The translations under genes were made by a program, and so were the position numbers. A DNA stretch of 64,000 bases from Salisapilia sapeloensis CBS 127946 (Eukaryota; Protista; Oomycota). Numbering within the stretch: the first letter of the stretch is position 1; each line of letters begins with the position of its first letter. Location of the stretch: contig JAADVB010000068.1 of the NCBI GenBank assembly GCA_023334545.1, forward strand, positions 13,468 through 77,467. Reading direction: 5' to 3'. Of this stretch, positions 1 through 64,000 are shown piece after piece. The notes under the pieces were generated by a model. That model worked only from the letters and a program-made list of their open reading frames with translations. It ran no database searches and was not told the origin of the DNA.

Positions 1-167
1 AGTATCTCATCCAACCCAAATTTCCATATCACGTTCTGAATATGACAATAACCTACTCTACCTCGTTCTTATTGACACCTATCTGACTTGTTTACATCTT
101 TGCTACGTGTAGCGTCCATTAATCTCCATCAGGACGTACGGGATTGACTAGACCAGTGTATCCGTAT

Positions 168-2237
168 TTAAAAGTCAGCTGTGAGTCGCGAGTTGTGGGT
201 TAAGCGGTCAATGCCACTTCGACTTAGCTTGCTGCAGAACCACAGATTCACACTGCGTAATCGAGGCAATGCTTGCAACTTTTCCAGACCAGAATCCGTA
301 ATCTCGAGTTCTGCCAGATTTAACGTCGTTAGAGTGGTCACTCGCGATAGGATGTCCAATCCTGCGTCCGTAATCAGCGGCAGGTTGCCAATGTCCAAAC
401 TTTCCAAACTCGTCATCGACAAGCAAGCTTCAAGACCAGTATCAGAGACTTCCGACAGACTCGAGATATCTAGTACCCGCAGCCTCGTTAATGATCGAAG
501 GGCTTGGATGCCAGTATCTGTCACCTTCGTGCAATTCCATAAAATCAACGTTTCCAAATGACGAAACGCTGAGATAACTTGAGCACTAGCGTCTGTCAGC
601 AACCGCAAGTTCGACAAATTTAACGTCTTTAGTTGCGTCAAGTTGGACAAGTACTTGATACCTTCGTCATCAATATAGCTAAGACGCATGAGGTTGAGAT
701 TAATTAGGTTGACGAGACGGCCAATCCCTTTGAGAGCAGCATTTGATAGCTGCCGGTTGTTGGATAAGTCCAAGATACGGAGGGAGCTGATCGCACCGAG
801 GGCAGCCACTCCTTCGTCTTCAATACCGACACAGCCACCTAGGTAGATAGATTTGAGGTTCTGCAGCGATGCCAAAGACTGAAGTCCATCACATGTAATA
901 CGGTAGCAACTCACGAGATCCAAGTTCATGAGATATGGCATCTTGCTACAGGCTTTTAATGCTCGGTCATCCACTTTTGCACATTTCATCGCGTTAATAA
1001 AACGAAGTTTTTCCAGTCCTTGCATGTTATCGGCAAACGTAATCGAAGTGATCTCTGAACAATACCATAAATTGCACGACATGAGTAGCGGGAAATGCTT
1101 TAAGACTGCTGTACCTCGATCTGTGATGTTGTAGCAACCAGCAATGTCAAACAGTGTAAGCTTCGTCAGAGGTGCCAAAGCGAGCAATCCATCGTCCGTC
1201 AATTCGCCAATGTTCGCGATTTCCAAACTAATGAGATTAATCAATCCCGCTAAACACGCAATGGACCGAGATGTGAGCTGCGTACAGTTGGACAGATTCA
1301 AATGCGTCAAGGTTGTGAGTGAAGGAAGCGTAGCTTCAATGCCCTCGTCTGTTAAGCCTCCTTGATTGCAGTACCACAAATTGAGATGCTTGAGATGCTT
1401 TAAAGCCGATAGACATCGGATTCCAGTATCAGTGATACGGCGGCAGCCTCTCAAGTTGAGCAACGTCAAGTTACACAAGTTAGTAGCAATCACTTGCATG
1501 CTTTCATCACTAATCTCGGTACAATAACCAAGACTTAGAGACGTGAGCTTCATGCATTGTCTCGCTACGAGCTGGATGCTAGAGTCCGTGATCTGATGAA
1601 CACCTTTTAATGTTAGTACTTCGATCTGTGGCATCGAAGACAGCCTTGTAATAGCCTTGTCTGTAAGCTCAAGACAACCTGTTAAGTCGATGGCCCGCAA
1701 GTAGGGGGTCAAAGTCGGTAAGGGCATGATCGAATCATCGGTTATAGCGTGGCGAACAGGAAGGAAGTTGAGGGTGGTAATGACGCGACCTATTTCAAGT
1801 CGCAGTACCTTGTTCGATTGAAGCAGATTGAAAAGCTCATCGACATAAAAGTACGATGCGAGTACGTGAAGGACAGGAGGTGGCAGTAGCAGTCGGTTAG
1901 CAGCAGCTTCGATCGAGCTTACTCGTCTACGACGAATAGCGACTACTTCATCATCTTCTTGTTCAAGCTCCTGCGAAAGTTTCAAATCGGCTATTTCTTG
2001 GTAATCTATCGACCTTCGTCGTATTTGCGGAGATCTAGTTGCTTGCTGTTGGACAGTATTACGCCAATGGAGAAAGATATGCTTCTGTCGAACGTAATTG
2101 AGTCGATCGTCTTCGCAGGCACAGGTACTATCATCGACAACTTCTCCCTCGTCTTGGCACAGGCACCCGACTGACAGGTAGGCTAGATCTTCATCCGAGT
2201 ATTGCATTCTTGGCAGTGTATCTGTTGGAGTAGACAT
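168..2237 (-). CDS. F-box/leucine-rich repeat protein (cysteine-containing LRR, FBXL/AMN1 type), intronless
   Basis: Uninterrupted ORF, first ATG at 2237 (MSTPTD). F-box-like segment LLPPPVLHVLASYF..DELFNLLQSNK, followed by about 20 repeats of LxxLxLxxCxxITDxG. Confidence 0.9.
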   Translation of the reverse strand: MSTPTDTLPRMQYSDEDLAYLSVGCLCQDEGEVVDDSTCACEDDRLNYVRQKHIFLHWRNTVQQQATRSPQIRRRSIDYQEIADLKLSQELEQEDDEVVAIRRRRVSSIEAAANRLLLPPPVLHVLASYFYVDELFNLLQSNKVLRLEIGRVITTLNFLPVRHAITDDSIMPLPTLTPYLRAIDLTGCLELTDKAITRLSSMPQIEVLTLKGVHQITDSSIQLVARQCMKLTSLSLGYCTEISDESMQVIATNLCNLTLLNLRGCRRITDTGIRCLSALKHLKHLNLWYCNQGGLTDEGIEATLPSLTTLTHLNLSNCTQLTSRSIACLAGLINLISLEIANIGELTDDGLLALAPLTKLTLFDIAGCYNITDRGTAVLKHFPLLMSCNLWYCSEITSITFADNMQGLEKLRFINAMKCAKVDDRALKACSKMPYLMNLDLVSCYRITCDGLQSLASLQNLKSIYLGGCVGIEDEGVAALGAISSLRILDLSNNRQLSNAALKGIGRLVNLINLNLMRLSYIDDEGIKYLSNLTQLKTLNLSNLRLLTDASAQVISAFRHLETLILWNCTKVTDTGIQALRSLTRLRVLDISSLSEVSDTGLEACLSMTSLESLDIGNLPLITDAGLDILSRVTTLTTLNLAELEITDSGLEKLQALPRLRSVNLWFCSKLSRSGIDRLTHNSRLTADF

Positions 2238-3763
2238 GATCTGAAGGATCAAAGAGTGAACAAATGTACTTTGCTCCTCACTAACACCTTCCTGGTTTTC
2301 CTTATCTGCATGCTATACCGACACACCATCCTTCGTCTTCAGTTGAGATCCTGATCTACTCAGCATTCTTATCTACTTTCATTCGCATGGTCTTCAACGT
2401 GTAATTAGAACACGATGCTCATATACAGTGAGCTACTTTGTTGCTCAAATGTGCTGTAAGAGGCCATTCTACTCCAACCTAGCTTGGAACTTCCAAAAAT
2501 ACCCAAGCACACATGATAAATCTATTAAAATATTTAATTTCTATTTTAATTTGATACTTTTATAAATTGAGTCTCCGTTGTCATCGCGATAGGTGGAAAG
2601 CTGGGCATCATCATCTACAAAAAGATATGTAACTTTCCTTATTCATCCTAAAAAGTCGCATCTGACCTTTAGATATACTGTGTGACACGGACGAAGGTTT
2701 CCCACCTCATCCCAAACGGTTATGTTGGTAGCTTCAGTCGCGCCCCTTCCGACATGGACAATCGCCACTTATAACGCATATTCAGATGTACCTCAAAGGA
2801 TGGAAATTTCGACTCTAATCCTTCTATGGGTTGCATCCTTCATACTCTCAGTTCGTAGCGTCTTCGATTTGGAGGCGTTACGAAGATTAGAGCAACGGAG
2901 TGATAACAACTAAGAACTAATTTGAAATGAATTTTGCCTACGTTTGTCTCACTTTTGCTAGTTCAGCCACTAGTTTTCTGTACGATGACGTCGTCAACGT
3001 CCCAGGTATCACAGAGAGTACGTAGATCGCTTGAGATTCAGCGATAGAACTTAGTTTTGCTTGATCTTACCGTGTAATCGATGGAAAGAAGTTCTCTAGA
3101 TGAGAATAGGCACAATGACAAAAGGCCCCGAACAATAATAGAAGAGCTTTATCATTTGTTCGAACTTGGAATGTACTAGAAATGAACACTGGAGGGATTT
3201 TGGTCTTGTTTTCATCTTTCTGTTTTCATTTTCATCTGTTTCGCTAGAAGAGATCCTACCGCTCTCACTTCCGAAGCTCAACCTTTCCAACTAGCGTACT
3301 TCCTGCGTCTTTCGTCTGAATGGAAACTTCTTGCTGGTATGTGGGTTCGATATAGTTTCATGATCTTCTGCTTTTACAAAGTGTTCAAGCACGAGCCTAG
3401 CTTTCAATTTACGTCGAACTCATAGTGTCAAAGGAGCAAGCGTCGGCAATGAACTGCTCATCTGTCCAATAATGAAGAAGTAATTAGCTTTATTTGAATA
3501 TGAAAGCTGTAATCGTTCACGCGAAGTTTAGTTTGGAGCATTTTGAGAAGACCAAATGTTCGATTTGTTCATGTCCTTGGGTGTCGTGACCGCCATGATC
3601 GCAGTAGCAGTTCTTCTTCGTGGTATTTAGACAAGACACTAAGTAACTATCCTGTAGATAAACTTCCATAACACGTTTCATCTAGAACTTTATTTACAAT
3701 CAACCTCTCCATCGTTACTAGAAAACCAACCTTCATCTGCATCTCAGTAGAGGTTTCCTCTCA

Positions 3764-4273
3764 CTAGTAGAACTTTATGCGGGCTTCAAAGAACTCAGCT
3801 AAGTAGTCCTGCAGATCTTCCGGACGGTCTTTCACTGCTGCCGTCGTACAATGCGCTAGTAAATGCCGTAGCTTCCGATCATAGTACTGATGCCGTTTGA
3901 TAGCCTGCGTACCACACAGCTCATTAAAAAAACGATCAAACTTCATCCATCTGGCTATCCACTTACCACATAGTTGAATTTCTTCAAGTCCAATGTACCT
4001 CGCAGGTATTGCGCCAAAAACTCTGCTGTCTGATCTGGTTGGTACAGTAGCACCTCTTCAATCGCTTTGCTCAAAATCGGATCCAAGTACTTTGTCAAGT
4101 ACTCATAGTGATCCTGCAGTGATGCCAACAATGCAGGGTCTTGCAGCTCATATCGCGTTCGCTCTACAAGACAGAGACTTAAACTACTAGCACACATCCT
4201 AGAGACTTCCAAACGTACGTTCACGTAGCTGAGCATTGGCAGTGATGCCTTTGTTCGAGATCTTGTTTTCCAT
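3764..4273 (-). CDS. Small protein (130 aa) with two Dpy-30/RIIa-like dimerization/docking motifs; 3 exons
   Basis: Manual model: exons 4273-4219, 4163-3967, 3904-3764 with GT-AG introns of 55 and 62 nt. Motifs YLTKYLDPILSKAIEEVLLYQPDQTAEFLAQYL and YYDRKLRHLLAHCTTAAVKDRPEDLQDYLAEFF. Confidence 0.7.
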
Positions 4274-4380
4274 CCGACTGAGAAACCACAACTGACGGAC
4301 GATTGAAGCAGATGAAAGAATAGGAAACGAGGAGGTGTGAGAACTATTTTTAGAGCCAATTGAATGGTGTATCAGACGTT

Positions 4381-5409
4381 TTACTTGTCTTGGCCCCACG
4401 GATTAGAAGACTCGGCAGTCGGCTTGTCTTCCGCCTTCTCAGCCGATTTCGGTGCCTGCTTCCCATCTTTGCCCCATGCAGATCGGTTGCTATTCCCACG
4501 TTCACGATGATGCTTTCCACCAGTCGATTGTCCTCTCTCGCGTCCGTCTTCATGACGAGAGCCTCGATTGTTCCGATCTCCACGCCACACTGTCGTGTTC
4601 CGGAAACTCGAATTGTCATTCAACGATGCATCATGTCGCTTGTATTCGAGAGAAACAAAGTGAGGTAGGTTCAATACCTTTCGCATCGTATCACTAGTCC
4701 AATGTACATGAGAAGACAAGAGAGAAAAGCTTTAGGATGGACGTACCGAATGCGGTAGCAGGCTTCACTGTTGTCAGCATTGCGATTCCATAGAGAGATG
4801 ATGTCCTCGTTGTATCGGACGGAGATGACGGCACCACAAATCTCGTTGCCAACGTCAAACTGCTCGCCAATGATTGCTAGGACTAAGTCTTCCCAGAAGC
4901 GGGATGCCACTCCTTTGCGTAGACGAACCATCCACTTGCCACCTTTCTTATTCGCTGGGTCCTACACATTCATATCTGGCATTTGAGATCGAATAGCTCG
5001 GTTCAGGACGTTAGAAAGAAGTCGTACCTCCCACATCGGCTTGATGCCAGTCTTAAAGAGATGGTAATCCATCGAGTTTGGCAAGTCATTCGGTCGTACG
5101 AGGTGGTTGTAGACGCCCCAAAAGTCTTGTACCTAATGTAATGTATTGCCTGAGTAATTGCAGCGTATAGAATCATTCGTATGGACGTACAGTCTTGAAT
5201 TGCCCGAGCTCCTTGATGCTCTTTTCATAACTCTCGACTTCATTCGCTTTATTTCCAGAATTGCGCTTTAAAAACCAAAAGCTGTACATGTTCTGGATAG
5301 GAGCTTCATCTAGAATCCATATATAACTGCATGAGTTTCATTTGAAGGTCTTAGTAGGCCTATTCGAAGCTCTACCGGCGTTCTCCTTCACCGCCGTTTG
5401 GTCCACCAT
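4381..5409 (-). CDS. EIF4E2: Cap-binding protein, eIF4E class II (4EHP/eIF4E2-like); 5 exons
   Basis: Spliced model MVDQTAVKENA-DEAPIQNMYSFWF...SYEKSIKELGQFKT-VQDFWGVYNHLVRP...LFKTGIKPMWE-DPANKKGGKWMVRL...FWEDLVLAIIGEQF...ISLWN...HDASLNDNSSFRNT. Tyr at the W43 and W56 equivalent positions is diagnostic of class II. Four GT-AG introns. Confidence 0.88.
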
Positions 5410-5455
5410 TTTCGACTTTTTTATTTCGATCCCTCCAAAATCACTTGGACAAAGT

Positions 5456-8400
5456 ATGGATTCCGATGAAGAGCTCGATCGGTACGTTCATGCGCTTCTA
5501 GGCGTAGATGGTGCTTGTTTCATCCTTCTTGGATAGGTTTCTGAACGATGGAGATGATGAGAGCTATTCTCCGGACGTAAAGTATCGTTCCAATCGTCCA
5601 ATCGATTCCTCGTCCTCCGTGCTCGCAGCAGCCGCGGCAGCACTTAAATCTTCCCACACAATCAAGTCGCATGCATCCAAGAATAAGAAGAGTAAAAAGT
5701 CAAAGAAGTCTAAAACTAGTGATATGGAAGAAGCTCCACCGAGCTATACGAGTGCCATGGACTCGAACGAGTAGGACGGATCTTGAAAAGTCGCATATAT
5801 GTATCTCCTCATTCCTCTCGACAGATATGATCCGTACGCGTTCGAAGTTGATACGGCATCCTTTCAATTTGCTACGCCGGATCCAATGTCCCCGAAGAAA
5901 GAAAGTAGTAAGAAGAAAAAGACCAAACTGAAAGATGTTGTTCAGAAAGAGGTAAGTCCTTTTATCTCCATTTAAGATTCAAACCCTAATGAAAGGATAG
6001 ATGAAGACATCCATTTCCATTGAAGACCGCGTTGCCAATATCCTCAAGCGTACTGGCAATGCAACTGCTATAGAAAAGGTACTTTGACACCTCTCGACGA
6101 TAATTTAGAAAAAGGATTACAATGGAGCTTGATGATAGACAGAGGATAGTAGCAGTCCCAAGAGCGAATCAAGTGGACATAATAGTGATTCAGGAGAGAG
6201 TAGTAAAGGTCTAGATGCTTCTGATTCACTCGGCATCAATTCAGCTGATTTTGAGGTGCAGTCGGTCTTCTGGTAACGAAAGGCATGAGTTAGAACTAAA
6301 TCTTCGGACAGGTTGGCAGGAAGAGCAAGTGGCAACCAGTTCGAGAGTCTGTGGTATGACCTCTTCTCATTTATAGCTATAAGCATCCGTTTGATACAAT
6401 ATACTTATACTTGTGGACACTGGCAATAGACCAGTGCTACGAGTGAAAATTTCTCCATCAACGTCGATGCCTTACGGGAAAGCACAGATAGTAACTTTCT
6501 TCTTACCATTCCAATCACTTGATTCTTATGCGTAAACGTCGAATAGTCCCATCTAGATATGCGAGTGCATCAGTGCACCAAGTGAAAGAAGAAGAAGAGG
6601 AAGAGTATGAAGACGATGACTTCGAGATGGAGCAATCCTTGTCACAAGTTCGATCTGATGCCGAGGGCGAGACATCCCCTGAACCAAACGATAACTTTGT
6701 CAGTCAATTCGCTTCCATGAAGGTTATTCTTCCTATACGTCTCTTTCTAGTTCCCATTTAACGCATGAAGTAGACGTTCTTCCAAGTTGACGAAGAACAG
6801 AGCGCTTATACGACAGACACAAATGTAAAAGTTGATGAAGAACAGCCACCTAGTCTATCTGCAGCCAAGCTGGAAGATAGTGAAGCATTCGGATACGACG
6901 AAGACGAGTTTGAAGACGAGGAATCTCAAGTTGTAACGTCTAAAGCTCCTCCAGATGACAGTAATGAAGACGAACGATCTGCCTCACCACTCGTTTCCGA
7001 GCAGCCGCAGGACGAATCTATACATTCAGCAAAGGATGACAGTGGCCGTGATGATGCTCACGAACAAGAAGTGTCAGCTCAAAACGCATCAGATGCAGTC
7101 TACTCTGCTGATGAAGATGAAAAGATAGATACGCAGCGTTCAGAGGATACTTATTCGTACAAACAAGAGATACAGGAAGAGCAGCAAGAGGAGCCGAGGG
7201 TCAACACAAGACCACCGTCTCCCATCCAACCAGTTGCATATACAGAAGCGACGTCAAAGAACTCCATCCCAATGGTAACTTACTTAACTGTCCATTGTTT
7301 CTCCGTTGTAAAGCTAGAATACCTGTTAGTCGCCTCCACCTCCACCACCTCCAGATGACGATGTCCAAAGCTCCATTAAAGAGACCACCGAGAGGAATGT
7401 AACAACTAGGGAAGAAGAACGCACAAGTGAACCGGCTCCCACCTCATCCTACGTATCCCCTGCTGTGCAGAATCAACCCCCACCCATATTCTCCAAGCCC
7501 AAACAAAGCCCATCCTATCCTAATCAGCATAAAGTGATGGAAGAAGAACCTCTACAAGATAAAGAATATACTGACGACAACTTGTATGCAGTTGATGCTG
7601 ATATTGATGGACTTGTACGTGCATCTCACCAGTGGAAACAGAGGCAAGTGGTGGCTGCTTCCAACTCGTTGCGAGAGAGTGCGAGGAGGGAGCAAGAGCT
7701 TAAACTTCGTCTTCAGCAGAAACAGCGACAAGTCGATCAGCTCAAGACAGCCATGCAAGTCTTCCAGGAAGGTGTGACAGAAGACGATGATCCGATCCTA
7801 CCATCCATTCCAAAGCATAAACAACCTAAAGGAACATCTACTCATCCGTCCATCGCTCCTGACTTGCTGAAAGAGATGCAGGTAGGCAGCATACGTTACT
7901 AGATCTGTCACGATTCTTACTCGCTCTTGTGTAGACGCAAGAGAAGCTGATTGAAGCGTACCAAAAGGAGAATGAACGACTTATGTACCAGTTAAAGGAA
8001 GCACAGGATGGTATGCAATCCGAAGCGTATCTGTACAACCAAGATCTAAAGTATCAAGTGCGAGATCTACAGTGTCAGTTAGAAGCGAATAAAAATAAAG
8101 CTAGTATCACATCTATTCCATCGACGCATGACAAGTCTCAGTATCATGCTGCCGTGGAAGCTCGATTGACAGCAGAAGCAAAGGCGTTAGCACTGCAGGA
8201 AGAGCTAGATACGATGCAAGCTACACATCGAGATAGAGAAAACGAACTGAAAGTCGCGCTGGATCGAGTGAAGAAAGCAAAGAAAGACGTGGAGTGGAAG
8301 TACGAAGGTGTAGACGTCGTGAAGATGGAGGAGGATTCACATCAGATGGATGCTCTAATGAGTCAAATGGAGCTAATGAAACAAGAGCACGCACATGCGC

Positions 8401-9939
8401 TCGCTTCTCTTCAGAAGAAACTGGATTGGTACATGGAGAACCAGAGACTAGTGAATGCACAGGATGATGAATTGCATCAGTTGCGTCGACGGAATGAAGA
8501 ACTTGAAGCGCAAGTGACACCACCGAAACGAGCGATGTCAGGGCAAAAGACCACAAGAGGACGAGCCTCTGGTCGATCCCCGGTAGACGTTCGACGTATC
8601 CAAGAGCTGGAAAAGCGATTACAACAGATGGAAGAGAGCTGGCGAACGAAACACCCAGATAGTGTCTCGAACTTGATCTTTGCGTCTCGAAGAGCAGAGG
8701 AAGATGCGAGAGCTGATCGTATTCGAGATGAGTATCAGACTAAAGTGGCTGAGCTACAGGAAGAAATGGATGCAATGCATGAAACGAATGAACGCAAGCT
8801 TCGTGGCTTTCGACAGCAACAGGAAAAGATTGTAGCACAGTATCAAAAGCGAATTCAGGAACAGGAAAAGAAACTAGAGCACTACATTCAGCATGAAAAG
8901 CCTAAAGACACAAGTGCTTGTGGGAAGAAGCATAAGGAAGATCAAGTCAAACGTATTCGAGAGTTTTACATTGAAAAAGTAAAAGAAACGGAACGCAAGT
9001 GGGAAGTTCGGTATCGAGCACTTCGAAAGCAATTGTACAGTAGTAAGAACGACCAGCATGACTCCTCTATGCAGCGTAAGCTCCATGAAAGACAAAAGGA
9101 AATTGATCGTCTCAAGGCCCAACTAGAGAAAGTAAATCGATCCGATGGTACCCACAAGATAGAGCACGAGGTAGATAAACATCCGTCTTGTATATCTTCA
9201 TCAATCCCTTCGCCTGCAAAGCCTCTTGCAAATGAACTCGCGAGTAAAAGGATCAGTTTACTAGAAAAGAAACTGGAAGCTAGTGAAAGAGAGAGAGACA
9301 AGCTCACACAGACTCTGGAACAAGTATCTTCGAAGGAAAAGATGAAGGGAGAAAAGATAACTTCCCAGTTGAAAGCACTGGAGGCTCAGATGGAGAAGCA
9401 GAGTAGTTATGCAAGAGAAGAGCTACAGACACTTCGTGCTCAATTTGAAGCAGAGAAGAAAGCTAGAGAAGAAGCAGAGTCGATCGCTGCAGCACAAACT
9501 CAGTCACAACAGACACTCCATTCGCATCTGACAAGCTTAGAGAGTGAAAAGCTGCAGTTAGAACAAAATGCACGTCGTATCCCAGCGCTCGAACAAGAGA
9601 TCTGTCGACTCCATCGAGAACGAAACGTCCCTCGCACTCCATCCATGATGCAGTATCGAGAACTAGAGATGAAAGTCGAGACGTTAGTCAACAAGTACGC
9701 TATTCGAGAAGAAGAGCTGCGTCATATCGTCCATCAAGCATCTCAATCAGGCTACTTGGAGCGTCTGACGCTACAGAAGACACACGACAATGCCATGGCA
9801 TTAAAAAATGCGGAAATCCAAAAGTTTAAACAGCAGGTACGTCCTCCTACAACATCTACTTGTACAAATACTTACACGTCCATACAAGCTGGATGAGATT
9901 GTAAATGAATTAGAAGTACTACACACACGAACAGCATAG
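5456..9939 (+). CDS. CEP162: Centrosomal/transition-zone coiled-coil protein CEP162-like; about 12 exons
   Basis: Eleven introns modelled by hand. Recognised blocks QEKLIEAYQKENERL, DVRRIQELEKRLQQMEESWRTKHPDSVSNLIFAS and C-terminal LEMKVETLVNKYAIREEEL...LKNAEIQKFKQQ-LDEIVNELEVLH resemble animal CEP162 as recalled from memory. Confidence 0.78.
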
Positions 9940-10020
9940 AGGATAGAGGATAGAGGAAGGGTAGAGCCGAATATATTTTGTTTCGTCTAAATCGTTGCCT
10001 GTTCATACCACTCGACCGGC

Positions 10021-10758
10021 TTAAGTCATCGAGTCGATCAAAGCACTACGCATGTTGCCCGAAATAGCCGAGGGCTGTGCGTTCTGCAGCTTGAAGATAG
10101 ATTCCACGACCGAAATCTCCGTCGCCGTCGTGTCCAGACCGCAAAAGGCCGTCCAGTCGTTCACAACCATGCCGGCGCCGATGACGTCGCTACCACGGTT
10201 CACCGTACCGGCGACGACAGGTACTTGAAGTAGAGAACTCAGCTCCTCTTGGTCTTCCACAGACGTTCGCGGGTGGACGAGGCACCCTTGGTTCGACAAG
10301 GCACTGTAGCTGCCGACGAGAGCGTTCCCTGCGACGGTTTGACGGAACACTTCGACGCCTAGCGTGTCGGCAACAATCTCTTCTGTTTCACGGTCCAAAT
10401 CCGTGTGGACAAGCGCAACGTGGTCGTTCGTGACGACACAGTTGCCGAGCGCTGACAGACGCTCTTCGACGCGCTGGACGACGACCGAGTCCGGGAGCGA
10501 GTTTCGAATGTGCTGCAGCTCTTGGTCTGTCGTCGAGTTCGGAAGGAGCAGTCCGTTCTTGTTCCCGACGGCAACACGTCCGAGGAAACGGCATCCCGCG
10601 ACGGAAGCGTGGATGACTGGAATGTGATCAGCTAGTTCCGATTCAAAGGTACTGTAAAAGTTTTCACTTCCGCCGACACAGACGAGGGAGTATGAGTTCG
10701 TGAGTTTCGTGAAGACACCAATGTCATTGTTGTTCTCGAATTGGCAACGGATTGCCAT
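10021..10758 (-). CDS. EIF6: Eukaryotic translation initiation factor 6, intronless
   Basis: [23 protein letters not shown]...GNKNGLL...RLSALGN...[19 protein letters not shown]. The true ATG is at 10758; the ORF track extends upstream from a non-ATG codon. Confidence 0.97.
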
Positions 10759-11488
10759 GATAGCGTCGACTTGCACGTGGGTACTGGACTTGCGGTTTCT
10801 TTGGTTGTGATGCGAACGATCGAGTTTGATGTGATTATTCTGGAACGAAATGAGGGTATTTATCAAGTATCTCAGAAACTGCGTTGTGGTCGGATGGTTA
10901 ATGATGGTCATTGGAGAGAACGTGGCTACAGGTGCGTATGGTAGCAAGTAGTGTTAGTACATGGTATGGTGGGTGGATACTGAGGATATTGGGGGCAGAG
11001 GTGAGATATTGGACTGATGGAGGTTGCTTGTCAATTTATAAGTTGTAGTAGTGTTTGCTACCAAGCAAGATGTGTTCAACAACATAGATTTCTGATTTTT
11101 CGGATATGTTGAGTCAGCACGGACGTATACTCTTCCGATAGTCGTTCTATGGTTGCGAGTGAATTGTAATGGAGGATAGCATTCTTGTCTTTAATGGATA
11201 CCTTCAAGATGAAAGATGGCCCAAATTAATAACAGTATTCTATCAATATGAACCCTGGACGAAGTGTACCTAGACAGATGAAGCTCCATTAGCTCTATAG
11301 AGCTGACGTTGACAATGTGTTTGCCTTCTCGGCATCTTTCTACTAGTTTCCTGTAAACCTTAGTATCGTAACTCCTTTTAAAGGAGTCATCCGGATCGAG
11401 GTTAATTTAACGATAGATAAATTATATTGTCACATTGACGCGACTCATCTTGTTTAATTTGGCTTTGTTCGTTAAACAGAGAGTTAAG

Positions 11489-11509
11489 TGTTTAGTGTTT
11501 AGTGTTTAG
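11489..11509. repeat. Heptamer tandem repeat (TGTTTAG)x3
   Basis: Direct reading: tgtttag tgtttag tgtttag. Confidence 0.8.
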
Positions 11510-11727
11510 AAAGGAATATTAGGCATGGTGAAAAGAAACATATATGGATAGTAATCGGAATCAAACCCGGAGTCTTTGGCGGTTCTTCCTACTATCTCTT
11601 CGCTGTCCATCTTTCCCTCCTTATCCACGTACATTGTCCGTTCCTCTGTCATGTATTGGCCGGAATTGTGTCGGGTGTATCGTGGTGTATCCTCGAAGCC
11701 CTTCACGTTGAAGTTCCAATCGATTTA

Positions 11728-11858
11728 CTTGCACTATTGAACTCTTCGCCATTTCATTGGGACAGATTACAGTCCAAGTCGCAACATCGCTCAATTATTT
11801 AGTCCGTCACAGTACTACGCCTGCTCCGAAATAATAGCGAAGAGCTCACTAGCGCAAG
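11728..11858. mobile_element. Candidate MITE/foldback element (131 bp with terminal inverted repeats, TA-flanked)
   Basis: Arms 11724-11749 (tttacttgcactattgaactcttcgc) and 11837-11862 (gcgaagagctcactagcgcaagtaaa) are reverse complements at 23 of 26 positions. TA at 11726-27 and 11859-60. No second copy seen in the window. Confidence 0.4.
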
Positions 11859-12443
11859 TAAAGCGAAGAGCTCGCCGATTCTTTCGGCCGCTTTTTCAAA
11901 TGTGCACATGTCGAGTACTAGGCGTAACTTGAAGTCTTCTCGGAGATGGTATCCTCCCGATTGTATCAAAGACAAAAGATCACTCGCTTTTGCATTTCTA
12001 GTCTGATGGAAACATTATATTGAAATGCTTCGTCAGGTTTTTAACGGTAAGTGGCAAAGCAAAATCGGCTACTCTCAACGACCGCAGAGTTTACGAAGTA
12101 GATTATCATGAATAGACTGACAGGATGCGAGTCCCCAATTCCTCTGGATTCTGATTCAGTGCGACCACGGCTCAAAGATATCATCGGCCTAGATAAATTT
12201 GATCACTTCAGCGTATATCAACCAAGCAGAAGCAACCAAAATTAACGACTCCAAGTCAGTAACGACGGCACTACCGTCTCCAATCGAATCATAGGCATAG
12301 CCAGAATCCTGAAATGAAGGTACAAAACCTCATACGAGGAAACCAGCACAAGTACTATCAACTTCAACATTCTATTCGAACCTAATCCAGTACTTTGATC
12401 ACAACTGGTACACACAATATCAAAGTAAAGAGGTAAACCTCTC

Positions 12444-12450
12444 TCATTTC
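12444..12450 (+). promoter_or_regulatory. Oomycete Inr-like core promoter motif TCATTTC upstream of the S53 peptidase gene
   Basis: Matches YCAYTYY about 25 nt before ATG 12473. A short motif, so it could be chance. Confidence 0.35.
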
Positions 12451-12472
12451 ATAGCCGAAGAGCTGACGGAGG

Positions 12473-14716
12473 ATGAACATACGAGTACTGCTTATTAGCT
12501 GCCTATTCATGGCCTTCCTAGGCACTACCAATGCCAATAACTCCCATCGTCGCTTGAAACCATTCACTAGTGGCGTATATAACCAACAAGAACGTGCGAA
12601 TGGTGAATACATCTACCCTCTTTCAATCGGTCTTGAGATCGAAGACTGGGCGGCACTCGAAGAGCAGTTCTACCAGCGTTCCAATCCATCGTATGTACTC
12701 TCCATAACGTCTTCATACACTGCAATATTCATAATCTAGTTGCATGGCGTCAGGCATCCGAATTACGGCAAGTACTTGACAGCATCCGAAGCGAATGCGC
12801 TGTCGAAGCCATCAGCAAATGCTATCAATGCCATTCGCCAGTGGATAGAACCCCATGCGAATGCACGAGGTAGCTTTAACCCCACCACCAACGTCTATAA
12901 GGTAGCTATTACTATCGAATCCATGCATCTATCTACTCAGATGCGAACTATTGATTCCCACTAGGTTCCCATCACTGTCCGAAGGCTGGAGCATTTGCTC
13001 TCGACAGAAATCCACACGTTTGTGCATACAGATTCCAAGCACAGACTGTTACGTAGCTCCACACCTTTATCCTTACCACCTCATCTACAGTCCATGATCT
13101 CGTTTTTGAATATAAACACACATCCGCTTCATCTTCGTACGACAGCTACATCATCCGTAGACCAGATAGCAGAAGGAAGCAACACATTGGATGGAATACG
13201 AAATCTATATGACATTCCAGATGAGTTGGAAGTAACCAACGCCAGCAGTACGCAAGCTCTAGCTTCTTTCTATCAAGAGAACTGGAGCTCGAACGATATG
13301 AAAGAATTCTTCACCGAATTCCTACCAGAAGACTCGCTTCCTCGCGTCATCGCCAAGGGCAATAGGAAGAATAACCAGAATGCCCCGACGATCGAATCGT
13401 CACTAGATATGCAGTACCTCACAGGCATTGGACGCAATGCTCTCACCTACGTCTGGACGATGAACGGCAGCAACCCATACTCTGTCGAAGACGAACCGTT
13501 CCTGGAGTTTGCTCAGTCTGTCCTGGAAGCAGAGGATCCGCCACTCGTCATCTCGATCAGCTACTCGGACGATGAAGAGCACATCTTCCAAGCGTCAGAG
13601 GAGTACGCTCGGTCCTTTGATGCACTCTTAGCCAAGATGGGTCTTCGTGGTATCTCGGTGCTAGTTGCCAGTGGTGACGACGGTGTCGTTGGTCTACGTC
13701 CTTCCGTGTCAAAAATGGAAGATGATGACGTCTGTGATCGACATGGACCTCAATGGCCGTCGTCCAGCCCTTTTATCACCTCTGTGGGTGCAACGATGCA
13801 GCTAGCACCTTCTTCTTTTGATACCAATTACTTTTCCACCAAAGATGAAATTGTATGTAGTTCAGAAGTAGGTGGTGTCATTACGAGTGGCGGTGGCTTC
13901 TCCAACGTCTACACTCGTCCAGCGTATCAGGATCAAGTCGTACGTCGATACCTCCATCATAGAAGTACACCTCAGACACCAGGTTTCTTTAACCAAAGTG
14001 GAAGAGCCTATCCGGATGTCTCGGCTGTCGGTGCATCCTTTATCGTGTATATCGGTGGTAGACGTACGAGTGTATCTGGTACATCAGCCTCCACCCCTGT
14101 TGTCGCTGGGATGGTGACGTTATGGAACGACATGCGACTCAACGCTGGCAAGTCTCCTCTCGGTTTCCTCAATCCACTCTTGTACTCCATCTCGAACGTC
14201 TACCCAGACGCTTTTAATGACATTGTCATCGGTAACAATGGAGCTGTGAGAGGCAATAAGAAAGTCTGTAACGAGTCCTTTGCTGCTGTACCAGGATGGG
14301 ACCCAGCCTCCGGTCTCGGTTCGATTAACTTTACTACCATCTCGCACATCATCGAAAGGCTCGATGCTGACATGCAGCTACCAAACACTTCTTTCGTCGG
14401 TGGTGTGTCACCAAAGACTGCATTGGGCTGTGACGACACGCTCCGAGCACCCAAGGCACCAACACCAACGACACAAGAAACAAGGAAAGAATCTGATAGT
14501 AGCACTATCATCCTTGTCATCAGTGTCATCATCGCCATTCTCGTTATCGAAGCAATCGTCTTCCATTGGTATCGCAAGCGAAACTCCGAGTACGATCCAC
14601 TCGATAAGAAACCATTAACAAGCATCGAAATGGATGACAGAGGAGAGATAGAACAAGGGATAGACACTCCTGATGTAGACGTGACGACAAGAAACAACGA
14701 AAGCGTAATACAGTAA
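12473..14716 (+). CDS. Tripeptidyl-peptidase I / sedolisin (S53) with signal peptide, prodomain and C-terminal TM anchor; 3 exons
   Basis: Introns 12691-12753 and 12902-12964. Signal peptide MNIRVLLISCLFMAFLGTTNA, prodomain SNPSHPNYGKYLT, catalytic E-xxx-D (IESSLDMQY), SGDDG, GTSASTP, Ca-site GWDPASGLGS, TM IILVISVIIAILVIEAIVF. Confidence 0.92.
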
Positions 14717-14743
14717 CTCCATGTTCTTCCGTTTTGCCATCGA

Positions 14744-17209
14744 CTAGGATAGCCAAATGGCTTTCACATCATCCTGACCAAACATCTTCTTGCACGTTGG
14801 ACACTTGCGATTGCGAGACTTGAGATTCCCTTCCACACACTCACGACAGAACATGTGGAAGCACTTGGAGATGATCACGTCCTTCCGTCGATCTTGACAT
14901 ACGCTGCATTTGACCGTATTCTGCAGATCCCGCAGCTCCAGACGCTCCAAGTCCGTTACTTCCCCCGTCGCATGACTCGACCGAGCATCAGCTAACAGTC
15001 GCTCCGCGCGCTGCTTCTGACGTCTGTAGCTATCGCACTGCTCACACGGTTTCTGCCTCTCCGCCTCCACTTGCTGCTGTTTGAGCTTGAGATCATTCAG
15101 AGACTGCGTATACACGTGCTTAGTGGTCGTCGCCTCCTGCATGGACTTGACACGATCCGCCGCAGCGGCATCTCGTTCCTCCTCCACCTTGTGCACATAA
15201 GCCTGGAGGGTCTCGAGCTCCTTCACTTTGGCATTCAAAGCTTCCTTGGAGGACTCGAGTGTCGACTTCTGCTGCTTATGAACAGCCTTTAGCGACGACA
15301 CTTCGAGCCGAGCAGACGTGAGCTCTTCAAAGCAGTGGCTCTTGGCCTGCTCCTCCTTGGCGACTTGACTCGTCAGTTTCTTGACAGCCGATCGCTTTTC
15401 TTCAAGCTGTTGCGTCAGCTTCTTCTTCGCCTGCACCGCAGCCTCCTGCTCCTGTCCGATCGTATCGATTTCGGCTAACAAGGCATCATTCTCCTCTCTC
15501 GCAGCCTCTTCGTTCGCTTTCGCTTCCTTCATCTGTTTCTCCATCTCGACAAGTTGTTTCTGAGCTTGTGAGAGCTCTTCTTGGACTCGTGCAAGCCTCT
15601 CATCCATCTCCTCTTGCTTCTCTAAAGCTGCACGTAACTTATCATCTGCACTCTTCCCTTCTGTCGCACGAAGGTTATCTAATGCACTCTGAAGCTCTTC
15701 ATTCCTACCGACAAGAGACTTATTCTCGGTCTTTAGCGTCTCGAGCTGACTATTTGAGACAGCAGATGTGATCTCATCTGAACGCTTCTTCTCTCTCTCA
15801 ACCTGTGTCTTCAAACTCTCCTTTTCTCTCGCTAGAGCTTCATGTAATGACTTCAACTCCACTAGTTCATCTCGCATCGATGAACAAGTCGCCACTTTCT
15901 CTCGTAAGGCACTGTTCTTTGCATGTAGTTCATCTGCATGTGTCTTTGCTTTCGTCAAATCTGTCTGGAGCTTACTCATCTTCTTCTTCCACTTTTCTGC
16001 AACATGCTTTTCGATATCTTTGGCCTTGTATCGAATCTTATTAAACTCGTCTGTCATGTGCTTCTTCTCTTCTTCCAACACATGTATCCGATCAGCATGG
16101 TCTTGACGAATACTAGCTTCCTCTTTCTTCCAAGCAAGCTCAGCTGCTGTCCACTTATCAATCTCTCGCTTCAGCTCGTCCGACCGACTACGCTCCTGAT
16201 GAAGCTTATCGGATAAAACCTTGGCATCTTCCTGCATCTGCCCAACGATCAATTCATGCTGCTTGCGTTCGTCCTTCAGAGCTTCCGCCACCTGCTCCGT
16301 CGGTACAGGTGACTGCTTTTCATTTCCTGGACTCGTATTTTCTTCCTTCACCTGTCCATTAGCATCGGAAGACTTTTCTTCTTGTAGAGCATGCGCATCG
16401 ACGAGGGACTGGAGACGATCCAAGTCTCGGCAAGCTCGATGTCGCTCCGTCTCTTTCTTTTCCATATCGTCCTCGAGATCTCGAATCTGTTGCTTATAGA
16501 CTTGCAGCTCTTCTTTCACACGAAGTAGCTCTGTAGATGTCTTTCGCTTCTCTTCCAACACCTTTCGACTGTCGAAAGACATGGCCTCTTGACTATTCAT
16601 CGACGTCAAAAGCTTTTGCAAGAGCGAACGAACGGCTTGTCGCTTCGGTTTTAAATCATCCTCTAGCTCTTCTTTAATATGCTCATTCTGTTCTGTACCG
16701 AGAGAATCGGATGGAGCACCAGTGTCGTGGGAAGATGGTAGCTCGACCTTGTTTTCATTCCGACTGATCGAGAGGAACCAGTCTGGGAGACAGAGCTTCA
16801 CATCTTTCGAGTACATCCGATTGACGTCCACGAGTTCACTATCGGATGCATTTAAGACTGTATCCCAGTCCTCCTGACTATCTAGAGCTTCTTGTGGCAA
16901 TAACGAAACCAAGTCATCTACGAGCTGGATCCACTCGGAACGCAATGTACGTAAAGTTGCATCACTAATAGCACTACGCCTATATAAAGTCTCACACTTT
17001 TGTGCTAGAAATTGCAACCGACGATTCTTTTCCATCATGTCCAACTGCATCGCGTGGTTCTTGTCTTTGACAGCTTCGATCGTATCTGGATTCGCTTCGG
17101 GCATCTTTTCCTCAAGCTTCAGCTTCTTGTGAGCATTGCTACGTGGACTTGAAGCACCCCTCTTCACACCTACTTCATCTCGACCGTTCATATCCGTCGA
17201 CTCGGCCAT
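14744..17209 (-). CDS. BRE1: E3 ubiquitin ligase BRE1-like (long coiled coil plus C-terminal C3HC4 RING), intronless
   Basis: C-terminal LKCSVC-type RING CSVCQDRRKDVIISKCFHMFCRECVEGNLKSRNRKCPTCKKMF. Probable ATG at 17209 (MAESTD). Confidence 0.88.
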   Translation of the reverse strand: MAESTDMNGRDEVGVKRGASSPRSNAHKKLKLEEKMPEANPDTIEAVKDKNHAMQLDMMEKNRRLQFLAQKCETLYRRSAISDATLRTLRSEWIQLVDDLVSLLPQEALDSQEDWDTVLNASDSELVDVNRMYSKDVKLCLPDWFLSISRNENKVELPSSHDTGAPSDSLGTEQNEHIKEELEDDLKPKRQAVRSLLQKLLTSMNSQEAMSFDSRKVLEEKRKTSTELLRVKEELQVYKQQIRDLEDDMEKKETERHRACRDLDRLQSLVDAHALQEEKSSDANGQVKEENTSPGNEKQSPVPTEQVAEALKDERKQHELIVGQMQEDAKVLSDKLHQERSRSDELKREIDKWTAAELAWKKEEASIRQDHADRIHVLEEEKKHMTDEFNKIRYKAKDIEKHVAEKWKKKMSKLQTDLTKAKTHADELHAKNSALREKVATCSSMRDELVELKSLHEALAREKESLKTQVEREKKRSDEITSAVSNSQLETLKTENKSLVGRNEELQSALDNLRATEGKSADDKLRAALEKQEEMDERLARVQEELSQAQKQLVEMEKQMKEAKANEEAAREENDALLAEIDTIGQEQEAAVQAKKKLTQQLEEKRSAVKKLTSQVAKEEQAKSHCFEELTSARLEVSSLKAVHKQQKSTLESSKEALNAKVKELETLQAYVHKVEEERDAAAADRVKSMQEATTTKHVYTQSLNDLKLKQQQVEAERQKPCEQCDSYRRQKQRAERLLADARSSHATGEVTDLERLELRDLQNTVKCSVCQDRRKDVIISKCFHMFCRECVEGNLKSRNRKCPTCKKMFGQDDVKAIWLS

Positions 17210-17390
17210 CGACACCTTGGTCCTCGACGTCCCCCTTTGCAGTCCCTGTAATTGGTGTGGGATCGGTCGAGCGAAACGTCTGCGTTCTTGTATGTCTCGT
17301 AGAACATGTATAATGACGTGTAACAGACATAGTGAAAGGAAGAGAGACACGATCTCCCACAGTCATTTGTCGAAAGGAAGATCAGACACC

Positions 17391-18167
17391 ATGTCGCTCG
17401 TGCCGATGGACGATATCATCTACCTCGTACCAGAGGACAAGTCGGAAGAAGTCCGTCCCTTGGAGGAAAAGGAGCTGGGCGAGCGTGCTGAGCGAACGAA
17501 AGCCATTTCGACCATATTGGACATTGCTTCCATCCTCGTGCATTATTGGAATCTGAACCCATCTATAGCGAATCTCGTGCTCGAGTACATGGGCATCAAT
17601 GCTTTCACGATGAAAGCGGAAACTCATGAAATAGTCAGGAGCGTTAACAATGCGAATCAAATATATTTGGAGCTACCGACGCCATCCATGGCAGCTTTGG
17701 ATCTGCCGAAAGGTGTCTCGTCTGGACCATGCAAAGCCATTATAGTCGAGACGACATCGAAAGACCAAGGCTGGGCTTCTCAAGATAACCATTTTTCTGG
17801 CACATACCGTGACTCGTGGACGTGGTTCGATCTCCGTGTCGCTCGGTTCGAAGCTGAGGCTGGGGACGAGCGACTGGTAGCGGAAGACCAAGTCACGTCT
17901 AACCTCCGCTGTCATCGCGACTATCGCCACCATCGCAAGGAGTACACGGATCCTGACGGTCTTATCCAATCTGTCCTACCAGGCGATATTCTTCGTCTCG
18001 TCATCCGATCCAAGTTCGGCGCCTGGACGAATAACGTCAAGTACGGACTGCTCGAAGTCTCCTTTCCGATATTCTTTAACGAAGATTTTGCGGATCAAAG
18101 TAACATTCGATCCATCCCGACACGCAAGTCTTCGAATAAATCGAATCGAGAGTGTTGCATGCAGTAA
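17391..18167 (+). CDS. Uncharacterised 258-aa protein with SKDQGW..SWTWF domain and C-terminal CaaX (CCMQ)
   Basis: ATG at 17391 (MSLVPMDD) and protein-like composition. Motifs TSKDQGWAS, GTYRDSWTWFD, PGDILRLVIRSKFGAWTNNV. Ends RKSSNKSNRECCMQ*. Confidence 0.75.
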   Translation: MSLVPMDDIIYLVPEDKSEEVRPLEEKELGERAERTKAISTILDIASILVHYWNLNPSIANLVLEYMGINAFTMKAETHEIVRSVNNANQIYLELPTPSMAALDLPKGVSSGPCKAIIVETTSKDQGWASQDNHFSGTYRDSWTWFDLRVARFEAEAGDERLVAEDQVTSNLRCHRDYRHHRKEYTDPDGLIQSVLPGDILRLVIRSKFGAWTNNVKYGLLEVSFPIFFNEDFADQSNIRSIPTRKSSNKSNRECCMQ

Positions 18168-18221
18168 CAATGGAACTCAAATACATGATATTGGGAATTA
18201 AAAAATATGTATTAATTTTTT

Positions 18222-19933
18222 TTATTTACTAAACACTTGATCAATCTGTTCTAACGTCAAGCCTTTTGTCTCTGGTACCTAGTGCATCCATAAATACATG
18301 AATCGTACAGTAGGAAAAGGTAGAAGGTAAACCTTGAGGTAGACGAAAGTGAGCGAGATGGCTGTCAGGAGTGCGTAGAATAGAAATGCATTGGAAGTAC
18401 CTAAAAAATTCTTTAGATATATCCGGTACGAGTAGATAGAAGACATACCGAGTGCATAAAAGAGTGTCAACAAAGTCTGGTTCACCACAGCACTGGATAA
18501 CCAGAAAGATGCAAAGGCGATGCCCATGCCGAGAGAACGATGCTCATCTGGTAGTAACTCGGCGCAGATGACGTACATGAGCGGTGCCCAGCTCAGATTC
18601 CACGCGAAGATAAAGACGTATAGCGTCCACATGCCGACATCCTGTGCTGTCTCTGACTCTTGCATCGAGAAACTGAACGCGAACGATAAATGGCAAGAGT
18701 ACATGACGATGGAACCTAGAAGCAACAAGCTCCTTCGACCGAATCGATCGACGGCGAACATGGCACAGCTGACACCAAGCAGTTTGGCGATCGCGACGCC
18801 GACTTCCTTTGTCATTTCCTCCGTCGCGATACGATCTGGATCGAGAGCATCTAAGATATAGCTAGAGTAATACAACATGGCGTTGGCGCCAGTAGCGCTC
18901 TGGGCAATACCGATCGCGATGCACATGAATAAACGAGGACGAAGGGATACATCTCGAACGATGTCTAGTAACGAATGCCATAAACTACAGTGCAGTCCTT
19001 TGTGGATACGAAAGCTCTTGAGACGTTGATCAGGGTCTGCGTCTTCTTGGAAGAGAAGGCGGACAGCATCTTTAGCTTCCTGCTCTTTGCTTTGCTATCG
19101 TATACAGATAAGACGAAGGAATATCATGGTAGAGCTATAGAAAGGTACTGATAGGAGCCATCGAGGTGATTCTGGAAGGAATGGGACGCCGAGAAGTTGT
19201 AAGACAGGTGGGATGATCGTTACCGACAGCATGTATCGCCATCCGTACGGGATGTTCTGTAAGAGACCGCTAGTGATGATGGAGATGAGACAGCCAATGC
19301 AGACCATCAAGTCGTTTAATGCCACAAGTGCTCCTCGATGCTCTGGTGATGCAACCTCCGCGATATAAGCAGATGAGCACGGTCCAGAACTCCCGACTGC
19401 AAGACCAGCAAGGAATCTACCTATAAGCATCGTGGACATGGCAGTAGCGAATGTCATGAAGATGGAGCCTGTGAGGAAGAAGGAGGCTGTTACAAGAATC
19501 GCCTTCTTCCGACCGAACCAGTCGGCGAGGATACCCCCGCTAAATGATCCGAAGACCGCACCGACCATGAGTACGCTCACGATACTCTCGGCATACGCAG
19601 TCGAAAGGTCAAAGTCCTATAGAGTACTCAGTATCGGAAGTTCGTTATTAGATGAAAGGAGACTACCTCCTGGATAAGAGGCAGAGCGATGACCATGACA
19701 CACAAGTCATAGCCAAAGAGGAAGCCAGAGAGAGCACTCAGAGCGCAGATCCAGAACTGGATGCTACATGAAGAATGCGTCGCGAGCACCTTTGGTGCAT
19801 CGGACCCGGCACTCGTGTCCTTCACGACGTCTTTCGTATCCACGGCGTCTTCCTTCGTCACGACCTCAATTGTAGATTCAAGGTCTTCCTCCTGTTCGGA
19901 TGCTTCTGGCACAGCTTCATACGTCCGCATCAT
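18222..19933 (-). CDS. MFS sugar porter family transporter; 5 exons
   Basis: Motifs GFLFGYD, ADWFGRK, GRFLAG, YIAEVASPEHRG, PESPRW, VDRFGRR, VPETKGLTLEQI. Four GT-AG introns keep the frame. Confidence 0.9.
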
Positions 19934-20568
19934 GGTGCCTCAAGTACTAAACACAATACGTTCCTCTGCTCCACGTGATCTCTAATCTTCCTTGCTAACG
20001 TGCAGCCACTCTCTCTACACAGATGGTCTCCGTGGAACCCGGTACCACTAGGATGTGACGAAGAGATGAAAAGAGATTTTAAAATGCAAGATGTCTATGC
20101 TCAAGTCCTAGCTCTCGAGTCTAAATACAGATACACCAATCGACAATACCTTATCCTAGATAAAGTCACGATCTGTCATGTGGAAGCAGGAAGAGTAGAG
20201 TTCGCGATAGTTTTTAAATACAGGACGTCTATAGTTCCTACGTATCTAATTGGAAAAGATAAACGCTCTCGTAGGTATTGCTATAGTACAGGGTGGTAAG
20301 AACTGATAGAGATTCTATTCGACTAACTCATTTCAACGCACATATACGCCTAGATCAAGGTACAAAAGGGATAGCTTTCACGGAGGTAATGGCTGACTTA
20401 ATGACGATCGCGTTCGTCATTTTCGATTAAAGCAGTGTTGGGAAGGAGCTCATTGATTAAAGCCATTTGTATGTCGCTTTAAATGCAAAAGTAGAAGCAT
20501 AGTGCGAGTACTAGCTACTTAGATCGTAGAGATCGCTCTGGTGAATATATTGATGACTTATAGCTCAT

Positions 20569-21489
20569 CTACTTGGCTACGTGACTACAGAAAGCTCTAC
20601 CAACTGACTGCCGATGCAGTGGTCTCCATATCCCACCAGAAAGCTGAATTCTGGTCTTCCTGACAACTGCAGGACGCTGTCTTCTCACCTCCTGAACTTC
20701 TTTCACAGGTCGAAATGGAAACTACATAAGAGACGAATGTTAGTCCTACCACCAAATCATACGCTCTGCCTGCAATACCTTGCTCCTATCCACGATAAAG
20801 ACATACGTGATGCATGCATCTGGCTCAAACGCCTTTGCCAATGGATCCGTTGTGCGATGGTTGTACCCTGGGAAGAGTTTAATACGAAACGGTCGACGCT
20901 CTTTTAAAACTAGCCCAGCTTTCTTCGCTTGCTCCTCAATGAGCCAATTCGAGTACGGTGGCTTTGTCTTCAATGACACATGCACTTCCCCTCTTTCCTC
21001 TAGTTTCTCTCGAGCACTGATAAAGAAATCCAAGAGCAAGATACGATTGATATGCACACGTTGCTGACCACTGTGAGGGAAGTTGAAGACGATATAGTGA
21101 AAGAATGGAGGAGAGTGAGTAGACGATAGGTCTTGTAACTTGGTGGCGTCGACGTCATGCAAGACGACAGCGCCAGCCTTGACTACTGCATTAATGCATT
21201 CCTCTGCATTGCTGTACTTCATCTTGACCTTGGACTCAGAGTCATATGAGGTTGCAACCAAACTTTTGCCAGTACCTCGATGAGCTACGAGGCCCTTTGC
21301 AAACGAAAAGTCTATCAGACATAATGAGCTCGTCATTGCCAGCTACATCTTCTTATTCTTATATATGGTACCTCCATCACCCACAACTAGTACCCACTGT
21401 GCTGGCGAGTAGATAGGCTCTTCCTTTTGCTGCACACGTTGTCGTTTCTTGCGCTTTGATGCGCTCGAGGTAGACGCCTTCCTCTTCAT
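20569..21489 (-). CDS. BMT5: 25S rRNA (uridine-N3) methyltransferase BMT5-like (DUF2431); 3 exons, 3' end uncertain
   Basis: MKRKASTSSASKRKKR (NLS-like)...VLVVGDG-DFSFAKGL...LVATSYDS...VDATKL...IVFNFPH...GEVHVSLK..PPYSNWLI...FPGYNHR. The last exon is read through to TAG at 20569. Confidence 0.78.
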
Positions 21490-21738
21490 CGTCGTCGTGA
21501 CCACCACCTGTCCTCCTACTTTTGACTTGATTTAAGTATACCACCAGCACACATATATACTTTGATTCGAGCATGTCGAAGACATGTACATGCTTCGAGG
21601 CTACGCTATGGACATCGCTCGTAGCACTGTTGGCTTATAACATAGTGAAAAAGACCGTCTACATCTTCCTGTCTAGTACTTATACTTCAAAATGACTTCC
21701 TGCATGGCAACATGTACGAACGGAGTTGTATTCATCCT

Positions 21739-22623
21739 TTACTCTACTTTAACATCCACTTCCGCCGTCTCCATATTGTCTGTGGCTTGAGAGTGCAGTT
21801 GTTCGACATCCTGAAGTAGTGCCAATGCCTTCTCTAAGACCAGTGCCGATGACCGAAGGTTATCTTTCGAAGCTTGCATTGTAAATGCTTTCACGGAAGA
21901 TAAAGTAGCCTCTTTATTCTCTTCCAGGAGCTGTTCCAAGTGCTCTAGCTGTCTCGAGACACTTGTCAACTTCTTTTCTAAACTCCCATATTGACACTTC
22001 ATTGCTCCACAGACTTGTGGCAATGATTCAGAAGGATGGCTGATGTCAATGATACCAGGAGAGTAGATACTATCCGTCGCTTCCATCTCTTTTTTCGAGA
22101 TAAAAGTATGCAAACGAGCTCTATACGTGCACTTGCCATCAAACTCGAATCCGTCTAGACTATACAGTGTATCGGCATTATCATGTGGAATGAACTCCAC
22201 GTGTACAGATAGACGCTGGCTGCTACCAGACATGCAAAGGTCGCCATCGTCGAACACCATGTACTTGTATTGCAACGTCACAGGATCGAGCTTCCATCCG
22301 TGGAAGATGCCTAATAGTCGACGTTTGGACTCGGGATCGTCTTCACCAGTTGGGACTAGCGTCACGTTATTGTAGTTGCATACATCCAGCATATAAGCTT
22401 GATCGCCAAGCTCTACTGGCGTCGATGCCACACAAGTCCGATCTCTAGACAGCGGTCCTCGAGCACCATGTGGCGTTCGGATTGGAATTGGACCTACTGG
22501 TACATTGTCTTTTTCGTTGCCTTGTTTGTGAAAGATCTTGACTTGCGTCCGCTTCGCCTCGATCGTGAAAATGGCGAGGAAGAGCGCCAGGTAGAGCACA
22601 CTTGGCCGCATGGGATGCTGCAT
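21739..22623 (-). CDS. Secreted/ER mannose-6-phosphate receptor homology (MRH) domain protein (GNPTG / glucosidase II beta / OS-9-like) with C-terminal coiled coil
   Basis: Signal peptide (M at 22623 or 22611: MRPSVLYLALFLAIFTIEA). YMLDVCNYNNVT, LLGIFHGW, YMVFDDGDLC, KCTYRARLHT. Confidence 0.7.
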   Translation of the reverse strand: MQHPMRPSVLYLALFLAIFTIEAKRTQVKIFHKQGNEKDNVPVGPIPIRTPHGARGPLSRDRTCVASTPVELGDQAYMLDVCNYNNVTLVPTGEDDPESKRRLLGIFHGWKLDPVTLQYKYMVFDDGDLCMSGSSQRLSVHVEFIPHDNADTLYSLDGFEFDGKCTYRARLHTFISKKEMEATDSIYSPGIIDISHPSESLPQVCGAMKCQYGSLEKKLTSVSRQLEHLEQLLEENKEATLSSVKAFTMQASKDNLRSSALVLEKALALLQDVEQLHSQATDNMETAEVDVKVE

Positions 22624-23231
22624 TCGCGTTTGGGGCGATTTTGACTTGGATTTGTATGTCCTGTAGAACATATTGGTAACAGTAGATGTCTCATGAAGGC
22701 ATTATCCGAGGTAGACGATAGATCGAGTACTTGTCTAGGAAGGCATGCTTTATTCAATTATATTGTGCAAGTTCACTACCACATCGACATGCAGAGTTAA
22801 TCTGCACCCGAGTAGACTGAAGCGGTTTGTCACTTTAGTCTCCACTACACGTTTCAACGGTTTCAACGTCCTCTACATCTCCTCATCTCGAACCTTCACT
22901 CGCCTTCGAGTCTACCACGATCCCATACATATCTAAAACGTCGGATGTATACAGTTCTTAGGCTCTTCAATCCAGTCCAAACTCTTTCATGTTCGACTCG
23001 TCACTCGAACCGTCGACGAAACATCCTAAAGATAGCACAAGTAGGTACATGTCGATACGAAGCACTTTGTTCCTCCAATCTACGTCCTATCTCCTCCACC
23101 ATGCACACTGCGTCATTCTCGTTATCTTCCATATTCCACGACTGGGCGAACATTTTTGAGCTCCAAAATATCCTGTATCAGGCTCCATCCTTCGCTACCT
23201 TCGTCACATCTTATACAGTAAGCAAAGGAAG

Positions 23232-25145
23232 ATGAGTGAAGGAACACGCTCATCGTCCAGTAGAGACCAATCCGATTCCTGTGATGACCAATGCTGCAGC
23301 CAGCATCCACGACGGCGTCGATTCTGGCGGAATGTCTTCAAGCAATTTAATTTCCCAGTCGACTTAGAGCGACAGCTCCTGCTCCCACTAGCCGATGGTA
23401 TCGACTGGACACACATGAATATCCTCCCTCGGTCGTTCATGGAACGCCATCGAGAAGTTTTTTACCTCATCGCAGACCACCAGTATGCATGGTCGGACGA
23501 TATCGAGCGAGACGTCACACGCACCTTTAGCATCTTTAACGAGTCTGATGACATTCTATCTCGACATCAATCTCTCTTTCGAGTTCTGAACGCACTAGCA
23601 GAGGCAGAAGGCGGGTACTGTCAAGGTATGAACTTCATCGCCGCTCTTTTCCTCGTAGAAGGAGTCGAGGAAGCAGACGCATACGCTCTGTTCTTATATC
23701 TCCTACGCAAACGTCATCTCGGTCGCATCTTCCAGCGTAAATCGACGTATCTAGACGACTACCTGCACCACTTTAGTCGTATGCTCCAGACGGAACTACC
23801 AGACTTGCATAGCCATCTTCTAGCACAAGGCTTTTCGATCCCCATGTACGGCGTCGAGTGGATCACCACTTTGTTCACTTTGTCCTGTAAAACCGAGTTG
23901 GCCTGTGCTATCCTCGACATGTTTTTCGTTGGCATCCGCGACATCTTTCTTCGTCTAGGTCTTGCGATATTCAAACTCCTTGAACCGAAACTCCTTTGCA
24001 TGACACTAGAAGACTTTTTACTGGAATTTAAACCTCTCGTTCGTCAGATCGATCCGTATCAAGCAGTCTTCCAAGCCCTGACGTTCCATCCGAACCCACT
24101 CGTCGGCTCCGAAGACACGACACTCTACCTCTCTCGCGTCCATACTCAACTGCAGTTGAGTCTAAATACCATAAGCGACTGTCCACTTCCTCCTCGATCC
24201 TTTCGCAGACACCACACATTCCCTCCGTACCTCGTACAAGCCATAGAGGACAATGACTTTCCAGTCGTGTACCATGCATGGCAAGCTCTCGTGCATCGCC
24301 GACCGTTCGCATACCATTGCACCGTCCTATCGAACGAGATACTGCACTTTAGTGTCTGGTTCGGTCGCACTTCACTTGCTGTCTTCGCCATCGAACGGTG
24401 TGGCGCCGACGTGAACAATATGGACGACTGGAACCTCACGCCACTACACTTTGCTGCCATTCGCAATCAACCAGACGCGATACGACTGCTTCTGTGCTAT
24501 GGAGCTGACGATCTCGTGTCTGGTGGGACGTGGGACCGGAGTCTAGAAGGACTCACGCCATTGGAAACGTGTGAGAACTGGCGCTTTAATGACACCACAG
24601 CCGCCAAGTTCGTCCTCGAGCAAAAGATCTGTCTGTACTGCAACACTCGTATCGAGTGGCTCGACTTTGGTGCAGCCTCATGCTCCCGATGTCGATTCCA
24701 GTACTGTGATCGACCGTACGCAGCTTGTATCGCCAAGCACCATTGTCCAAGTGACTACCACCCGAGACAGCAGTCCCCAGCGTCCTTGCAAGGCGATCCC
24801 GAGCGCAGTCTATCGTCCATCGAGTGGAGTCGACGCAGTGGTAATAACAGCGCGTCGGACTCTTCTTTCATCTACATTCCGTCTCCCGTGCATGCTTTTT
24901 CATGCAACGAAGACGAGGAAAGCGATATCTTTAGTGACTACGTTCCAGAACGTCAAAGTGTCCTTGAGTTTCCAGACCATCCGACATGGTATTGCAACGC
25001 TTCCACTTGTCACTTTGTCTTTGTCTTTTATTCCCATCGTGGTCATTGCCATACTTGTCAAGGATACTTTTGTTCCTCTCACTTTACGACTTCAACGAAA
25101 GTCTGTACGTCCTGTCAAGAACACAAGTACAAGTACGAAAGATAA
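23232..25145 (+). CDS. Rab-GAP TBC domain protein with ankyrin repeats and C-terminal FYVE-like zinc fingers
   Basis: Arg finger IERDVTRT and Gln finger GYCQGM; ankyrin GADVNNMDDWNLTPLHFAA; Cys-rich C-terminus. An upstream exon near 22990 is possible but unproven. Confidence 0.85.
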   Translation: MSEGTRSSSSRDQSDSCDDQCCSQHPRRRRFWRNVFKQFNFPVDLERQLLLPLADGIDWTHMNILPRSFMERHREVFYLIADHQYAWSDDIERDVTRTFSIFNESDDILSRHQSLFRVLNALAEAEGGYCQGMNFIAALFLVEGVEEADAYALFLYLLRKRHLGRIFQRKSTYLDDYLHHFSRMLQTELPDLHSHLLAQGFSIPMYGVEWITTLFTLSCKTELACAILDMFFVGIRDIFLRLGLAIFKLLEPKLLCMTLEDFLLEFKPLVRQIDPYQAVFQALTFHPNPLVGSEDTTLYLSRVHTQLQLSLNTISDCPLPPRSFRRHHTFPPYLVQAIEDNDFPVVYHAWQALVHRRPFAYHCTVLSNEILHFSVWFGRTSLAVFAIERCGADVNNMDDWNLTPLHFAAIRNQPDAIRLLLCYGADDLVSGGTWDRSLEGLTPLETCENWRFNDTTAAKFVLEQKICLYCNTRIEWLDFGAASCSRCRFQYCDRPYAACIAKHHCPSDYHPRQQSPASLQGDPERSLSSIEWSRRSGNNSASDSSFIYIPSPVHAFSCNEDEESDIFSDYVPERQSVLEFPDHPTWYCNASTCHFVFVFYSHRGHCHTCQGYFCSSHFTTSTKVCTSCQEHKYKYER

Positions 25146-25241
25146 ATAAAATACATGTATACCTACATTTGCAAAGCCTCAAGACAAATTATCGTTATAA
25201 AGAAAAAAGAGAAAAACCTACGGACTAGTGTACATGAACGC

Positions 25242-28200
25242 TTAGGCATCCAATATCGATGAGCTCGTGTCATCATTGCTAATTTCGACCGTCTCCACGT
25301 CCGACACTTGTCCTGGCGTCGAACTATCGCTCGGAATCAATGAATCGCCACTTGACATGACGGTCGATAAAAACCTCGAGCGTGCCATGCCTTCATTCGC
25401 CTGTCCATGGGCATCGTAATACGCTTGCAATTGACTCGCATCAAAGCTTGCGGATTTCGACCGGAATGAACGAAACTTGGCTGGAGAGTACTTGGCGACA
25501 CCAGCAATCGCGAGCCCTTCCTCCTCACTATCATCACTATCCTCCTTCTCAAGCGTCTTATCCTGCAGACGTTTTAGTTCGTGCTCATAGTGTCCAATAT
25601 TCGTCTGCAGATTATCGTAGCAGACTTGCAAGTCAGGGAACATGGTGAGCATGAGTTCCCATAGTGGATGCACAATCTTCTGCGCAAAGAAGAGCTGACT
25701 ATCGACCATTCGAGTCGGATCACTAAGCTGTTCATTCGTCACTGGCATGTTCTCCGCACGTTCCAAAAGCGCTTGGAACGCAAACTCTTTCGCGATCAAG
25801 TTACTCCACTTGAGTGCCACTGGTTTCTCAAACACTTGACCGCTCAAGTCACTCGCATGCACGACTGTCTTGACGACAAACAGTCGATCTTCCAACGAGC
25901 CATGGAAAACCCATCCACTCCGCATCACTCGCTTCTTACTCGGTGTTACTTGAGGTCGCTCGACCTTCGCTTCTCCCAAACAACTCGGACAGGAACCTCG
26001 AGCATTCGACACCAAGTTACTGGACGACTGGAGGACGCTACCACGCAGGACTCCTCTGATCACTGTCGAACTTTTCGTTCGATCGAGTGCCAAGCGATCT
26101 AACTGCGAAGACGAAGCACTCTCCCTACGACTATTCGCAAACGACTCGGTCGCGAGGTGTGGTGCAGTCGGTCGAATGACTTTCTCGAGCTCTTGACAGA
26201 ACTGGAAATGAGACGTCATGTCCGTCCCAAGGATCGAGTTAATCACCATCTTCCGGACATGCCGATAGTCTGGTGCACTTAGATGCTCCAAAACATTCCC
26301 GTCCTTGGTCTTCATCAAGATCCGGAACGTCGTCGAGGCATGATGCCGCTCGAGGATGCTGTCATCCGAGTAGAGGACGGCCAAGTGCGACGACGAGTGC
26401 ATCTCAAACGCATTCGTATGCCCTGGATGATCGACGTCGTGACACAACGCAGCGATCATACAAGCAGCTTTATCCAGTGGCTGTAGAATCTCTGCTGCTT
26501 CAGTCTTCGTCAGCATCAAATACGACGCATGGGCGACGGAGAAGGCGTGATAAAAGTTATGGAACGGATTCGGATGATACTGTTCTCGAACCGCATTAAT
26601 AAAGTTACGAATGACAGGACGAGATGTTCGGAGGACGACATCCAAATTCAAATCTAAAAACATGTCCTCCAATAGACCAGGCAGACTGTCCACATCGGCA
26701 TCAAATACGTTAAACTCCCACGACGGAATACGCGTCGCCTGGACAAAATTCGCAAGCTTGGTCGCGTTTTGTTTCTCGCCATCACTCGGATGACTTGACA
26801 CGGCCTGAATAGTCTCTTCACCTCCAGAGGGTGTCGTACCATCACTTGCTTGCTGTACAGCTTTAAACAAGTCGTCTGCATCATCATCTCGAGTACCACC
26901 CATGATAGACGGATAGGACGTGTAGCATTCAAGTAAATTCACTTGACTCTTCGCTCTCTGTGCCAACACTTTCTCCGCTCGTGTATCCGCGAGGAGCTTA
27001 ATGTACTTGAGTTCATTATGTCGACGACGCAAGATGACTGCGACTTCACTCGCGAATGCTTCGAATGCACATTCGTCGTCAAAAGTAAAACTATCCTCAT
27101 CCTGCTTATTCTGTATCTCTAACACGGCGATCGGACGAGACGTCTCGCTCGTACCGTGGGAGCCTACTGGAACGTACAAGGCGCTAGATGTCTCTTCACC
27201 TGCTACCTGGTCTACGTCCTTATCAAAACGACTGTCGGATGCTGGATCACTGATGTTGATCGTCTGCCGTGACGTCGCGGCTAGGCCCACCGCGCTGCCG
27301 TGGAGAGGTCGACGTGTAGGACTCTGCTGGCCGTAGGAAGACTGGAGCGCCCACAGCTCATTCGTTTCCCAGTCGACCATGAAGAGCTCGAGTCGATCGG
27401 CACGTGTGATATGACTCGCACCGGCGATGACGCCGTCTACGAGCTTGACGACCGTGTCGTCGCTTTCAGACGAACTGATGATGTGAAGCAAGGCCTTTTG
27501 CGTTCGTTCGGAGAGTAAAACGTCGTGGTACTCAATGCACTTGCGCATACAGGCGCTGAGGACAGGTCCGAGCCACGTGAGGAGCTTCATGTCCAAGTGG
27601 TCGAGCTCTGCTAGCGTCGGTTGGCTCGTAGTGGCTTCCACGACTGCGTAGACCACGTCACTCTCGGTTAACGGGACGCAGTAGAGCTTTTGACCGGCAA
27701 ACGTCTGCTCTAGATCGACCTCTTCCTCGTACTGATCGTACGAGGCAAAGTCAGCGTAAAGCTCTGGCTCTTTTGATTCCAGCGCGAGACTCACGAGTCC
27801 GCGACCGACATCCATACCAGATGCAGCCGACTTACCTCTCGCCACGCGAGACATGACTTTAGTCTGCTGATCGAGGAAGAAGACAGCGCTCGAAGATGCG
27901 TGGACGTGGTGCTCGAGATACTCTAGTACGAGCCCAATCATCTGGACGACGTCGTTTTCCGTCAAGATGCGCTGCACGAGCTCCCAAAATGCTCGGTGCT
28001 TGCGTTCTGATACGGCTTCACTCATCTTCCCACCGACTTGACGAGGTCGTTCCTCGGTTTCTGTAGATGTAGGCTCTTGCTGGAGTCGATTGCCCTTGTC
28101 GGAAGGTAGTGGCGTGGATGCTTGCTCTCGGTGTAGCGTAGCAGACTTTTGAAACGGGTATGACATGGTGGATACATCTTCCGACGGAGATGTTACATCC

Positions 28201-28481
28201 GTTTGAGCACCGCTATTCGGACTCGAACCTGCTTGCGTGTGTGTGGTGCTATTGGCACTGTCACTCGACTGTAGCTCCATACTGGCGTTCGATTCGATCG
28301 TCGAAGACAGTGTCGGTGCGTCGGAATAGGTCTGTGTTTTCTCCTTCTCCTGTGGTTCGTGTGCGCTGTATCTCGTATCGCTATGATCGTCTTCAGTCGA
28401 GTTATTTTCCACTTGAATCGATTCGTAGTGGTTCATGACAGTCTTGGCCGTCTCCAATGGCTTCGACGTGATATTCCCCAT
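25242..28481 (-). CDS. Class I cyclic-nucleotide phosphodiesterase with two GAF domains, intronless
   Basis: HNFYHA, HDVDHPG, SILERHH, ILGTDM, HASDLSGQ and SQLFF catalytic motifs. GAF signature EIQNKQ..FTFDDE. First ATG at 28481 (MGNITSK). Confidence 0.93.
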   Translation of the reverse strand: MGNITSKPLETAKTVMNHYESIQVENNSTEDDHSDTRYSAHEPQEKEKTQTYSDAPTLSSTIESNASMELQSSDSANSTTHTQAGSSPNSGAQTDVTSPSEDVSTMSYPFQKSATLHREQASTPLPSDKGNRLQQEPTSTETEERPRQVGGKMSEAVSERKHRAFWELVQRILTENDVVQMIGLVLEYLEHHVHASSSAVFFLDQQTKVMSRVARGKSAASGMDVGRGLVSLALESKEPELYADFASYDQYEEEVDLEQTFAGQKLYCVPLTESDVVYAVVEATTSQPTLAELDHLDMKLLTWLGPVLSACMRKCIEYHDVLLSERTQKALLHIISSSESDDTVVKLVDGVIAGASHITRADRLELFMVDWETNELWALQSSYGQQSPTRRPLHGSAVGLAATSRQTINISDPASDSRFDKDVDQVAGEETSSALYVPVGSHGTSETSRPIAVLEIQNKQDEDSFTFDDECAFEAFASEVAVILRRRHNELKYIKLLADTRAEKVLAQRAKSQVNLLECYTSYPSIMGGTRDDDADDLFKAVQQASDGTTPSGGEETIQAVSSHPSDGEKQNATKLANFVQATRIPSWEFNVFDADVDSLPGLLEDMFLDLNLDVVLRTSRPVIRNFINAVREQYHPNPFHNFYHAFSVAHASYLMLTKTEAAEILQPLDKAACMIAALCHDVDHPGHTNAFEMHSSSHLAVLYSDDSILERHHASTTFRILMKTKDGNVLEHLSAPDYRHVRKMVINSILGTDMTSHFQFCQELEKVIRPTAPHLATESFANSRRESASSSQLDRLALDRTKSSTVIRGVLRGSVLQSSSNLVSNARGSCPSCLGEAKVERPQVTPSKKRVMRSGWVFHGSLEDRLFVVKTVVHASDLSGQVFEKPVALKWSNLIAKEFAFQALLERAENMPVTNEQLSDPTRMVDSQLFFAQKIVHPLWELMLTMFPDLQVCYDNLQTNIGHYEHELKRLQDKTLEKEDSDDSEEEGLAIAGVAKYSPAKFRSFRSKSASFDASQLQAYYDAHGQANEGMARSRFLSTVMSSGDSLIPSDSSTPGQVSDVETVEISNDDTSSSILDA

Positions 28482-28730
28482 CTTCTCAATTGGAAAAATG
28501 AATAAAGCGAAAAGAGACTTGTCACGAGTGTCGCAGTGATACAAACGGTGTGGACAGAATACGTTGACGTTGGTAGTACTCAAAGGACAAACGTGGTGTT
28601 GGCTTTTCCACAATGTCTTTAATAAGCAAGTGGCAAGTAGATTGAAAACGTGGCTACTAAAGCTGCTGAAATCGATCGAAGACAGGATGAACGATAAAAA
28701 AAAGAAAAGAAATGGGACAAATTCTTTCAC

Positions 28731-29526
28731 CTAGACATGCACATACGTCAAGAGGAGCACGAGCATCGTTGCTGGACTGGGCGTAAAGTCGGAGAGAGAC
28801 GACCAGTGCGTCGACTCGGCATACAAGAAGTCCATACTATGCTTCAACGACGGATGTAGCGTTGAAGCGTGGGTCTCGTAAAGATACATGACGGCTGCCC
28901 AAACCTGCAGAGACAAGGTGAGGAGCGAAAGAGAGTTTACAGGCTCTAGATAACGTACGCCTGCTGCAAAGGCGGGATAGACGTCCTGGAAGCGGATCTG
29001 CGCGAACGGACGGATACCTTTGGCGGCTGCGAGACGGAAGGAGGCCACGACCACCCGCGCCATGACGTACATGGTAATCTGTTACCACGTTAGACATGCA
29101 CCCGTTTGTAGATGGGTACAAGGGAAACCTGGTAGTTGACGCTGCTGTACTTGCCCCAGATAAAGTATCCGGCAATAGCACCGGCGACGGCCGCATGCCA
29201 TCCTTGGGCCGGTCGACCAGCCGTCGTCACCGCGTGTGCGTGACGACTGACATGGTCATGCCGCAAGAGCTCTATAATGACCTTGTAGATGGCAACGTAA
29301 ATCGCGAGACCCTTGGAATGCTCAAATGTCAGTCGGACGACATTTCGCAGTTTTTCACGCATCGTGCCGTGGCGGAACAAGAAGCTCATGACGAACGCTG
29401 TCGCATAGAAATGAGGGAGATGTAGATGTCGTGTACACGTAAAGGAAAACCATGGGGTGCGCGGATCTTGGTGCCATAGTAGGAGCCGTTCCGAAGGCCG
29501 CGGAGGACTGCGAGTGCGCTGTCCAT
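28731..29526 (-). CDS. PXMP4: Peroxisomal membrane protein 4 (PXMP4/Pmp24, Tim17 family); 4 exons
   Basis: MDSALAVLRGLRNGSYYGTKIRAPH-AFVMSFLF...VNYQ-ITMYVMARVV...-VWAAVMYLYE...SLKHSMDFLY. Three GT-CAG introns. Confidence 0.88.
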
Positions 29527-30018
29527 TTCAGATTCCGACGTTATATGATATCACTGCGGTACGGTATCGGATATAAATACGCTTCTCATTACTATCTGTA
29601 CATCCACATCTTCCACAGTCGTACTCGTCTTCAAGTCTACCTCGTTCTCTGTCCTCATGCGACCTAAACCAGCACGACGCTCGAATATACATTCTACTTG
29701 ACACAATGGTCTTGTCGTTGTACCTGTTAAGCAGCATCTAGGTCATGTTTCTGAATAGGTTCAGAGCCCATCTCAGGTCATGTACCCTCCTGATATCATG
29801 ATACGTCGCCTATAAAAGCAACTAGCTACCTCTACCTAATCTAAATCGTATTTAAAGCTCATCATCTGTATCTACTGCGAAGCTGGTCGAGTACCATCGC
29901 CAAGCGTCGCCATCTCCCGCTTCCCACTTGTACTTGACTAAAGTATAGTGGAGGAAAGAAAAGAGCAGATTTGGCTTCGTTCGGAAGTGGAAATCGACCG
30001 CCGTTTATCCCGCTACGT

Positions 30019-31736
30019 ATGAAGAAGCAGGTCGTGTACTCGACGAAAAAGGTGCCCAAACGGACGGAGCACACGCCTCCACCTGATGCTGAACAATCGA
30101 GTTCAGCCATACCTTCCATGCCGAAGAAAACGAGCCGTAAAAAGAGTAGACATCAGCTCGTCAAGGGACTTAAACCGTCGAAAGCATTGCTCCAATTCGA
30201 CTTCCTCACCGTCTCCCAATGCGTCGAGAAGATGACTACAGATGACGCTATCGCGACACTACTTACGAATGAACAGGGACAGCTCACAGGCATCCTCACC
30301 GACCGCGTATGTGGATTAGAAATAGAGGCACAGCGTGGTATTCATGATGCATGTAGGACATTGCGTTGAAAGTAGTCGCGGCAGGAAAGGATCCTAAAGT
30401 AACGATCGTATCGCACGTCATGACCAAGAACCCGTCGTGCGTCAAGACCGACACGACCGCCATCGACGCACTGAAGAAGATGATCACCGGCCAATTTCGA
30501 CACTTGCCAGTCATTGAGAACGAACAGGGTATTTGTACTATCCTACCATGCTCTACTTTCCTACTAAAAATCATGTATAGTTGTCGGAATACTAGATATC
30601 GCCAAGTGTCTGTACGAGTCTATAACGAAGATCGCTAATGCCTATAACAACGCTGACCATGGTCTCTCCGAAACCGTCAAGAAGGTCACATCCTCTTCTC
30701 AACCTCCTCCTCTACCTACTAACCCTCCCTCTAGCTCGAACGACAGATCCAAGCTTCCTCTGCAGAAAACCTATTCGAAACCTTGCGGCAGAAACTCTTC
30801 GTCCCGACGCTCTCCGCTCTTTTAAACGACGAATCGGACTGTCCAGTCATGTTCCCCTCCTCTTCTGCCATGGCTGCCGCAGAACTCATGCTCCAGAAGA
30901 ACATTAGCGCTGTCATGGTCTGTGATCCAACTGGACGTAGCTTAGGTATCTTCACGACGAAAGACTTGATGCGTCGTGTCGTGTCAGTAGACAAAGATCC
31001 TACTTCTGTCATCCTCCTGGACGTTATGACTCCTAATCCACACTCTGCACAGCTCAAGACGACGATCCTCGAGACACTCCAGTCCATGCACAACGGACGT
31101 TTCTTACATGTACCTGTTTACAATGACGAAAAGGAACTCGTAGGTCTCGTAGATGTCTTACAAGTATCCTACGGCATCGTCCAACAAATGGCAACGTTCC
31201 AAACAAAGAACGAGAGCGTTCGTCCGCTCTGGGATGAATATAGAAGCAGTCTCGACGCGAGTGATAGCTCCAGTCGTCTCAGTTCATCCCATCACCATAG
31301 TCAGCCAGACCTCACGCGTCTTGAAGATCCAATTGACGAAGATCCGATTCAAGAACACACACCCGATGTCTTTGTCTACAAGGTCGTCGATTGGTATGGC
31401 ACGACCCATCGCTTCACGAGTTCTGCGGAAAGCGTCCAGGAACTCCTTCGAGACGTCCAGACACGTCTTGGAGATCATACGATTCGAAAGATGGATTACG
31501 TCGATGATGAAGGCGACCAAGTCCTTCTCTTTAAAGACGACGACCTGAAGGATGCCGTCCGTCGAGCTCGGACGTGGGGCAACAAGTACATTCGCCTCAT
31601 GATCCCCCACCGTCGTCTCTACGCGCGTCCGTCTGGCTTTGAACATGCTGGAGACGGCGTCTTTGGCATCGTCTACTACGCCGCGGCAGCTGCTGCGATC
31701 GCAGGTGCATCCTTCTTCCTCAGTCGTCGTAGGTAG
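30019..31736 (+). CDS. CBS-domain (2 pairs) plus PB1 domain protein with C-terminal TM (CBSCBSPB type); 4 exons, 5' end uncertain
   Basis: LTGILTDR-DIALKVV, VMTKNP..FRHLPV, GIFTTKDL, MHNGRFLHVPV; PB1 YVDDEGDQV; tail IVYYAAAAAAIAGASFFLSRRR*. Three introns. Confidence 0.88.
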
Positions 31737-31814
31737 ATGGCAGATAGGAACGGAATACACGTTTGCGTTGCTTTTTCTTTTGTATTATTTTCTTTTCTTT
31801 CTCTTTCATCAAGG

Positions 31815-32864
31815 TTACGAAGTGATCGATGTCGAGTGAGGTGGCTCCGGATGAAGAAAGGATGGGAAAGCAAAGCGTTGAACGGCATACGATAGGTGGC
31901 CGACACTCATGGCGGAAAGCAAGGCTAAGCTTTTCCAGGAAAAGAGATGAGGAAAGTTGTAGAAGAGCGTCCAGAAACCGTAGAGACCGACGCCAGTGAC
32001 GACCAATAGGGTGTTCGTCGGATGCGCCAGACCTTTGAGCTCGAAGTCTTGAGTGGATTCCGGATGAGCTTGCGCTAGGGTAGAGTGAGAAACAGACGAG
32101 AGGAGGGTGATAGGATGGACGTACGGGAGTCAGTGATGACGCTGTGGATGACACCGTCTTCTTCGATGCCGTATTCGCCCATGCTCCGACCTCGCATGAG
32201 CAGCATACCCTACAAGAGGAGGTGAGAGAAGATCGAGAGAAGGGATACAAGGACGTACCATGTAGATGAGTCGGACTTTTTTATTCTGAGCGACTTCATG
32301 TGGGAAGAACTAGACGAGTGAACTTAGGAATGGTGTGAGGAGTGGGATGGGTAGCTAGTACCTCGCTGATAAAGTCGTCCACTAACTCCGTCGGCTTGAA
32401 CCACGCCGTGCGCATGCGTTCACCTGTTGTAAATGAATATACTATCCATTGCGCTATATAGGAGGAGAGGTACCGTATCGGAGTCTTATTGCCAGGAAGC
32501 CTTCCGGCACTGTCGATGTCCTATGGGATGGTCATCCATTAATCATGAATCTCGTCTATCGCGGAGATTCCGACTCGACGTACCCTCCAGCTCTCGCCGT
32601 ATCCGACGTCACTTGCCACTCTCCATGTGTCTATACATATACATACTGTATGAGTTTCTTATCAATCGTATAAGTACGCTAGGAGCTACCTCTCGTCCTT
32701 CTCCAGCGACAGCGGCGATGACTCTATCCCCATCAAGTATGACAATATCCATCTTCCTAGTTAATAAACTGCCAATCGGATGTAATTCATAGTAGCAAAT
32801 ACTCTGCATCATCACTGACGATCGTCCAGTCATCCAACGTCGGTGCATTCGTCTCACTTGGCAT
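31815..32864 (-). CDS. Transmembrane and ubiquitin-like domain protein (TMUB/Dsc3-like); 8 exons, about 226 aa
   Basis: Seven GT-AG introns join short exons into one frame: ...IRLRYGERMRTAWFKP...FFPHEVAQNKKVRLIYMGMLL...GIEEDGVIHSVI, then two hydrophobic segments (LLVVTGVGLYGFWTLFY; SLALLSAMSVGHL). Confidence 0.75.
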
Positions 32865-33011
32865 GCTTCTCACACTCGTCCTTGCTATTCTCAGTTTGTA
32901 GTGTACAACTTTTGAAACTCCCATTCTATACCATACTCAACTCAGGTGGTTGGAGATAGTTAAATGGGGTACTTTTGACATGAATATCTGGACATCAACG
33001 ACGAAATCGAA

Positions 33012-33959
33012 ATGAACGACTTTCGGATGGAACAATTGCAAGAAGTAGAGTGTCTATGGAGTATGTTTCCAGATACAAAGGAATTGGAGATGGAGACAAA
33101 GACGAAAGAGTACTTGGAGACTTTTATCAATGATCTCGAGAGTGTCAGGATTCCGGAAGCGACGAAATTAGCCTATACGATTCGCTTTCAGGTAAGAGTA
33201 TTGACTGTTCTGATTTGTAGAAGCAGTGTTTACAGTGTATGAATACAGTAGAATCTCGAAATGGAAGATGGGAGTACGCCAGAGCTTGCGATATCGTACC
33301 CACCAACGTATCCCGATACGCCGCTCGACTTTACACTCGTGTCCTGCGCTTCTTTATCCAGAGACCAAATGCAGTCTCTACGATCACAACTCGAGGACAT
33401 CGCAACAGGTTCGCCAGGTCAAGTTATAGTCTTAGAACTCTACCAGTGCATGCTGGATTTCCTATCCGACATCCAAGCACAAAACGACGAATTAAAAGCA
33501 TCCATGGAGACTATGCAGCTAGAACAAAAGCAGTCAGAACAATCTAGAGTAGTGCTAGGCCGACGAGCCATCTACTTCCACCATATTATAAACCCCAATA
33601 AGCAAAAAGTAGTAAAGGAATGGGCCATCGAGCTCGAACTCGGTGGCTACGGCAAGATCGGATGGCCTGGCATCGTCATCGTCGAAGGCGATGAAGACAA
33701 TGTCCAAGAGTACGTCCGGAGATTACAGCATCTCAAGTGGAAGCAAATGGTCGTGCGAGGAGAACAGACTCAACTAAGTCAGGACAATGAATCCATTGAT
33801 GACTTACGCGTCCTTCCTAAACGCTTCGAACCATTACCAGAGAACGGAATGCCGCGCTTGGCATCTGAATGCGAGAAAGCTGGTCTAAAATCATTATTCC
33901 TCGCAACTATGAAGATCTATAATCGAGAGGAAGATACCTCGCGGCAATTTCAAAAATAA
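33012..33959 (+). CDS. RWDD2: RWD domain-containing protein 2-like (RWD plus DUF1115); 2 exons
   Basis: EQLQEVECLWSMF, YPPTYP, IYFHHI, EWAIELELGGYGKIGWPGIVIVEG. One GT-AG intron at about 33192-33251. Confidence 0.85.
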
Positions 33960-33981
33960 AACAAAGGGTCGTGTTGCTACT

Positions 33982-36680
33982 CTATTCTCCCTTGGCTTTC
34001 TTCTGTTTCGACGTGTCTTTCGCACCACTCTTACGCTTCGATCTTCTCGTCGAAGATTTCTTCGGAGCTTCCACGACTTCCTCCGCTTCCTCCATCTCGA
34101 CGACTACAGGCGATTCGGTCTGCTCCTCTTCTTGAGGGAATAAATTTTTCATCGATACGATGCTAAAGTCGACCAGATATGACTTTTGCAGCATCCGATC
34201 GAGACGCTGGAAGTGACGCTCATTGTACGCGATCAAGGCCTGGAGTGTCATGTGCAGCTGCTCCAACTGCGTCCATCTCGTCGGCGGAATTTCTCGCAGA
34301 AGCGTCGAGAAGAGCACTTGGCAGATACTACTGTGTCGCGCATTCGTGTTCCAGTCCTTGGCCCACGTCAAGAGCGTCGTCAGTTGCTCATCCGACAGAC
34401 TATTCACTACAGGCGCAAAGATATCTTCCGGTGTAAACGCATCCGGATCAATCTTCCCACCGTCCGGTAGACTCGGGTAGTCTCGTCCTCGAGGTCCTTC
34501 GAGCAAGTCACGTAAGATCTGGAGCATCCGGTGCGGGTATCCTAGGTCAAACGCTAGTTGAACGGCATCCAACAGCTTGTCGTTACGAAGGCAATTGGAT
34601 AGCTGCTGCTCCTTTAACACCTTTTCATCCTCCTCCTTCTGCTTCTCATCTTGCTCTTGCGCCGTAAAGTCATGCCACAAATGGATGGTCGAGTCACTCC
34701 CGCCACTCGCAATCTCTGAGCTGTCCTTTGTCGCTGCTAAAGCCCAGATCTTATCTTCATGCTCATCTAACGTCGCCTCACACTCGTTGCTGCGGATCGT
34801 CCAGAGCTTAAGTAGACCGTCGGCACCTGCAGACACGAGCTGCATACCAGCACAGACGAATTGGACACCTAGTACTGATGCCGTATGCCCTTCAAACGTC
34901 TTGAGACAAGTAAAGTCCTTGGCACTCCACAGCTTAATCGTTCGGTCGCCACTAGCAGACGCGAGACATTGATCGACGGGAGAGAATTCGACCGCCCACA
35001 CGCCACGCTTGTGGCCTTGACACGTACCTGCGAGCGTCAAGACGTTGCTTCCTTGCTGCGGCACGGCGTTCCATACTTTAATCGTCTTATCCTGAGAAGC
35101 ACTAGCGATGAACCGATCATTCGGTGCGACTGCAAGAGCGTTAATGTCCTTGTCATGCGCCTTGGCTGCTCCCATCGTCGATAGAGTCAGCTGATCGACC
35201 GACTGCTTGCCCGAGTACGCTGACGCGAGAGCCTTGAGACTCCACATCTTGAGCGTCTTATCGGAACTACCAGTTACGAAGAAGGAGGCTCCGAGGGAAT
35301 AGTTACTCGCCTTCTGGGAGATCGCGACAGCAGCTAAAGACTCAGTATGGCCAGTAGCTGTACCAACGCATTTTCGATTCTCGACGTCCCAGAGCTTGGC
35401 TGTACGGTCTTTCGAGGCACTTACGAGCCATTTGCCATCAGGAGACACGGATAAAGCCATGACAATGTCCGTGTGTCCAGACAGAAGCTCACAGGAAAGT
35501 GTCGAACGATTCAAGAGACGGATCTCTTCGCTGTTGGTCGCAACTGCCAACTGATCGGACGCAGAGCCATCCGCATGAGGGATGTACTTGAGATTAAGAA
35601 TGTCATCGTTGTACCCGATGATCTGAGCTGTTCTATCTAACGAATCATTGAAGACTAAAAAGTTCTGCTGCGACGTCACGGCGATAAGCATCGAGCGACT
35701 GGTGTCAAGCACTAAAGCAGAGAACTGCAGACCATCTGACTCGGCTTCACGCGTGTACTGCACGGTGCATCCACTGTCGTCATACTTCCACATACGCAGT
35801 TGACCACTGTCCCCAGCCGTGACAAAGTGAATCCCTTCGTCCTGCACGATGGAGAAACTGGACGGAAGTACTTGGATGCCTTCTACGCCTTCATGCACCA
35901 AGACCGTGTGCTGTAGTTTATTATCGCGCAAGTCCCAGAAATTCACCACTTTATCGCGACCAGACGTGAGCATTGTGTATCCGTCTTGAGAGAACGCGAC
36001 GCACGTTGCTGGACTCATGTGCTCTTCGATGCAAGCCCATTCGCGTTGGGAGTAGAGATCCCAAATACGCACAGTCGTGTCGTCACTGCAGGATACGAGC
36101 AAAAGTTTATTCGGATCAGGATGGAACGTCACATTCGTCACGATTGCAGAGTGCTTGCGGAAGCTATGGGTGCAGTAGCCTTTGTCAATGTCGAAGACAC
36201 GGACGCTACGATCACTACCACCAGTAGCAAGCAACGTGCCGGTCGGATCAAAGGTTAGTGCTAACGCTGGTGTCTCATGTGCCTTGATAGTCTTAATGCA
36301 AGTAAACGTCTCGAGATCCCAGAGTCGTAGCAACAGGTTGCGACCAGCAGTCACGAGCTGATTGTGCTTAGGTCGCACCGTGAACGTCACAAACGCTTCT
36401 TTCTGCTCTTCCTATCGTTGCAATTAGTATTCGAGGCATGCATGGATAGTATAAGCTGGCATACGTCTTCGACATCTTGCTGAAGCGTACGCTGGAGTTC
36501 ACCAGTGGCAGCATCGAGGATAGCGACGTCGTCATGGAGCATACAAGCAATGCGAGATTCACCATCACGCTCATATGTTTCGACTTTGCCACCAGTGTAG
36601 ATGCCACGATGGCTTTTGTCCACTTTCCAGCTCTTGGAGAGCCCAGAGCGAGTTGAGTAGCTCCCAGCGTCAGTACTCAT
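33982..36680 (-). CDS. UTP13: U3 snoRNP protein UTP13 / transducin beta-like 3 (WD40 repeats plus Utp13 C-terminal domain); 2 exons
   Basis: IYTGGK N-terminus, QIIGYNDDILNLKY, AVATNSEEIRL, AHDKDINALAVAPND, GHKRGVW, WNTNARH. One intron near 36412-36464. Confidence 0.93.
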
Positions 36681-37766
36681 GGTATTGTGTTGTGGGAGGT
36701 GTCAGCCAACCGAGGTGGATCTTGAAGGGTTGTAATCTGATATTCTTACCCTTTGGTCGTTTCGGCTTTTGCTTTCACAGGGTTCCTATAGAGGAGGTAG
36801 CTAGGTGGTAGAGATTTATATGACTGGACGAACTAGATCGTCTGGACTTAGTACGGAGTTCCATTGGAAATGGTGTTGAGTGTAGTGGAAAGTAGCTGCT
36901 GGAAATGGGAGTCGAGTGTGATGAAAGACTTTCATTTGGAAATTTAAGTGCTAATGTACTCTGCTTTGGTCTTCAAAGCGTGTCTCGAATGGTGGCAACT
37001 TATTATAGAATGGGAAAGTATAACTGCAGACTTGGATGGCAAGACTACTTCCCAACAGAAGAGGCGGAATTGAGTGTGTATGAGTCTGTCCATAGTATCG
37101 AATCAGACGCCGGTAAGCTCCAAGGAAAGCATTCAGCGAAACGAACTATCGAGAGAGCGATTCCAAATCTAGGCAGTCCACTATCTCTATCTATTTATTT
37201 ATCTATTCATCGTGTCGTGAGGATGGAGGCTGGAACAACTATCGATCTCGTGGATCTGCATGAACTCTTCTTGCAATGAAACCATTTCCATTGCAGTTGC
37301 TACCCTCTGCTTTTATAAGCAAGCTCGCTCTTCTTCAAGTAGTTTCTTGTGCTCTCTATCGTAGCAAGCCCATACTTGTTCAAGGTAGACGACGATGGGC
37401 AGCAGCTTCAAACCGACATCAGGTCATGCGCTTGTTCCGACCATCTGTGAGGCAGAGTTCTGCACGTATCAATCACAAACGAGCCACAGCGATATATCAC
37501 ACCGACTTATGTGTTTTCCGACGATATCTGGGGAAAGATCATCGTCATATCTAAGTATCTGATGGTATGTAGACGATACGGAGATGAATGGAAACTTGGA
37601 TCCCATTAACGCAGTTCAGTAATGATCAATAACCCTGTCATCGATGATGTGCAAATGCTGTTCGCGAAGAAGGCGTGGTTGAATATGGGATGCACCAAAC
37701 GATAGTCACAACTACGGATGGATGGTACTTCAGTAGTTTATTATCCAATTTACGCACTGCCTCGCA

Positions 37767-39125
37767 ATGTCCGTTGCCAAGGAGAAACGCCGGTTCCCAG
37801 GTTTCCACGAGAACTTGATCGCGCCCAAAATATGCTACGCGCTAACGACCGGCGGAACAGCTTCGCTTCTGAACTATTTAGCTGTCTTTGCGCAAAATGT
37901 GCTAAACATCTCGCCCATGGGTATTGCTCAAATTCAAGTCGTACGCTATATATGTGCCACGGTCGCACCGGCATTTTGGGGAGCCGTCGCAGATTACTTT
38001 GACAACCAGCGTCTTGTCCACGTCTTGACGGCTCTCTCCGGTGTCTCTCTCCTCACACTCATCCAATTCGCAACGTCAATGGAAAGCGCTCTGCTACTTA
38101 TCTTCTTCGGCTATATTCTCTTCAATGCTACCGGCTCTCTCCTCGACACCTCAGTGCTCCACTTGGTTAGGAAAGTTGGAGGTGACTACGGCAAGCAACG
38201 GCTATGGGGTGCACTAGGCTACGGCGTATTCACGTATATGACAGGTGCACTGGTGGAGGTCTACGGCCTCACTGCACCGTTCAATGTATGCTTCGTCCTG
38301 ACCATCCTTGGCCTATGCTTCCTCACGTTTATCCCTGCGCCCAAGAAGAGTGACCACGTCAACAGAACGAATGAACGCTCCACGTTGCTCGAATCTGGAG
38401 AAGAAGAACACCACGTGCCGACCTTGATGGAAGGCATTAAATTACTATCGAAGAAGACAGATGTCATGATGCTACTCTGTGCCGTGTACTTCATGGCCAT
38501 CCTCTTTGGTGTCCTCACAAGCTTCTTGACGCTCAACCTGTACAACTTGTCCGGTGGAAGCCCACAAATTGTCGGCATTGCAATCCTCATGGAAAACATT
38601 AGCGAGCTTCCCACCTTCTTCTACGCCCAACAGTTGATCGACAGACTCGGCACGGTCAAGGTTCTTCTCATGGCTGCTGCTGCCTACTTCTTACGTATCA
38701 CGTACTACGCTATCATGCCCAACGCATGGTCTGCTCTTCCGTTTGAAATGCTTCATGGCATTTCCTTTGGCTTTGCCTACATTGCGACGATGCAGTACGT
38801 CTACGCTCGTGCACCTGCTGGCTGCGAAGCTACTGCCATGGGTATCCTCAACGGTGTCCAAATGGGCTTTGGCTGTGCAACTGGAACGCTCATGGGCGGG
38901 TACCTCTACCAGAACTATGGCCCACGCACGATGTGGTGGATCATGGACTCGGGCGTGATCATCGCCGTGATCTTCATCTTGGCATTCGGTCGCGCAAAGA
39001 GCAAGATCGAGGAAGAAGAAGCAAAGAAGGACATGCCAGAAGCAAATGAGCTCGTGTCTCCAGCTAACACCGGTTTAAGTCTCACTTCGCCACGATTCTC
39101 TGGAGAGTCCTTTGCTCATAACTAG
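37767..39125 (+). CDS. Major facilitator superfamily transporter (MFS_1-like/MFSD6 type), intronless
   Basis: About 12 hydrophobic segments; YGKQRLWGALGYG, SELPTFF, FEMLHGISF, ATAMGILNGVQMGFG. Confidence 0.88.
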   Translation: MSVAKEKRRFPGFHENLIAPKICYALTTGGTASLLNYLAVFAQNVLNISPMGIAQIQVVRYICATVAPAFWGAVADYFDNQRLVHVLTALSGVSLLTLIQFATSMESALLLIFFGYILFNATGSLLDTSVLHLVRKVGGDYGKQRLWGALGYGVFTYMTGALVEVYGLTAPFNVCFVLTILGLCFLTFIPAPKKSDHVNRTNERSTLLESGEEEHHVPTLMEGIKLLSKKTDVMMLLCAVYFMAILFGVLTSFLTLNLYNLSGGSPQIVGIAILMENISELPTFFYAQQLIDRLGTVKVLLMAAAAYFLRITYYAIMPNAWSALPFEMLHGISFGFAYIATMQYVYARAPAGCEATAMGILNGVQMGFGCATGTLMGGYLYQNYGPRTMWWIMDSGVIIAVIFILAFGRAKSKIEEEEAKKDMPEANELVSPANTGLSLTSPRFSGESFAHN

Positions 39126-39176
39126 GTCTAGAAAAGAAGCAAAAGTATCTTCTGAATCAAACAACATTGGCGTTTA

Positions 39177-40796
39177 TTAACTCTCGATCAGTGCTTTCAA
39201 GCTTTCAATAGCCATGCCAATGCCACTAATGACGATGATGATCGCCATGGATGCGATTACAAGTGACGGGCAGCGGTACTTTTGAACTAAGCGTAAGAGA
39301 ACCACTTGACCGAGCAACGTGAGCAGTAGTCCCATGGGGAACGTCCATCGAGCGTAGTGGAAATCCATCACACCCATCAGCATATAGTTCACGGAAGACA
39401 CTATGTACATCATTAAGCATATAAAAGCCCTACTTATAGATGTAGACGTACTTCCGCTGGAGAAGAGGACCGTGACGGCAGTCATGGCGGATGCAGCTGC
39501 AGGATCGACGCCTAGTTCCAGGAGTAGTGGCGCGTTGATGATACCACCTCCGATGCCAAACATCCCGGCAATGGATCCAGCACCAAGGCAGTACCATGGA
39601 AACGATCGAACGGTCCGAGGCGACCACTAGATGCATCTAATCAGCTTCATGCTGCCAGTTTAGGAGGACATGAACGTACCTGGATTTCATCTCTTGATAA
39701 GACGTACTGCGGGTTCTGTTGCTGTTGGAAGGTGCTGACAATATTCTTTAACGAGTAGTGACTGAAGACAAGTAGCAGTATCAACGGCATGAAAGCAAGG
39801 AACGGATAGAAGAATGAGTTCTGGGACAGACCGATTGGACTAGCAAAGCCTGGACCTCCTGTAAGCACTCGAAGCAAGACGATGCCTGCAAAGAGTCCGA
39901 ACAAGTACCCGACTTTCTTCCATGGCACATCTGCTCGGTAGTTGATGTTGTAGCTATCTACTGAAGGCTGCGAAGCGACACCTAAGAGATACGAAGTGTC
40001 CGACGTCTTGCGTCCGCAGCAGCGCCAGTCTTCCTGACGGATGGCATAGTATGCCTTGAGGCAAGTGCGGTAGCCAGCATAACCGAGGAAACCTACGAGC
40101 ATGAAGCACAGCATCCATGCAGGCATCAACGAGTTGATCAGGACGCCAATACTAGCTCCCACTATCGAATAGGAGTTACTATAACAAGCACGGAGATAGA
40201 TAAGAGGTAGATGTACTTAGAAGCAGAGGTTGCATGGCGAGGATGACGTCCCAGTCAATTAGTGATTTGGCTGAGTACGGTCTCGCTCGCTTCACGTTCA
40301 GAATGAAGTTACCAATCGCTATACCGAATGGATAAATACGTGTTTATAGATATGTCTATGGGGCTTTTGCAATACCTCCACCAACGATCGTAATACTGGA
40401 TATTGGGAATGCAGTCTAGTAGACATGAGCTCAATCTCTTTTGATACTAGGATTACATCGACTTACTTTGGGCGCTAGACCGATGATTAGCATGTAGATC
40501 GGGTCGAGGACGCCACCACCTCCCGTGCCTCCACCTGCAGCAATGAACACAATCAACCCAGCGACAGAGATCCCTACAATGTCCCTCGTCAAGTTATTCT
40601 CTTGCTTTTCCTCAATCGGAGCAAAGGGATTCCCAGGGATCACGGTCGTTGGGGTAGGCACATCCGTCTCTGGTTCAGTCGCAACTGATGCCAACGCTCT
40701 TGCATCTCCAAGAGCTACTTGCCCCTTAAACACAGTCTGTGCCTGGACACTGCATACGGCCAGTAGCATACACTTGAGCCAGAACGAGACTCCCAT
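39177..40796 (-). CDS. TauE/SafE (sulfite exporter, DUF81) family membrane protein; 6 exons
   Basis: AAGGGTGGGG, LIDWDVILAMQP, AGMFGIGGGIINAPLLLELG; N-terminal signal-like segment. Five GT-AG introns. Confidence 0.88.
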
Positions 40797-41362
40797 CGTC
40801 GCAATTCGATTTATGATTCCTTATTCCGTACTAGGATTTCGTCTATCCGAAACGCTTTTTTACCCATTTGACTTGACCTTTGTATCCACTACCAAACGTC
40901 ATGCTGCTTTTATCGTTTTATTGGATGCCAGAGATACAGTGTCAAGCATCGATGTTCTCACTCCTTTAAGAAAGCTCCGACAAGCTTTTACTCGCTCGAA
41001 CACCCACAACGGATTGTATCTAGTTCTCTTTCATAAGACCTTTAGATACCCGTTCAGTATCGCCTCTTCCACATACTCAGCGGCAGAAACGATACGACCT
41101 AGACTATATAACTCTTTAGTGAAACCTGCAGCGTAGATAGATCGTATCTGACTGCTTGAACACGACGACATGGCTGTACTTACCGCATCCGACAGCATCT
41201 CGAATCAGACGATTGCCCAGGAAGAAATCGAATTGGTTTATTTTTCTTATACGAGACACTGCTGTCAACGGTTGTTTTGATTTTGTTGGCCAAGAGCGTT
41301 TGGACATCGTCTCTAAGTCCCTCGCGTGTCCAGTCTATTGCCTACCAAGGTCCAGAGAGAGG

Positions 41363-42476
41363 ATGGAACGGTATCAGAAGCTGGAGAAAGTAGGAGAAGG
41401 TACCTATGGTGTCGTCTACAAGGCGAAAGACCGCGTCACGGGCGAAGTCATTGCGCTCAAGAAGATTCGGCTCGAAGCCGAAGATGAAGGCATTCCGTCG
41501 ACTGCGATAAGAGAAATCTCGCTGTTGAAAGAACTGCAGCATCCGAACGTCCTTCGGCTTTATAACATCGTACACACCGAACGCAAGCTCACCCTTGTCT
41601 TTGAGTACCTCGATCAGGACTTGAAAAAGTATCTCGACGTGTGCGAAAAAGGGCTTGATAAGCCCATCATGAAGGTACATTCGACCTCTCCTGCGTACAT
41701 TCTAGTCGCTAATCTGTGGAGTATCTAGTCATTCTTGTATCAGCTACTCCGAGGCATTGCTTATTGCCATGAACATCGCGTCTTGCATCGGTATGGTCCA
41801 TCCCTTTGCGAGCGTCCTGTCCTCTGTTAACAATTGTTGTTAATACAGAGACCTAAAACCTCAGAACCTCTTAATCAACCGCGAAGGAGAGCTCAAACTA
41901 GGCGACTTTGGCCTCGCAAGAGCCTTTGGCATCCCCGTCCGAAGGTACATTCCTTCCTATCAAGCTCAAGAATATCCTATTCAACCATATTCTCCACCAT
42001 AGCTACACACATGAAGTGGTAACACTATGGTACCGTGCACCAGACGTCCTCATGGGTTCTCGAAAGTACTCGACACCAGTAGACATCTGGAGTGTCGGCT
42101 GCATCTTTGCCGAAATGGCGAATGGCGGTCCACTCTTTGCTGGCACGTCGGAAGCAGACCAGCTTGATCGTATCTTTCGGCTCTTGGGCACACCGACGCC
42201 AGAGATCTACCCTGGCGTCGTCGATCTACCAGACTATCGTGTACTAGACTAGTTCCTCATCGACTTTCTATCAAGCTCTAACGATTCGTATAGAGGAACT
42301 TCCCAGAGTACCCGCCACCCGAGTCACTGAATCACTTGGTCCCGACACTGGACGACGACGGCGTCGACTTGTTGGAACAAATGCTCCGGTACGACCCATC
42401 GAAGCGTATTGCGGCCGTGGATGCGATGAACCATCCGTTTTTCCAAGACCTCTCACCTGTCCTCATGGACAATTAA
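41363..42476 (+). CDS. PSTAIRE cyclin-dependent kinase (cdc2/CDK-type); 5 exons
   Basis: [57 protein letters not shown]. Four GT-AG introns. Confidence 0.96.
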
Positions 42477-42529
42477 CCCAAACCCACACGATGTCGTCTC
42501 CGTCCCTCTTTGTCGTTCTTAGTAGAGAG

Positions 42530-42587
42530 TTTTCATAGTTTTTCATAATTTTCATATCCTTTCATAGTTTTCATAGTCTTTTCACAG
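42530..42587. repeat. Imperfect tandem repeat, six copies of TTTCA(T/C)A core, period 9-10 nt
   Basis: ttttcatagt ttttcataat tttcatatcc tttcatagt tttcatagtc ttttcacag, read directly. Confidence 0.75.
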
Positions 42588-42692
42588 GAGATAAGACACT
42601 TTTCTTAGAACTTTCTTTCAACACATACGACCGACTTCGGTCGTTACAGCGTCTGGCATAGACGCACTCTGCTCTCGTCCATCTTATACGTC

Positions 42693-42706
42693 TCACTTGC
42701 CACTTT
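42693..42706 (+). promoter_or_regulatory. Inr+FPR-like core promoter motif TCACTTGCCACTTT
   Basis: Close to the oomycete YCAYTYYNCAWTTY pattern, 11 nt upstream of ATG 42718. Confidence 0.4.
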
Positions 42707-42717
42707 TCTCTCTCTTC

Positions 42718-44124
42718 ATGGGTTCCCGAGATCTCTTCTTCGTTCACGTGCCATCCACGGTCGTGAATGACGGAGGTTATATCGTGTCCGCGAAACTAGC
42801 CAAGGAGATTCATGGCGAACTCGAAGGCGAAATGAACTTCCAAAAGCTCCTAGATACGATTCTCATACGAGATCTACAGGTTCGGGAGCCGAAATGGTCC
42901 AAATTTCTCGATTCAGATGAACTCGAAGTGAAATTCGCCGTCCCAGGAGACCGGACGGAGCACGTGTTAAACCACTTGCTCAGTCTCGGCATCGGAGACG
43001 AATATGGGAGTATCTGGCTCTCGTCGCTCGAAGCATGTCGCCCGAGACTCGTTTCTCCCTTGCAAGAGAACACGACTATGGATAAACAGTTCATGGATTC
43101 TGTTAAAGCACGTATGATCGTTGACAAAGTCGTCGAGATGGCAAGAGCTTCGTCTGCCTTCAGTTTCGACTACGTCTCGCTCGTCATCTGCGCTAGTCTC
43201 ATTGCTCTATTCGGTCTCGCATACAATAATGTCGTCGTCATCGTCGCCTCCATGCTCGTGTCGCCGATCATGGGACCAATCGTCGCGCTCACGTTCGGTG
43301 CTATTGTCCGAGACATGAAGCTCGTGAAAACCGGTTTGATCAATGAAGCTGTCAGTCTACTTCTGTGTATTGCCATCGGATACGTCTTTGGACTCATGAT
43401 GATGCCATACGGACATCAGCTTACGCTTCCAAACCCGGAAATGCTGTCCAGAGGCGAACCAAAAGGTCTCATCCTCGGTCTCTTAGTAGCCATTCCCTCT
43501 GGCGTTGGTGTCGCTCTCTCGATCCTCGGGAATAACACCAGCAGTCTCGTCGGTGTCGCTATCTCTGCCAGTCTGCTACCGCCGGCAGTGAACACAGGAC
43601 TGCTGTTGGCCGTAGCGACCGTGAACGACTTTGAACCGGCGGGAGATGCTCTCATGCAAGCGCTTTATAGTCTCCTCATTACGCTCATCAATATCGTCGT
43701 CATTATCATCATGGCCTTTGGTATGTTCAAACTTAAGGAAGTGGCGCCGTTCCCTGGTAAAACGAGATTCTGGAAGGAAGACGTCAAGCTCTCGAGAGAG
43801 TACCATCAAGTGCTTAAAGGTAACGAGGCACAGCAGGTCGCGGAACGCATCCGACAGTTCGTTCCGCAGCTACAGAACGATCCGGAAATCCAGGAAGCGA
43901 ATGAATACCCGCCACAATCCACATGGGAGCACTACGTCTCGTATGGAGCTCAGCGACACCATGTCAATCGCCAGTCGAGTCTCATGGCGCTGTTTGAAGA
44001 ACCGTCCGTGGAGGAGACGCCAGTGGGGAGGGACCACGCGAATGGCTTTGGCAAACCTGCGTCGACGACGTCAACGTCGCAAACCGCTCGTTTCCGTGAA
44101 AGCTCGGCGGAACGACAAGTGTAG
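42718..44124 (+). CDS. DUF389 family multi-pass membrane protein, intronless
   Basis: VVIVASMLVSPIMGPIVAL, GVAISASLLPPAVNTG, LLITLINI. First ATG at 42718. Confidence 0.88.
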   Translation: MGSRDLFFVHVPSTVVNDGGYIVSAKLAKEIHGELEGEMNFQKLLDTILIRDLQVREPKWSKFLDSDELEVKFAVPGDRTEHVLNHLLSLGIGDEYGSIWLSSLEACRPRLVSPLQENTTMDKQFMDSVKARMIVDKVVEMARASSAFSFDYVSLVICASLIALFGLAYNNVVVIVASMLVSPIMGPIVALTFGAIVRDMKLVKTGLINEAVSLLLCIAIGYVFGLMMMPYGHQLTLPNPEMLSRGEPKGLILGLLVAIPSGVGVALSILGNNTSSLVGVAISASLLPPAVNTGLLLAVATVNDFEPAGDALMQALYSLLITLINIVVIIIMAFGMFKLKEVAPFPGKTRFWKEDVKLSREYHQVLKGNEAQQVAERIRQFVPQLQNDPEIQEANEYPPQSTWEHYVSYGAQRHHVNRQSSLMALFEEPSVEETPVGRDHANGFGKPASTTSTSQTARFRESSAERQV

Positions 44125-46713
44125 TCTAGTGGATCGACAATTGCCCTCATTGAATGACATGATACGACTTATACAATACTTTTTTCTTTCTTTCTTGGTC
44201 TTTATTTAAGTAAAAGTTATTTTATATTTATTTAGATGATTCTACTAAAAATATACTTTGGATGTCGAATCAGTCGAGCAGCCGCACGCAAGTCGATGGT
44301 TGCCTAGAACTTTCATGTCGATTGTAAGACTCGACCTTGATGATTTTTAGACGTGGCGAGTTCAGTCGAAACAGCTTGTGAAGAGCTCCGACTAGATAAA
44401 GAATTTTTTAGCGACAAAGCTGCAGCGAAAGTGTATAAGAGAAGGCTAGATTAAAATAGCAAATTGTAATAGATTGTATTCTTTTCGTGGTATATGCTTC
44501 TGTGGTATTTATAGATAAAACTTGGTGATTATGTCTTAGCGATGGAGCATTAGTGGATGAGTATTCCATTAAACGATAGACGGATTAGAAAGTTGTCCTG
44601 AACGATTGCTTCTACGTGTTCAGCTGGACGGACGATTGTCGACAGCGAAAAGATAATCCGCAAAAGTCACTGTCTTCAGTTTTGATTGAAAAATTTGACG
44701 TAGAAACTTTGTATTTCCATGTAGTTGCATGTACTGCGTGCTTTGGTTTTATGATACAATGAAAGCAACGTTATATTTTTGCTCCATATGAACCTCTACA
44801 ATGGTATTTATGTTTGGAATATGTGTATCAACGTACCCGCAATGTGCTTCAATTGAGAATGTGGGGATATCTTGTGCTATGCTTTCATCTCTTCCTGGTC
44901 CATCGCTCTCTTCGTTTACGTGCAAGTCTGCTCACCTGTATGTACGTGCACGAGAGAACCAATGGCATCCTCGCCTCTTACTTTTAAAAAGCTCACCTGC
45001 CCAATTCATCGATCGGTTCCGAGACAATTATAAACTCAAGACTAGGGTCATTGATCCTTCCAGTCATCTTCTTAGGCCAAAGTATCAACTTGCAGTTCGA
45101 GGATCCTCGGATTAGCATCTCGCTTCTTTTAAAAGATAATTTGCAATCAAGAAGATGCTTTGGGTATTTTAATTCAAAAATAAATTGAGTATAAAGTTGG
45201 CGATAAAAATAGAAGCGCTGCCGTCTCTTTAATATCTTCTGCTGACATGAACATCCTTCAAAAGCTAGCGAAGCGTATGGTCAGGATAGAGAGGTCGAGT
45301 CGTGTGGAAACACAGCGTCTTCTAGATTTATCGCATGCATTCTTTCTCGATCCGACGTGGAGACTCGCGCAATCCAATCTATCCAGAAAGCACAGTGAAA
45401 AGGGTGCAAGCCAAAGGATTCTTTAAACGAGGCCAATCCGTGTCCAGTGTAGGGCACAGCAATCTCAACGTAGCCTTTTTGGTAAAGGTTTCTCTGTCCT
45501 ATAGGCTTGCTCGAAATGCATATATCATGTCTGTTCAGTAGAGACAGTTACTTGTTCCTGCCAAGAGTCGCTGGAACGATCCCTAGCAGACCATTACTTG
45601 ACACGCGACGACTCGGACATTCTCGTCATTTAACATTCATCAATAGTGATACAAGCATTCCTTTTCTCGGTCATGATTCTGGTCCGTGGAATACCATGGT
45701 CAAAATCAAGACGAGATGCCTTTTGCCTGTCGCCGTCAGTCAAGTTACTGCTTTGAATAGGACAATCAGCTGTTAAGCATCTGCAGGTCAGAGTCACACG
45801 GGTACCCATCTCGCTGCACGCAGCGAGCAAAGATCTTGGGGTTACATATCCGACAAAGTCTCTGCATGCATGTGCGTTTTCAAATAAAACTCTATGTATA
45901 ATAGCATACCGATACTCGATAAGAAGCATTCTCTTCACCAAGTTTCCAGTCAATTAATAAATAGACACATCCTGTTGCCCTGATATACAATCTGGCTATA
46001 GAACCTGACCGAGCAAAAGTGAAGGTTCGGGCGAAAACGGGTGTGCATATAACATGCGAAACGTGAAAACCAAGTTCGAGCTTGCTTCGAGACTGTCGCA
46101 CCGAGCTTGGCGCCACTCAAGTCGCGTCAGAATGTACGGTTGGCCATCCACTAGGCATGCGCGAGACAACATAGATATGTGAAAATGCTGATGCAAATAA
46201 AACGCTGCAGGTGCATGCAAATTTAAATACATTCAGAACGGTATGGAAGTTGGATACAATTTGTATATCCCTTCGAGTTTTCTGTCTACCAACCCACCTA
46301 CGTCTCCGATCCACCTCTAGCACATAGACTTTCGCTTACAGGAATGCACAGGAAGATACGATGCTCGTAGAAGCATAATGCGTAGCAGCGGTAGTTCGAC
46401 AAGATGTAATCATGGATTCGTCTCACGAACCTCCCATCTGGACACGGGGGAAGACAAGAATTAAAGCGTGTCTATGCATTCCTCATCACTTCTTCCTTCC
46501 GTTCTACTCGTACAAGAGTCTAACTTGCAAACGCTAGTACCATCTCCATCTCTTCCATCCAAACGTCGTGTTGTCTATTCCATCGAAAAAAAATCGTCTC
46601 GGCCAGCAAGCTCGCTCAATTCGATCTGACTGGCTCCCATCCGGTGCGATCAGAATCCCAGTCGATTACGCAAAGACTTGACTTGTTTGCTCCAAAAAAT
46701 TTATCTACCAAAA

Positions 46714-46722
46714 GCTCATTTC
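46714..46722 (+). promoter_or_regulatory. Inr-like motif GCTCATTTC upstream of the PX-like gene
   Basis: Matches the oomycete Inr core about 50 nt before ATG 46772. Confidence 0.35.
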
Positions 46723-46771
46723 GTAAAAATCACTCGACCCACCAAGCTACCAGATACCGGATACAGTCATC

Positions 46772-47458
46772 ATGCCAGTAGATCAACATGAGTACAACTC
46801 TCCCGATTTGGAAGAAGAAGAGGAACATGGACTCGAACGAGTGAGTTCGATGAAAAAAGTACTTTCATTCATCGGTGGAAACCGCATGTCCGCTCCGCCA
46901 CTTCAGCCGACGCCGGTGGAACCCAATAGGTGGTCCAACGCGACCGTCCCACTCGGATTCCTCACCCGTGTCGACCGCATTCGTGTCCGAGACACAGTCG
47001 TACGCGATAAAGTCACCTACTATACCATGGAAGTGTACCTGTACCACCCGAATTCTCGACTACCGACAAACCAAGTGAACCCCAAGCGACAGCACCGTCG
47101 CCAGTCCTCGGCGTCGGACACCACGGACGAAAATGACGACCGGGAGCCGGATCTAAAAGTCGAGCGTCGTTTCTCGCAATTCGCTCAGCTGCGAGACGAC
47201 ATCTTCCGCCACGCCTCGATCGACACTGTCGCCGGTACATGCAACTACTGCTACAACATCATGTTGTACCTGCGCTTTAAACTCGCCCAGCCACGGACGC
47301 TGGTGAAGATGGCGACGTCCGTGAACCAGCGAAAACGCATTTTGGAAAGTTTTATGAACGACATCATCGATCTGGCACAAGGACGCGTGCGAGACCCGCA
47401 GCGATGTGAAGGCCACGAGCATGTGCCGGCGCTCCTTCAGTCCTTCCTGGAAGACTGA
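46772..47458 (+). CDS. PX (phox homology)-like domain protein, intronless
   Basis: VTYYTMEVY...VERRFSQFAQLRDDI...CNYC...RKRILESFMND...LLQSFL, matching the PX strand/helix pattern. Confidence 0.65.
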   Translation: MPVDQHEYNSPDLEEEEEHGLERVSSMKKVLSFIGGNRMSAPPLQPTPVEPNRWSNATVPLGFLTRVDRIRVRDTVVRDKVTYYTMEVYLYHPNSRLPTNQVNPKRQHRRQSSASDTTDENDDREPDLKVERRFSQFAQLRDDIFRHASIDTVAGTCNYCYNIMLYLRFKLAQPRTLVKMATSVNQRKRILESFMNDIIDLAQGRVRDPQRCEGHEHVPALLQSFLED

Positions 47459-47698
47459 GTTTTGTACACCCTTGAAAGCAAGGCTATTTAAGCGCACACG
47501 ATGCACGAGTGACTGCCGAGGTCGTGTCGAGATGTCGATAACATGCAACAGAGTTAATACATTATCCCCGTTTTCTATTCTACTAGTTCATCTTGCCAAG
47601 TTACCATCATCAGTAGATTTTCAATACTAGAGAAGAGCGTTTCAAGATATATTTGGTCGTAGATCGAGACACACAGCCATTATTTTGCTGGGCACAAG

Positions 47699-49114
47699 AT
47701 GCTTCGGACGTGCCTGACGCTGTGGACGGCGCTATGCTTGCTCCCGACCCACTTGGTCGCCTTGGCAGACACACAAGAGACTTATGAGATAGTTTCCAAG
47801 TATGCTTTATACATGCACGAACGTAGCGCTGGGACGTGTTTTGATAAGATGTGACGTAGATCATTCGAAGGAGACTCGGTCGTCGCCACGGTCCGGACGA
47901 ATGGACTCTTGGCGCTCCTCTATGACCAAACGATCATCGGTCTAGAGTTTGATGACCCGAACGTCCGTGATCAAGCCGCCTTCCCAGCCTTTGGTATCAT
48001 GCAAGCCGTGTCGTTCTTGGACCGACCAAAGGAGCGAGCCATGCAGATCGGTCTAGGCATCGGCACTGTACCAAGTTTCCTTCGCAAGAGGAGGATTCCC
48101 ACAGGTTTCTACCATTTTCAAGAGAGATGTCATTGTAGATACTGAATAAGCTTAGACGCGGTGGAGATCAGTGAAGCTGTCGTGGCGCATGCTGCCGAAA
48201 ACTTCCAGTACGAACGGTGTGAAGAGGAGGATTATCGAGACTGTCCACTGGGCAAAACGTACGTGACGGACGGGTTGGCATTCATCAAAGATCCACCAAG
48301 TGAACCGATCTATGACATCTTTACGATCGACGTGTACACCGGTACGAATGCATCCTACTTGCTTCGCTCTAGTGACTTCTAAACGTACACGAGTAGGCTG
48401 GAACCCATTGGCGTTCTTCGTGAAAGAGATCATGAACATTGTTCATACCAAGTGGCTCAAGCAGAACGGAGTCCTCGTACTCAACTTTGTCGGGTACTAC
48501 AGTGGCCCCCACTCGGTCGTCCCACGGTCCATCTACAAGACGCTCCAGACCGAGTTTCCACACGTCCATGCTCACCGGTACATAACCATCTCCCGATATC
48601 TTATAGATTAAAAACTCAACGACGTCAATAGAGAAATGGAAGAGTATGATCCGGAGGAAGCTGCCAATATCATCTTCTTCGCTTCGGACAAACCCATCAC
48701 ATTCAAAGTACCTACGACCGGTCCATTCGAGAATCCTAGTCCCAGAACTGTCTTTAACGTAAATCTCTTCTCTTGTACTTGTTATAAATCTCTACTAACC
48801 ATTTGCTTGCATAGGCCATGAAAAAGTTCCAAGAGTGGGAGGTACATCCTCCTTTCCACCATTTTCCTATCGTCATCTAATCTCTACCGACATAGATCTT
48901 CCATGAGGTCCAGGTCGAAATCCAACAGAGCGTCGGGGATGAGAACGTTGCATTCGGACAGGAGGACCAGTCCGGCGTCCGAATCCTCACGGAAGCCGAC
49001 AATGGACAGCACGACTTTGCTGCCACCCACGCCTTGACCCAAGAGCACATGCAGACTCGTGTCGTGGATCAATTCCCACAAGCCATGTGGGACGAGTTAC
49101 GAGCAAAAGCGTAG
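47699..49114 (+). CDS. Class I SAM-binding, spermidine-synthase-like protein with N-terminal signal peptide; 7 exons
   Basis: Six GT-AG introns. MLRTCLTLWTALCLLPTHLVALA-DTQ, AMQIGLGIG (motif I), DAVEIS, DGLAFI, YDIFTIDVY, LKQNGVLVLN, NIIFFAS. Confidence 0.8.
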
Positions 49115-49157
49115 CGGATGCGAAAAGAAGAAAAAAAATACATTGCTTTCCTAGCGC

Positions 49158-52100
49158 CTACATGACACGTCGTCTCTTACTTCCTTGCTCCGAGTACTGT
49201 TGCATCATATTCGCCAGCACATTCGTTTCAAAGTCCGGAAGGATAAAGAAGCGACTGAGATCCTGATACTCTCGCCATAACGCTTCCACTTCCTGCATCT
49301 GATGACTATTATCTCGTGGCAAAGCATTCACTTGTTCCAGCCACGCACGTGCCTTCTCGACATGTCCTTCGATCGTCTGCCGAACATCATCATAGTCTCG
49401 TCGTGGAAAAGAAAAGTTCGGCTGATGCGTATCTTGCAGCAGCAACACCAAGTGCGTATATCTCGGTAGAGATTTCGTATCAAAGACCAGTCGACATGCA
49501 CGAAGACACCAATGGAGCGCAGCTAGCGATCCCATCGCACCATCAAGACTGACCTCGAGATCCGTCACTTGGAGCATGAGTTCCATCAGCCGTGCTTCTT
49601 CCGCATGACAATCAATCCTAGAAAACGCCGCAGGAACAATATACGAAGTGAACTCGCGCACATACTCCTTCACGCACTCCTCCACCTGCTTGACCTTATC
49701 CATGTACCTAACCAGCTCCACTCCCCCCACGGGCACCGCCACGAGACTCGACTCGAGTTTACTCATCAGACGCTCGACTTTACTGACCGAAGGCTGCTTC
49801 CCAAGACACTCCTGTCGCACCTCTCGCTTATCCATATAGTAGAGGTTCTGTCGAATGACACATCGAGCGCATCGATACACGTCCAAGTGGTCCATATCCG
49901 CTCCGTTCATCCCAATGCAACTGGCGTGATACCACTCGTCACAGCAATCGCAACATACCATCGGAGCACGCTCTTCTCCTCTGCACAAACAAAAGAGCGA
50001 CGGCGTAGTTTCATGTCCTTTCATGCGTACGACCGGCAGTCTCGAAGGCGGTGGCTGGCATCGGAAACAGACACCAGGAGTCGACTGCACGACGCGACTT
50101 CCAGATCGATGGAACATTTGCTGTTCGACGCATTGCGGGTGGAAGAGGAGCGAGCAGCGAGAGCAGCGACCCATAGGGACACGAGACGACGGCAGTTGCT
50201 CACAGATGCACTGGAGACGATGGACTGGATCGATGCTACGTCGAGGGAACGTATGGAACTTGTGGGTAACGTCGCGGAAGAACTCTTGGACGCTACCTTC
50301 CGATCGTAAGAAGAGACTCGACAGCTCCTGCGTCCATCGACGACAGTCTTCCAGTCGTGCGCCTAGCTGCCGCTTCAGCAGAGACGACGACTGGACGTAG
50401 CATGCATCCGCGTCGTGGTAAAAGCTCTCGGCCTGATCAAGAGAAGGTTTCGTCCGTCCAGTAGCTTGTAACAGCTCTTCCGCACGTTCTTCCCACTCCC
50501 TTCTCTTACGCAGTACTCTTGCTACCTTGTCTGCTTCTTGCACGCGAATCGGGAGACTGTCTAGCGTATCCTGAAGCATCTCTAACTCCTCCGTGCTCTT
50601 GCATGTATCCGACGTAGTATACACACCCTCTGCCTGCTTCCTCGTACGCTCTAACAGTGTCTCGAGCTCCTTGACAGCAGATAGCTTCTGCGTGTCGGAC
50701 GTTTGGAGCTCATGTGCCTTGGACAATACGTCGAGACACTCTTGCTCCGAGACATTGAGGCTGCTTTCTATAGACGAGAGGAGAGACCTAGCTGACAAAA
50801 GGACTTCTAGTACCGTTTTACCATGCTTTAAACTATCCTGGAGACAAGAAGGAAGAGAGACGTTCATCTGCGTCATATCCTTATCCAGGTGGACGACATC
50901 TCGAATCAAATCCTCCATCTGCGTTAGATCCTGCCCCGTGTCAGTGTGGACGATGCTAGAGATACTAGCGACGAGGTCCTCTGCTGTCCTCTTATGAGTC
51001 TGCAACTGATGTACCAACGTATCTAGTTCATCCGACGGTGACGGATGGACGCTCAACTTCTTCTTATCCTCCAGAATCTTCATCAACTCTTCACTCTTGA
51101 CAGGAGGAGACCGATGCGCACTACGCGTACCGTACGCATGGCAGCGTCGAAGCAGCACTTTGACGTCTTCACTCCACCTATCAGCACTCTGCAGCAGCTC
51201 TGACAATCGATCAAGCTTACTCTGCACGACGCCACCTGCCTCCATACCTTTATGATACAAGTGCTTCACGTCCTGTGCATCTACTTTCGATGTGGAAGCA
51301 GTCTCCATTAGCGTATGGAACTCTGTCTCCCACTCTTGGATCTTACGTAACCTCTGCTCTACACCTGCTACAAGCTTTTCTAAGAACGATCCATCGTAGC
51401 GATACAAGTAGACATAATGCTCGTCCATATCACAATTGCACATGTCGACAAAGTGGTCCATACACCCGACAGAGCTATGATGACGACACTTGGTGCACAC
51501 GACGGCTTGGAGGTAGCAGTACTGCTTACACCTGACACAGCGCAGTCCAGACGTCTTCCCAGATCGTCCAGCCCATACCTCCATCCTCGACGGTCGAGCA
51601 CTCGGTTTCTTCCCACTCGTCCCTCTCCTCACGGCACTACGTCTCGAAGTCGACGCATCTGCACCCAACGAAAACGTACCATTGGCAAACGTCTTCATAC
51701 TCGCCTTTCGCACCTCCATCTTGTCGACATACGCTTCAAACGTCTTATAGTCATGCACGAGTGTCTCGAGTGCTGGTACGAGGTACTTTTGCACCATCTC
51801 ACCATCAAACGTATGCTTCTGCCCGACTGCTTGAGCTAACGACAGGAGCAAAGCGTCGTGACTGAACACCGGGAGCTTGCGAAACGCCTTGTACTTTTCC
51901 AAAGACTTGGCACCAACTGGTAGCCAGTCCATCGTCGCAAAGTTCACGGCTTCTGCGCAATTGAAGCCAGCGTTAAAGCCACCATGGTAGGCACTAGGGA
52001 AGGTCACGATGAACTCATTCGGATTATGCGTCGCTCTATACACTGGAACGCCATGCTGTCGAAGGATATGTGGAGAGAACATGGTCACGAGCTGCATGTG

Positions 52101-54180
52101 CAGATCTGGCTGTGCGCCAAAGAGTTCCGGCGCGATTTTCTTCATCACCGCTTCAAAGCGCTCAGCCTCGGCACATGGGACGCCATACCAGACCTTTGGC
52201 GCACCACAATGGACGTACGAGATGCTGTAGAAATTATGATCTTCGACGTGCCAACAGAACGTACTAAAGCACATGCCCATGTACACCCATGGGACCATGA
52301 CACCTTTAATGTCTTCGTTCAAGTGCTGTAGCATACTCCCTTCTAGCTTCGGAAGATTGTTCAGATTCCAATCGCTCGAAGCATACCTCGTGACGACTTG
52401 CTCTGCCGATTCATTCGTCTCTAGACCATGGCAAAAGACATCGTCTTGAGCATACCCAGCCTTGGTCTGTCCCATGAGCTGCTTCTGTCGACGATTGACA
52501 GCTCTCGTCGCTCGTCCGAGTAAATCTTTTCGTGGAAATCCACTTCCATTTGCACCGGAATCAATGTCACTACCATACTCGACCTCGAGCTTTTGTTCAT
52601 GCAAAGGAGTCGCAAGGACTTTCCAATACTCTTGCTCTAGTTCTTGGATACTTAGATGCTGTATCTGTTCATCAGATAAATGATTAAAGTAGTCTCGTTT
52701 CCATGCATCTGCCTTTTGTCGAAACGTATTGACACTTTGCTCCGCGCCAATCTCAAAGCCAAACGTCGGTTCGAACTCATCTTTATGCTCGGCATCGTCC
52801 TGGACACAATCAGAGCAGTACCAATCTCCCGTCGGCACAACTTCTAACTTCTCGTCAAGACAAAAGAGATGGAAACCACCATTGCAACTATCACATAGCA
52901 ACATCTTGTCGGAACAATCGCCTCGAAGACATGCTTGACAGATCTCTGACTTGTACGCAAGCTCCGCAGCTTCATGATTCCATCCGTTCGCGACGAGAAT
53001 CTCCAACGTCCCCATCTTCATATCTGTTTTCGAGCCACTTGAAGCATATTGGACCCACGCATGAGGTTTCTTACCACCGAACACACGCGTGACTTTTGCT
53101 AAGACAGCTCCTCGCTCCGGAGAGAACTGGTAGAACTGCTGTCCGACACGAATGGCAGGGTGTGATAGACGATATCGACGCTTTGGGTCTGGTTGTAAGG
53201 ACTCTGGGTCAAGTGGAAGCTCCTCGGAAGGCTGGAAGAGTGTCCTTTGGACAGAATCACCTAATTCCGACGTGATGGAGTGGCTACTGTCGGTACGTGT
53301 CTTGATCACAGGCGTAGAAGTTGATCCGCTGCTCTTAACAGTCGTGCTACTAGCTGGTGTCTTCTCCACGTCCTCGTCCTTGATATCAGAAATGGATTTA
53401 TCCTGACGCTCATATGGGAGGAGACAAGTCTTATAATGTCGCTCGTACTCTTCTCCTAATTCCTCCATCGAGTCTCTCGTGCGAGTGGAGAATGGAGACA
53501 GGGTTTCGACACTAGCTGCGACTTGTCCCCACTGGTTCTTATCACAAACAGAGGCGTATCCGCCCATCTGGATCACAGTCTTGTAGAGTGCGTGGAGGTT
53601 GAGAGGATGATCGTCGACACGAGGTAGATCTTGCATCGGCGTCTTGTTACGATAGAGGAAGAGTCTCAAGGACTCTACGAACTGACTTTCAGCGCGTGCG
53701 AGGCCTTCGAGACAGTTGAGCTGCTGGAGACGAGTACGGAATTTAAAACTCTTTTCGTTAATAGCAAAAGGAGGACGCCATCCTGCTGGTGGTACGATCT
53801 TGACGATCCCAGACTTTTCCCCAATGTGCCGAATACTAGAGACAGAGAGGCGTTAGAGGTCAATTACAAAAGTTGGATAGATGGCTGTCGCCGTGTCGCG
53901 ACGTCGTACAGCTAAATGACATTTCGATCACTTTAGCAACGTACAAGCGTCCTAAGACGAGATCGATACTAGATAGTCGTTTATGTATCCTCTAGTATCC
54001 ATAACGATCGCAACAAGGGACGCTCGAGCTCGACGAACGCGACGGCGTGGTCGTGTGATAAATTACGCACCTCGAGATAAATTGCAGCGGATTGGAAAAC
54101 TCTTTTGCTGATGGACGGAAGATGGGGCAGGGCGGACAAATGTACCCGTCGTCGGGTGGAGCGTTCGGGTCCCAGTCCAT
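49158..54180 (-). CDS. KDM5: KDM5/JARID1-type histone demethylase (JmjN-ARID-PHD-JmjC-C5HC2-PLU1-PHD-PHD); 2 exons
   Basis: JmjN [36 protein letters not shown] across a 235-nt intron (53836-54070); ARID LNLHALYKTVIQMGG; PHD CQAC..CDSC..H.FC..WYC; JmjC WHVEDH and AYHGGFN. Confidence 0.93.
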
Positions 54181-54504
54181 AGTCGGTCACTTGATCTCGA
54201 GAACACGCGTACAGGTCGGCGGCGAGAAGGACAGAATATTTTTGAAGATAAATTGCGTTTTTATTTGAGCACGGCATTGTCCACCGTTGACAGCATACAA
54301 ATTCCTAGTGTCTCGTACAAGATAACATGCAGGAGACGGTGCGCTCGCCTGCCGACAGCGACTTGTAGACGGGTGTACGGAGCAAGAGGAAGATTAGGAA
54401 GGCTATGTGGGATGCAAGTACGAACGTGACACGACGACAGTCAAAAGGATACGCTTGTTGAATGGTTTAAAGAACATGGACGGATTCGCCGGCTAGGTCG
54501 GACA

Positions 54505-54524
54505 GTAAATTACTCGTAATTTAC
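54505..54524. promoter_or_regulatory. Perfect 9-bp inverted repeat in the KDM5/USP7 divergent intergenic region
   Basis: gtaaattac-tc-gtaatttac. Function unknown. Confidence 0.25.
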
Positions 54525-55171
54525 GGTCGAATGCGGCTAGTACGAGCGAGAGTACATTTGATCCGAGTATACCAGCCCTCGTGATCTTATCTTTACGCCT
54601 AGCCGTGTCTTGATTGTGCGTTACTTTCACTTCAACTCAGCTTCGTCCTTTGTATTGCAAGTAGATATCTTATCAGTCTCTTCATGTTATCTGTACATGT
54701 CTACATGTTTTCATCCATCCCTCTGCCATACACGCTCTACCCACTATCGTTTCCACTTGCCATTTCTCCGACACATCCGCATCTACGACAAGTATAAAGA
54801 TAGAAACATACTCCTTCAACACGCCAACTAAGACAACCCAGGTCATTCCATGTCCTCTCCACCACTTCCTCTCGTCACGATTGACTGATAAATGCCCTAC
54901 ATGTACCTATCAAGTATAACTAGCAAAGTAGAGACTCGCCTTCCTCCTTGCATCTCATATCGTCTATTGATTGGCTAAAAAGAAGATTCCAAACGAAAGA
55001 AAAAGAAAGAAAAAAGAGAGCACCGGTGGAGCGCAGTGACGACGTCCATCGAGCTCGATCTACCGTCGACACCACCCTTTACGCCACTCGCTTTCACCTA
55101 CATCTAGTCCAGATCGACATCCTCTAGCAAATCCCACTTTTCCTATCAAACGACCTTGTAAACCATTTATC

Positions 55172-58100
55172 ATGGAAGCTGCTCGAGCTCGAGACGAATC
55201 CCCGACGCTCGACGATGGACAGGTGCCAGACATCAAGCGGCGTAAATTAGACACAGATCAAGACGCCAATGGACAGAGTGGACAGGCAGATGAAGCTACA
55301 TCCGAGGATGAGCTCCCAGGGCCGCACGAAGAGCCGCTGGACGTGACCAAGCTCGCTGTCCTATGTCCTTCCGTCCACTTCCGCCACGCATTCCCTGTCC
55401 TATCGGACCAACAGCGAGTGTACACACCAGCTATTAAAGACGCGCTAGGTGTCGAATGGCGCGTGATATGGTATCCACAAGGCCGGATGCTTGATGGGAA
55501 CCACGTGAGCGTCTTTGTCGAACGCGTGCCGCCCATCCAGACGGACGACCTCCCTCCTCGTTGCATCGACGTCGAAGTCAGACTACTCCACCGCAGTGAC
55601 GTTGTAGAGCGGAATCACCATCAGCTCTCAGGTCTGCATCCGCTCACGGCAGACGAGACGGAGATTGGCGTGAAAGACTTGTATCCGCGCGAAGCCTTGT
55701 TAGACTCTCGTAACGGATTCATCACACCTGAATGGAGAGTGCAGGTAGAAGTACTCATCCACTCCCTCGCTCTTGCTCCACCAGAAGAACTCCCGACCGA
55801 ACCTCTGCGTCCAGAAGTGGATGCGAGAGAAGAAACAGGGATGGTCGGATTGAAGAACCAAGGCGCTACTTGTTACCTCAATTCTCTCCTCCAGACACTC
55901 TTCCATCTACGAGCATTCCGACAAGTCGTGTACGAGACACCGACGGAGAAAGAGGACACGACGGACTCTGTCTCGCTCGCCCTCCAACGCGTCTTCTATC
56001 GTCTCCAGTCGCATCATAAAGCTGTGAGCACCAAGGAGCTCACGCGTTCCTTTGGCTGGAGTCAAATCGATTCGTTCATGCAGCATGACGTCCAAGAGCT
56101 CTATCGTATCCTCTGCGATCGACTGGAAGAGAAGATGAAGAACACACCTGTCGACGGTGCGATCAAGCGTCTTTTCGAAGGCAAAGTCCGGAGTTTCGTC
56201 GAATGCGTCGACGTCGACTTCCGATCGACGCGAGACGAATCGTTCTACGATTTACAACTCGATGTCAAGGGCTGTAAAGACTTGTACGAGTCGTTTAAAA
56301 AGTATGTCGAAGTCGAGATGTTGGATGGTGATAATCAGTACGAAGCGGAAGGATATGGGAAACAAGATGCTAGGAAAGGCGTTCGCTTTCGACACTTTCC
56401 ACCTGTCCTAAGTCTTCAACTCAAACGCTTTGAATATGACCCAATGCGCGATGGGATGGTCAAGATCCACGACCGATTCACGTTCCCAAAGACGCTCGTA
56501 CTAGATCCATTCGTAGATGACGAGAGAGAGAGTAGTACTAGTGATAATCATGTCTATCATCTACATAGCGTACTTGTGCACAGTGGAGACGTCCATGGAG
56601 GACACTACTATGCTTACATCCGTACAGACCGACAGCTCCAGGAGACGTCGGACTGGTTTAAATTCGACGACGAACAGATCTCGAGAGCAGACGACTTGAC
56701 GGCGTTGGAAGGCAGTTTCGGTACGAACCAAGGCGACCAATCCAGCACTTCGACGCCTCTCTACTCGTCCATGCTCTGTTCTCCCGACAGTACGTCTGGT
56801 GTGAATGGAGACAACGGTCTCGATCTGCATCCTTCTACGTCTCCTGCAGAAGATGTAGGAGACGAAAGCCACACGGATCAGTCTATGCATGACACGAATA
56901 ACCTCCTGCTCCCACTTACACGTAGCTACGCGAGTGCCTACATGCTCGTATACGTTCGAGATGGTTTGAATGACATCTCAAGCATTCGAGAGCAGGTGGA
57001 AAAGAAGGAACAAGTAGATGTCCCACCAACGCTAGTCAATCGTTTCTTAGAAGAGGAAAAGGTGCATGCGGAACGCAAACGTCTGCAACAACTGGAGCAT
57101 TTGTTTTTGAACTTGAGAATCGCGACGGATGATAGTGTCGGACACTTGAAACGGATCACCAAGAGCATGGATTTCTCATCGTTTAATGCGACGAATACGC
57201 TCAAGCTTCGATTGCAACGTACGAATCCGATTCGAGCAGTCTACCTGCGAGTGTACTTGGCAACTGGAGTCCCAGTGCGTCGACAACGGATCTGGCGAGT
57301 GATCACGAGAGAGAACCGGACGCATCGACCGGATACGATGCTCGATCGAGAGGTACTAGACTACAGACTCGAAGGACTCGTGGATGAAGATGCTTCGGCC
57401 AAGAGTCCCGTCCGACTCTTTTTGCAGATTCTGCCTGATGCAGACACACGTTCGATCTATCGCTATTCTCTTGCGGACTTTACACCTCCTACTCAACCGG
57501 ATGTCGAGGGAAAGAGTGAGCAAGAAGCAGAGCAAGAACTATTGAAGAGTGTCGAGGAGATCGAGGACGAACCAACGTCCATCGGCGCGAATGACATCCT
57601 ACTCTTCGTCAAGTTTTATGATCTAGAGAAACGAGTAGGAGAGAGACTAGTGTACGTAGGAAACCTTGTCTTTGATAATCGACATACTGGGGCCCAGTTG
57701 GACGAGTATCTGCATGAAGCACTCGAGATACCTTCGTCCAAGGAGCTCGTGCTGTACGAAGAGATACAGCCGTCCAGCGTCGCGCCCATTCAACTCGACA
57801 CGACGCTCGAACAGTCCGAGATGCAGACTGGAGACATCGTGTGCTACCAATACGCTTGCACTCGTAAAGACGAAGCGTATCCGGACGTCCCGTCCTACTT
57901 TTCCTATCTTCTAGATAAAGTCGACGTCGTCTTCTACCAACTCGGAAGCACATCGTCGCTCACGCTTTCGCTGCTCTATAGCTACACGTACGACGAGATC
58001 ATTCACGCTCTTGCTTCATCTCTCGAACTAGATGACAGTCAGAAGATGCACTTGCGTCTGTATCAACACTCGCCACTGCATAATATGCCCAAGAAGTCTC

Positions 58101-59065
58101 CTTTACGACACTCGAGATACGCTGGTGACACACAGACCAAGCTTGAACATTTCTTAACTGAATACTCCGAACGATCGCACGTGATGCACTTTGAAATGCT
58201 CTCTGCTCCGATCACAGAGATCGAAGCGAAGAAACAAGTACGTGTAGCATGTAGTATCTACGACGACATCTTTGTCGACCCAACCGCTCCGACAGTCGCG
58301 AGACGAATGGAGTTTTATGTCCTACCGAGTGATACGATCAAAGACTTGATGCAGATGATTCGAAACCAATTGGACGTACCGGAAGACGTGGGCTTGAGGG
58401 TCTGTGAAACGAGAGATAATGGGACGGTCATCCATGCCGTGCTGGAGCTCGAGGAAGAGCTCGAGAGATATTGGGTCCATCATCATACAGGAAACTATGG
58501 TCTCTTTGTCGAAAGAGTGCCAGAGGAAGAGACGCAGACCAAGCATGCGAATCGAGTCGACCATCAAGGCACGGCGACTAGCCCAGTGGAGGTCGATGCG
58601 AGTGAAGAGGACGAACAGACGATGCTCATCCCAGTCGCACACTGTAGTCTGCTGGATGAAGAACGCAGTCTCGAGATGGTTCCGCATGGCGTCCCGTTCC
58701 TCGTCCACTGCCGAACGTTCGAGACGGTGGAACAAGTTCATAAACGCATGCAAAGAAGGTAGAGCCGAAGGTTTCTATATGTGTCTAGCAAGAGTATCTA
58801 ATGCATGTCTAGGATGGGCGTGAGTGATGCCGTATTTAACGAATGGAGACTGACGCTTTTGAAGAACAATCGAGCGTATCCGCTGCCGGATGTGCTCAAT
58901 GGGATGCACGCAGATCGGTACATGCAGCTGACGATGGAGAACCTGCAGAGCCTCATCCAGATGACGTTTGACGACCTCCGAGGCTTCGGCCTCGAACACT
59001 CGGAACCGCACCCTGTACCAAAGTATAACTCGAGACGGACCGACGGCGGCATCCGCATTCGTTGA
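55172..59065 (+). CDS. USP7: Ubiquitin carboxyl-terminal hydrolase 7-like (MATH, USP catalytic domain, UBL repeats, C-terminal activating tail); 2 exons
   Basis: GLKNQGATCYLNS, QHDVQE, HSGDVHGGHY, WFKFDD, AYMLVY. Last exon after an intron at about 58760-58811 ends FGLEHS...RR..GIRIR*. Confidence 0.93.
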
Positions 59066-59166
59066 ATACAAACACTCTCCATCCGTCCTTTTACAAAACG
59101 TGCCTATGAACGAGTACTCGTTGCTTTCTAGATGGTAAATAGGCAAAATTGGTATTCCTTCTCCTT

Positions 59167-61644
59167 TTACTCGTACAAGGATGCAAGCAGACGATGATGC
59201 TTGCTGTCCACCATCTCGCGTCGGACACGGCCACTCGTCGGATCGATCTCTCCTGACTCGACCGAAAAGGCTTCGGTCATGACAATCCACTTGCATACAC
59301 GAACGCCAGACACGCGTGCTCGATCTGGAAGGTCGTCGAGTACTCGATCGAAGTGGACGGCCCAGTACTGACACCTCGCGACTTCATCCACGGTCGTCGC
59401 TTGGCTACCGACGGAATGACCGACGTCCATCGCTTCTTCACTCAACTTCTTACCTACTCGCCCAGGAACATTTCCATTCGCATGCAAGTGCGGCTGACTA
59501 TTCGCACGTCCTCTCGCGACTTGTGTCTTGAGAAACAAGAGCACACAGAGGTATGGTCGACCGTCGCCCACAAGCACCGCACGATCGATCTCTGGTTCCT
59601 GCTGCAACGCATTCTCAAACGGCTGCACAGGTGCCCAGTCGCCTGTCGACAGCACGATAAACCGCGGCGGCGGCGACACATTGAGAAAGTCTGCCGGCGT
59701 CAAGTGTCCTCTCTGGGAGATATGCAGCCATCCATGATGCGCCTGCTGCGGCACGAAGCTCCCGTCGCGAATGTAACCTAGACAGACGTTCCGACCACGC
59801 ACGAGCACCTCTTGCGTTTCTTCATCGCACTTGACCTGCGTGCCTTGCAGCGGCATGCCAGAGCTCCCAAACTCCCAGTTATGAGGATAGTTCACCGTTG
59901 CGAAGCCACTTGTGCTTGGGTTACCAAAGAGCTGGTAGATCGGTACATCAATCGTCTTAAAGAGCTTCTCTAGATCTAAGTCAAGTGGAGAGAGGACCGA
60001 GTAGCAGGCATGACAACTTTCCAGTCCCAGTCGCTTCTTGAGTCCGTTTAACACGAGCCCTTTGGCGAGCATGTAGCCGAGACTCCGATGGCCTCCGCTC
60101 TGAGACCGCAGCTTTAACGAGTTGTTCGTCGCTCGGAGCTTGGCCCAACTGTAGAGAAAAGGATTGACCTCGCCTTTCATCCGATAGACCTGGTGACTTA
60201 GATGCGTCCATGTGTCTGGCGTCGCGAAGAAGACGGTCGGTCGACGCTCTGATAGGACCTGCAGCAGATTCTGTCGAGAGAACGTCGGAGCACACGTGAC
60301 GCCGAGACCACACATGATCGGAAGGTAGATCTCCAGCACCTGAGTGCCGACGTGATGCAGCTGCATGTACCCGACCATCCGATCGTTCCGAGTCAATGGA
60401 CCGAAGCAGACGTGGAGTGTGAAGGCTGTGAAGACGATATTGTCATGCGAGAGACAAGTACCGACGATACGACCGAGAGCGTCGTATCCAAAGTCCACGA
60501 CACAAGGGTCGCTTACGCGCAGACGACTCTGGAGGTCGTGCTCGATGGACACTTGCGGCACTCGCCCCATCCGCTCTGGATCCAAGAGGTCGCCGATCGT
60601 GTACACTAGGACATCGCCCGGTAGCTGTGCTTTGAAGCTTATCGGATCGACCTTGGAGCCAAGCAGCACGACCAACCTCAATCGAACGAGCTCTTCGTCC
60701 TCATCGCTTATATCGCTCTCTCCAGGAGATGGCGTCTCTTGCTGCTGAGCTAATTGCACCTGTAACGCCTCTATGATATTTGGATACGAGTCGTCTAGCA
60801 CCACGACACGAGCGTTCGCGTCAGGCCAAATGTGCTGCAGCAGCTCATCACTCGTCCAGCTCTGTCGGACGTGGCCGACGACGCCACCTAGAGCGATCAT
60901 AGCCATGTTGAGCATATACAAGTGTGGACAGGAACGACAGGTGAAGACTGCGCCGTCGCCAGTGTCAATGCCTAAGGAAACGAGAACGTTGGTGAGGTGC
61001 TGCGTCAGGCCATAGTACTCTGCCCAGGTATACGACACCTCTCCTCTATTCACAACTCTGCTACTATTCTCGTCTGTTAAGACGCGTTCTTCGCGTCCTG
61101 TGAGTGCTGTCGAGTCGCGATTCGCCTCCACGCTCTTGGTGAAAGCAGCCCAGAGACGCATCGGACGCACCATACTGTACTGATCAGCTCCGTCCGTCGA
61201 GACATTCGTCTGATCTGTCTGCCCTGTTAGCACCACTGGTTGCGTTGAACTCGTCTGGTTAAGCAGTCGACGCACTGGACGAGTGAAAGACGGCGGTGCT
61301 GGGTCAATACGGAACTTCCTGACGCGAGACGCCTGACCTTCTGACCCTGATTCACTCGGTCGCTGAGGTAACTCCACTGCTCGGAAGTGGTCCATATCGG
61401 AAGTAAGTCTCCTATGAGACGTCCCGGACGGTTTTTCCTCTGGAGCTATGGTACTGGATTCTGACTTTCCTACTCGTAGGCTGTCTCCACGAGGTTTGGT
61501 GTCTAAAGTGCATGACGAGCGTCTAGTATCGTCCTTGGTGTAATTGAATGGGCTCTGGGCATCTCGGTCGCTGAAGGAGTGGAGAGAATCAGTTATAGAA
61601 GTTTGTCGGCGTTCGAGCCGAGCGCTATCTCTGGTCGACTGCAT
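59167..61644 (-). CDS. Long-chain acyl-CoA synthetase (bubblegum-type AMP-binding fold) homolog with degenerate catalytic motifs, intronless
   Basis: 825-aa ORF from ATG 61644. Scaffold motifs TWAEYY, LSHDNI, DRMVGYMQLHH, RPTVF, GSSG, RGRNVCLGY, GWLH are present, but the ATP-binding motifs are altered (see findings). Confidence 0.82.
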   Translation of the reverse strand: MQSTRDSARLERRQTSITDSLHSFSDRDAQSPFNYTKDDTRRSSCTLDTKPRGDSLRVGKSESSTIAPEEKPSGTSHRRLTSDMDHFRAVELPQRPSESGSEGQASRVRKFRIDPAPPSFTRPVRRLLNQTSSTQPVVLTGQTDQTNVSTDGADQYSMVRPMRLWAAFTKSVEANRDSTALTGREERVLTDENSSRVVNRGEVSYTWAEYYGLTQHLTNVLVSLGIDTGDGAVFTCRSCPHLYMLNMAMIALGGVVGHVRQSWTSDELLQHIWPDANARVVVLDDSYPNIIEALQVQLAQQQETPSPGESDISDEDEELVRLRLVVLLGSKVDPISFKAQLPGDVLVYTIGDLLDPERMGRVPQVSIEHDLQSRLRVSDPCVVDFGYDALGRIVGTCLSHDNIVFTAFTLHVCFGPLTRNDRMVGYMQLHHVGTQVLEIYLPIMCGLGVTCAPTFSRQNLLQVLSERRPTVFFATPDTWTHLSHQVYRMKGEVNPFLYSWAKLRATNNSLKLRSQSGGHRSLGYMLAKGLVLNGLKKRLGLESCHACYSVLSPLDLDLEKLFKTIDVPIYQLFGNPSTSGFATVNYPHNWEFGSSGMPLQGTQVKCDEETQEVLVRGRNVCLGYIRDGSFVPQQAHHGWLHISQRGHLTPADFLNVSPPPRFIVLSTGDWAPVQPFENALQQEPEIDRAVLVGDGRPYLCVLLFLKTQVARGRANSQPHLHANGNVPGRVGKKLSEEAMDVGHSVGSQATTVDEVARCQYWAVHFDRVLDDLPDRARVSGVRVCKWIVMTEAFSVESGEIDPTSGRVRREMVDSKHHRLLASLYE

Positions 61645-62119
61645 GCAAATATGAAAACTGACATGGAGGGCGGGTGGTTGCGTGAAGGTTGCTCGACAAT
61701 TGACAAGCGTCTTATCCAACGAAGAGGAGACAAGTAGAGACAAGAGAGGTTCTGGAAAGAATCTTGCGTAGCGAAGGACACGACGAGACAGACGAGTGTA
61801 GCCACCGGACGTTTATAATTGGAAGAAATACATAGTAGATGCATTACGAGGCCAACAAGAGGACGAGGAGGCGAATTAGGTACGGTCACAAAGGTGGAAA
61901 TGATTATCATTTCTATCATGAGACATCTCGGAGAGATACACGCGGATGATAATGCACTATGGATGCACTTGCCAAGCAATCACTATGCAAGTAGAATACC
62001 CATGGTACTTGAAGTTCTCTTCATGATGATACCGTCGAAAGTAACTGGACAATCTACTGGGTTTTACTGTAGAAATGTCCGAAGAACAGTCGTCCGGATA
62101 AGATTATTCACTTAACCGA

Positions 62120-63900
62120 ATGGACACAATCCATCACTCGAAAGCTATGGAGCACCCAGAGCTCCTAGGAGTGGCGCTCGTGGTCGACGACTTGCACAAG
62201 GGATGTCACCTGGCCTTTCGATACCCTCCCCCACCATCACCCAGCTCCAAGTCCAAATTCCATCGTCTAAGTGCCGCTCTGACAGCCAAGTTACTACGTC
62301 CGAAGAATGCTCTTTGCAATCAAAGCTTTGAGCTAGCCATCGACAGCCTCCACTTTGTCAGTCACCCAGTCGTAGTCTCCCATCGTCCAACTGCATACGC
62401 AACGGTCGTTCGGAATGGAGCATACAGTTCCAGTCCAAGCTCTCGACCCGTCCACGGATCCACATCAGACGACACAGGGAAGGAGACGACCATGTTTAAC
62501 GTCATCTTCGCGCTAGCAGAGCCACCAGAATGGAGCTCCACTTGCTACACAGCCTATCGAACAGTCGCGGCACAGATATCCAATGCCTTGTTACACGAAG
62601 AGCTCCGATCTGGCTTTGTGTCGCACGAAGTCCGACAGCTTCTCCAGCTCCGAGAGGACCACAAGGACGAGTCGAGACGAGAGTGTAGCGTAAACGTAGC
62701 GGACAGGAGTTCAGGAGATAGTAATAATACAAGTAGGACGGAGAGGAAGGAAGGAGAGTCGAATAAATCTCTAGTCGAGGTCGATCCACGTACGTTTACA
62801 GACTGGGCACTCCAGTCTAGCACTCTCGCTAATGACCTCAAACGTATCTTTCATGGACTTCGAGACACTGGTGTCGTCCACGTCGTCATGAACCGGTGGG
62901 TGAAGCTGTCGCTGACTCTGACACAAGCGGTGGGTCCTGCCATCCACGACCTGCGACCATATCACACGCTTCTGCTCCTCCAGGAAGAAGAAAAGATCCT
63001 AGCACAGCTGCCTCCAGACCACTCTCAGCAGCTACGAGTGCTCATCGAAGCCACGAACCCACTTAAGAGCTTCCAGGAACTAGCGCTCGAAACGAGTCTG
63101 CCGATCCACCAGCTCTTCCAACTAGCTGCGCACCTGGTCTTCTGGGGTTTTGGTCGCATCGTCGATACCATCACGATGCACAATATTTATCAAGTCCATC
63201 CGAAAGCCCAGATCGGTCCCTCGTCCTCTGGTATCGCAGTTGCCTTCCGTATCAAGTTCCCCATGCGAGAACTAGGTGAGACCTTGGCAGTCTTCTCCCA
63301 AGCCAAGCGTCTCGGAGAACATATTAAGCCTCTATCTACTAATGCCAAGGAAGAGTACATCCACGTATTGGTAGGTGCATAGGCTCGTACAAGTATATAG
63401 GAAGCTAATGATGAAGATAGATATGGCTACTTCAGAACGAGCTCATCTTCCAGCTCCATCGGTACGTCTACTTTATGATCCCGTCCGAGAATGACGACGC
63501 TTCGGAGGAGGAAACCAACCAACGTCCATCCATGCCGTTCCTATCGACGTCTATGAGGAAGAGAGGACATAGCTGGAGCACAAGCAGCGGTCTGTCTCCG
63601 TCGCTACTGCCGATGGACGAAGAAGATGTGGAAATTAGCAGTAGCCTGTCGTCCCAGCAAGCGTCTCTAGTCCAGCCGAAAGGTCTTCCTGCACTTGCTT
63701 TCTCCACGTCCGAACGAGCATACCTGGAGAAGATTGCTACGAATACGCCGGTCTTTGCGCTTTTCAAACGCCTGTGTGTATACTTTCATGGACAGCATCA
63801 CATGGAAGAGATTATGTGGAGAGAGAACATTTCAAGAAGTGAGCTAAGGACGGTACTGAGTACATATAAAGAGAGTATCGTGTGCTGCATGCACGAGTGA
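62120..63900 (+). CDS. NPRL3: GATOR1 subunit NPRL3 (nitrogen permease regulator 3-like); 2 exons
   Basis: LAFRYP, LLRPKNALCNQSFELAIDSLHFVSHP, LLHEELRSGF, LRPYHTLLL, QLAAHLVFWG, -IWLLQNELIFQLHRYV, YFHGQHHMEEIMWRENISRSEL. Intron at about 63371-63420. Confidence 0.92.
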
Positions 63901-64000
63901 ATGGATAAGTAGTTGAAGAGTACATGCGTGTTTCGTGCGTTTATAATTGGACTCCGTTGGGATTGAGGAACCAGTAGAGTAGCGACTGGATGTGGTGGTA

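What the first reader, a model, noticed from the sequence alone, without database searches (positions are those of the whole stretch)
59167..61644. Full-length acyl-CoA synthetase fold with every ATP/catalytic motif replaced: candidate pseudoenzyme
Seen: an intact 825-aa ORF that follows bubblegum-type long-chain acyl-CoA synthetases from end to end but differs at the catalytic motifs. The P-loop YTSGTTGxPKG reads DFGYDALGRIVG (about 60455-60495, directly before the retained LSHDNI). YGxSE reads FGNPS. The ribose-binding (S/T)GD reads ISQ. The hinge GRxK reads PPPR. The C-terminal catalytic Lys of PTxKxKR reads PTSGRVRR. Known: these motifs are needed for adenylation in ANL-superfamily enzymes. 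Inference: loss focused on the catalytic motifs without frameshifts or stops suggests a selected non-catalytic role such as lipid or CoA sensing, scaffolding, or regulating an active paralog. It also has an N-terminal extension of about 150 aa rich in S/R. Its divergent neighbour is the nutrient-signalling gene NPRL3, which may be coincidence.
Basis: partly seen in the sequence, partly recalled or inferred. Interest (0 to 1): 0.7.

Follow-up and report, generated by a model that had tools for sequence, protein, structure and literature searches.

The report
Dead acyl-CoA synthetase paralogue of oomycetes
This water-mould gene encodes a full-length, transcribed and strongly conserved copy of a fatty-acid-activating enzyme that has lost the residues all such enzymes need to use ATP. 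It has orthologues in all the main oomycete groups sampled here, so it has very probably taken on a non-enzymatic (or at least non-ATP) role that I found no paper describing.

Summary
Window 59167-61644 (-) is an intact, intronless 825-aa ORF. Its transcript is seen as unspliced 2.7-kb contigs in runs that I infer to be RNA. Pfam AMP-binding and AMP-binding_C_3 both match, and the AlphaFold model (pLDDT 92.8) is a complete two-domain ANL fold.

All five residues reported invariant in 374 class I adenylate-forming enzymes are replaced in the window protein: S577, Q611, Q644, P659 and R806. The P-loop is also gone.

It is not a decaying pseudogene:
- An exhaustive profile search finds a monophyletic clade (SH-aLRT 100) with the same decay. 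Named members are Phytophthora, Plasmopara, Peronosclerospora, Albugo, Lagenidium, Pythium, Saprolegnia and Aphanomyces.
- The clade is nested among canonical ACSBG-like enzymes.
- dN/dS of the ANL domain among three close orthologues is 0.08-0.14, as low as the neighbouring USP7 gene.

Constraint has moved away from the catalytic motifs. It now falls on a helical insertion (residues 495-534), a C-terminal segment (735-774) and new clade-specific motifs. The disordered N-terminal extension carries a conserved RRxTSDxISF motif.

The NPRL3 adjacency is not conserved and looks coincidental. Database orthologues are auto-named as ligases, and I found no paper on them. Earlier scan notes cover other ACS genes in this genome, not this one.

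The parts
59167..61644 (-). CDS of the ACSBG-derived pseudo-synthetase (825 aa plus stop), single exon
   Evidence: The RNA-derived contigs are colinear and identical over it.
59081..61862 (-). Approximate mRNA extent, unspliced. Contigs cover 59081-61791 in run X2 and 59146-61862 in run X3.
   Evidence: The same runs carry GT..AG splice joints in the neighbouring genes that the DNA run X5 lacks, so I take them to be RNA-derived.
61183..61644 (-). N-terminal extension, residues 1-154. It is S/R/T-rich, probably disordered and fast-evolving (dN/dS about 0.5 in the orthologues).
61393..61413 (-). Conserved short linear motif RRLTSDM (residues 78-84; clade consensus RR[LV]TSDxISF). It has the form of a basophilic-kinase site.
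   Evidence: T81 and S82 are invariant in 8 peronosporalean-type orthologues. The kinase reading is inference.
59773..61056 (-). ANL large (N-terminal) domain, residues 197-624
   Evidence: Pfam PF00501; AlphaFold model; Foldseek
60460..60492 (-). Relic of the A3 P-loop, FGYDALGRIVG (residues 385-395). The clade consensus is [FY]xYDxxGxxRG.
60043..60162 (-). Helical insertion, residues 495-534. This is the segment whose conservation rose most in the dead clade (pair identity 0.51/0.47 against 0.21/0.26 in active homologues). It holds the clade-specific residues Y498, R504, K511, L512 and L532; K490 lies just before it.
59914..59928 (-). Relic of A5 (YGxSE), which reads FGNPS (residues 573-577). 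Invariant Glu is replaced by S577.
59812..59814 (-). Q611, at the position of the invariant A6 Gly (Gly384 in Thermus LACS numbering)
   Evidence: PMC6122825
59713..59721 (-). Relic of A7 (S/T)GD, which reads ISQ (residues 642-644). Invariant Asp is replaced by Q644.
59635..59676 (-). Relic of the A8 hinge (residues 657-670). SPPPRFIVLSTGDW replaces TGRxKELIITAGGEN. The invariant Arg is lost, and LSTGDW is a new motif specific to the clade.
59170..59658 (-). ANL small (C-terminal) domain, residues 663-825
   Evidence: Pfam PF23562; model
59323..59442 (-). C-terminal-domain segment, residues 735-774, with raised conservation in the dead clade (0.37-0.44 against 0.22-0.24)
59218..59241 (-). Relic of A10, PTSGRVRR (residues 802-809). 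The catalytic Lys is replaced by R806; this position is not conserved across the clade (E, A, V, D, Q, R).
61593..61664 (-). Out-of-frame uORF of 23 codons that overlaps the main ATG
   Evidence: read from the sequence. It lies inside both transcript contigs. Its function was not tested.

Best explanation
The gene encodes a conserved pseudoenzyme. An ACSBG ('bubblegum')-type long-chain acyl-CoA synthetase was duplicated in an early oomycete. One copy lost the ATP-phosphate loop and the invariant Asp, Arg and Lys of adenylate-forming enzymes, and in this species also the invariant Glu and Gly. It kept the whole two-domain fold.

Shown here:
- It is expressed.
- It is under purifying selection as strong as that on a housekeeping neighbour.
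- It is found in both major oomycete branches.
- Selective constraint has moved from the catalytic motifs to a helical insertion (residues 495-534), a C-terminal-domain segment (735-774) and new clade-specific residues, including H258, R260, Y387, K490, R504, K511, C547, W590, L665 and D669.

Inferred:
- It no longer makes acyl-adenylate or acyl-CoA.
- It works by binding. The re-conserved surfaces would hold a partner protein (most simply an active ACSBG paralogue or another lipid-metabolic enzyme) or a lipid or acyl-CoA-type ligand in the remodelled cleft.
- The disordered N-terminal tail, with its conserved RRxTSDxISF site, provides phospho-dependent control in the peronosporalean lineages.
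For: Fold and family:
- Pfam AMP-binding plus AMP-binding_C_3.
- AlphaFold mean pLDDT 92.8, pTM 0.93.
- Foldseek gives at least 500 ANL structures; the 50 listed have E-values of 4.9e-28 to 6.2e-24.

Loss of catalytic residues:
- PMC6122825 reports Glu328, Gly384, Asp418, Arg433 and Lys524 invariant in 374 enzymes, and reports that P-loop mutations severely inhibit activity.
- The window protein has S577, Q611, Q644, P659 and R806.
- In 15 clade members the Asp is kept once, and the Arg and Lys never. In 66 canonical-type homologues the counts are 66/66, 64/66 and 64/66.

Not a pseudogene:
- The ORF is intact and the RNA contigs are unspliced and identical to the window.
- dN/dS of the ANL domain is 0.08-0.14, against 0.11-0.16 for USP7 in the same three genomes.
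- The window's terminal branch (0.61) is similar to Albugo (0.59) and Lagenidium (0.51).

Single ancient origin:
- The clade has SH-aLRT 100 on a long stem of 0.96 substitutions per site.
- It sits inside an ACSBG-like group with support 98.
- The named members are all oomycetes.

Shift of constraint, at equal overall divergence (mean pair identity 0.366 against 0.365):
- P-loop block: 0.29 against 0.58.
- Hinge: 0.42 against 0.65.
- A10: 0.34 against 0.50.
- Residues 495-534: 0.51/0.47 against 0.21/0.26.
- Residues 735-774: 0.37-0.44 against 0.22-0.24.
- 26 positions are conserved only in the dead clade.

N-terminal motif: conserved in 8 orthologues.

Precedent: the DIP2 FLD2 domain is a degenerate ANL module that sits beside an active one (PMC9342972).
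Against: - No biochemical data exist; absence of activity is inferred from sequence alone.
- Parts of the old cleft are still conserved: LSHDN, PLxH, AAP, the A5 Glu in 13 of 15 members, and the central P-loop Gly. That also fits a retained small-molecule site or a new chemistry.
- No partner was identified.
- The positions of the newly conserved residues on the 3-D model could not be examined, because coordinates are not exposed.
- The saprolegnian members, as modelled, lack the N-terminal extension, so the phospho-control idea cannot hold for the whole clade.
- The close-orthologue dN/dS comes from one genus-level group only. dS between the window and all orthologues is saturated (2.2-2.5).
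Confidence: 0.72

Rival explanations
1. It is a repurposed enzyme. The ANL scaffold has a new, ATP-independent chemistry, for example acting on acyl-CoA or another thioester or lipid, and uses the newly fixed polar residues in and near the old cleft.
For: Several clade-specific conserved residues are polar or potentially catalytic. They replace active-site-region residues rather than drifting: H258 and R260 for G and Y, Y387 in the P-loop, E438, C547, D669. The relic P-loop keeps a consensus of its own. LSHDN, PLxH and the A5 Glu are retained.
Against: I know of no ANL-fold enzyme that works without the adenylate step (own knowledge). The A10 position and the aromatic residue of A5 vary freely within the clade. 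The largest gains in constraint lie outside the classical motifs, at residues 495-534 and 735-774.
Confidence: 0.17
2. It is still a fatty-acid-adenylating acyl-CoA synthetase with very unusual motifs.
For: The fold is complete and both domains are present. Strong purifying selection fits an enzyme as well as a binder. One unnamed clade member (P0014) keeps the SGD motif.
Against: All five superfamily-invariant residues are replaced in the window protein. Asp, Arg and Lys are lost across the clade (Asp survives in one of 15 members), and the P-loop Thr/Ser/Lys are gone (PMC6122825). The catalytic-Lys position is not even conserved within the clade.
Confidence: 0.06
3. It is a decaying pseudogene, or a gene-model artefact.
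For: The window protein has lost two residues that most clade members keep: S577 for the A5 Glu, and V394 where 60% of the clade have Arg. An out-of-frame uORF overlaps the start codon.
Against: The 825-codon ORF is intact. The transcript is unspliced and identical to the window in three RNA-derived contig sets. The gene is conserved across all the main oomycete orders, with dN/dS about 0.1 in close orthologues. The terminal branch length is ordinary.
Confidence: 0.02

Closest known systems
ACSBG ('bubblegum') long-chain acyl-CoA synthetases (ANL superfamily)
   Same: Same two-domain fold and Pfam architecture (AMP-binding plus AMP-binding_C_3). It also shares the helical insertion and the LSHDN, PLxH, AAP and C-terminal LY signatures. 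Phylogenetically it is nested among ACSBG-like sequences.
   Different: It lacks the P-loop, the (S/T)GD Asp, the GRxKE hinge Arg and Lys, and the A10 Lys. In the window protein the A5 Glu and A6 Gly are also gone. It has its own conserved motifs ([FY]xYDxxGxxRG, DPxDF, LSTGDW) and, in peronosporalean lineages, a 150-250-aa disordered N-terminal extension.
FLD2 domain of DIP2 (the degenerate second fatty-acyl-AMP-ligase-like domain)
   Same: An ANL module whose adenylation motifs have degenerated but which is conserved and kept alongside an active ANL module. The authors conclude that it lost adenylation and diverged to an unidentified function (PMC9342972).
   Different: DIP2 FLD2 is fused in cis to an active FLD1, derives from FAAL-type enzymes and is widespread in eukaryotes. 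This protein is free-standing, derives from ACSBG, and its named members are all oomycetes.
HisZ-type regulatory paralogues of adenylate-forming enzymes (own knowledge, not tested here)
   Same: The concept only. A catalytically dead paralogue of an ATP-using synthetase is retained as a regulatory or binding subunit of another enzyme.
   Different: It is an unrelated fold (class II aminoacyl-tRNA synthetase), it is bacterial, and its partner is known. No partner is known here.

Membership tests
ANL superfamily (homology and fold) | Pfam AMP-binding (PF00501) match above the gathering score | tested here: met
   99.3 bits against a cut-off of 29.9, residues 197-624
ANL superfamily (homology and fold) | Two-domain fold: a large N-terminal domain plus a small C-terminal domain | tested here: met
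   AlphaFold pLDDT 92.8, pTM 0.93. Foldseek matches to CAR A-domain, MenE, Acs, 4CL and ttLC-FACS have probability 1.00. PF23562 scores 24.4 bits against a cut-off of 20.8.
ACSBG-type long-chain acyl-CoA synthetase subfamily (descent) | Groups with ACSBG-like sequences in a tree | tested here: met
   The dead clade is nested in a 31-row group (SH-aLRT 98) of sequences with canonical YTSGTTGxPK and GRxKELIITAGGEN motifs. One close canonical hit is named ACSBG by its source. This was a quick tree and no reference animal ACSBG was included.
Functional class I adenylate-forming enzyme | A3 P-loop (T/S)(S/G)G(T/S)(T/S)GxPK | tested here: not met
   FGYDALGRIV in the window protein. All 13 top representatives lack it.
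Functional class I adenylate-forming enzyme | Invariant Glu of A5 (Glu328 of Thermus LACS) | tested here: not met
   S577 in the window protein. E is kept in 13 of 15 clade members and in 66 of 66 canonical-type homologues.
Functional class I adenylate-forming enzyme | Invariant Gly of A6 (Gly384) | tested here: not met
   Q611 in the window protein. The clade has Q7, H2, G2, Y2, S1, K1; 53 of 66 canonical-type homologues have G.
Functional class I adenylate-forming enzyme | Invariant Asp of A7 (S/T)GD (Asp418) | tested here: not met
   Q644 in the window protein. The clade has Q in 11 of 15 and D in 1 of 15; canonical-type homologues have D in 66 of 66.
Functional class I adenylate-forming enzyme | Invariant Arg of the A8 hinge (Arg433) | tested here: not met
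   P659 in the window protein. No clade member has R at this position; 64 of 66 canonical-type homologues do.
Functional class I adenylate-forming enzyme | Catalytic Lys of A10 (Lys524) | tested here: not met
   R806 in the window protein. The clade has E, R, A, V, D, Q and others, never K; 64 of 66 canonical-type homologues have K.
Functional class I adenylate-forming enzyme | ATP-dependent acyl-adenylate or acyl-CoA formation | not testable with these tools
   Needs a biochemical assay.
Pseudoenzyme (operational definition) | Homologue of an enzyme that lacks catalytic residues, is expressed, and is under purifying selection | tested here: met
   Lack of activity itself was not measured.

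The most novel reading that the evidence does not exclude
Oomycetes carry a lineage-specific signalling or regulatory protein built on a dead ACSBG scaffold. The remodelled cleft would sense a fatty acid, acyl-CoA or related lipid. The re-conserved helical insertion and C-terminal segment would dock onto an active acyl-CoA synthetase or another lipid enzyme. The RRxTSD site in the N-terminal tail would put this under kinase control. That would be the first free-standing ANL-superfamily pseudoenzyme with a defined regulatory role, and an oomycete-specific node of lipid homeostasis.
Probability: 0.25. Interest if true: 0.7.

Novelty: new variant of a known kind. Interest (0 to 1): 0.55.

Why it matters
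Pseudoenzymes are well documented for kinases, phosphatases and proteases. My paper searches found no free-standing dead member of the adenylate-forming (ANL) superfamily; the nearest precedent is the degenerate second domain of DIP2.

This example is clean. It has a single origin and a long stem branch, followed by purifying selection across all the main oomycete orders, with a measurable move of constraint from the active site to new surfaces.

The named members are all oomycetes, a group that includes major crop and fish pathogens with unusual lipid biology. Databases name the orthologues 'long-chain-fatty-acid ligase', so metabolic reconstructions that count them as active enzymes are probably wrong.

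It also gives a testable system for how an acyl-CoA synthetase fold can be reused for binding or regulation.

Tried and rejected
- **Word-index protein search.** It found only three orthologues and two bacterial enzymes. The exhaustive profile search was needed to see the clade.
- **Literature.** These searches gave nothing on this protein family: 'pseudoenzyme' with 'acyl-CoA synthetase'; 'ANL superfamily' with 'pseudoenzyme' (0 papers); oomycete, LACS and bubblegum; Phytophthora and ACSBG.
- **Synteny as a functional clue.** The USP7/KDM5 side of the neighbourhood is shared with the three close orthologue loci only. It is absent in Plasmopara, Saprolegnia and the metagenomic member P0012. 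NPRL3 linkage is therefore treated as coincidence.
- **Conformational state of the model.** I considered reading the adenylate-forming or thioester-forming state from Foldseek rmsd values. The two 4CL states (5bst and 5bsr) score alike, so I dropped this.
- **dN/dS between the window and its orthologues.** It is 0.21-0.24 but dS is saturated at 2.2-2.5. Only the close-orthologue values are relied on.
- **Regex screen for motif loss among the 150 best hits.** It was too strict for the P-loop and flagged many truncated or slightly variant active enzymes. Only P0006-P0018 and the fragment P0099 lack the P-loop, hinge and A10 together and also align with the clade.
- **Organism.** Run and organism names were coded, so the species was not determined.
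Full report
**1. What is in the sequence**

The minus strand carries an ORF at 59167..61743. The first in-frame ATG is at 61644, which gives 825 aa.

Pfam finds AMP-binding (PF00501, 2.8e-28, residues 197-624) and AMP-binding_C_3 (PF23562, 4e-05, residues 663-710). Both are above their curated cut-offs. The best NCBIfam matches are long-chain fatty-acid-CoA ligase models (FadD11, PRK06187), but they score far below cut-off, for example 92 bits against 950. Sequence matches to solved ANL enzymes are weak, at 1.5e-07 or poorer. They align the stretch FGYDALGRIVG with the YTSGTTGRSKG loop of malonyl-CoA synthetase.

**2. Gene model and expression**

Four runs that hold the stretch were laid on 58001-63900. 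Runs X1-X3 are labelled only 'RNA?'. They carry three GT..AG joints: 58756/58811, 63369/63420 and, in X1 only, 62003/62072. The DNA run X5 lacks these joints, so I take X1-X3 to be transcript assemblies.

In X2 and X3 the gene is covered by separate unspliced contigs, 59081-61791 and 59146-61862. They have no differences from the window. The gene is therefore transcribed as an intronless mRNA of about 2.7 kb, and the unusual residues are not assembly errors. All three RNA runs come from one study.

**3. The catalytic motifs**

I aligned the protein to canonical homologues. PMC6122825 reports five residues invariant in 374 class I adenylate-forming enzymes: Glu328, Gly384, Asp418, Arg433 and Lys524 in Thermus LACS numbering. 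It also reports that P-loop mutations severely inhibit activity.

The table shows what the window protein has at these positions, together with counts.

| Thermus LACS residue | Window protein | 15 clade members | 66 canonical-type homologues |
|---|---|---|---|
| Glu328 (A5) | S577 | E in 13 | E in 66 |
| Gly384 (A6) | Q611 | G in 2 | G in 53 |
| Asp418 (A7) | Q644 | D in 1 | D in 66 |
| Arg433 (A8) | P659 | R in 0 | R in 64 |
| Lys524 (A10) | R806 | K in 0 | K in 64 |

The P-loop Thr/Ser/Pro/Lys are replaced as well.

**4. It is a family, not an accident**

The word-index search found three orthologues at 46-47% identity. They carry the same degenerate motifs and the same USP7/KDM5 neighbours.

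An exhaustive profile search of 1.84 billion representatives gave 13,246 hits. The 13 best (1119 to 269 bits) all have the degenerate motifs. From the 14th hit (262 bits) downwards, the aligned hits have canonical YTSGTTGxPK, SGD, GRxKELIITAGGEN and TxKxKR.

The named members of the degenerate set are all oomycetes:
- Plasmopara halstedii, labelled 'long-chain-fatty-acid-ligase'
- Phytophthora kernoviae and P. boehmeriae
- Peronosclerospora sorghi
- Albugo candida
- Lagenidium giganteum
- Pythium insidiosum
- Saprolegnia parasitica and S. diclina
- Aphanomyces euteiches

A maximum-likelihood tree of 62 rows (LG+C20, quick search) gave these results:
- The 15 degenerate sequences form one clade (SH-aLRT 100).
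- The clade sits on a long stem of 0.96 substitutions per site.
- It is nested in a 31-row group (support 98) of ACSBG-like canonical sequences.
- Inside the clade, Saprolegniales separate from the peronosporalean lineages, as expected for vertical descent.

The simplest history is one duplication of an ACSBG-type enzyme before the crown-oomycete split, then rapid change, then stasis.

**5. Selection**

Nei-Gojobori estimates among the three close orthologues (dS 0.34-0.44, unsaturated) give dN/dS of 0.155-0.22 for the whole gene. Split by region:
- ANL domain: 0.08-0.14.
- N-terminal extension: about 0.5.
- Neighbouring USP7 in the same genomes: 0.11-0.16.

The lowest sliding-window values (0.03-0.08) lie between residues 391 and 600. 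The window's own terminal branch (0.61) is like those of Albugo (0.59) and Lagenidium (0.51). I see no sign of extra decay in this lineage, despite its additional loss of the A5 Glu.

**6. Where the constraint went**

I compared ten non-redundant clade members with 62 active homologues. The two sets happen to have the same mean pairwise identity, 0.366 and 0.365, so blocks can be compared directly.

| Region | Dead clade | Active homologues |
|---|---|---|
| P-loop block (375-394) | 0.29 | 0.58 |
| Hinge (655-674) | 0.42 | 0.65 |
| A10 (795-814) | 0.34 | 0.50 |
| Residues 495-514 | 0.51 | 0.21 |
| Residues 515-534 | 0.47 | 0.26 |
| Residues 735-774 | 0.37-0.44 | 0.22-0.24 |

Residues 535-594 are also more conserved in the clade (ratios 1.3-1.6).

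Thirty-two positions that are at least 85% conserved in active enzymes are changed in the clade. Twenty-six positions are at least 85% conserved only in the clade, among them H258, R260, Y387, E438, T475, T478, K490, Y498, R504, K511, C547, Q571, W590, L665, D669 and R688.

The relic motifs have consensus sequences of their own: [FY]xYDxxGxxRG, DPxDF and LSTGDW. This is the pattern of neofunctionalisation, not of drift.

**7. Structure**

An AlphaFold2 model of residues 155-825, built from an 81-sequence alignment, has mean pLDDT 92.8 and pTM 0.93. Only residues 713-723 fall below pLDDT 50.

Foldseek against the PDB returns at least 500 ANL structures. The top ones are CAR A-domains, MenE, Acs, 4CL, ttLC-FACS and luciferase, at 12-15% identity. 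The three long helices at residues 476-539 are the insertion that shows the raised conservation. I could not inspect coordinates, so the spatial relation of the newly conserved residues remains open.

**8. The N-terminal extension**

Residues 1-154 are rich in S, R and T and evolve fast. They contain a short conserved motif, RR[LV]TSDxISF (window residues 78-87). It is present in the window protein, the three close orthologues, P0006, Plasmopara, P. boehmeriae and Lagenidium, and in weaker form in the Albugo-type sequence. T81 and S82 are invariant.

Reading this motif as a basophilic-kinase site is my inference. The Saprolegnia and Aphanomyces gene models start about 20 residues before the domain and lack the extension.

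**9. Interpretation**

Canonical adenylation is very unlikely. A decaying pseudogene is excluded. The best-supported reading is a non-adenylating ACSBG derivative kept for binding or regulation.

The nearest published precedent is the second FAAL-like domain of DIP2. Its adenylation motifs are degenerate, mutating them has no effect, and its authors say it has diverged to an unidentified function next to an active first domain (PMC9342972). By analogy, the oomycete protein may work together with an active acyl-CoA synthetase in trans. Earlier scan notes (unchecked) report several ACSBG paralogues in this genome, and Aphanomyces astaci has a near-canonical relative, P0021.

A new ATP-independent chemistry cannot be excluded, because several of the new conserved residues are polar and lie in former active-site segments.

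**10. Novelty**

The orthologues are in public databases under automatic names. None of the full-text searches found a description of a dead ACSBG or ANL paralogue in oomycetes, or of a free-standing ANL pseudoenzyme. I rate it a new variant of a known kind, of moderate interest. The evidence for 'conserved and catalytically dead' is strong, but the function is unknown.

**11. Limits**

- No biochemistry.
- A quick tree only.
- The dN/dS values come from one close group.
- The organism names of the runs were coded, so the species was not determined. Earlier notes call it an oomycete, which fits all named orthologues.

Noticed in passing
window 58756-58811: USP7 (ORF 55172-58762, +; Pfam UCH, USP7_ICP0_bdg and USP7_C2) has a 54-nt GT..AG intron near its 3' end. 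It is seen in the RNA contigs of X1-X3 and not in the DNA run. The genomic stop at 58762 is therefore intronic, and a short last exon follows. In the orthologue loci, the small unannotated 'genes' next to USP7 are probably this last exon.
   Followed up: partly
window 62003-62072 and 63369-63420: NPRL3 (62120-63382, +; Pfam NPR3, 8.5e-42) has a 50-nt intron at 63369/63420. In run X1 there is also a 68-nt GT..AG joint upstream of its ATG, which could be a 5'-UTR intron or an upstream exon. That would put its transcript start close to, or overlapping, the 5' end of the divergent pseudo-synthetase mRNA.
   Followed up: no
window 59081-59108: The 3' ends of the convergent USP7 and pseudo-synthetase transcripts overlap by about 28 nt (one X2 contig ends at 59108, another starts at 59081). 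In X1 the assembler fused three genes into one contig.
   Followed up: no
window 61593-61664 (-): An out-of-frame uORF of 23 codons starts 20 nt upstream of the main ATG and overlaps it. Two further upstream ATGs (61844, 61833) lie only inside the longer X3 contig.
   Followed up: no
window 60685-60759 (-), residues 296-320: An acidic, Ser-rich insertion (ETPSPGESDISDEDEEL) is found only in the window protein and is missing from the orthologues aligned. Model confidence is somewhat lower there (pLDDT 76-81).
   Followed up: no
proteins P0076, P0119 and P0021 (hits): Other ACSBG-like lineages outside the dead clade show partial motif decay. P0076 has lost the P-loop, has hinge GNVGD and has Arg for the A10 Lys, but keeps TGD. 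P0119 has hinge ARKRD and Thr for the A10 Lys. Aphanomyces astaci P0021 has a near-canonical P-loop (YTSGTGGTPKG) but hinge SGPLHE without the invariant Arg, and it sits next to the dead clade with weak support (83). Motif loss in this subfamily may be recurrent.
   Followed up: partly
L004 8001-9962 (metagenome scaffold, protein P0012): An unnamed sub-clade (P0012, P0014, P0015) of the dead family comes from metagenomes and Logan assemblies. P0012 sits on a eukaryotic contig with FAP206, a diacylglycerol kinase and a kinesin. P0014 keeps the SGD motif. Their taxon is unknown, so the family might reach beyond the described oomycetes.
   Followed up: partly
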